Of a DNA stretch of 4,246 nt, positions 1 through 4,246 are shown piece after piece. Numbering within the stretch: the stretch's first letter is position 1; each line of letters begins with the position of its first letter. This DNA comes from a virus. Taxonomy: Duplodnaviria; Heunggongvirae; Uroviricota; Caudoviricetes. A program made the translations under genes and the position numbers. The stretch lies in IMG/VR virus record IMGVR_UViG_2778261504_000015, positions 1 through 4,246 of that record. One strand, given 5' to 3'. The notes beneath the pieces are model-generated. The model was not told where the DNA came from. It saw only the letters and a list, made by a program, of their open reading frames with translations, and searched no databases.

Positions 1-408
1 CTGGTCGGCGGAACGGTGGTCAGGCGTAAGGTTTACGCCCGTTTTCTGGATGCGGTGAACTTCGTCAACGGAAACAGCGATGCCGATCCGGAGCAGGAGG
101 TGATCAGCCGCTGGCGCATCGAGCAGTGCAGCGAACTGAGCGCGGTCAGTGCCTCCTTTGTACTGTCCACACCGACGGAAACGGATGGTGCTGTTTTTCC
201 GGGGCGCATCATGCTGGCCAACACCTGCACCTGGACCTATCGCGGCGATGAGTGCGGTTATAGCGGTCCGGCGGTCGCGGATGAATATGACCAGCCAACG
301 TCCGATATCACGAAGGATAAATGCAGCAAATGCCTGAGCGGTTGTAAGTTCCGCAATAACGTCGGCAACTTTGGCGGTTTCCTTTCCATTAATAAACTTT
401 CGCAGTAA
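1..408 (+). CDS. L: Phage minor tail protein L (tail tip complex), C-terminal 135 codons; 5' end lies upstream of the window
   Basis: Frame 1 is open from nt 1 to TAA at 406-408. The translation (...RRKVYARFLDAVNFVNGNSDADPEQE...CSKCLSGCKFRNNVGNFGGFLSINKLSQ) matches my recollection of the lambda gpL C-terminus, including the cysteine-rich segment. The track ORF 16..408 begins at an internal GTG; the true start is outside the window. It sits immediately upstream of K-I-J, as in lambda. Confidence 0.9.
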   Translation: MVGGTVVRRKVYARFLDAVNFVNGNSDADPEQEVISRWRIEQCSELSAVSASFVLSTPTETDGAVFPGRIMLANTCTWTYRGDECGYSGPAVADEYDQPTSDITKDKCSKCLSGCKFRNNVGNFGGFLSINKLSQ

Positions 409-418
409 ATCCCGGTTT

Positions 419-1162
419 ATGACACAGACTGAATCAGCGATTCTGGCGCATGCCCGGCGGTGTGCGCCTGCGGAGTCGTGCGGCTTCGTGGTGAGAACGC
501 CGGAGGGGGAGCGGTATATCCCTTGTGTGAATATCTCTGCAGAGCCGGAGGCGTATTTTCGTATTGCACCGGAAGACTGGCTGCGGGCAGAGATGCAGGG
601 GGAGATTGTGGCACTGGTCCACAGTCATCCCGGTGGTCTGCCCTGGCTGAGCGAGGCCGACCGGCGGCTGCAGATAAAAAGTGCACTGTCCTGGTGGCTG
701 GTCTGCCGGGGGGAAATTCATAAATTCCGCTGTGTGCCACATCTGACAGGACGGCGCTTTGAGCACGGGGTGACGGACTGTTACACGCTGTTCCGGGATG
801 CATACCATCTGGCGGGAATTGATATGCCGGATTTTGAGCGTGAGGATGACTGGTGGCGTAACGGTCAGAACCTTTACCTGGACAATATGGCGGTCACCGG
901 CTTTTACCGGGTGCCCCTGTCCTCTGCACAGGCGGGCGATATCCTGCTGTGCTGCTTTGGCGCATCGGTGGCCAATCATGCCGCCATTTACTGCGGCAAC
1001 GGTGAACTGCTTCACCATCTGCCTGAACAACTGAGTAAACGGGAGAGGTATTCCGAAAAATGGCAACGACGAACGCATTCTGTCTGGCGTCACCGCCACT
1101 GGCACGTATCTGCCTTCACGGGGATTTGCAACGATTTGGCCGCCGCCTCAGCCTGTATGTGA
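419..1162 (+). CDS. K: Tail tip assembly protein K: N-terminal JAB/MPN (JAMM) metalloprotease-like domain plus C-terminal NlpC/P60 (C40) cysteine peptidase-like domain, 247 aa as called
   Basis: ATG at 419 gives MTQTESAILAHARR..., 10 nt after the L stop, ending at TGA 1160-1162. A JAMM motif H-S-H-x7-S-x2-D (HSHPGGLPWLSEAD) is encoded at 620-661. NlpC/P60-like catalytic residues are Cys in GVTDCYTLF (codon 779-781), His in ANHAAIY (977-979) and the following LLHH. The track start at 371 is a TTG inside L and is not preferred. No obvious Shine-Dalgarno precedes 419, so translation may be coupled to L. Confidence 0.87.
   Translation: MTQTESAILAHARRCAPAESCGFVVRTPEGERYIPCVNISAEPEAYFRIAPEDWLRAEMQGEIVALVHSHPGGLPWLSEADRRLQIKSALSWWLVCRGEIHKFRCVPHLTGRRFEHGVTDCYTLFRDAYHLAGIDMPDFEREDDWWRNGQNLYLDNMAVTGFYRVPLSSAQAGDILLCCFGASVANHAAIYCGNGELLHHLPEQLSKRERYSEKWQRRTHSVWRHRHWHVSAFTGICNDLAAASACM
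1041..1048 (+). promoter_or_regulatory. Shine-Dalgarno for I (GGGAGAGG), embedded in K coding sequence
   Basis: Purine-rich GGGAGAGG lies 11 nt upstream of the I ATG at 1060. Confidence 0.5.
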
Positions 1163-1740
1163 ACACGGCAGCGGAAGCCATCCGTGCCCTGTCGATGCAG
1201 ATGCCGGGCTTTCGCCGTCAGATGAACGAAGGCTGGTACCAGATACGTATTCGCGGTGAGGACACGGCACCGGAGGCGGTGTACGCCCGTCTTCACGAAC
1301 AGCTGGGTGAGGGAACGGTCATCCACATTGTGCCGCGACTGGCCGGGGCCGGAAAAGGTGGACTGCAGATTGTGCTGGGGGCGGCAGCCATCGTGGGCTC
1401 TTTCTTCACTGCCGGGGCAACGATGGCGTTATGGGGTTCAGCCCTGGCAGCCGGTGGTTTTTCTGCCACCACGATGCTGTTTTCACTGGGGGCCAGCATG
1501 ATACTGGGTGGTGTGGCTCAGATGCTGGCCCCGAAGGCTAAAGTACCGGAGTACAAAAGCACGGATAACGGCAGACAGAACACGTACTTTTCCTCGCTGG
1601 ATAACATGATTGCACAGGGGAACCCGATGCCGGTGCCTTACGGTGAAATGCTGGTTGGCTCACGGCGAATCTCCCAGGACATCAGTACCCGTGATGAAGG
1701 CGGTGACGGGAAGGTGGTGGTTATCGGGCGGCAGGCATAA
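1060..1740 (+). CDS. I: Tail assembly protein I (ubiquitin-like N-terminal domain, Gly/Ala-rich hydrophobic C-terminal region), 226 aa
   Basis: ATG 1060 to TAA 1738-1740. The translation (MATTNAFCLASPPLARICLHGDLQRFGRR...GGLQIVLGAAAIVGSFFTAGAT...NGRQNTYFSSLDNMIAQGN...) resembles lambda gpI as I recall it. GGGAGAGG at 1041-1048 is a plausible Shine-Dalgarno. The start lies inside the 3' end of K in a different frame. Confidence 0.88.
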   Translation: MATTNAFCLASPPLARICLHGDLQRFGRRLSLYVNTAAEAIRALSMQMPGFRRQMNEGWYQIRIRGEDTAPEAVYARLHEQLGEGTVIHIVPRLAGAGKGGLQIVLGAAAIVGSFFTAGATMALWGSALAAGGFSATTMLFSLGASMILGGVAQMLAPKAKVPEYKSTDNGRQNTYFSSLDNMIAQGNPMPVPYGEMLVGSRRISQDISTRDEGGDGKVVVIGRQA

Positions 1741-1741
1741 A
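1734..1741. repeat. Left copy of 8-bp direct repeat GGCATAAA (includes the I stop codon)
   Basis: GGCATAAA at 1734-1741 and again at 1944-1951, bracketing about 210 bp. An 8-bp match could be chance. Confidence 0.3.
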
Positions 1742-1744
1742 AGC

Positions 1745-1777
1745 GAAAAAATCCCGCAGTGACCGAAGGCTGCGGGA
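1745..1777 (-). terminator. Putative intrinsic terminator for minus-strand transcription (hairpin followed by T-run on the minus strand)
   Basis: Perfect 8-bp inverted repeat TCCCGCAG (1752-1759) / CTGCGGGA (1770-1777) with a 10-nt loop. On the + strand it is preceded by AAAAAA (1746-1751), which on the minus strand is a T-run right after the stem. No T-run follows it on the + strand. Confidence 0.35.
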
Positions 1778-1784
1778 ACAGAAA

Positions 1785-1880
1785 ATGAAGATTAACCACA
1801 GGGAGTTTTGTTTTTATTGGCCCGAAAAAACTGTAACGCCCGGGAATGATATCTGCCACGGGGGCGTACAGAAAATGTGA
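1785..1880 (+). CDS. Hypothetical 31-aa small ORF inside the intergenic segment (MKINHREFCFYWPEKTVTPGNDICHGGVQKM); very low confidence
   Basis: ATG 1785 to TGA 1878-1880, with a weak GGGAA a few nt upstream. It is below the ORF track size cutoff, has no recognisable motif and is not hydrophobic. It lies between the two hairpins and upstream of the + strand terminator. Confidence 0.12.
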   Translation: MKINHREFCFYWPEKTVTPGNDICHGGVQKM

Positions 1881-1910
1881 AGAAATTCAGAAATTTTATT
1901 CCGTCATGAC

Positions 1911-1941
1911 ACAGGCACCCTCCGGGGTGCCTGTCGTTTTT
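1911..1941 (+). terminator. Rho-independent (intrinsic) terminator, + strand
   Basis: Perfect 10-bp inverted repeat ACAGGCACCC (1911-1920) / GGGTGCCTGT (1925-1934) around a 4-nt loop TCCG, followed by CG then TTTTT (1937-1941). Read directly from the sequence; stability was not computed. Confidence 0.65.
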
Positions 1942-1943
1942 GG

Positions 1944-1951
1944 GGCATAAA
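1944..1951. repeat. Right copy of 8-bp direct repeat GGCATAAA
   Basis: Exact match to 1734-1741; sits immediately after the + strand terminator T-run. Confidence 0.3.
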
Positions 1952-1956
1952 CAGAT

Positions 1957-1970
1957 TCAGACATCAGACA
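1957..1970. repeat. Perfect tandem heptamer TCAGACA x2, preceded by a degenerate third copy ACAGAT (1951-1956)
   Basis: TCAGACA at 1957-1963 and 1964-1970, read directly, ending immediately upstream of the J Shine-Dalgarno. Confidence 0.5.
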
Positions 1971-1980
1971 GGAGAGGGGG
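1971..1980 (+). promoter_or_regulatory. Shine-Dalgarno for J (GGAGAGGGGG)
   Basis: Strong purine-rich block ending 5 nt upstream of the GTG at 1986. Confidence 0.6.
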
Positions 1981-1985
1981 ACAGA

Positions 1986-4246
1986 GTGGGTAAAGGTGGC
2001 GGCAAGGCGCACACGCCGGTTGAGGCAAAGGACAATCTTAAGTCCACGCAGATGATGAGCGTGATTGATGCCATCGGTGAGGGACCGGTGGAAGGTCCGG
2101 TGAAGGGGCTGCAGAGTATTCTGGTGAACAAAACCCCGCTGACGGACACGGACGGTAATCCTGTGATACATGGTGTGACAGCGGTCTGGCGCGCCGGGGA
2201 GCAGGAGCAGACACCGCCGGAAGGTTTTGAGTCATCCGGCTCTGAAACCGCACTGGGCGTGGAAGTGACGAAGGCAAAGCCGGTGACGCGCACCATTACG
2301 TCCGCGAACATTGACCGCCTGCGGGTTACCTTCGGGGTGCAGTCACTGGTGCAGACCACCTCACAGGGTGACCGTAACCCGGCATCCGTCCGCCTGCTGA
2401 TTCAGCTGCAGCGTAACGGTAACTGGGTGACGGAAAAGGATGTCACCATTAACGGCAAGACCACCTCACAGTTCCTCGCTTCGGTGATTCTGGATAATCT
2501 GCCTCCCCGCCCCTTTAACATCCGGATGGTCAGGGAGACGGCGGACAGCACCACGGACCAGCTGCAGAATAAGACGCTCTGGTCGTCATACACCGAAATC
2601 ATCGATGTGAAACAGTGCTACCCGAACACGGCGATTGTGGGGCTGCAGGTGGATGCGGAGCAGTTTGGCGGTCAGCAGATGACGGTGAACTACCATATCC
2701 GCGGTCGCATCATTCAGGTGCCGTCAAACTATGACCCGGAAAAACGCACGTACAGCGGCATCTGGGACGGCAGCCTGAAACCGGCATACAGCAACAACCC
2801 GGCCTGGTGCCTGTGGGACATGCTGACTCACCCGCGCTACGGCATGGGAAAACGTCTGGGGGCGGCAGACGTGGACAAATGGGCGCTGTATGCCATTGCG
2901 CAGTACTGCGACCAGACGGTGCCGGATGGTTTCGGGGGCACAGAGCCGCGGATGACCTTTAATGCGTACCTGTCACAACAGCGTAAGGCGTGGGACGTTC
3001 TCAGTGATTTCTGCTCGGCGATGCGCTGTATGCCGGTATGGAACGGCCAGACGCTGACGTTCGTTCAGGACCGCCCGTCGGATGTGGTGTGGCCGTACAC
3101 CAGCAGCGATGTGGTGGTGGATGATAACGGCGTGGGGTTTCGCTACAGCTTCAGCGCCCTGAAGGACCGCCACACGGCGGTGGAGGTGAATTACACCGAC
3201 CCGCAGAACGGCTGGCAGACCTCCACGGAACTGGTGGAAGACCCGGAAGCCATACTGCGCTACGGGCGCAACCTGCTGAAGATGGATGCGTTCGGTTGCA
3301 CCAGTCGCGGTCAGGCCCACCGTGCCGGGCTGTGGGTAATAAAGACCGGACTGCTGGAAACGCAGACGGTGGATTTCACGCTCGGGTCACAGGGGCTGCG
3401 TCACACACCCGGTGACATTATTGAAATCTGTGATAACGACTATGCCGGGACCATGACCGGCGGACGTATCCTGTCCATCGATGCCGCCAGCCGCACCCTG
3501 ACACTGGACCGTGAGGTGACCCTGCCGGAGACAGGTGCCGCCACGGTGAACCTGATTAACGGCAGCGGTAAGCCGGTGAGCGTGGCCATCACTGCACACC
3601 CCGCGCCGGACCGGATACAGGTCAGCACCCTGCCTGATGGTGTGGAGACATACGGTGTATGGGGACTCTCCCTGCCGTCACTGCGTCGTCGCCTGTTCCG
3701 CTGTGTCTCCATCCGGGAAAACACGGACGGCACCTTTGCCATCACGGCGGTGCAGCACGTACCGGAAAAGGAAGCCATCGTGGATAACGGGGCCAGCTTT
3801 GAGCCGCAGTCAGGCACCCTGAACAGCGTCATCCCTCCGGCAGTGCAGCACCTGACGGTGGAGGTGAGCGCAGCTGACGGTCAGTATCTGGCGCAGGCGA
3901 AATGGGACACGCCGCGGGTGGTGAAGGGCGTGCGCTTCAGTCTGCGCCTGACCAGTGGAAGCGGTCAGGACAGCCGTCTGGTGACCACCGCCATCACCGC
4001 GGATACAGAGCACCGTTTCAGCGGTCTGCCGCCGGGGGAATACACCCTGACGGTCAGGGCAATTAACAGTTATGGCCAGCAGGGCGAACCGGCCACCACC
4101 ACCTTCCGGATTAACGCGCCAGCAAAACCCGCCACCATTGAACTGACACCGGGCTATTTTCAGATAACGGCGGTCCCGCGTCTTGCGGTGTATGACCCGA
4201 CGGTACAGTTTGAGTTCTGGTTTTCGGAGACAAAAATCGCAGACAT
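1986..4246 (+). CDS. J: Host specificity protein J / central tail fiber (tail tip attachment protein), N-terminal ~753 codons; 3' end beyond window
   Basis: GTG at 1986 is preceded by the strong Shine-Dalgarno GGAGAGGGGG (1971-1980). It is the first canonical start after the in-frame stop TGA at 1878-1880. The translation [39 protein letters not shown]... stays open to the window end and closely resembles the lambda gpJ N-terminus as I recall it. It is absent from the ORF track only because it has no stop within the window. Confidence 0.92.

What the first reader, a model, noticed from the sequence alone, without database searches (positions are those of the whole stretch)
419..1740. K and I form an overlapping pair: a JAB/MPN plus NlpC/P60 two-domain K and a ubiquitin-like I, with a 103-nt out-of-frame overlap
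K carries an intact JAMM metal-binding motif (HSH-x7-S-x2-D) and an apparent Cys/His/His NlpC/P60 triad. Both domains therefore look catalytically competent, not degenerate. The I start and its Shine-Dalgarno are embedded in the K 3' end (1060-1162), implying translational coupling and fixed stoichiometry. The pairing of a JAB-domain protein with a ubiquitin-like-fold partner in tail-tip assembly has been noted in comparative genomics, but its biochemical role (processing of I or of another tail component) is, as far as I know, still not well defined. K as called here is 247 aa, longer than I remember lambda K being annotated, but I cannot verify that from memory.
Basis: partly seen in the sequence, partly recalled or inferred. 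Interest (0 to 1): 0.4.

Follow-up and report, generated by a model that had tools for sequence, protein, structure and literature searches.

The report
Lambda-type tail genes K and I
These are the well-known tail-tip assembly genes K (a two-headed peptidase) and I (a ubiquitin-like domain fused to the tail plug) of a lambda-like E. coli prophage, overlapping by 103 bases as in phage lambda: correctly read but ordinary, and first described in 2006.

Summary

The 103-nt overlap is real. Many pipelines instead start I at GTG 1159, a 4-nt overlap, but codon-position variation, distant homologues and profile coverage all place the start upstream of 1101. ATG 1060 is the only start codon there. The long overlap is a derived trait of Enterobacterales; Xanthomonas-type relatives overlap by 4-8 nt.

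Lambda K is annotated as 199 aa only because reference J02459/NC_001416 lacks one G. Every independent resequencing gives the same 247-aa K.

Iyer, Burroughs and Aravind (2006) described the architecture, the pairing and the idea that JAB cuts I after the Gly-Gly. Cryo-EM and mass spectrometry now show that only the C-terminal part of I stays in tails. The protease is still unproven. Translational coupling and fixed stoichiometry are not shown.

The parts
1..408 (+). 3' end of tail-tip gene L (runs off the window start), stop TAA 406-408
   Evidence: Pfam Phage_tail_L E 4e-63, profile positions 70-206 of 206
419..1162 (+). Gene K, 247 aa, tail-tip assembly peptidase. ATG lies 10 nt after the L stop, with no obvious SD
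   Evidence: ORF; Prok-JAB plus NLPC_P60; 247-aa relatives at 97-98% identity; same call in RefSeq NC_049941
425..733 (+). JAB/MPN (JAMM) domain of K, residues 3-105
   Evidence: Pfam PF14464; K-family profile hits P. furiosus JAMM1 5lda/5ld9 at E 3e-11 and MPN structures 2kks/2kcq
473..475 (+). JAMM catalytic Glu19, in the motif E-S-C-G
   Evidence: E in 97% of 106 relatives below 62% identity; aligns to the E-x-C-G of JAMM1
620..661 (+). JAMM metal-binding motif H68-S-H70-x7-S78-x2-D81
   Evidence: H68 98%, H70 97%, S78 91%, D81 97% conserved; aligned to the HSH...S..D of JAMM1
749..1090 (+). NlpC/P60 (C40) domain of K, residues 111-224, with C121 (779-781), H187 (977-979) and H199-H200 (1013-1018)
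   Evidence: Pfam PF00877; C121 96%, H187 98%, H199 99%, H200 92% conserved; aligned to the Cys and two His of E. coli Spr/MepS 2k1g
1097..1159 (+). C-terminal tail of K, residues 227-247, with motif F-T-G-I-C-N-D-L. Lineage-specific and overprinted on the I N-terminus
   Evidence: Absent from relatives at or below about 44% identity, kept in those at 45-59%; distant relatives align only to about residue 226; K stops before I beta1 in the Xanthomonas and Stutzerimonas loci
1041..1048 (+). SD-like GGGAGAGG, 11 nt upstream of the I start, inside K codons for R-E-R
   Evidence: Read from sequence; the GAGAGG core and the ATG are kept in 98 of 98 alleles
1060..1740 (+). Gene I, 226 aa: ubiquitin-like domain, Gly/Ala-rich hydrophobic linker, C-terminal plug domain
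   Evidence: ORF; lambda gpI chain 8iyk_I E 1e-94; Pfam Lambda_tail_I; PHROG 32 covers residues 13-214
1060..1162 (+). K/I overlap, 103 nt, with I in the -1 frame. 1060-1100 evolves like K-only sequence; 1101-1159 is dual-coding with the I frame dominant
   Evidence: Codon-position entropy over 98 alleles; the conserved K motif FTGICNDL lies on the conserved I motif GDLQRFG
1159..1161 (+). Alternative GTG start for I used by many pipelines (193 aa, GTGA overlap with the K stop). Rejected
   Evidence: 193-aa and 190-aa calls; it would delete beta1, which is conserved in 9l9p_A and 25vf_9 and modelled at I residues 15-19
1102..1338 (+). Beta-grasp (MoaD/ThiS/SAMP-like) ubiquitin-like domain of I, residues 15-93
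1357..1362 (+). Gly100-Gly101 ending the Ubl tail (A-G-A-G-K-G-G), the proposed JAB cleavage site
   Evidence: G101 invariant and G100 at least 90% conserved in 20 relatives; G-[AS]-K-x-G-G kept from Escherichia to Xanthomonas and Stutzerimonas
1363..1527 (+). Gly/Ala-rich hydrophobic linker, residues 102-156. Two transmembrane-like helices in the lambda literature
   Evidence: Alignment to lambda gpI; literature
1468..1731 (+). C-terminal plug part of I, residues 137-224. This is the only part seen in mature lambda tail tips
   Evidence: Aligns to deposited chains 9e7m_Ia/Ic, E 2e-37; lambda gpI residues 134/135-223 resolved in virions
1741..1985 (+). I-J spacer, 245 nt, with a terminator-like hairpin at 1911-1934 plus a T-run
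   Evidence: spacer length varies from 40 to 851 nt, plus IS insertions, among relatives; no Rfam match
1986..4246 (+). 5' two-thirds of gene J (central tail fibre), GTG start, runs off the window end
   Evidence: Pfam FNIII-A_GpJ, Phage-tail_3, Ig_J

Best explanation
Shown: the region encodes the lambda-type tail-tip assembly pair K and I of a lambdoid E. coli prophage. K is a cytoplasmic protein with two peptidase domains: an N-terminal JAMM/JAB metalloprotease and a C-terminal NlpC/P60 cysteine peptidase. The catalytic residues of both are intact and among the best-conserved columns in the family. I has three parts: a MoaD/SAMP-like ubiquitin-like domain ending in a conserved Gly-Gly, a hydrophobic Gly/Ala-rich linker, and a C-terminal domain. 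In lambda, that C-terminal domain forms the trimeric plug in the tail-tip lumen and holds the C-terminus of the tape measure. I is translated from ATG 1060, inside K, so 103 nt are read in two frames. The last ~60 nt encode both a conserved K tail motif and the first strand of the I beta-grasp. Inferred: K acts only during assembly and is not in the virion. Its JAB domain cuts I just after Gly101, as JAMM desampylases and deubiquitinases cut after the C-terminal Gly-Gly of their beta-grasp substrates. This removes the Ubl, which serves as a temporary chaperone or steric block, so that the finished tip can dock onto the tape measure and tube. The NlpC/P60 domain probably makes a further proteolytic cut, in I or in another tail protein. 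The I start has its own SD-like sequence. Passage of K-translating ribosomes may help expose it, but coupling is not demonstrated.
For: Family and motif tests. Ubl fold. Conserved Gly-Gly. Start of I and dual coding. Identity with lambda K and I and the same overlap. The K JAB domain's nearest solved and curated relatives are Ubl-cleaving enzymes: P. furiosus JAMM1 5lda and a sub-threshold NCBIfam desampylase match. Literature: gpK is absent from lambda virions by mass spectrometry and cryo-EM, and only gpI residues 134/135-223 are resolved (PMC10721106 and PMC12617516). The single gpI peptide in virion mass spectrometry (9.87% coverage) can only be the C-terminal tryptic peptide 202-223. [quoted passage not shown] There the gpK homologue PA0639 is required for tip formation and absent from particles (bioRxiv 10.64898/2026.02.24.707460). 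The cleavage hypothesis itself comes from Iyer et al. 2006 (PMC1779556).
Against: No experiment links K to the cleavage of I. PA0640 expressed alone in E. coli loses its N-terminal region to unknown host proteases, so K is not strictly needed for removal. The exact cleavage site is unknown, and residues 102-134 of gpI are simply unresolved. A two-hybrid screen found no K-I interaction (PMC3224144). The screen cites J02459, whose K annotation is the truncated 199-aa form, but the clone used was not checked. The AF2 model of the Ubl is only of moderate confidence (pLDDT 72, 20-sequence alignment).
Confidence: 0.6

Rival explanations
1. The 103-nt overlap is an annotation artefact. I really starts at the GTG that overlaps the K stop (GTGA, window 1159-1161), giving a 193-aa protein and an ordinary 4-nt coupling overlap.
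For: Many pipelines call it this way: a 193-aa cluster P0133 with 4540 member sequences; 190-aa calls on lambda-like contigs; and the 2025 lambda record PV340536. The GTGA arrangement is kept in most alleles.
Against: In 1101-1159, variation follows the I-frame pattern and total variation is low (I1 0.21, I2 0.13, I3 0.28, against K3 0.47-0.64 in K-only sequence). Distant homologues 9l9p_A and 25vf_9 align from their residues 8-9 to I residues 13-19, including beta1. The Pfam and PHROG profiles start at I residues 13-15. The AF2 model has beta1 at residues 15-19, with pLDDT about 75. In Xanthomonas, Stenotrophomonas and Stutzerimonas, the same beta1 lies downstream of the K stop.
Confidence: 0.04
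2. K is not the protease that removes the Ubl of I. Host proteases or autoproteolysis trim I. The K peptidase domains act on another substrate, for example the unexplained cleavage of tape measure gpH to gpH*, or K works mainly as a chaperone.
For: PA0640 expressed alone in E. coli loses its N-terminal region. The catalyst of gpH cleavage is stated to be unknown (PMC12617516). No K-I interaction was seen in a two-hybrid screen.
Against: The JAB-next-to-Ubl-with-terminal-Gly pairing is conserved across Gamma- and Betaproteobacteria. JAMM residues are conserved at 91-98%. The nearest characterised relatives of the JAB domain cut after the C-terminal Gly-Gly of beta-grasp proteins. A pure chaperone would not need two intact active sites.
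Confidence: 0.3
3. The NlpC/P60 domain of K is a virion-borne peptidoglycan hydrolase used to cross the cell wall at infection.
For: Its nearest solved relatives are murein endopeptidases: Spr/MepS, CwlO and LytE. There is also a weak hit to the NCBIfam 'putative phage cell wall peptidase' model.
Against: gpK is not detected in lambda virions by mass spectrometry or cryo-EM. PA0639 is absent from F-pyocin particles. K has no signal peptide or transmembrane segment evident in the sequence.
Confidence: 0.03
4. The long overlap supports a programmed -1 frameshift that makes a K-I fusion protein, by analogy with lambda G-T.
For: I lies in the -1 frame, that frame is open from 1039, and an A-run sits at 1056-1060. 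Some database entries are K-I fusions (P0024, P0044, P0114, P0119).
Against: There is no X XXY YYZ heptamer. The A-run is GACAAA in about 40% of alleles, including lambda. The fusion entries are one- or two-member clusters (1, 1, 1 and 2 member sequences) with different junctions, as expected of sequencing errors or pseudogenes.
Confidence: 0.02

Closest known systems
Phage lambda gpK and gpI (TAPK/TAPI of Iyer, Burroughs and Aravind 2006, Genome Biol 7:R60)
   Same: Same gene order L-K-I-J, same 247-aa K once the lambda sequence is corrected (86% identity), a 68%-identical I, the same 103-nt -1-frame overlap, the same SD/ATG context, and the same JAB + NlpC/P60 and Ubl + linker + C-domain architecture.
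   Different: Only allelic differences. The window K has Ile49 where lambda has the internal Met that gene callers mistake for the start. The window I lacks the Phe after the Gly-Gly (GGL-Q against GGVFQ). The I-J spacer is 245 nt against 60 nt.
P. aeruginosa F-pyocin PA0639 (gpK-like) and PA0640 (gpI-like tip plug; 25vf_9 is possibly this chain, an unchecked guess from its 200-aa length)
   Same: Homologous I: 25vf_9 hits at E 1e-13 and conserves beta1, the G-S-K-x-x-G motif and the plug domain. The K homologue is an assembly-only factor. The I homologue's N-terminal domain is removed before the tip joins the tube.
   Different: It is a tailocin, not a phage. In related Pseudomonadales and Xanthomonadales loci, K and I overlap by only 4-8 nt and K lacks the C-terminal tail. 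The sequence of PA0639 itself was not examined here.
Archaeal JAMM1 desampylases with SAMP1/2 (PfJAMM1-SAMP2, PDB 5lda). From my own knowledge, also Mec+/CysO and QbsD/QbsE
   Same: A JAMM peptidase paired with a MoaD/ThiS-type beta-grasp protein that ends in Gly-Gly. The K profile aligns to JAMM1 across the E...HSH...S..D motif. The I Ubl matches SAMP1 and MoaD folds.
   Different: There is no E1-like adenylating enzyme or sulfur chemistry in the phage module. Here the Ubl is fused in cis, upstream of its cargo, so the predicted reaction is a single linear-fusion cleavage and not deconjugation. K scores far below the NCBIfam desampylase cutoff (31 bits against 130), so it is not a member of that equivalog.
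E. coli Spr/MepS and other NlpC/P60 murein endopeptidases
   Same: Papain-like fold family with the Cys and two His aligned.
   Different: K is cytoplasmic and has no export signal or cell-wall-binding domain. Its substrate is probably a protein. Similarity is limited (E 2e-7 with a family profile).
Phage T5 baseplate hub pb3 plug domain
   Same: According to PMC10721106, the gpI tripod sits where the T5 pb3 plug closes the tube, and the gene order matches.
   Different: In T5 the plug is an insertion within one large hub protein. No separate Ubl or K-type peptidase is described. This was not tested here.

Membership tests
JAB/MPN+ (JAMM) metallopeptidase, Pfam Prok-JAB PF14464 | Profile match above the curated gathering score | tested here: met
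   58.3 bits against a cutoff of 25, residues 3-105 covering profile positions 3-113 of 114
JAB/MPN+ (JAMM) metallopeptidase, Pfam Prok-JAB PF14464 | Catalytic motif E-x(n)-H-x-H-x7-S-x2-D at the family's conserved positions | tested here: met
   E19, H68, H70, S78 and D81 are 91-98% conserved in 106 distant relatives and aligned to the motif of JAMM1 5lda and the MPN structures 2kks/2kcq
JAB/MPN+ (JAMM) metallopeptidase, Pfam Prok-JAB PF14464 | Zinc binding and isopeptidase or peptidase activity | not testable with these tools
   Needs purified protein
NlpC/P60 (MEROPS C40), Pfam PF00877 | Profile match above the curated gathering score | tested here: met
   50.2 bits against a cutoff of 23, residues 111-224 covering profile positions 1-105 of 105
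NlpC/P60 (MEROPS C40), Pfam PF00877 | Cys, His and a third polar residue (His) at the conserved positions | tested here: met
   C121 96%, H187 98%, H199 99% conserved. These align to D-C, x-H-x-G-I-Y and x-H of Spr 2k1g. The Spr residue numbers Cys68/His119/His131 are from my memory.
Lambda tail assembly protein I, Pfam PF06805 / PHROG 32 | Profile match above the cutoff and full-length similarity to lambda gpI | tested here: met
   59.2 bits against a cutoff of 23.8; 8iyk_I E 1e-94 over residues 1-224; PHROG 32 E 6e-79
ThiS/MoaD/SAMP-type ubiquitin-like beta-grasp | Beta-grasp fold | tested here: met
ThiS/MoaD/SAMP-type ubiquitin-like beta-grasp | Flexible C-terminal tail ending in Gly-Gly | tested here: met
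   A-G-A-G-K-G100-G101 follows the last strand (residues 86-92). G101 is invariant and G100 at least 90% conserved in 20 relatives. The motif is kept in distant loci. Here it is internal and followed by the linker.
ThiS/MoaD/SAMP-type ubiquitin-like beta-grasp | Activation by an E1-like adenylating enzyme, with thiocarboxylation or conjugation | not tested
   No E1-like gene lies in the window. Iyer et al. report none in these phage neighbourhoods.
Overlapping (dual-coding) gene pair | Both frames under purifying selection across the shared stretch | tested here: met
   Holds for 1101-1159, where the conserved K motif FTGICNDL lies on the conserved I motif GDLQRFG. In 1060-1100 only the K frame is visibly constrained.
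Translationally coupled gene pair | Downstream initiation depends on upstream translation | not testable with these tools
   Only a conserved SD-like GAGAGG and the ATG are seen. The start lies 100 nt upstream of the K stop, so classical termination-reinitiation is unlikely.

The most novel reading that the evidence does not exclude
K may be the unidentified 'checkpoint' protease of lambda-type tail tips and may make two different cuts. Its JAB domain would release the MoaD-like Ubl of I by cutting after Gly101, a deubiquitinase-type reaction used as an assembly timer. Its NlpC/P60 domain would make the second, still unexplained cut: either in the I linker or the gpH to gpH* cleavage of the tape measure. 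A further possibility is that the conserved K tail motif FTGICNDL, overprinted on I beta1 only in Enterobacterales and Pasteurellales, is a docking element for this reaction.
Probability: 0.15. Interest if true: 0.5.

Novelty: already known. Interest (0 to 1): 0.15.

Why it matters
As a discovery it matters little. The genes, their domains, their pairing and the overlap are textbook lambda biology plus a 2006 comparative-genomics paper.

Three practical points come out of the check.

1. The lambda reference record (J02459/NC_001416) lacks one G in K. This truncates K to 199 aa and removes the catalytic Glu and the first 48 residues of the JAB domain. The error has propagated to other records, for example DE3 in RefSeq. 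It may also affect clones or structure predictions built from the 199-aa annotation.

2. Annotation pipelines disagree on the start of I (226/223, 210 or 193/190 aa). The short calls delete the first strand of the ubiquitin-like domain.

3. Recent cryo-EM and mass-spectrometry data make the 2006 hypothesis (JAB cuts I after the Gly-Gly) directly testable with a few point mutants. It would be a clean example of a deubiquitinase-like reaction used for virus assembly.

Tried and rejected
1. GTG 1159 as the I start: rejected.

2. Programmed -1 frameshift giving a K-I fusion: no conserved slippery site, and the database fusions are one- or two-member clusters.

3. A real frameshift in lambda K, which would mean a dispensable JAB domain in lambda: rejected. 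Resequenced lambda, DE3, HK629/HK630 and at least 9 lambda contaminant contigs all carry the extra G. None of the 2.9 million IMG/VR contigs has the shorter version.

4. The abundant 199-aa K clusters as natural truncations: they are gene-caller choices of an internal SD+ATG on intact ORFs.

5. The antisense ORF 434-1105 (223 aa): a shadow ORF. Variation peaks at K codon position 3, whereas the antisense third position falls on K position 1.

6. RNA elements: no Rfam hit anywhere in the window.

7. The search for related loci with K alignments A6 and A7 failed for lack of a sufficiently conserved stretch. The I alignment was used instead.

8. The first AF2 job on single-sequence I gave a poor model (pLDDT 43).

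9. Literature searches for a published note on the missing G in J02459 found nothing in the held library. My recollection that vendor notes list a G insertion near 14266 is unverified.
Full report
WHAT IS THERE

The window is the tail-tip module of a lambdoid E. coli prophage. It is 95-96% identical over its full length to Stx-converting phages. It carries four genes:
- the 3' end of L (1-408);
- K (419-1162, 247 aa);
- I (1060-1740, 226 aa);
- after a 245-nt spacer, J from GTG 1986.

K and I share 1060-1162 (103 nt), with I in the -1 frame. A RefSeq relative (NC_049941) annotates the same 744-nt 'C40 family peptidase' and 681-nt 'tail assembly protein' with the same overlap. Lambda's K/I overlap is also 103 nt.

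K

Pfam places residues 3-105 in Prok-JAB (E 8e-16) and residues 111-224 in NlpC/P60 (E 3e-13). Both scores are well above the gathering cutoffs.

A HMMER search of 1.84 billion representative proteins found 2792 relatives. In 106 full-length relatives below 62% identity, the columns conserved at 90% or more include these:
- E19, C21, G22, H68, S69, H70, S78 and D81, which form the JAMM motif;
- D120, C121, H187, H199 and H200, which form the NlpC/P60 centre.

A profile built from 72 relatives hits P. furiosus JAMM1 (5lda/5ld9, E 3e-11), two MPN NMR structures, and E. coli Spr/MepS (E 2e-7). In each alignment the catalytic residues are in register. It is reinforced by selection acting on exactly those residues.

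WHY LAMBDA K IS ANNOTATED SHORTER

NC_001416 lists K as 14276-14875 (199 aa), leaving a 148-nt gap after L. Lambda has the same upstream ATG and the same 48 codons as the window. However, the reference reads GGAGGC-TATTT where the window reads GGAGGCGTATTT.

The evidence that the reference is the odd one out:
- Resequenced lambda (PV340536 and LC730321, which is 48,503 bp) and DE3 carry the extra G and encode a 247-aa K. HK629, HK630 and the imm21 and imm434 hybrids span 107 nt for the 106-nt query, one base more than the reference.
- Only 4 of the 37 phage records at or above 99% identity share the shorter version.
- No IMG/VR contig has it, against at least 120 with the extra base.
- At least 9 lambda contaminant contigs, found in genome assemblies of unrelated bacteria, match J02459 over 2131 nt with zero mismatches and exactly one gap, at this G.

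The 199-aa lambda K is therefore most likely an error in the 1982 reference, or a lesion private to that stock. It has propagated by annotation transfer: DE3 in RefSeq is still called 199 aa on an intact ORF. The large 199-aa protein clusters (P0098, P0120) are gene-caller choices of an internal ATG with a GGAGG 10 nt upstream, on intact ORFs. In the window that Met is Ile49, so no such choice exists.

I AND ITS START

I is 68% identical to lambda gpI over its whole length (8iyk_I, E 1e-94).

Annotations disagree on the start. Some use the ATG (226 or 223 aa). Others use the GTG that overlaps the K stop as GTGA (193 or 190 aa). Four results favour ATG 1060.

1. Codon-position entropy over 98 distinct alleles:

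| Region | K pos. 1 (= I pos. 2) | K pos. 2 (= I pos. 3) | K pos. 3 (= I pos. 1) |
|---|---|---|---|
| K-only, 419-1059 | 0.14 | 0.07 | 0.47 |
| Overlap, 1060-1100 | 0.14 | 0.13 | 0.54 |
| Overlap, 1101-1159 | 0.13 | 0.28 | 0.21 |

The first part of the overlap keeps the K pattern. The second part switches to an I-type pattern with low total variation, which is the signature of dual coding.

2. Distant solved homologues 9l9p_A and 25vf_9 align from their residues 8-9 to I residues 13-19, including beta1.
3. The Pfam and PHROG profiles begin at I residues 13-15.
4. An AF2 model has beta1 at residues 15-19.

Between the in-frame stop at 1036-1038 and position 1101, ATG 1060 is the only ATG, GTG or TTG. 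It and the GAGAGG 11 nt upstream are kept in 98 of 98 alleles.

THE OVERLAP IN EVOLUTIONARY CONTEXT

A genome scan with the I alignment returned 57 loci. Overlap lengths:

| Lineage | K/I overlap |
|---|---|
| Escherichia, Shigella, Citrobacter, Edwardsiella | 103-106 nt |
| Morganella, Providencia, Xenorhabdus | 97 nt |
| Rodentibacter | 58 nt |
| Xanthomonas, Stenotrophomonas, Stutzerimonas | 4-8 nt (the candidate start nearest the K stop) |

In the first three groups the K stop lies 49-58 nt inside the beta-grasp coding sequence. In the last group K ends 13-17 nt before beta1.

The long overlap is therefore derived. K acquired a C-terminal tail with the motif F-T-G-I-C-N-D-L, conserved down to about 45% identity. 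This tail is overprinted on the I motif G-D-L-Q-R-F-G.

UBIQUITIN-LIKE FOLD AND THE GLY-GLY

The model of I residues 1-105 (pLDDT 72) matches these folds, with 72-88 residues aligned:

The last strand (residues 86-92) is followed by R-L-A-G-A-G-K-G100-G101. G101 is invariant and G100 at least 90% conserved in 20 relatives. G-[AS]-K-x-G-G-x-F-Q persists from Escherichia to Xanthomonas and Stutzerimonas.

MECHANISM

Iyer, Burroughs and Aravind (2006) described TAPK as JAB + NlpC/P60 and TAPI as Ubl + Gly-rich linker + C-domain. They described the conserved neighbourhood and proposed that JAB releases the Ubl by cutting at its C-terminal Gly.

Later data fit that proposal:
- gpK is absent from lambda virions, and only gpI residues 134/135-223 are resolved, as a trimeric plug holding the C-terminus of gpH.
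- The single gpI peptide in virion mass spectrometry (9.87% coverage) can only be the C-terminal tryptic peptide 202-223. This is my inference and has low power.
[quoted passage not shown] The gpK homologue is required for tip formation and is absent from particles.

Against a strict requirement for K, the F-pyocin gpI homologue expressed alone in E. coli is trimmed by host proteases. No experiment yet connects K to the cut.

I therefore rate the gene and domain identification as near certain, and the statement 'K JAB cuts I after Gly101' at about even odds. The role of the NlpC/P60 domain is open. A virion-borne muralytic role is unlikely because K is not in particles.

COUPLING

The start lies 100 nt upstream of the K stop, so termination-reinitiation is unlikely. 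The conserved SD-like sequence is also K coding sequence. K and I have different fates.

NOVELTY

Already known. The useful by-products are the explanation of the lambda K length discrepancy, the resolution of the I start, and the finding that the long overlap is lineage-specific overprinting.

Noticed in passing
L002 (NC_001416) 1265-1266, which is lambda about 14264-14266; corresponds to window 553: Lambda reference J02459/NC_001416 lacks one G (GGAGGC-TATTT against GGAGGCGTATTT). This splits K and yields the 199-aa annotation. Resequenced lambda, DE3, HK629/HK630 and at least 9 contaminant lambda contigs all have the G and a 247-aa K.
   Followed up: yes
L133, L135, L136, L137, L139, L140, L142, L143, L144 (genome-contig loci): GTDB species-representative assemblies of unrelated bacteria carry low-coverage contigs, some about 48.5 kb long, that match phage lambda with no mismatches over the 2131 nt compared. 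The organisms include Neobacillus, Pseudomonas, Chromatium, Shewanella, Leeuwenhoekiella, Bradyrhizobium and Paenibacillus. These are almost certainly control-DNA contamination. L129, labelled Streptomyces flavalbus, is a 3.4-kb contig whose I protein is 96% identical to the window's and whose K tail is near-identical.
   Followed up: partly
window 1159-1161 and 1060-1062; L125 1860-2432; P0133, P0124, P0223: The start of gene I is annotated in at least three ways in public records: 226/223 aa, 210 aa from an internal Met in lambda-type alleles, and 193/190 aa from the GTGA overlap. The short forms remove the first strand of the ubiquitin-like domain.
   Followed up: yes
window 563-565 (K Ile49); L123 and L124 around 1501: Lambda-type K alleles have an internal Met preceded by GGAGG. 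Gene callers prefer this to the true ATG, which has no SD and sits 5-10 nt after the L stop. This produced 199-aa clusters with thousands of member sequences on intact ORFs. Whether that internal site is ever used in vivo to make a short, JAB-defective K isoform is unknown. The window allele cannot use it.
   Followed up: partly
window 1741-1985: The I-J spacer is 245 nt here and 60 nt in lambda. Among relatives it ranges from 40 to 851 nt, and further with IS66 in Stx2a_WGPS2 (L001), so this junction is an insertion hot spot. It holds a stem right after the I stop (1752-1777), a terminator-like hairpin with a T-run (1911-1934) just before J, and an unannotated 31-codon ORF (1785-1880). Lambda also has a hairpin with a T-run between I and J.
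   Followed up: partly
window 1363-1365 (I Leu102-Gln103): The window I and its closest alleles lack the Phe that follows the Gly-Gly in most homologues (GGL-Q against GG[VL]FQ). This one-residue deletion sits exactly at the predicted P1'-P2' side of the proposed cleavage site.
   Followed up: no
P0024, P0044, P0114, P0119 (protein database entries): One- or two-member 'K-I fusion' and 'L-K fusion' proteins occur in public collections, with different junctions. They look like frameshift sequencing errors or decaying prophages and not like a biological fusion. Iyer et al. 2006 also mention one E. coli prophage with I fused to JAB.
   Followed up: partly
window 434-1105, minus strand: A 223-aa ORF lies antisense to K. 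Its third codon position falls on K position 1, not on the variable K position 3, so it shows no coding signature of its own and is a shadow ORF.
   Followed up: yes

Follow-up and report, generated by a model that had tools for sequence, protein, structure and literature searches.

Between the lambda-like tail genes I and J of the window (the whole stretch of 4,246 nucleotides analysed here) lies a 245-bp spacer that is a real element but an already known one, versions of which have been published as PasB in EPEC and as EcOnc22-24 in EHEC. We consider it likely that the spacer is a moron-like cassette in an EHEC/EPEC-type lambdoid tail operon, and that it encodes a trans-acting, Hfq-dependent small RNA (sRNA) antisense to the tail genes. 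The window carries an allele of the PasB/EcOnc22-24 locus with a predicted transcript of ~78 nt and, by analogy with the published versions, presumed expression. The first-pass annotation had suspected an autonomous small-RNA or moron-type gene in this place, and the match of the locus to a published sRNA gene supports that suspicion. It had left the strand open; northern probe, CLASH reads and RIL-seq coordinates now concur on the minus strand for two sister alleles.

The features of the spacer and its flanking genes are listed in Table 1. From the I stop codon (TAA at 1738-1740) to the GTG start of J at 1986 the distance is 245 bp, as had been claimed, and the GC content of 0.478 in the gap is lower than that of I (0.595) and J (0.604), also as described. 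Only 5 nt separate the TAA from the template of the small RNA's U-tract. The spacer had been said to hold no convincing ORF, and we agree: the two small plus-strand ORFs (1785-1880 and 1846-1950) were rejected as genes because their start codons are not conserved among the alleles (ATG to ACG, and ATGATA to ATTATT). In lambda, I and J had been described as lying a few nucleotides apart, which was wrong, the actual lambda gap being 60 bp. The segment is extra DNA compared with relatives all the same, since the gap is 59-60 bp in lambda-type phages and only 2-14 bp in those of Morganella, Proteus, Providencia and Xenorhabdus.

Table 1. Coordinates of the features in and around the I-J spacer of the window.
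Feature	Position	Strand	Basis
Tail assembly gene I	1060..1740	+	ORF list; Pfam Lambda_tail_I, E 5.5e-16; 68% identical to lambda I
Predicted small RNA, 78 nt, G1823 to U1746, GGGCCAAUAAAAACAAAACUCCCUGUGGUUAAUCUUCAUUUUCUGUUCCCGCAGCCUUCGGUCACUGCGGGAUUUUUU	1746..1823	-	PasB/EcOnc22-24 homology, position, strand
sRNA terminator hairpin, stem CCCGCAG/CUGCGGG, then U6 at 1751-1746	1752..1777	-	exact inverted repeat
Candidate seed, single-stranded	1785..1806	-	alignment of 23 alleles; putative seed role
-10 hexamer TACAGT	1830..1835	-	TAnnnT kept in all alleles; anchor GCGTTAnnGT conserved
CRP-like site TGTGA-N6-TCAGA, ~60 bp upstream of sRNA 5' end	1876..1891	.	single window match, 0.03 expected
Terminator-like hairpin, 10-bp stem, loop UCCG, then T5; 45 nt before J start	1911..1941	+	terminator scan
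J leader: second GGCATAAA 1944-1951, two TCAGACA 1957-1970, purine-rich ribosome-binding site 1971-1980	1942..1985	+	sequence
Gene J (tip attachment / host specificity)	1986..4246	+	GTG start, continues past window end; Pfam GpJ domains

Both hairpins were found where they had been placed, with exact inverted repeats at 1752-1759/1770-1777 and 1911-1920/1925-1934. They had been called convergent and taken to insulate one transcription unit, which is incorrect: they face outward, the left one stopping minus-strand and the right one plus-strand transcription. The left hairpin is a minus-strand terminator because its T-run sits on the minus strand. Thus only the left hairpin belongs to the small RNA, and the right one is a separate element.

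For the sister alleles, transcript, strand, size and Hfq dependence are taken from the literature. EcOnc22, EcOnc23 and EcOnc24 of O157 Sakai were reported as Hfq-CRAC peaks on the chromosome plus strand with a northern band of ~85 nt, and they are destabilised in delta-hfq (Tree et al. 2014, PMC4104026; Waters et al. 2017, PMC5286369; review PMC7873438). Their peaks fall in the 240-bp I-J gaps of the prophages Sp15 (Stx1), Sp14 and Sp11, whose tail genes lie on the chromosome minus strand. Since the northern probe is tail-sense, the RNA that it detects is antisense, and the RNase E-CLASH hybrid reads are GCCUGAAAAAUAACUCCAUAACGUUAAUCUUCA, the minus strand of the Sakai I-J gap. The sole CLASH hybrids of the Sakai alleles are those with yjbJ and ECs5349, at 1-2 reads and with non-significant p-values; in the hybrid with yjbJ, pairing runs through the variable stretch CCAUAACGUU, which corresponds to that of the window allele. 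PasB is annotated on the minus strand of NC_011601 at 1466343-1466261 (83 nt), with a log2 fold change of -6.8 in delta-hfq (Pearl Mizrahi et al. 2021, PMC8550237; Zhu, Shabalina and Storz 2026, bioRxiv 10.64898/2026.05.13.724894), and 37 unvalidated RIL-seq partners were listed for it. Its slot is the I-J gap of prophage PP6 in E2348/69 (EPEC O127:H6), antisense to the tail genes, and its RIL-seq fragments terminate exactly on the left hairpin and U-run. In the literature on EcOnc22-24 and on PasB, we found no published link between the two.

Through blastn comparison, the minus strand of the window matched PasB at 1818-1746 (80% over 75 nt, E 5e-13) and EcOnc22 at 1746-1818 (77% over 71 nt, E 4e-8); globally, the sRNA of the window allele is 67% identical to PasB and 61% to EcOnc22. 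Of the scaffold, the window allele has kept the terminator stem that never varies, the U-tract behind it, the UUAAUCUUC core, a -10 of the TAnnnT pattern and the block further upstream. Its resemblance to PasB covers the I-J slot, the antisense strand, the terminator stem and U-tract, a core of the UUAAUCUUC type, the pattern of the -10, the TGTGA-N6-TCAGA block upstream of it and the hairpin on the right; the two differ in the 5' third, in the hexamer next to the core (UCACAU in PasB, CUGUGG in the window) and in the terminator loop. EcOnc22-24 have the same slot, strand and scaffold as the window, with a nearly identical J leader and right hairpin, and differ in the variable stretch (CCAUAACG in EcOnc, CCCUGUGG in the window), in the length of the spacer (240 versus 245 bp) and in the I C-terminus and stop context. 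Size, expression and Hfq dependence were shown for the PasB allele, whereas the window allele is known from its sequence. In the published PasB survey the variants differ by only a few nucleotides, so the window allele probably lies outside that survey. Among the Sakai prophages searched (Sp3, Sp9, Sp10, Sp11, Sp12, Sp14 and Sp15; Sp4, Sp6, Sp8 and Sp17 lay outside the search) the window allele was absent. O26:H11 11368 (NC_013361) carries the 245-bp allele with 100% identity. Rfam returned nothing in the spacer, either with E up to 10 on 1600-2100 or at the gathering score on the whole window.

The 5' and 3' ends of the window sRNA were placed by alignment with the mapped ends of the sister alleles and should be read as predicted. 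The RNA is predicted to fold into a largely unpaired 5' region followed by the terminator hairpin and U6. Within the unpaired part, the candidate seed is made up of ACUCC (1806-1802), which is nearly constant, the hexamer CUGUGG (1801-1796), which is specific to the allele, and UUAAUCUUCAU (1795-1785), again nearly constant, and a pairing role of 1785-1806 is what this layout suggests. The terminator stem is identical in 23 distinct alleles, the window included, and the loop varies; a covariation test of the left stem was uninformative because the stem never varies.

No convincing sigma70 promoter had been recognised by eye, and a consensus scan of both strands was likewise without a match. 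Of the signals expected for a moron, the spacer holds a clear terminator, and for the promoter only the conserved TAnnnT, which is correctly spaced from the mapped 5' ends, PasB as annotated and the CLASH reads both beginning 6-7 nt downstream of it. A weak -35-like TGGCAG is found at 1858-1853 on the minus strand. A more distal -10, TATCAT (1851-1846), would imply an RNA of 96 nt; we rejected it, as the PasB end and three CLASH reads begin 16 nt further downstream. Upstream of the promoter, the CRP-like TGTGAAGAAATTCAGA matches TGTGA-N6-TCACA in 9 of the 10 half-site bases. It is present in all non-sodC alleles, and in 50 of 52 loci its centre is 48.5 bp from the -10. Counted from the RNA start, the centre lies at -59.5 for the annotated PasB end, at -60.5 for the Sakai CLASH 5' end and at -60.5 for the predicted window start, that is 1-2 bp off the canonical class I position of -61.5, with 5' ends that are imprecise at the nucleotide level. 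The site is a candidate activator site for the weak sRNA promoter. An indirect hint of dependence on CRP-cAMP is that the PasB level is higher in LB than in glucose-rich DMEM, two conditions that differ in temperature and growth state too (PMC8550237; bioRxiv 10.64898/2026.05.13.724894).

From these features, a mechanism may be proposed. Transcription would start near G1823 from a weak promoter (-10 TACAGT with a poor -35) that is probably activator-dependent, the candidate being the invariant CRP-like site ~60 bp upstream. The polymerase would move leftwards through the A/U-rich, unstructured sRNA body and stop at the hairpin 1777-1752 and its U-tract, 5 nt short of the I stop, giving a product of ~78 nt. 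The sRNA would be produced from the repressed prophage, may bind Hfq as its sisters do, and could base-pair with mRNAs of the host or of a prophage, using the single-stranded ACUCC-NNNNNN-UUAAUCUUCAU. As the hexamer in its middle varies between alleles, co-resident prophages would supply sRNAs of different specificity. On the other strand, the right hairpin and T-run would block ordinary sense transcription, and Q-modified polymerase may read through them in lytic growth. We infer both the CRP control and this role of the right hairpin for the window allele.

The sRNA is perfectly complementary to its own I-J spacer and therefore would pair with the late transcript after induction. It is thus conceivable that it acts mainly in cis on its own late mRNA and not on host genes in trans, through cleavage of the I-J mRNA, altered J expression or interference by convergent transcription. 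The position of the gene, wholly inside the late operon on the opposite strand, fits such an action, and the core and hairpin common to the alleles would allow cross-pairing between co-resident prophages. However, both studied alleles are expressed in uninduced lysogens, where the late operon is silent; the sister alleles are bound by Hfq and occur in chimeras with core-genome and virulence transcripts that are unlinked to them (the 37 partners of PasB); and lambda and Morganellaceae-type phages build their tails without the module. We regard a mainly cis-acting sRNA as unlikely, and prefer the trans-acting one.

The right hairpin folds far better than shuffled sequences (z -3.9). Its stem shows one compensatory change between alleles (C:G to U:A), a weak signal that 81 of 500 shuffles equal or exceed. 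Lambda-type gaps have a different, non-homologous hairpin and T-run at the same place before J; the lambda hairpin is described from sequence and fold only, and the terminator scan did not call it. Because lambda's own 60-bp gap has this counterpart, the right hairpin is not part of the insert. The J leader type that follows it in the window is shared with Sakai Sp15, and other alleles carry other leader types.

A strong plus-strand hairpin with a T-run, preceded by DNA that belongs to the most conserved part of the spacer (block 1871-1941), could also mark the end of a second small transcript on the plus strand, with the block 1871-1910 as its body, which would either have its own start within the spacer or derive by processing from the 3' end of the I message. 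Opposite-strand sRNA dyads are known at the PR' moron site. But no plus-strand promoter appeared in the scan, no Hfq peak lies on that strand at Sp11, Sp14 or Sp15, and there is no plus-strand I-J intergenic entry among those EPEC table entries that were searched. The equivalent hairpin of lambda stands in a 60-bp gap, too short for a gene. Moreover, in alleles of 341-343 bp the conserved block stays on the small-RNA side and the right hairpin is exchanged, an arrangement that fits a block serving as regulatory DNA upstream of the minus-strand gene. We consider a plus-strand transcript decidedly improbable.

As for the origin of the segment, the two copies of GGCATAAA claimed at 1734-1741 and 1944-1951 are both present. 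They had been proposed as boundaries of an insertion or indel, a proposal that did not hold. The repeats do lie 210 bp apart, and the gaps of relatives are shorter, as a recent insertion or a repeat-mediated indel bounded by them would have it. However, the flanks share an 8-mer in 11.5% of shuffles, so an 8-bp repeat is at chance level, and a longer 10-nt repeat, ACAGAAAATG, occurs inside the segment. Neither copy is conserved: copy 1 overlaps the allele-specific I stop codon and copy 2 lies within an allele-specific J leader, while Sakai Sp15 without copy 1, and Sp10 and other J leaders without copy 2, all still carry the module. Among the 211 I-J junctions examined no excision allele with the predicted 35-nt I-J junction was present, nor was an empty site with a single repeat copy, the pattern of a target-site duplication, found. 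We give almost no credence to a recent insertion or indel of this kind.

The first-pass annotation had proposed alignment of I-J junctions in search of empty-site alleles. The module proved absent in lambda-type relatives, and none of the junctions is empty within this lineage. The left hairpin was found in 80 of 80 loci with an I at least 96% identical to that of the window and in 0 of 80 lambda-type loci. Since all loci of the first group carry it, the alleles that lack the module do not represent empty sites of this lineage; they come from an I/J lineage that has diverged from it (I proteins 68% identical).

Among 5426 complete E. coli genomes, 781 carry the 245-bp segment, usually more than once (median 4 places per genome). 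Many Stx1a and Stx2a phages have it as well, without annotation. The I-J junction also holds the Cu/Zn superoxide dismutase gene sodC (27 of 77 loci, and Sakai Sp10). The spacer alleles are mosaic, with breakpoints inside the conserved blocks, and one recombinant allele has a C-A mismatch in the right hairpin. Such mosaicism would also be seen if the spacer were non-functional DNA, a recombination joint between I and J with incidental hairpins. Against this stand the Hfq-dependent transcripts documented for two alleles, the invariance of terminator stem, core and -10 pattern across diverged alleles, and the occurrence of the module in all 80 loci; we consider non-functional mosaic DNA very improbable. 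The Hfq-CRAC table has no entry for the alleles of Sakai Sp9, of the sodC-linked Sp10 and of the PasB-like Sp12, indicating that an allele can exist without detectable Hfq binding under those conditions.

The predicted sRNA gene was compared with other elements of lambdoid prophages. The prophage 'anti-sRNAs' of the AgvB/AsxR type and HnrS (EcOnc10-12) are likewise short, Hfq-binding, lysogen-expressed sRNAs of EHEC lambdoid prophages, and they too occur in several copies, as families whose 3' part is conserved and whose pairing part varies. They differ in position, AgvB and AsxR being downstream of PR' beside the lysis genes and HnrS between Rz and terminase; they have no sequence match to the window. 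AgvB and AsxR were rejected as the identity of the element by their location at the PR' moron site, and their Rfam models gave no match to the window; HnrS, considered for its copy number, was rejected by its coordinates between Rz/DNase and terminase. Like the morons of lambdoid phages (Juhala et al. 2000, as cited in later work), the segment is extra low-GC DNA between genes that abut in relatives and has its own terminator, a presumed promoter and presumed expression from the prophage. It differs from them in its cargo, a non-coding RNA of ~78 nt instead of a protein gene.

A further and tentative possibility is that PasB, EcOnc22-24 and the window are alleles of one hypervariable I-J sRNA locus, in which a 6-10-nt seed cassette is exchangeable on a fixed scaffold; poly-lysogens, with a median of 4 copies, might then hold a panel of carbon-status-controlled sRNAs, at a junction that also docks sodC. 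The scaffold, as we might speculate, would comprise a CRP-type activator site, the weak promoter, an A-rich/ACUCC stretch, the UUAAUCUUC core and the terminator. If this is true, the sRNAs in the panel of a poly-lysogen would have different host targets.

Prophage-borne Hfq sRNAs at moron sites are a well-established kind of element, so the biological gain is incremental. The element is common in E. coli and found in many Stx-converting phages, but their records leave it unannotated and Rfam has no model for it. Recognition of the family unites the two published names, PasB and EcOnc22-24, and the picture of PasB as barely variable is the result of a search confined to close relatives; it also suggests an architecture open to test, in which the scaffold is constant, the seed variable and CRP control possible. 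For annotation, where the I-J gap of an E. coli prophage is long, it is to be read as a gene and not as junk.

The window carries part of a lambdoid tail operon (L, its end only, K, I and J), whose coordinates are given in the table together with the features of the I-J spacer. Gene I starts 103 nt within gene K in another frame (window 1060-1162), and the same overlap is found in lambda (K 14276-14875, I 14773-15444).

Coordinates of tail genes and spacer features in the window
Feature	Position	Strand	Basis
L	ends 408	+	ORF list
K	419-1162	+	JAB plus NlpC/P60 (Pfam)
I	1060-1740	+	Lambda_tail_I (Pfam)
I-J spacer	1741-1985		245 bp
Left hairpin	1752-1777		inverted repeat
CRP-like site, TGTGA-N6-TCAGA	1876-1891		9/10 match to CRP half-sites
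Right hairpin, then T-run	1911-1934	+	terminator scan; fold z -3.9
J	GTG 1986 onwards	+	GpJ (Pfam)

The length of the spacer, its lower GC (0.478 versus 0.595 and 0.604 in the flanks) and its two inverted repeats were all as described in the first-pass annotation, and the right hairpin with its T-run also scored as a plus-strand terminator. The two hairpins had been read as convergent, but the terminators point outwards, because the A-run at 1746-1751 precedes the left hairpin on the plus strand and is a T-run on the minus strand. The 8-bp direct repeat GGCATAAA, proposed as the boundary of an indel, is present at 1734-1741 and 1944-1951, but it is at chance level: the flanks share an 8-mer in 11.5% of shuffles, and a longer repeat of 10 nt lies inside the segment. 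Both copies of GGCATAAA fall in allele-specific sequence, the first over the I stop context and the second in one type of J leader, and one or the other is missing from other carriers of the module. The exact 10-nt repeat, ACAGAAAATG (1778-1787 and 1868-1877), has one copy adjoining the left, minus-strand terminator and the other abutting the CRP-like site; it is limited to the window's allele type and probably arose by chance. A 7-bp unit, TCAGACA, stands in two tandem copies at 1957-1970 just before the J ribosome-binding site and in four copies in another locus (L081), so the J leader is polymorphic in length.

A near-identical 245-bp spacer was found in many Stx1a- and Stx2a-converting phages and in 781 of 5426 complete E. 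coli genomes (median 4 places per genome), including O157, O26 and O111 strains, and no annotation lies beneath it in the genomes carrying it.

Two sets of published small RNAs map to this place. EcOnc22, EcOnc23 and EcOnc24 are three identical Hfq-CRAC peaks on the chromosome plus strand of O157 Sakai, in prophages Sp15, Sp14 and Sp11, and give a northern band of about 85 nt that is destabilised in a delta-hfq strain (Tree et al. 2014, PMC4104026). In sequence, all three places correspond to a 240-bp gap flanked by the tail assembly gene and the host specificity gene, and the tail genes there run along the minus strand of the chromosome. The probe published for the northern blot is tail-sense sequence mapping beside the left hairpin, and the RNase E-CLASH hybrid reads of all three spell GCCTGAAAAATAACTCCATAACGTTAATCTTCA, which is the tail-sense spacer in reverse complement; the transcript is therefore antisense to the tail operon, with its end at the left hairpin. 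PasB of EPEC E2348/69, annotated at NC_011601 1466343-1466261 (minus strand, 83 nt, prophage PP6) and strongly Hfq-dependent (PMC8550237), occupies the I-J spacer of PP6, likewise antisense to the tail genes, and one of its RIL-seq fragments is precisely the hairpin and U-run. EcOnc22-24 sit in the same slot as PasB, on the same strand, with 67% identity. In the PasB table, EHEC homologues are given for PasA and PasD and none for PasB (PMC8550237 Table S6), and the one paper found that names EcOnc22 says nothing of PasB; it seems that nobody has yet linked the two names (PMC8550237 Table S6; PMC4104026 Table S2). A 2021 review still enters EcOnc22-24 without targets, and hybrids with yjbJ and ECs5349 in the CLASH data comprise 1-2 reads with non-significant p-values.

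The window element is a member of this PasB/EcOnc22-24 locus and a distinct, undescribed allele. On the minus strand, PasB matches window 1818-1746 with 80% identity across 75 nt (67% globally) and EcOnc22 matches with 77% (61% globally); the window allele was not found in the Sakai prophages examined. The alignment covered 23 distinct alleles, drawn from 80 IMG/VR loci, from Sakai and from one additional assembly. Invariant or nearly so were the terminator stem CCCGCAG/CTGCGGG and the U-tract after it, the AAUCUU core, an A-rich stretch that closes with (A)CUCC-like sequence, and a TAnnnT hexamer with a T-run behind it; variable were the terminator loop, the hexamer adjoining the core and the 5' third. 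We take TAnnnT as the -10 element because the annotated 5' end of PasB and three independent CLASH read 5' ends lie 6-7 nt downstream of it, and the window RNA is therefore predicted to start near G1823 and end in the U-tract at 1751-1746, a length of 78 nt. The terminator is the one structured part of its predicted fold, and lack of structure elsewhere is usual for Hfq small RNAs. We infer that the window allele would be expressed. The Sp9, sodC-linked Sp10 and PasB-like Sp12 alleles have no entry in the Sakai Hfq-CRAC table, so carrying the gene is no guarantee of a detectable Hfq-bound RNA in every condition. In Sp9 (L220:6500-6790) the K/I region is mostly deleted and the terminator hairpin is shortened to CCCGCA-GAGT-TGCGGG, with no Hfq peak listed. 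The earlier suspicion of a small-RNA moron was correct and the element is real and functional-looking, though the unit's boundaries and repeats had been mis-assigned.

The best-conserved stretch of the entire spacer is 1871-1910, which includes the CRP-like site, the sole match in the window (0.03 expected). The distance from its centre to the -10 is 48.5 bp in 50 of 52 loci despite differing intervening sequence. Relative to the reported 5' ends, the centre is at -59.5 to -60.5, close to the -61.5 position of class I CRP promoters. The -35 is poor (TGGCAG) and the promoter scan revealed no consensus promoter, which fits an activator-dependent promoter. PasB is reported to be more abundant in LB (27 C) than in DMEM, a difference compatible with CRP control, with temperature and growth state confounded. 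We hypothesize that CRP may control the small RNA.

Hairpins such as the right one recur on the approach to J, outside the small-RNA cassette. The 60-bp lambda I-J gap (L086:746-805; lambda 15445-15504) contains a GC-rich hairpin with a T-rich run after it, immediately ahead of the J ribosome-binding site (fold z -2.8), kept in 80/80 lambda-type loci (L087-L166) with the loop alone varying; no description of it was found in the literature examined. It occupies the same place as the window's right hairpin, with no sequence homology. The 336-343-bp alleles (Sakai Sp12, L222:11393-11733 reverse strand; L074; L168) retain a PasB-like small RNA and the upstream block, after which come a plus-strand hairpin of yet another sequence (AAAACCCCGGTATCTGCTGATACCGGGGTTTT), the third kind at this place, and roughly 100 more bases to J, and the sodC alleles lack the right hairpin. 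The lambda counterpart, this exchange and this loss therefore argue that the right hairpin is not a cassette boundary. It would likely act as a terminator obeyed by ordinary polymerase and ignored by Q-modified polymerase, and/or stabilise the upstream message at its 3' end. Covariation gives the stem thin support: a single compensatory change (C:G to U:A), which 81 of 500 shuffles equalled or surpassed.

The left hairpin, in the same orientation, is present in 80/80 loci encoding an I protein with 96% or higher identity to that of the window and in 0/80 lambda-type loci. Across 77 junctions (73 of the 80 IMG/VR loci, three Sakai copies and the window) the gap was 234-260 bp in 49, 343 bp in one and 851-852 bp in 27. 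The long form, found in L076 (851 bp), 26 other IMG/VR loci and Sakai Sp10 (L221:8675-9202), carries a minus-strand Cu/Zn superoxide dismutase gene (Pfam Sod_Cu PF00080, E 4e-32) between the small-RNA body and J, replacing the CRP-like block and right hairpin and keeping the small-RNA body and left hairpin. The gap is 2-14 bp in more distant relatives from Morganella, Proteus, Providencia and Xenorhabdus. The spacer therefore represents a site for cargo that has grown out of a tight junction. Forms lacking the module are diverged I/J lineages (68% I protein identity), not empty sites of the window's lineage. Lambda-identical or E. coli prophage I-J DNA was also met on short, low-coverage contigs of unrelated GTDB species representatives (L168, L170-L184, L200-L203, L206, L207, L211, L212, L214, L215), including Streptomyces, Shewanella, Chromatium, Pseudomonas, Paenibacillus and Bradyrhizobium, and is almost certainly contamination by lambda or E. 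coli DNA.

The novelty is modest: two published names, PasB and EcOnc22-24, are equated, an allelic series with a variable central hexamer is described together with an invariant CRP-like sequence match, and a lambda counterpart of the pre-J hairpin is recognised.

Follow-up and report, generated by a model that had tools for sequence, protein, structure and literature searches.

A terminator hairpin downstream of tail gene I in a lambdoid prophage very probably forms the 3′ end of an sRNA gene of the PasB/EcOnc22-24 family

The window, meaning here the whole 4,246-nt stretch of viral DNA analysed, came from a lambdoid tail operon encoded on the + strand and contained the end of L followed by K, I, and J. 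Pfam assigned JAB and NlpC/P60 domains to K, Lambda_tail_I to I, and GpJ domains to J, which started with GTG at nt 1986. The stop codon of I, TAA, was located at nt 1738–1740, and the open reading frames together with the Pfam assignments for I, J, and K delimited a 245-bp non-coding insert, or moron, reaching from the I stop to the J GTG (nt 1741–1985). This insert comprised an sRNA module on the I side and a conserved module on the J side.

Past the I stop codon, an A6 run on the + strand (nt 1746–1751) was followed by an inverted repeat at nt 1752–1777, the stem of which began 12 nt after the stop. T1752 and CCCGCAG (nt 1753–1759) paired with CTGCGGG (nt 1770–1776) and A1777, giving 8 pairs, of which 6 were G-C, around a loop of 10 nt, TGACCGAAGG (nt 1760–1769). 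On the minus strand, the stem arms were UCCCGCAG and CUGCGGGA, and UUUUUUCGCUUUU came directly after the hairpin, with UUUUUU at offset 0; on the + strand the hairpin was followed by AACAGAAAAUG and hence had no U-run. The initial annotation had reported, in + strand coordinates, an 8-bp GC-rich stem with a U-run on the minus strand only, which was correct by sequence. A G+C-rich hairpin with an immediate U-run is what defines an intrinsic terminator, and the 8-bp stem plus U6 also agreed with the definition used for calling Pas sRNAs, i.e., a 3′ stem-loop with a U-tract of at least 4 nt. Transcription presumably terminates in the U6 tract that adjoins the hairpin (nt 1746–1751, minus strand; followed by CGCUUUU), and Hfq presumably contacts the same tract with its proximal face.

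Structure prediction, which had been proposed as a check, bore out the minus-strand hairpin: a 56-mer containing it folded at -14.4 kcal/mol (z = -3.1), and 1 of 200 shuffled sequences folded equally well. In the minimum-free-energy fold of this strand, two extra C-G pairs formed within the loop, leaving a 3-nt loop and a 3-nt bulge. The + strand RNA of the same hairpin folded at -18.6 kcal/mol (z = -4.8). The pattern scanner for terminators admitted loops of 3–8 nt, versus a nominal loop of 10 nt here and of 10–16 nt across alleles; because the loop exceeded the 8-nt limit, the main stem went unreported and the scanner returned only a smaller overlapping hairpin at nt 1757–1743 of the minus strand.

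At the other end of the insert, a + strand terminator with a 10-bp stem followed by a T-run was located at nt 1911–1941. It had been noted in the initial annotation and was confirmed by the scanner (nt 1911–1934, then CGTTTTT). In an alignment of 14 unique alleles, 98.6% of the cells in its stem were paired, with one compensatory change from C-G to U-A in 6 of the 14 and two wobble changes. The two terminators had been described as a convergent pair, but they actually face outward, back to back; with the minus-strand terminator at the left edge and the + strand one at the right, both would end transcripts begun between them. The most conserved part of the insert was the stretch of about 75 nt leading into the + strand terminator (GAAAATGTGAAGA...TTATTCCGTCATGA, from about nt 1864). 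Directly before the J ribosome-binding site, the window contained two copies of a heptamer, CAGACAT/TCAGACA (nt 1955–1969); one viral locus (L043) contained four, which lengthened its insert to 260 bp.

Viral loci, 80 in number, were gathered with the N-terminal 200 residues of J as the sole query. The insert was present in all 77 in which both flanking genes were located, with lengths of 234–260, 338–343, or 851 bp, while I-J junctions of the lambda type, in which J was about 77% and I about 34% identical, measured about 71 bp and had no hairpin. Among bacterial chromosomes, the 301 nt around the insert were 100% identical to prophages of EHEC O26:H11, O157:H7, and O111:H8 and were found in 849 of 5426 complete E. 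coli genomes, at a median of 5 places per genome; the same region occurred in Stx1- and Stx2-converting phages with 72–100% identity. Among the E. coli matches listed, no annotated feature lay in the gap between I and J. One strain with exactly the window allele is O26:H11 11368 (NC_013361, around nt 2178236–2178480). The 95-nt sRNA region alone (nt 1746–1840) had matches in 1146 of the 5426 genomes, which included about 440 carrying the window type (identity of at least 95%, as many as 9 places per genome) and 653 in which only other alleles, at 60–80% identity and usually in single copy, were present. A scan of species-representative genomes yielded mostly lambda-like sequence in unrelated assemblies or lambda-type prophages without the insert, together with a few near-identical loci that had the hairpin. 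Matches to lambda or Stx-phage tails in Streptomyces, Bacillota, and Bradyrhizobium assemblies (L089, L092, L093, L095–L108, L124, and others), often on short contigs of low coverage, are, like those in other unrelated organisms, most likely contamination.

The two longer classes of insert differed in cargo. In the 851-bp class (L007, nt 350–1200; also L023 and L048), a Cu/Zn superoxide dismutase gene (Sod_Cu, E 3.9e-32) was encoded on the minus strand exactly at the site occupied in other alleles by the PasB promoter, equivalent to about nt 1835–1850 of the window; the PasB body and terminator were retained downstream of the hairpin belonging to sodC itself. In this class, the sRNA may derive from the 3′ end of sodC or may not be expressed. 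In the 338–343-bp class (L013, L006, L054, and others), the PasB module was kept and the J-proximal module was swapped for unrelated sequence containing a different hairpin, AAACCCCGGTATC...GATACCGGGGTTTCTCTTT. Since this third class had exchanged one half, the insert is modular and its halves recombine.

Conservation of the hairpin was assessed in the I-proximal 150 nt of the I-J intergenic region from 35 unique alleles. The seven core pairs, CCCGCAG/CUGCGGG, were intact in 34 of them, the closing U-A pair was present in 23, and a T-run of 6–8 nt was found in all 35, whereas the loop occurred as 10 distinct sequences of 10–16 nt. RNAalifold gave the hairpin helix as the sole consensus structure of the alignment. 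As the core pairs and the T-run were kept to this extent in loci chosen by J alone, the hairpin is beyond chance. The palindrome was thus conserved, which the initial annotation had named as a point to check; the compensatory changes it had also asked for were absent from the stem in these 35 alleles, and that test was inapplicable because the stem is essentially invariant. For the same reason, the support for the structure consists of invariant arms around a free loop rather than of covariation. The sole allele with a broken pair (L010, nt 961–1115) had CCCTCAG opposite CTGCGGG, a G-to-T change in the 5′ arm, and may be a decaying copy.

A counterpart with experimental support was found in enteropathogenic E. 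coli. PasB of EPEC O127:H6 E2348/69 is an 83-nt sRNA encoded on the minus strand at nt 1466343–1466261 of NC_011601 (Pearl Mizrahi et al. 2021, PMC8550237, Table S6), located between E2348C_1436 and E2348C_1437 and oriented opposite to both (PMC8550237). The annotation of this locus identified these two genes as I and J, respectively. PasB was verified by Northern blot with the probe AATCCCGCAGTGATCGCGGAGCT (PMC8550237); it is Hfq-dependent, has 37 RIL-seq interactions, and possesses a U-tract of 7. When the two loci were aligned, the 5′ end of PasB fell on nt 1824 of the window and its annotated 3′ end, 1466261, which is the end of the U7 tract, fell on nt 1745/1746; the first 13 nt of the probe were identical to nt 1750–1762. 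Over the 83 nt, the window allele was about 75% identical to PasB, with a longest exact match of 17 nt. A covariance model built from 26 alleles, all window-type sequences being excluded, had one strong full-length match in the window, at nt 1843–1738 of the minus strand (59 bits, E 8.3e-11). The position was likewise that of the family, i.e., between I and J of a lambdoid prophage and antisense to them, with the same neighbours in EPEC and in EHEC Sakai. A permissive Rfam search of the whole window gave only chance-level matches (E 0.4 and 0.95), both outside nt 1741–1985; the same search recovered AgvB, AsxR, and STnc100 in Sakai control loci, and an independent curated match was lacking because Rfam has no model for the PasB/EcOnc22-24 family.

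From the locus alignment, the probe identity, and the covariance-model match, it is concluded with high confidence that the hairpin, with its U-run, serves as Rho-independent terminator to a minus-strand sRNA gene of the family known as PasB in EPEC and EcOnc22-24 in EHEC. The structure, position, PasB homology, and conservation of the window allele all come from its own sequence and its alignments. The hairpin is therefore not an isolated insulator but part of a minus-strand sRNA gene of about 80–95 nt, extending from about nt 1839 or 1824 to nt 1746, for which the stem and U-tail are probably the 3′ module, i.e., the Hfq-binding 3′ end. Two proposals of the initial annotation are to be read in this light. 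That a minus-strand intrinsic terminator stops a transcript born in the insert on its way to I, and does not terminate I itself, was supported. The alternative it offered, a stabilising stem at the 3′ end of an antisense RNA, came near the truth, but missed that the RNA would be a discrete sRNA with a promoter of its own, belonging to the already described, trans-acting and Hfq-dependent PasB/EcOnc22-24 family.

The window allele and PasB share the I-J slot, the antisense orientation, a similar length, an identical terminator stem (CCCGCAG/CUGCGGG) with its U-tract, the blocks (U/G)AUCUUCAU and AACUCC, and the aligned position of the -10 hexamer, which is putative in the window; they differ in the loop (CCUUCGGUCA versus CUCCGCGAUCA) and in the 5′ third, and the -35 element of the window allele is weaker. 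The sRNA gene as delimited by alignment with EPEC PasB and the Sakai Sp15 allele, and by the covariance model, occupies nt 1746–1839 of the minus strand. Its predicted primary transcript is about 94 nt, or about 79 nt if the 5′ end corresponds to nt 1824, the promoter-predicted start (about nt 1839) and the aligned EPEC-annotated 5′ end being about 15 nt apart. Folding indicated that the body is largely without significant structure. Upstream of the stem, the best-conserved single-stranded parts were two blocks. One, UUAAUCUUC (nt 1787–1795, minus strand), lay about 9 nt upstream of the terminator stem; within it ATCTT was invariant and the flanks nearly so, while the surrounding bases varied among the 35 alleles. 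This block is a candidate seed, and a seed just upstream of the terminator has also been predicted for PasB (Zhu, Shabalina and Storz 2026 preprint, doi 10.64898/2026.05.13.724894). The other, AACUCC (nt 1802–1807, minus strand), was mostly conserved in the allele alignments and resembles an anti-Shine-Dalgarno sequence; it may likewise have a function in the sRNA.

A putative -10 hexamer, TATCAT, was observed at nt 1846–1851 of the minus strand, aligned with TATAAT of EPEC. At the aligned position of the EPEC allele the scanner detected a sigma-70 promoter, TTCACA-16-TATAAT, with 11 of 12 matches; it ends 22 nt upstream of the annotated PasB 5′ end, predicting a primary transcript of about 97 nt. 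The -35 position in the window (about nt 1868–1874, TTCTGT or TTTCTG) was poor, with 2 of 6 matches, and the promoter scanner called no promoter anywhere in the window. Because of this weak -35 element, the expression of the window allele and its transcription start site, as well as the activity of its promoter, are given here as predictions. For EPEC, RNA-seq (DESeq2 baseMean) gave 482–1082 for pasB versus 4.8 for I and 15 for J, and deletion of hfq lowered pasB by log2 -6.8 and -2.4 in two growth conditions. With pasB abundant while the tail operon was silent, the EPEC RNA must have a promoter of its own, as is typical of a moron.

A second set of homologues was found in EHEC O157:H7 Sakai. 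EcOnc22 (Sp15), EcOnc23 (Sp14), and EcOnc24 (Sp11) were reported as homologous Hfq-CRAC peaks (Tree et al. 2014, PMC4104026, Table S2), measuring about 85 nt by Northern blot and being destabilised in an hfq deletion (PMC4104026). Their printed coordinates, when taken on NC_002695.2, land close to the start of J. The table is displaced, however: AsxR and AgvB1, located via Rfam, lay 135–146 nt above their Table S2 coordinates in NC_002695.2, and EcOnc06 (minus strand, about 177 nt) coincided with a minus-strand copy of STnc100 only after the same shift. The displacement from the current RefSeq record was seen at 1.27, 1.94, and 3.49 Mb (L086, L087, and L088). After the shift, the EcOnc22 peak covered ...AACUCCAUAACGUUAAUCUUCAUCGUUCUCUCCCGCAGCUCCGCUAAC..., i.e., the body of a PasB-like RNA adjoining the I stop codon in Sp15, together with the 5′ half of its terminator; the geometry was the same in Sp11 and Sp14. 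EcOnc22, EcOnc23, and EcOnc24 thus appear to occupy the PasB slot and, with PasB, to be alleles of one family, an equivalence that depends on the offset, inferred to be about 140 nt, between the two Sakai record versions. The link is not stated in the cited PasB and EcOnc publications. Without correction, the EcOnc22 peak would fall on the reverse complement of the + strand terminator; a second antisense RNA near J was considered on this account and ruled out by the calibration with AsxR, AgvB1, and EcOnc06. EcOnc54 (Sp6), considered as a further copy, was located outside any I-J junction. EcOnc22-24, which measure about 85 nt and crosslink to Hfq, are what the window allele is predicted to be, RNAs read against the tail genes between I and J of an Stx-type lambdoid prophage. 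The window has their terminator stem and an almost identical right half of the insert; in the loop, body, and promoter region it differs from the three Sakai intergenic regions, which are identical to one another.

Several other explanations were weighed. The window allele might be a terminator without a working sRNA, blocking stray antisense transcription before I, whether it comes out of the insert or came from former cargo, with the PasB-like body a silent relic. The weak -35 element and the absence of a scanner call point in this direction, as does the 851-bp class: there the PasB promoter has given way to an antisense sodC, with the same hairpin downstream of it, so that the terminator can serve other cargo. 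However, the -10 hexamer of the window keeps the critical A2 and T6 at the aligned site, the window-type body has been kept at 95% identity or more in the roughly 440 complete E. coli genomes, the blocks UUAAUCUUC and AACUCC are intact, and the Sakai allele, with an equally poor -35, was nevertheless detected by CRAC and Northern blot; this explanation was judged quite unlikely. It also appeared unlikely that the late + strand mRNA uses the stem-loop just after I for stabilisation of a 3′ end or for processing, or that the sRNA pairs in cis with the I-J transcript and so tunes the tail genes. Although the + strand hairpin is the more stable one and the sRNA is, by its encoding, perfectly complementary to the late transcript over nt 1746–1839, the hairpin has no U-run on that strand, about 150 nt separate the end of the sRNA from the ribosome-binding site of J downstream of it, EPEC PasB has its 37 partners in trans and is made when I and J are silent, and phages of the lambda type build tails without the insert. 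Such a role is compatible with the sRNA terminator and does not replace it.

The palindrome had further been suggested as a protein-binding site, and a perfect, highly conserved inverted repeat of 7–8 bp is what a dimeric protein might recognise. Its half-sites are, however, spaced 10 to 16 bp apart among alleles, which a fixed dimer would not tolerate; the invariant T-run is on one strand only, and this is exactly where the 3′ end of the homologous RNA maps, making a DNA site very improbable. Equally improbable was a small protein encoded on the + strand (ATG at nt 1785, MKINHREF..., 31 aa; ORF nt 1785–1880) with the hairpin in its 5′ leader. Its start, ATGAAGATTAAC, is common to the EPEC and Sp15 alleles, but the ATG is missing from several alleles, in which the minus strand has CTTCGT or CTTTGT and the + strand accordingly ACG or ACA, and when translated the downstream frames and lengths differ fully among alleles (22, 31, and 39 aa); a seed of the sRNA explains the conserved block better. 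This ORF was rejected, neither its ATG nor its reading frame being conserved.

Taken as the terminator of a PasB-family sRNA, the hairpin suggests the following course of events. Transcription would start about halfway along the insert, at a sigma-70 promoter with its -10 hexamer at nt 1851–1846, and polymerase would travel about 80–95 nt toward I before halting at the U-tract (nt 1751–1746), 6 nt before the I stop. The terminator stem and U-tail would then guard the 3′ end and offer Hfq a binding site, and the unstructured A/U-rich body, with UUAAUCUUC and AACUCC, would pair with mRNAs in trans. Experiments on other alleles have established the size of the RNA, its dependence on Hfq, and its partners in trans, and by analogy the window allele may share them. 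As the tail genes are silent in the lysogen, the sRNA would represent a lysogen-expressed cargo gene, or moron; keeping an antisense transcript out of I would be a side effect of its terminator.

The arrangement resembles AgvB and AsxR (Tree et al. 2014; Rfam RF02702 and RF02703), which are also prophage-borne, Hfq-binding, terminator-ended, lysogen-expressed cargo at a fixed site, with alleles having a conserved 3′ module and a variable 5′ part. They differ in sequence and in location, occupying a late-promoter moron site downstream of PR′ rather than the tail operon, and they are described as anti-sRNAs, whereas PasB is not known to act as a sponge or anti-sRNA. Phage morons, in the account of Juhala et al. 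2000 cited in PMC4104026, are autonomous promoter-gene-terminator inserts between late genes. Judged by that account, the present insert is similar in being short, placed between adjacent structural genes, absent from lambda, equipped with a terminator and a putative promoter of its own, and probably active in lysogens; sodC takes up the I-J slot in some prophages. It differs in that the cargo is a non-coding RNA directed against the operon and that the insert is flanked by two outward-facing terminators.

A wider interpretation, tentative and rather doubtful at present, is that the insert is a back-to-back RNA moron of two genes, the PasB-family sRNA and a second RNA of about 60–80 nt on the + strand, and, as a separate point, that diverged PasB alleles differ in their targets. 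The second RNA would span about nt 1864–1941 (+ strand), end at the terminator at nt 1911–1941, and may start from an overlapping divergent promoter; for such an RNA in the right-hand module there was no Rfam match and no entry among the EPEC RIL-seq rows listed. The PasB alleles, with a common terminator and core blocks and with different bodies, may have different targets. If this is true, diverged alleles, with up to 9 matches per EHEC genome, would widen the regulatory repertoire of multi-lysogens without being counted in the PasB survey, which covered Escherichia genomes with a word size of 28 (doi 10.64898/2026.05.13.724894).

The element described here is an ordinary and largely known one, a prophage sRNA family that is already known being represented in the window by a diverged allele without annotation, and the result leaves the understanding of how such elements work unchanged. 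One practical consequence is that EcOnc RNAs mapped uncorrected onto NC_002695.2 will be misplaced. A word size of 28 exceeds the longest exact match of 17 nt between the window allele and PasB, so that this allele was probably not counted as PasB; diverged alleles of its kind, common and present in multiple copies in O157, O26, and O111 strains, were probably missed in general by such a census based on near-exact matches. With the hairpin assigned in this way, an odd backwards terminator within a tail operon is accounted for: it would close a regulatory RNA made in the lysogen, one of the PasB/EcOnc22-24 family, which has been tied experimentally to the Hfq networks of EPEC and EHEC.

Follow-up and report, generated by a model that had tools for sequence, protein, structure and literature searches.

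A predicted minus-strand small RNA of the PasB/EcOnc22-24 family between genes I and J of a lambdoid tail module

The I-J spacer and its features

The stretch of DNA analysed here (IMG/VR record IMGVR_UViG_2778261504_000015, positions 1 to 4,246; 4,246 nt; hereafter the window) comes from a lambdoid tail module, with the 3′ end of L (16-408), K, I and J. The RefSeq annotation of an identical segment gives the same L-K-I-J layout. Between the stop codon of I and the GTG start of J lies a spacer, called an insert in the initial annotation, that is 100% identical to the spacer of Stx2a-converting phages, e.g., Stx2_95. The I-J junction of lambda has only 60 bp and is without the spacer material of the window. 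In the records inspected, the spacer is annotated with the ends of the I and J genes, plus a 32-aa hypothetical protein in phage PhiR12_4 only. The features of the spacer are given below in window coordinates.

1740 to 1986: I-J spacer, 245 bp, between the I stop (1740) and the J GTG start (1986)
1745..1839, minus strand: predicted pasB/EcOnc22-family small RNA (sRNA), ~95 nt from the predicted start
1745..1777, minus strand: intrinsic terminator, an inverted repeat with stem 1777-1770/1759-1752, a loop and U-tract 1751-1746
1787..1795, minus strand: motif UUAAUCUUC, single-stranded, predicted seed, its columns ranking with the best conserved in the spacer
1802..1807, minus strand: motif AACUCC, anti-Shine-Dalgarno-like, from the conservation profile, within CLASH fragment GCCTGAAAAATAACTCCATAACGTTAATCTTCA
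1825..1830, minus strand: U-tract UUUUUU near the sRNA 5′ end, a conserved A-run on the plus strand
1846..1851, minus strand: -10 hexamer TATCAT, from conservation at the aligned position
1868..1873, minus strand: -35 position TTCTGT (weak), TTCACA in most variants, 16-nt spacer to the -10
1871..1910, no strand assigned: nearly invariant block of 40 bp, located upstream of the promoter of the sRNA and containing a CRP-like TGTGA-N6-TCAGA at 1876-1891
1911..1941, plus strand: intrinsic terminator just upstream of J, 10-bp stem with 7 GC pairs and CGTTTTT tail (terminator scan), not part of the sRNA
1785..1880, plus strand: reported 31-codon ORF, judged non-coding
1846-1950, plus strand: second ORF, 34 aa, wholly in the spacer, reading through the terminator hairpin

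The spacer was found in 781 of 5,426 complete E. coli genomes, at a median of four places per positive genome, and these copies sit in different prophages. A search of species-representative genomes for the conserved right-hand block yielded E. albertii and, beyond that, just three tiny contigs from unrelated taxa, probably contaminants. The contigs belong to Asaia, Parendozoicomonas and Streptomyces assemblies (L140, L141 and L143; 460-3408 bp), carry the exact E. coli prophage block and look like assembly contamination. For the alignments, 18 spacer copies were taken from annotated phages and genomes (blastn-derived) and further copies from at least 120 IMG/VR contigs containing the conserved right-hand block. 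The pooled set consists of 138 copies, or 82 distinct variants, in which the conservation of the right-hand block is partly forced by the search pattern.

Several repeats were observed at the locus. An 8-bp direct repeat, GGCATAAA, flanks ~210 bp; it was ruled out as a target-site duplication because it is at chance level for 400 bp and absent from the other spacer variants. A 10-nt exact direct repeat, ACAGAAAATG, occurs at 1778-1787 and 1868-1877. The string AAATG(TG)AAGAT is common to the sRNA motif region and the invariant upstream block, a recurrence that could be a duplication relic or a shared binding site. Two copies of a 7-nt unit (CAGACAT/CAGACAG) lie at 1958-1971, in the interval that separates the plus-strand terminator from the ribosome-binding site of J. 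Phage 1717 and some IMG/VR variants have 4-5 tandem copies of this unit (L007, ~640-665), and the spacing upstream of J therefore changes with copy number. In some copies of the spacer, IS66-family elements are located at or just after the J start (L002, 3242-3997; L009, 664-1026), and J is truncated beside the spacer.

The minus-strand small RNA and its published homologues

A covariance model built from 22 alleles, with all window-type sequences excluded, matches the minus strand of the window at 1839-1743 with 69 bits (E=6.7e-12), covering all 96 model positions. With this model, the published sRNA PasB scores 95.9 bits, the complete 46-kb Stx2_95 genome gives a single strong match and the lambda I-J junction gives none. 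The only other match of the model in the window is the bare hairpin on the plus strand (10 bits). A weak match (19.7 bits, E=0.14) was seen at L148 17132-17218 on the minus strand, downstream of stx2B. The region is the stx2 moron, from which the convergent sRNAs AsxR and EcOnc27 have been described, and the match probably reflects only generic terminator and U-rich similarity. Rfam returned no family match for the spacer alone on either strand with E up to 10. In the 46-kb Stx2_95 genome, blastn-short with the sRNA yielded chance 9-12-mers only; a cognate target or second sRNA copy in that genome was ruled out on these chance-level matches.

The RNA is predicted to fold into an essentially unstructured body followed by the terminator hairpin. 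An unstructured body with conserved motifs, ending in a GC-rich hairpin and U-tail, is the standard build of Hfq-dependent base-pairing sRNAs. The terminator of the window consists of the stem plus U6, and a GC-rich hairpin followed by U6-8 is conserved in 81 of the 82 variants, with a loop of 4-16 nt and with compensatory stems (CCCACAG/CUGUGGG and CUCCCG../..CGGGAG). If the 5′ end is that annotated for PasB, which maps to the 3′ edge of the U-tract at 1825-1830 and is equivalent to window position 1825, the RNA would be ~81 nt long. The -10 hexamer predicts a start at ~1839, which is ~15 nt upstream of this position. Because the two placements differ, the 5′ end is uncertain by ~15 nt.

PasB (pathogenicity-associated sRNA B) is encoded in prophage PP6 of EPEC E2348/69, where it has been validated by northern blotting and shown to depend on Hfq for its stability (Pearl Mizrahi et al., 2021, PMC8550237). 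It was reported among the sRNAs with many trans partners (37 RIL-seq interactions) and to be higher under the non-activating growth condition (PMC8550237). PasB is annotated at NC_011601.1 (minus strand, 1466343-1466261; 83 nt) and was detected with the northern probe AATCCCGCAGTGATCGCGGAGCT (PMC8550237), which is the plus-sense left hairpin. The PasB locus falls between I and J of PP6, and the spacer there can be aligned with that of the window from end to end. PasB has since been described as embedded in a phage structural operon, with matches in NC_011356 and NC_049945 (Zhu, Shabalina and Storz, 2026 preprint). Both records are among the spacer matches found here, and NC_011356 carries a window-type allele (94% identity). 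The seed of PasB has been proposed to lie just upstream of the terminator, in a region that includes the UUAAUCUUC motif (Zhu, Shabalina and Storz, 2026 preprint). UUAAUCUUC is the likely seed of the window sRNA.

EcOnc22, EcOnc23 and EcOnc24 are homologous orphan Hfq-binding sites in Sp15, Sp14 and Sp11 of EHEC O157:H7 Sakai (Tree et al., 2014, PMC4104026, Table S2). They were shown to have an Hfq-CRAC peak and a ~85-nt northern band, and to be destabilised in an hfq deletion (PMC4104026). RNase E-CLASH chimeras of these RNAs contain GCCTGAAAAATAACTCCATAACGTTAATCTTCA in minus sense, with ECs5028 and ECs5349 as partners in 1-2 hybrids (PMC4104026; Waters et al., 2017, PMC5286369). The UUAAUCUUC motif is contained in the chimera fragment. 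The targets of the PasB/EcOnc22-24 family are listed as unknown in a review (PMC7873438).

Table S2 is based on an older version of the Sakai genome, and the offset from NC_002695.1 to.2 (+135 to +137 nt) was calibrated via HnrS/EcOnc10, from its complementarity to the mazF 3′ end, and via CLASH reads (exact). The EcOnc22/23/24 coordinates fall in Sakai I-J spacers that align with the window, on the strand opposite the tail genes, and the offset-corrected Hfq peak is the stretch homologous to window ~1822-1762 (minus strand). The northern probe is window plus sense (~1771-1805). The GcvB and EcOnc01 probes show that the oligos of Table S2 are antisense, and the EcOnc22/23/24 RNA is thus placed on the minus strand, abutting the left hairpin. 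The PasB and EcOnc22/23/24 probes both fall on the left-hairpin terminator element.

Homology, position and orientation are shown here by direct comparison. The location between I and J, opposite the tail genes, is shared by the window, E2348/69 PP6 and Sakai Sp11/14/15, and the similarity extends over the full length of the RNA in sequence and structure, from the covariance model and the identities to the 3′ GC hairpin and poly-U terminator. Over the RNA, identity is 76% for window and PasB, 74% for window and EcOnc22 and 75% for PasB and EcOnc22. Judged by these pairwise identities, the family comprises no fewer than three diverged alleles. In the PasB paper, Table S6 gives EHEC homologues for PasA and PasD and leaves the note for PasB blank (PMC8550237). 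In the literature searched, no paper was found that links EcOnc22-24 to PasB. An identity with PasA, PasC or PasD was ruled out, since their sequence fragments and contexts differ from the I-J locus.

The promoter and the terminator are conserved together with the RNA. At the -10 position, TATAAT occurs in 34, AATAAT in 20 and TATCAT in 19 of the 82 variants (73/82 together). A consensus scan identified TTCACA-16-TATAAT, with 11 of 12 matches, at the homologous place in two majority alleles (L011 and L018). At threshold, the scan made no call in the window and likewise none in the expressed Sakai allele, whose -35 is equally poor. The 40-bp block upstream was kept in 18 of 18 blastn-derived variants, including those with the downstream hairpin replaced. 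Its TGTGA-N6-TCAGA sequence has 14 of 22 matches to the 22-bp CRP consensus (half-sites 5/5 and 4/5) and is centred ~44.5 bp upstream of the predicted sRNA start. The class II activator position of CRP is 41.5. CRP as a class II activator was rejected on this spacing, the site being at no canonical class I or class II position.

Short reading frames and the hairpin before J on the plus strand

A 31-codon micro-ORF had been proposed between the two hairpins of the spacer. The ATG-to-TGA frame at 1785-1880 exists as described and encodes MKINHREFCFYWPEKTVTPGNDICHGGVQKM, a polar and basic peptide that is, as stated, not hydrophobic. The flanking hairpins are also present (1752-1777 and 1911-1934, the latter followed by CGTTTTT). 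The frame is not the only one wholly inside the spacer on the plus strand, as had been claimed, since 1846-1950 encodes a 34-aa ORF; this second frame is almost certainly spurious. ORFs of 20 aa or more number 64 in the window, and only four of them correspond to real genes; a 31-codon ORF is therefore not above chance.

The ORF is not conserved. Its aligned start is ATG in 44 of the 82 variants and ACG, ACA or AAA in 38 (65 of the 138 copies). Variants with the start have ORFs of 16-56 codons, 61 of 81 variants have a span whose length difference from 96 nt is not divisible by three, and the peptide sequences are unrelated beyond about codon 10. In a copy ~99% identical to the window (L009), a 1-nt deletion cuts the ORF to 16 codons. 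Start and frame are not kept among the homologous copies, and disruption of the frame in otherwise conserved copies is what the initial annotation, which rated the micro-ORF low, had itself named as counting against it. The 31-codon ORF is almost certainly not a gene. It is a by-product whose first codons complement conserved sRNA motifs. The UUAAUCUUC motif is the reverse complement of the ORF start, and the 'MKIN' start looks conserved because the ATGAAGATTAA of the ORF is the reverse complement of the sRNA UUAAUCUUCAU. Other frames were rejected as well. The alternative plus frame MSRQK...VKM, with an AAGGAG-like motif upstream in some alleles, is closed in 48 of the 82 variants. By reasoning, in a minus-strand 73-aa GTG ORF at 1638-1859 the best conserved columns coincide with third codon positions, and the other minus frame has no start codon.

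Variability over ORF codons 1-10 (1785-1814) has a period of three, with entropies of 0.26/0.59/1.03 at the three positions. The signal has a permutation p=0.006 (~0.018 corrected for three frames) and is the top of 215 sliding windows, in a test made on just 30 columns, all from related sequences. Codons 2-8 have a pN/pS of 0.32. Neither this ratio nor the period-3 pattern is expected under an RNA-only model. The 46-kb Stx2_95 genome has no other MKI..KEL peptide and no matching gene or complement. The signal is held to be a weak curiosity because it comes from 30 related columns, the start is missing in nearly half of the variants and there is no such gene or complement in that phage genome; it may be due to chance. 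Speculatively, it could point to a seed that mirrors the 5′ coding end of some target, or to a ~10-codon peptide translated from the late mRNA in some alleles.

The plus-strand terminator at 1911-1941 is real according to the terminator scan. The initial annotation considered it the end of a non-coding RNA of 100-200 nt. In kind, an sRNA is indeed what the spacer is documented to hold in its homologues; its strand, terminator and length are different, as the documented RNA is on the minus strand, ends at the left hairpin (1777-1745) and not at 1911-1941, and is ~81-95 nt long. One compensatory pair of the right hairpin is C-G in 39 variants versus U-A in 35, and stem position 1918/1927 has wobbles allowed in the plus sense only in 6 variants versus 1 in the minus sense. 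In ~18-20 variants, an unrelated hairpin module replaces the right hairpin.

These replacements are seen in PPompW_EH2201 (L018, ~560-740) and ~18-20 IMG/VR variants, where an insertion ~100 bp longer takes the place of the terminator. The replacement hairpin, CCCCGGTATC-TGCT-GATACCGGGG, lies between A-rich and T-rich runs, and the sRNA gene and the invariant block are retained. In the lambda I-J spacer (L145, 165-195), an 8-bp hairpin, AAACCGCC-TGCG-GGCGGTTT, followed by TGTCATTT, was found by eye just before J; the terminator scan did not call it. The lambda hairpin hints at an ancestral origin for a pre-J hairpin at this junction.

A plus-strand promoter was called in none of the window, Sakai, PhiR12_2 and PPompW alleles, and candidates picked by eye were poor. 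No Hfq peak is listed on the plus strand at the three Sakai loci. In the CLASH tables, J-leader reads are absent and the one plus-sense read lies over the left hairpin. Since neither a plus-strand promoter nor an Hfq peak nor a J-leader chimera was found, the right hairpin is regarded, with moderate confidence only, as a late-operon feature upstream of J and not as the end of an sRNA.

Interpretation, rival readings and known systems

The best explanation is very probably that the window carries a minus-strand allele of the PasB/EcOnc22-24 sRNA family, Hfq-dependent and trans-acting, encoded in an I-J moron that opposes the late operon. Such a 'moron'-type sRNA gene between lambdoid I and J would be transcribed against the tail operon, from ~1839 to ~1745 on the minus strand, using a predicted sigma-70 promoter with the -10 TATCAT at 1851-1846 and a weak -35. 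Its product would be a ~81-95-nt, largely unstructured RNA with the motifs AACUCC and UUAAUCUUC and a hairpin/U-tail terminator, and would act by Hfq-dependent base pairing in trans. Transcription, size, Hfq dependence and RNA-RNA chimeras are drawn from the literature on homologues only and would apply to the window by analogy. We infer the expression of the window allele, its exact 5′ end, its seed and its targets; the allele is only ~75% identical to the two experimentally studied alleles that are the source of all expression data.

Could the plus strand hold the functional product instead? Translation of the 31-codon ORF at 1785-1880 into a small protein would explain the ATG with its weak purine-rich stretch upstream, the 32-aa hypothetical protein annotated at the homologous place in PhiR12_4, the period-3 variability of codons 1-10 and the low pN/pS of codons 2-8. 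However, the start is lost in 38 of 82 variants, lengths range from 16 to 56 aa, 61 of 81 variants break the frame, the ~99% identical L009 is frameshifted to 16 aa, the peptides are unrelated beyond ~codon 10 and MSRQK...VKM, the other plus frame, is closed in more than half of the variants (48 of 82). The period-3 signal comes from 30 related columns, no plus-strand promoter was found, and the peptide is neither hydrophobic nor otherwise toxin-like. Translation thus appears to be largely refuted by the comparative data, and it is very improbable. Even more remote is a type I toxin-antitoxin system in which a plus-strand toxin ORF is repressed by the minus-strand antisense RNA. An antisense Hfq-binding RNA does cover the start of a small ORF, and there is a terminator on each strand, but the peptide is polar, basic and unconserved, its start is missing in nearly half of the variants, no plus-strand promoter was found and no Rfam toxin-antitoxin RNA matched. 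The pair that defines such systems, a conserved small hydrophobic toxin with its antisense RNA, is not what the spacer encodes. A plus-strand sRNA of ~60-160 nt ending at 1911-1941, perhaps alongside the minus-strand sRNA in an overlapping or divergent pair, is decidedly unlikely. It would draw on the strength of the 1911-1941 terminator with its compensatory C-G/U-A pair and plus-sense-only wobbles, on the Hfq-module-like layout in which the near-invariant 1871-1910 block ends U-rich beside the hairpin, and on the AT-rich, near-palindromic -10 region, where divergent initiation is conceivable. Against it are the scanned alleles, none with a plus-strand promoter call, the three Sakai loci, with no plus-strand Hfq peak listed, and the CLASH data, without J-leader reads and with a sole plus-sense read over the left hairpin. 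In addition, ~20 variants swap the hairpin for an unrelated one and keep the block, and lambda, which is without the sRNA, also appears by eye to have a pre-J hairpin and T-run. The swapped hairpins, the lambda hairpin and the lack of plus-strand RNA signals together suggest that the pre-J hairpin is a late-operon feature.

A further question concerns how the minus-strand RNA acts. Acting mainly in cis, it could be an antisense RNA to the I-J part of the late tail mRNA, from the same prophage or from siblings, and so tune J synthesis or mRNA processing. By construction, it is fully complementary to ~95 nt of the I-J late transcript; positive genomes have a median of four copies in different prophages, and divergence among the alleles is greatest in the central body, a possible basis for specificity groups. 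This mode is nevertheless unlikely to be the main one, given the many trans partners of PasB in RIL-seq and the chimeras of EcOnc22-24 with chromosomal mRNAs, and the late operon is silent in lysogens, where the RNAs were detected. A broader version, in which PasB-family RNAs are allele-specific cis/trans antisense regulators of the tail operon that set prophage 'specificity groups' for J synthesis, is speculative and has little probability. If it were true, resident prophages could modulate the synthesis of J, the host-range protein, of their own or sibling phages after induction.

Under the preferred reading, a trans-acting sRNA of the PasB/EcOnc22-24 family, the element is an already published prophage sRNA family that had been read from the wrong strand, and as such has little discovery value. 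The comparison does show PasB of EPEC and EcOnc22/23/24 of EHEC as alleles of one family in one fixed I-J slot. The family is without an Rfam model, and its annotation could start from the coordinates, promoter, motifs and terminator described above. The invariant 40-bp block with its CRP-like site and the plus-strand terminator before J are features beyond what the known sRNA family explains.

Other sRNA genes of lambdoid prophages offer a comparison. HnrS (EcOnc10/11/12) is a 66-nt multicopy prophage sRNA that represses hha (PMC13502914). Like the window sRNA, it belongs to a multicopy, Hfq-associated type in the late region of EHEC/EPEC lambdoid prophages, and the octamer UAAUCUUC is common to both. 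Its locus is different, between the lysis and terminase genes, its sequence is unrelated and it belongs to a separate family; it was located at L006 ~2372-2437 with CTTCTACCCAATCAGTAC. The window spacer has neither CTTCTACCCAATCAGTAC nor the 15-nt complementarity to the mazF 3′ end and the CUUCUACCC-hha RBS pairing that mark HnrS. A 66-nt HnrS ending at 1911-1941 was ruled out on the lysis-terminase locus and the unrelated sequence. HnrS pairs with hha via CUUCUACCC, of which the PasB/EcOnc22-24 family has only CUUC, and a common HnrS-type seed against the hha RBS GGGUAGAAG was ruled out on this ground; duplex energies of full-length sRNAs were judged meaningless in the hha comparison. The anti-sRNAs AgvB and AsxR and the convergent pairs at the PR′ site are also 'moron'-type sRNA genes of the late operon (Tree et al., 2014). 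They differ in being inserted downstream of PR′/stx, in their length of 51-60 nt and in their sequence, and their Rfam families (RF02702 and RF02703) have no match in the spacer.

The closest known systems are the published alleles themselves. PasB differs from the window in its central body and terminator loop, and in its promoter, with -35 TTCACA versus the weaker TTCTGT of the window and -10 TATAAT versus TATCAT. It has the same I-J slot, orientation, terminator hairpin with U-tail and -10/-35 position, and the motifs AACUCC and U(U/G)AUCUUC are common to both. EcOnc22/23/24 are set apart from the window by a 5-nt deletion and a diverged centre, and they agree with it in slot, strand, terminator and motifs.

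Follow-up and report, generated by a model that had tools for sequence, protein, structure and literature searches.

A predicted intrinsic terminator before tail gene J of a lambda-like prophage, its apparent counterpart in lambda and an adjoining PasB-type sRNA gene on the opposite strand

It is well established for phage lambda that RNA polymerase modified by Q resists terminators. On the late strand of lambdoid phages, unmodified polymerase is stopped by the intrinsic terminator tR', which gives rise to the StxS/6S RNA (Sy et al. 2020, PMC7547250) and which Q overrides; tR' lies directly downstream of the constitutive promoter PR' and yields an abundant RNA. Phages also carry "morons", that is, inserted genes that bring along a promoter and a terminator of their own (Juhala et al. 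2000, as cited in PMC4104026). Among sRNAs encoded by prophages, PasB of E. coli EPEC E2348/69 was described as Hfq-dependent by Pearl Mizrahi et al. 2021, whose Table S6 (PMC8550237) places it, in its PasB row, at NC_011601 1466343->1466261, on the minus strand, with a length of 83 nt, between E2348C_1436 and E2348C_1437. For E. coli EHEC Sakai, Tree et al. 2014 (PMC4104026) reported three mutually homologous Hfq-bound sRNAs, EcOnc22 (prophage Sp15), EcOnc23 (Sp14) and EcOnc24 (Sp11), the first of which ran at about 85 nt on a Northern blot and became less stable when hfq was absent.

We analysed a stretch of 4,246 nt, here called the window, which represents the tail-tip part of a lambda-like prophage and in which a rho-independent terminator had been predicted between the tail genes I and J (Table 1). 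The I-J spacer is 245 nt long in the window against 60 nt in lambda, hence 185 nt of extra DNA, and it is 100% identical to that of prophages of E. coli O26:H11 11368, O157:H7 and O111:H8, as well as to that of several Stx1a/Stx2a-converting phages. RefSeq annotates no feature inside it. The GTG start of J is preceded by GGAGAGGGGG (1971-1980), and no in-frame start codon for J was found between 1881 and 1986. Two ORFs of the spacer (31 aa, 1785-1880; 34 aa, 1846-1950) were rejected as coding, their starts and frames being different between variants.

Table 1. Position, strand and basis of the features considered in the window, together with the hairpin at the same junction of lambda
Feature	Position	Strand	Description and basis
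Gene L, 3' end	to 408		RefSeq annotation, transferred from the identical O26:H11 region
Gene K, C40 peptidase	419-1162		RefSeq annotation, identical O26 region
Gene I, tail assembly protein	1159-1740	+	Stop TAA 1738-1740; RefSeq annotation, identical region
I-J spacer (pasB cassette)	1741-1985	no strand	245 nt
PasB/EcOnc22-24 homologue	1746-1839	-	Aligned 1818->1746, 60/71 identical to E2348/69 PasB
Terminator of the PasB homologue	1746-1777	-	CCCGCAG/CTGCGGG (1753-1776), U6 (1751->1746); abuts the I stop codon
Probable pasB -10 box	1846-1851	-	TATCAT, aligned with TATAAT of relatives
Putative CRP-like site	1873-1894	no strand	AAATGTGAAGAAATTCAGAAAT; 0.01 expected by chance
Intrinsic-terminator-like element	1911-1941	+	Stem 1911-1920/1925-1934, loop TCCG, then CG and U5 (1937-1941)
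Gene J, 5' part, tail tip/host specificity	1986-4246	+	GTG start 1986; RefSeq annotation, identical O26:H11 prophage
Lambda I-J hairpin with T-rich tail	lambda 15,472-15,500; also given as 15,463-15,492 (L002 1264-1293)	tail-gene strand	Sequence and folding

The original prediction had described a perfect 10-bp GC-rich stem with a 4-nt loop and a run of five T, about 45 nt upstream of J, and both sequence and pattern scan confirmed it. Precisely, the arms ACAGGCACCC and GGGTGCCTGT form ten perfect pairs, seven of them G-C, and are followed by CG, TTTTT and GGGG, with the T run ending 44 nt 5' of the J start codon. Among the 4,246 bases there is no other inverted repeat of 8 nt or more whose arms are separated by no more than 12 nt, and the hairpin was the top-ranked site of the scan, which called 8 terminator-like sites in the window compared with 3.1 ± 1.5 in shuffled sequences. 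RNA 1905-1945 folded with -23.5 kcal/mol, against -12.2 ± 3.0 for the shuffles (z = -3.84; 1/200 shuffles folds as well), hence its stability is not poor. Rho-independent terminators have a GC-rich stem of about 5-14 bp, a loop of 3-8 nt and a U-rich tract that begins 0-2 nt behind the stem, as in the rule of our scan; here UUUUU follows the stem after CG, so that stem, loop and tract on the late strand are those of a rho-independent terminator, as had been claimed. The tract of the window is weak, having five T only and being offset from the stem by CG, and most relatives carry a better one (TGTTTTTGTG; also given as TGTTGTTTTTGTG and UGUUUUUGUG). The reverse complement folds too but then reads GUCAUGACGGAAUAAAA, without a U tract; since the tract is present on the plus strand only, the terminator is expected to act in one direction, on the tail-gene strand.

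The further claim that the compact lambda arrangement lacks such an element did not hold. The I-J spacer of lambda (TGATGCAAAATGTTTTATGTGAAACCGCCTGCGGGCGGTTTTGTCATTTATGGAGCGTGAGGAATG) contains the hairpin AAACCGCC-TGCG-GGCGGTTT and then TGTCATTTAT, about 22 nt upstream of the ATG of J, with a folding energy of -15.2 kcal/mol (z = -3.7; 0/200 shuffles as stable). All 80 of the 80 lambda-type junctions from IMG/VR keep this hairpin or a close variant, either as the same stem with a varying loop or as AGCCGCC-TTTT-GGCGGCT followed by TTGTTGTTTAT, the latter with a different upstream sequence; in the junctions of other Escherichia and Shigella genomes the hairpin is kept except for one degenerate copy (L220). 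The pattern scan called neither the lambda hairpin, probably because its stem extends into the T run, nor the replacement hairpin considered below, so that for these two "terminator" stands for folding together with a reading of the T-rich tail. At the I-J spacer the lambda records NC_001416 and J02459 have only CDSs annotated, a literature search for a described I-J terminator in lambda gave none, and the literature searched contained no experimental demonstration of termination at either the lambda or the window hairpin.

The two elements are alike in strand and in position, between the I stop codon and the J ribosome-binding site and 22-45 nt before J, and both consist of a GC stem, a 4-nt loop and a T-rich tail, which reads TGTCGTTTAT or TTGTTGTTTAT in lambda-type junctions and TGTTGTTTTTGTG in most relatives of the window. 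They differ in the stem, which in lambda has 8-9 bp (-15.2 kcal/mol) and in the window 10 bp of another sequence (-23.5 kcal/mol), and in the spacer, since that of lambda is without an sRNA gene whereas that of the window holds pasB. Judged from sequence, a terminator-type hairpin before J is the rule in this tail module, the window hairpin is the counterpart of the lambda one rather than an added checkpoint, and the EHEC version is a stronger copy adjoining an inserted sRNA gene.

As for the window-like junctions, we collected 80 IMG/VR loci with a window-like J, which have 37 different upstream sequences and 76 of which have enough flank. A terminator-type hairpin precedes J on the plus strand in 73/76 of them. 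PasB is accompanied by a homologue of the window hairpin, ending 41-65 nt before J, in 40/76, and by an unrelated hairpin, AAAACCCCGGTATC-TGCT-GATACCGGGGTTTCTCTTT, in 32/76; in one more locus the unrelated replacement hairpin lies behind an IS element. L070 has an IS transposase in its spacer. The replacement hairpin (-29.9 kcal/mol) reads as a terminator on both strands and has its own T-rich tail. It belongs to spacers of about 340 nt (L006, L028 and 31 other IMG/VR loci), where the switch to the replacement module occurs directly after ...AGAATTTTTAT and a second small hairpin, AGCATGG...CATGCTTTTC, comes after the first. The 3/76 remaining junctions carry a reverse-oriented sodC and no plus-strand terminator before J, as do two more found in the genome scan, in E. 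albertii and in a metagenome bin (L022, L038, L063, L183 and L184 in all); the product has the look of a lipoprotein-type Cu/Zn superoxide dismutase, an identity read off the translation by eye. Insertions have recurred at the I-J junction, which can hold pasB with either of two right-hand modules, sodC or an IS element. Since the sodC junctions go without the terminator, the element is dispensable for a working, or at least a persisting, junction.

Most copies of the spacer are 95-100% identical, and outside the hairpin the identity between variants is 70-80%. Spacers taken from ten phages, lambda included, form a mosaic with a mean column identity of 55%, in which the hairpin persists. Over 13 distinct homologous sequences, 97.7% of the stem cells are paired, compared with 35-49% in slid controls. 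Beside the pair of arms present in the window we found ACAGGCATCC/GGATGCCTGT, in which both sides are changed, G-U intermediates and one hairpin with a different loop; precisely, one stem pair (1918 with 1927) is changed on both sides, from C-G to U-A, with U-G intermediates, and G-U occurs at two further positions. As a test of covariation this is weak, since with little variation and a single two-sided pair 52/500 shuffles reach the observed score. The presence of unrelated hairpins at the same place is a stronger argument, and it points to selection on function rather than on sequence. Conservation reaches also to the left of the stem: positions 1871-1942 (72 nt) are 89-92% identical in phages whose spacer is otherwise diverged (H114, H115), and the block 1871-1910, directly left of the hairpin, is nearly invariant.

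The extra DNA of the spacer is the gene of an sRNA described before, read from the opposite strand. The genes E2348C_1436 and E2348C_1437 that flank PasB are I and J of prophage PP6, on the plus strand, and the Northern probe given for PasB in Table S6, AATCCCGCAGTGATCGCGGAGCT (PMC8550237), corresponds to the spacer's first hairpin as read on the plus strand; PasB therefore runs antisense to the tail operon. This probe matches 15/16 aligned bases at 1750-1765 of the window, which holds an 85% identical PasB homologue with a terminator (-14.0 kcal/mol, z = -3.4) and a predicted promoter, 90-165 nt to the left of the plus-strand hairpin. Its 5' end was placed at about 1839 on the basis of the -10 box; in E2348/69 the reported end corresponds to about 1824. 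As regards the promoter, TATAAT is found in E2348/69, in PhiR5_1 and in the PPompW_699 prophage, where TTCACA-N16-TATAAT scores 11/12; in the variant of the window the -35 is weak. The centre of the putative CRP-like site and the upstream end of the -10 box are 32.5 bp apart, about 3 bp more than in a classical class II promoter. Together with the pasB promoter it offers a reason for the conservation of the block 1871-1910 that is simpler than an RNA on the plus strand, and needs none. According to PMC8550237, the "nonactivating" culture condition gives more PasB than the "activating" one, a difference that the putative CRP-like site may explain. If the two conditions correspond to LB and glucose-containing DMEM, respectively, catabolite control would fit.

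From left to right the order would be the I stop, the leftward PasB terminator, the PasB body, the pasB promoter with the CRP-like site upstream of it, the rightward plus-strand terminator and the J ribosome-binding site, so that the plus-strand terminator closes, on the side of J, a small insert bearing pasB in opposite orientation. The cassette was found in 781/5426 complete E. coli genomes, at a median of 4 places per genome, and it is also present in Stx1/Stx2-converting phages.

EcOnc22, EcOnc23 and EcOnc24 all lie in I-J spacers of Sakai (L012-L014). If their published coordinates are taken at face value on NC_002695.2, their Hfq peaks fall on the plus-strand hairpin; we rejected this placement as an artefact of the genome version. 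The later dRNA-seq and Term-seq of Sakai from the Tree laboratory were aligned to NC_002695.1 (PMC7547250), and the 2014 coordinates behave as those of the same version; from 1.94 to 2.93 Mb, positions in NC_002695.2 are about 137 nt higher than the published ones. The shift was calibrated on three landmarks, which gave +135 to +146 nt: AgvB1 (about 1941921-1941981 in version 2, published peak 1941783-1941835), the identical HnrS copies EcOnc10 and EcOnc11 (summed shift 275) and the StxS1 3' end (published 2,925,944, tR' T run at about 2,926,079-2,926,084). After correction the EcOnc22 peak is at about 2,902,851-2,902,911 and the PasB homologue of Sp15, with 58/70 identical positions, at 2,902,857-2,902,926. 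Because the corrected peaks coincide with the PasB homologue, on the strand opposite to the hairpin, PasB of EPEC and EcOnc22/23/24 of EHEC Sakai are the same sRNA family.

This equivalence is not noted in the sources searched: the field for EHEC homologues is empty in the PasB row of Table S6 (PMC8550237), the EcOnc names do not appear in the 2026 preprint on Pas sRNAs (Zhu, Shabalina and Storz), and a literature search for the Sakai locus tags at I-J gave nothing. A search of Rfam with the window (E ≤ 1) and with 7 related loci (E ≤ 0.1) gave no match, which ruled out AgvB, AsxR, Esr41, IsrG and IS009 as the identity of the element. In addition, AgvB and AsxR sit at an insertion site downstream of PR' (PMC4104026), and HnrS (EcOnc10-12) lies elsewhere in the late genes, its Sakai locus being between the endopeptidase and DNase genes; hence neither family match nor prophage position placed the spacer with the anti-sRNAs AgvB/AsxR, Esr41 and HnrS.

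According to the original prediction, a short insert-derived transcript might end at the hairpin. This was not supported, since the sole documented RNA of the spacer, PasB/EcOnc22-24, is on the opposite strand and has another terminator: the hairpin is outside the PasB transcript (about 1824->1746, minus). The E2348/69 and Sakai loci share with the window the I-J spacer and the same plus-strand hairpin beside their copies, whereas the sRNAs themselves end at their own terminator (1777->1746 in the window) and do not include it. As far as they were searched, PMC4104026, PMC8550237 and the 2026 preprint by Zhu, Shabalina and Storz make no mention of the plus-strand hairpin. The rows listed in the EPEC RIL-seq tables hold no spacer RNA other than PasB, the Sakai Hfq CRAC list has no entry for the I-J spacer besides EcOnc22-24, and no published RNA or promoter using the plus-strand hairpin as a 3' end was found. 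A scan for sigma-70-like promoters facing the hairpin gave none in the window, E2348/69, PhiR5_1 and PPompW_699; plus-strand -10-like hexamers picked by hand were discarded, as they are not conserved between variants.

We consider it fairly probable that the hairpin works as a late-strand intrinsic terminator, which would halt unmodified polymerase before J in lysogens and let Q-modified polymerase pass. When the prophage is lysogenic or defective, polymerase lacking Q and moving rightward through I and the cassette would form the 10-bp hairpin and be released at the U tract, so that J would not be entered; upon induction, Q-modified polymerase from PR' would ignore the terminator and J would be made within the late transcript. 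Given the established biology of Q in lambda and the anatomy of the terminator, J would then be reached mainly by Q-modified polymerase. The base means of the EPEC RNA-seq data (I 4.8, J 15, PasB 482-1082), that is, near-silent I and J beside abundant PasB, fit a silent late strand in lysogens. The hairpin could not shield pasB from rightward transcription, since polymerase has already crossed pasB before reaching it; this speaks against the terminator reading, as do the short and offset U tract of the window, the thin covariation and the sodC junctions. Like tR', it is an intrinsic terminator by its anatomy and lies on the late strand; unlike tR', it is far downstream, within the tail genes, and no known promoter feeds it in lysogens. 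The likeness to morons is that a small autonomous insert, flanked by terminators and with expression from the prophage, sits within a late operon under Q antitermination; here, however, the cargo is an antisense sRNA, and the plus-strand terminator points away from this cargo and is not its own.

Several other readings of the same sequence were weighed against termination. Hairpins between cistrons are well known to protect segments of polycistronic mRNAs, and the stem-loop could accordingly act post-transcriptionally in the Q-driven late mRNA, by blocking 3'-to-5' exonucleases or directing processing; the tail-gene segment upstream of it would then be more stable than the 3.4-kb J message, which would set the stoichiometry. 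Such a role would explain why lambda-type and EHEC-type phages keep a GC hairpin though Q-modified polymerase would ignore a terminator. We regard it nevertheless as unlikely, because each of the three hairpin types has kept its T-rich tail together with the stem, whereas an element serving stability alone could do without a tail, and because the sodC-insert junctions are without any hairpin. There is even less reason to consider the hairpin a functionless leftover, that is, the terminator of an ancestral insert kept because the prophage copies are young and nearly identical. The 95-100% identity of most copies, the covariation score below significance (see above) and the sodC junctions that manage without a hairpin agree with it, but the stem stays paired within a mosaic spacer whose variants share 70-80% identity, and three unrelated hairpin types occupy the same position; its probability is accordingly low.

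A hairpin followed by a U tract is also the typical Hfq-binding 3' end of an RNA. The element might thus end a separate plus-strand RNA, either a 40-60 nt sRNA from 1871-1910 or a fragment of the I 3'-UTR which, being fully complementary to PasB, could titrate it. In favour of this are the conservation of 1871-1942 amid a diverged spacer and the existence of very short prophage-encoded sRNAs, of 51-60 nt (PMC4104026). On the other hand the plus strand of four loci has no promoter-like site, the best -10-like hexamers vary between variants, the pasB promoter and CRP-like site already explain the conserved block, and such an RNA is absent from the RIL-seq rows listed, from the Hfq CRAC list and from Rfam matches, hence we think this RNA quite improbable. 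Finally, the inverted repeat could act as double-stranded DNA, as the palindromic site of a dimeric regulator upstream of the pasB promoter, given its place beside the CRP-like site and some 70-95 bp upstream of where pasB probably starts. Changes that preserve pairing preserve a palindrome too, so they do not by themselves discriminate between RNA and DNA; the G-U intermediates, though, keep RNA pairing and break DNA symmetry. Moreover, the adjacent T tract is conserved, other cassettes swap the repeat for an unrelated hairpin with its own T-rich tail, and lambda has a hairpin at the same place without having pasB, so that an operator is the least probable of these readings.

Beyond termination as such, it is conceivable, at rather long odds, that the two outward-facing terminators bracket a self-contained and possibly CRP-responsive sRNA cassette, with the plus-strand one giving rightward transcripts an Hfq-binding 3' end. 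If this were true, the rightward RNA would be either an I 3'-UTR RNA, complementary to PasB over its full length, or else a very short sRNA originating in the invariant block, and the sense/antisense pair would switch PasB off as late or read-through transcription rises.

The plus-strand hairpin is, in summary of its standing, real, probably functional and of a familiar kind, in surroundings already described. The terminator alone matters little, being expected inside Q-antiterminated late operons and present at the same junction in lambda. More practical value lies in the by-products, namely the PasB/EcOnc22-24 equivalence, the Sakai version shift, the I-J insertion hot spot and the CRP-like site. 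The extra I-J DNA of 781/5426 complete E. coli genomes is now identified as a pasB sRNA cassette, and Sakai coordinates used without correction put the Hfq peaks on the wrong element. If the terminator is efficient, it would set the right-hand limit of rightward transcription through the cassettes in lysogens, a limit relevant to the reading of RNA-seq data from EHEC strains with multiple prophages.

We also ran a scan of GTDB genomes for distant junctions, which gave no junction type beyond those in IMG/VR; most of its hits were lambda or E. coli contaminants of unrelated assemblies. A lambda-type or EHEC-type J was observed in assemblies labelled Streptomyces, Neobacillus, Shewanella, Pseudomonas, Bradyrhizobium and others (L181, L185, L187-L200, L206-L209 and others), several of the contigs being of about 48.4-48.5 kb; J in such assemblies is almost certainly contaminating lambda or E. 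coli DNA. As a minor observation on the J leader, a tandem motif, CAGACAT-CAGACAG, lies at 1954-1971 of the window, between the hairpin and the J ribosome-binding site, and it is expanded to four copies (ATTCAGACATCAGACATCAGACATCAGACAGG) in one IMG/VR variant, so the length of the J leader is variable.

Follow-up and report, generated by a model that had tools for sequence, protein, structure and literature searches.

The two TCAGACA heptamers in front of the tail tip gene J of a lambdoid prophage are the short form of a tandem repeat that carries 2 to 8 copies in related prophages. They were read in a 4,246-nt stretch of DNA (IMG/VR record IMGVR_UViG_2778261504_000015, positions 1 to 4,246), hereafter the window. 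The heptamers are probably a near-neutral, expandable linker in the J leader, A/C-rich and unpaired, whose length varies by slippage. The original prediction had offered two roles for the repeat, a binding site for a regulator or a copy number that varies by slipped-strand mispairing; the second has held up, with copy number differing by whole units among relatives, but the first has not.

Genes of the window and the start of J

The window comes from an EHEC/Stx-family lambdoid prophage and covers its tail-tip part, ending 753 codons into J (Table 1). Gene I probably starts at ATG 1060, which gives it the same 103-nt overlap with K as in lambda. PGAP begins gene I in relatives at the equivalent of GTG 1159, a start that cuts into the Lambda_tail_I domain, since Pfam places the beginning of that domain at residue 15 of the version counted from ATG 1060. 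The I-J spacer is 245 nt long in the phage family of the window and has no annotated gene. The 321 bases around the repeat were matched in 856 of 5,426 complete E. coli genomes, at a median of 6 places each, with 100% identity in several genomes and at least 99% in 118; the repeat region was also found in Stx1a-, Stx2a-, Stx2c- and Stx2d-converting phages. Within the J coding region, Tandem Repeats Finder reported an imperfect 11-nt repeat, CGGTGAAGGAC, with 2.8 copies at 2075-2106 (an 11-letter stretch of the protein).

Table 1. Features of the window, with coordinates, strand and the evidence for each.
Feature	Position	Strand	Evidence or remark
End of L	16-408	+	ORF list, Pfam
K	419-1162	+	ORF list, Pfam
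Tail assembly gene I	1060-1740	+	Pfam Lambda_tail_I, E 5.5e-16; ORF list
Antisense intrinsic terminator, CCCGCAG-CCTTCGGTCA-CTGCGGG, A, TTTTTT	1746-1776	-	Sequence read, terminator scan, RNAfold
Approximate antisense sRNA body (putative), variable region	1777-1840	-	Estimated from ~85-nt Northern size and peak position (Tree 2014)
Conserved block AAATGTGAAGAAATTCAGAAATTTTATTCCGTC	1872-1905	.	Common to leader classes A-D; once per cassette in multi-cassette spacers
Terminator-like hairpin ACAGGCACCC-TCCG-GGGTGCCTGT, then CGTTTTT	1911-1941	+	Terminator scan
ACAGAT, degenerate heptamer-like unit, left boundary of the array	1951-1956	+	Invariant in relatives
(TCAGACA)2, simple sequence repeat, 2-8 copies in relatives	1957-1970	+	Sequence read, pattern search
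Shine-Dalgarno region GGAGAGGGGG, best pairing register GAGGGGG at 1973-1979	1971-1980	+	Duplex with 16S 3' end
Gene J, tail tip attachment / host specificity protein	1986-4246	+	GTG start; runs off the window

The start of J is GTG (1986-1988) and not ATG, as originally proposed, and four lines of evidence agree on it. In the J frame, no ATG, GTG or TTG lies between TGA 1878-1880 and GTG 1986. In E. coli O26 11368, the PGAP annotation of J begins at the corresponding base, and residue 1 of the J product aligns with residue 1 of lambda J, with 71% identity over 65 amino acids. Pfam finds FNIII-A_GpJ, Phage-tail_3 and Ig_J, so that the product has the domain set of a lambda-type tail tip protein J as well as an N-terminus collinear with that of lambda.

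The Shine-Dalgarno sequence had been called strong, and the duplex between GAGGGGG, 4-5 nt before the GTG, and the 16S 3' end bears this out at -11.1 kcal/mol (lambda J, -6.8 kcal/mol). Among leaders with near-identical J N-termini, both GTG-start classes, A and D, have the strongest Shine-Dalgarno sequences (-11.1 and -10.8 kcal/mol), against -4.5 to -7.4 kcal/mol for ATG-start leader variants and lambda, which suggests that a strong Shine-Dalgarno compensates for the GTG start.

A variable heptamer repeat in the J leader

The repeat, TCAGACATCAGACA, occurs once in the window on the + strand (sequence read and pattern search), and the original placement of TCAGACA-TCAGACA at 1957-1970, after ACAGAT and directly against the Shine-Dalgarno sequence, is correct in every coordinate. 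A two-copy repeat of this kind is not significant by itself, because 23% of 2000 dinucleotide-preserving shuffles of the window hold an exact 7-mer tandem pair (mean 0.26 per window); Tandem Repeats Finder, run on the window, did not report the heptamer pair. These numbers would suit a chance duplicate, a fixed and invariant 14-mer without significance, a reading that is contradicted by 2-8 perfect copies at this exact site in relatives and that we now hold very unlikely. Among 1.66 Mb of fetched DNA, mostly from prophages, all 156 heptamer arrays lie at J leaders and none (0/156) elsewhere. The repeat thus goes beyond chance, both because its copy number varies and because all 156 arrays share one position. 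An 18-mer scan of genome contigs returned 20 matches that we put down to chance, all of them single-unit, from unrelated taxa and with no J-type Shine-Dalgarno after them. In the searchable literature, the 14-mer led to no paper describing the tract.

The original prediction had proposed comparing copy number across relatives and had set invariance against itself. For this comparison, IMG/VR was searched with the invariant Shine-Dalgarno-to-start sequence, and complete E. coli genomes were searched with synthetic 1-, 3- and 4-unit queries. Alleles of 2 (the most common), 3, 4, 5, 6 and 8 copies were seen across E. coli genomes, Stx phages and IMG/VR, and invariance was not. The IMG/VR loci comprised 84 with 2 units, 5 with 3 and 2 with 4, and all loci on metagenome contigs (41/41) had 2. 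Three units were present in 14 E. coli records, and in ~107 E. coli genomes a match extended over at least 80% of the 4-unit query; O157:H7 genomes contribute many of the 4-unit alleles, with one flank mismatch. At least 5 units were present in 5 E. coli records, four of which were read and have 5, 5, 6 and 8. More than 3 units were found in 10 of 58 records of deposited phage genomes, including phages 1717 and YYZ-2008. Phage 2851, the one of these ten that was read, has exactly 4 units and the flank variant ACCGAG, in a spacer that otherwise equals that of the window.

Every unit is perfect in the 3-8-copy alleles that were read, and length always changes by whole 7-nt units. Four flank haplotypes each occur with more than one copy number, and one of them has 2, 3, 4, 5, 6 and 8. 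Perfect head-to-tail units that differ between alleles by whole units on the same flanks are what characterizes a simple sequence repeat or VNTR. Given these 2-8 perfect whole units and the several copy numbers per flank haplotype, the array appears to be a slippage-prone simple sequence repeat; the polymorphism is seen directly in the alleles, and slippage is the mechanism that we infer from it. Instability would be expected to be greater once the tract is longer. The heptamer tract is not a high-frequency phase-variation tract, because the window and ~90% of its relatives carry just 2 units, short of the length for frequent reversible switching within a clone that marks a contingency locus.

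A 1-unit allele was found in none of the 719 E. coli records that contain the leader (~716 genomes, ~2300-2400 places). This absence is noteworthy, since contraction from two units to one should be at least as easy as expansion. One explanation would be that function requires at least two copies, and a need for a minimal length or for an enhancer would be compatible with it. Since identity by descent accounts for many alleles, as with the 4-copy allele across many O157:H7 genomes, allele counts say little about selection.

Upstream of the array, the hairpin at 1911-1941 has the form of an intrinsic terminator, with a 10-bp stem (7 G-C pairs), a 4-nt loop and a U-run. It is kept in leader classes A-D, where 97% of cells are paired, and is lacking in classes E and F. 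Covariation in the hairpin is statistically unsupported, because the one compensatory change is a C-G to U-A exchange that 275 of 500 shuffles also reach. This hairpin could block read-through in lysogens and be passed by Q-modified polymerase, or it could be a 3' stabiliser of the upstream message. The T-run and G-run that follow it (1935-1946) are themselves length-polymorphic among relatives, with the forms TCGTTTTTGGGG, TTGTTTTCTGG, TTGTTTTTGGG and TTGTTTTTTGGG; the TTGTTTTTGGG form is present in 3 of the 4 haplotypes that have expanded heptamer arrays.

The heptamers and translation of J

Predicted folding in three sequence contexts left the array 0.6-0.7 unpaired for all copy numbers. 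The predicted unpaired probability of the Shine-Dalgarno and G-run stayed at ~0.7, flat for n = 1-8, in a thermodynamic model that is blind to effects acting via ribosomal protein S1, Hfq, ACA-type enhancer motifs or RNases. Shine-Dalgarno accessibility was lowered in these predictions solely by complete removal of the array, and solely in the full-spacer context. Since predicted accessibility is equal for 1 to 8 copies, an effect of copy number on J expression is not favoured by the folding model. Added units also leave the distance from Shine-Dalgarno to start unchanged.

These results bear on the possibility that heptamer number acts as an expression rheostat, a contingency locus that sets the amount of J through ACA/CA-rich enhancer units or through the distance between ribosome-binding site and hairpin. 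Phage lineages would then have heritable, slippage-driven variation in tail-tip protein dosage, like that given by the hmw1A repeat of Haemophilus influenzae, where expression is inverse to repeat number (PMC12721329). We regard this as unlikely, while granting it some weight. The polymorphism is real and recurrent on several haplotypes, down to a single lineage with 2, 3, 4, 5, 6 and 8 copies, and the 1-copy allele is missing from ~2300 places; the units, A/C-rich and each containing one ACA, immediately precede the Shine-Dalgarno. Yet the two units carried by ~90% of copies are too short for frequent slippage, predicted Shine-Dalgarno accessibility is constant over n, and an hmw-type long hairpin between the repeat and a downstream G-rich arm is not predicted for any n. 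Close relatives moreover work without any repeat: leader classes B-D, with J N-termini 96-100% identical, lack it, as do classes E and F, yet keep the hairpin and the Shine-Dalgarno, and have a single TCACAGTA-like element after the hairpin at the place of the array.

The same leader was examined for signs of a trans-acting factor, whether a protein, Hfq, GcvB or an adjacent EcOnc22-like antisense RNA, that would control J translation from the repeats. Direct repeats that abut a Shine-Dalgarno invite such a reading, and in EHEC Hfq is reported to bind A-R-N motifs at Shine-Dalgarno sites, and CA-rich leaders are targets of GcvB (PMC4104026); a gene for an Hfq-bound sRNA would also lie ~150 nt away in the same spacer. 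However, GcvB pairing with the leader was no better than with shuffled leaders (R1, p = 0.38-0.68; R3, p = 0.10-0.24). Pairing between the antisense RNA and the J initiation region (UUCUGUUCCC with GGGGACAGAG), which had looked good by eye, gave energies equal to those of shuffled RNA (p = 0.54 and 0.57). In the 1.66 Mb of mostly prophage DNA, the single heptamer occurs outside J leaders at about its expected frequency, and this lack of enrichment argues against an operator of a regulon. Operators typically recur at other regulated sites, or match a known motif, in fixed number and spacing, whereas the heptamer arrays lie at J leaders alone in this DNA and their copy number is variable; the 7-nt spacing of the direct repeats would also not be in helical phase. 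Rfam, run in E-value mode on the whole window, gave two chance-level matches elsewhere and nothing in 1741-1985. A sigma-70 promoter scan of 1600-2100 on both strands returned none, and a check by eye for -35/-10 pairs created by the heptamers gave nothing convincing. A regulatory role for the heptamers thus has no support from the folding, motif, promoter, Rfam or sRNA-pairing tests, and a trans-acting factor site in particular seems to us quite improbable.

Each added unit shifts the upstream reading frame by +1, and at n = 4 with this flank an upstream TTG at 1940-1942 comes into the frame of J, raising the prospect of a frame-dependent N-terminal extension encoded by the repeats. In phage 2851 (FM180578; L281 327; n = 4) J is in fact annotated from this TTG, in the T-run of the terminator, a start made possible by the 4 units that bring it into frame, and the n = 8 allele, with a G-run one base shorter, is open from the TTG through the array. 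The TTG, however, sits in the U-run just after the terminator hairpin with no Shine-Dalgarno before it, while a strong Shine-Dalgarno precedes the GTG, the codon that matches residue 1 of lambda J. In the window, where n = 2, the TTG is not in the frame of J, and PGAP uses the GTG in the 5-, 6- and 8-copy alleles inspected. The TTG start in phage 2851 is probably an annotation artefact, and an extended J is the reading to which we give least credence, as extremely unlikely. The tract is nonetheless an annotation trap wherever 4-copy alleles place the upstream TTG in the J frame.

A putative antisense sRNA cassette between I and J

On the opposite strand, an intrinsic terminator read from 1776 to 1746 comes directly after the stop codon of I. 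The terminator scan flags its T-run region on the - strand, and RNAfold of the antisense strand gives the same hairpin. Position and strand suggest that a cassette for an EcOnc22-like antisense sRNA has its 3' end at this terminator. Homologous Hfq-bound sRNAs, EcOnc22, EcOnc23 and EcOnc24, are listed for the Sakai prophages Sp15, Sp14 and Sp11, respectively, in Table S2 of Tree et al. 2014, in which EcOnc22 alone has a Northern entry (~85 nt) and a Δhfq entry (destabilised). As late as 2021 they were listed without known targets. The three sRNAs run antisense to the tail genes, with coordinates within I-J spacers. Those coordinates refer to an older genome version, and a shift of +122 to +149 nt was estimated from AgvB1, StxS and HnrS. 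Once this shift is applied, the Hfq peaks fall ~150-225 nt upstream of J, at the antisense terminator next to I and the stretch that precedes it. Placing the Table S2 coordinates directly on NC_002695.2 had put EcOnc22 on the heptamers, a mapping that the shift of +122 to +149 nt rules out.

By position and strand, the cassette of the window would correspond to EcOnc22-24, with the same terminator and the same block at 1872-1905 and a different middle. Sp15 and other relatives have unrelated sequence in place of the stretch at 1777-1840, and the sequence between the block and the antisense terminator is mosaic. The block could serve the antisense sRNA as a promoter or UP-element region; a check by eye for -35/-10 elements of an antisense sRNA promoter gave nothing convincing. 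A small ORF on the + strand at 1785-1880, MKINHREFCFYWPEKTVTPGNDICHGGVQKM after GGGAACAGAAA, is probably no gene, and only its first four codons (MKIN) are conserved. In Sp15, MKIN is followed by an unrelated 39-aa sequence, and we did not treat the ORF as a gene because neither its frame nor its sequence is conserved in Sp15 and other variants. Two further groups of sRNAs were set aside: the anti-sRNAs AgvB and AsxR, considered in view of the CA-rich sequence, are located at the PR' moron site instead, and the multicopy prophage sRNA HnrS (EcOnc10-12) belongs to a different locus.

Some prophages hold two, three or four cassettes in tandem in the I-J spacer (for example IMG/VR loci L092 and L035), each consisting of an antisense terminator, ~70 nt of variable sequence and the conserved block AAATGTGAAGAATTTCAGAAATTTTATTC. 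A multi-cassette spacer resembles a row of different antisense sRNA genes. In E. coli JNE151685 (L187 8129-9084), the spacer is 956 nt long with no annotated gene and contains the 8-unit heptamer array.

Discussion

The reading that we prefer is of two TCAGACA units as a short simple sequence repeat in the untranslated J leader of an EHEC/Stx-type lambdoid prophage. In this leader the hairpin and U-run (1911-1941) would be followed by an unpaired A/C-rich stretch, then GAGGGGG, then GTG. The stretch is G-poor, is made up of GGGGCAUAAACAGAU and the heptamers, and is unpaired in the predictions. One unit was probably duplicated to form the array; at that place, related leader classes show just one TCACAGTA-like element. 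The length of the array would then change by replication slippage in whole 7-nt units, giving rise to the 2-8-copy alleles. The effect on J translation is most likely small, since the distance from Shine-Dalgarno to start does not change and no pairing of the Shine-Dalgarno with the units is predicted; the linker would be near-neutral or, at the very most, would mildly adjust how far the hairpin stands from the ribosome-binding site. Near-neutrality is what the comparisons and folding models point to, and the consequence of the heptamer tract is likely small.

Even a neutral tract would be of use as a small polymorphic marker by which near-identical lambdoid prophage tail modules can be told apart. 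That Stx-converting and related EHEC prophages use the tract as a heritable dial on J translation, turned by slippage, is in our estimate rather improbable. In that case, each A/C-rich unit would change ribosome loading beside the hairpin, two copies would be the functional minimum, and lineages with 4-8 copies (those of the Stx2c phage 2851 type and the four-cassette dusA prophage) would make different amounts of J. If copy number tunes J, the host-range protein of a phage would be under contingency control by a simple sequence in E. coli. To our knowledge, simple-sequence contingency loci are scarce in E. coli, and such a dial would be a rare case of this kind of regulation both there and for a phage structural gene.

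The I-J junction of EHEC prophages emerges from the analysis as an insertion point for one to four Hfq-bound antisense sRNA cassettes. In the biology of this spacer, the cassette and its amplification in tandem are more notable than the heptamers.

Comparison with known systems

Lambda has the same gene order as the window, and a hairpin and T-run likewise stand at the same place shortly before the J ribosome-binding site. The lambda I-J spacer differs in being 60 nt long and in having an ATG start, a weaker Shine-Dalgarno (-6.8 kcal/mol) and an unrelated hairpin sequence, and it has neither heptamers nor an antisense sRNA cassette.

Translational enhancers of the C/A-rich or ACA kind, located upstream of the Shine-Dalgarno, are targets of GcvB. 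The J leader resembles such enhancers in being A/C-rich and G-poor, with repeated ACA directly 5' of the Shine-Dalgarno (background partly from PMC4104026). Unlike the enhancers that GcvB targets, it does not contain the CACAACA consensus, and its pairing with GcvB is not above chance.

In the H. influenzae hmw1A and hmw2A leaders, the number of (ATCTTTC)n repeats inversely sets adhesin expression (PMC12721329). The J leader shares with them a 7-nt unit in a transcribed leader, a gene for a surface or receptor-binding protein, and a slippage-type polymorphism (PMC12721329). The hmw tracts, however, have at least 11 units, form with a G-rich arm a long hairpin that RNase III cleaves, and affect expression inversely, as has been measured (PMC12721329), whereas the J leader has 2-8 units that are predicted to be unpaired. 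Because of these differences, we place the tract among the ordinary simple sequence repeats rather than treat it as a demonstrated contingency locus.

With shift-corrected peaks ~150-225 nt upstream of J, clear of the heptamers, EcOnc22, EcOnc23 and EcOnc24 share with the window the same I-J spacer, the same phage family and an orientation antisense to the tail genes.
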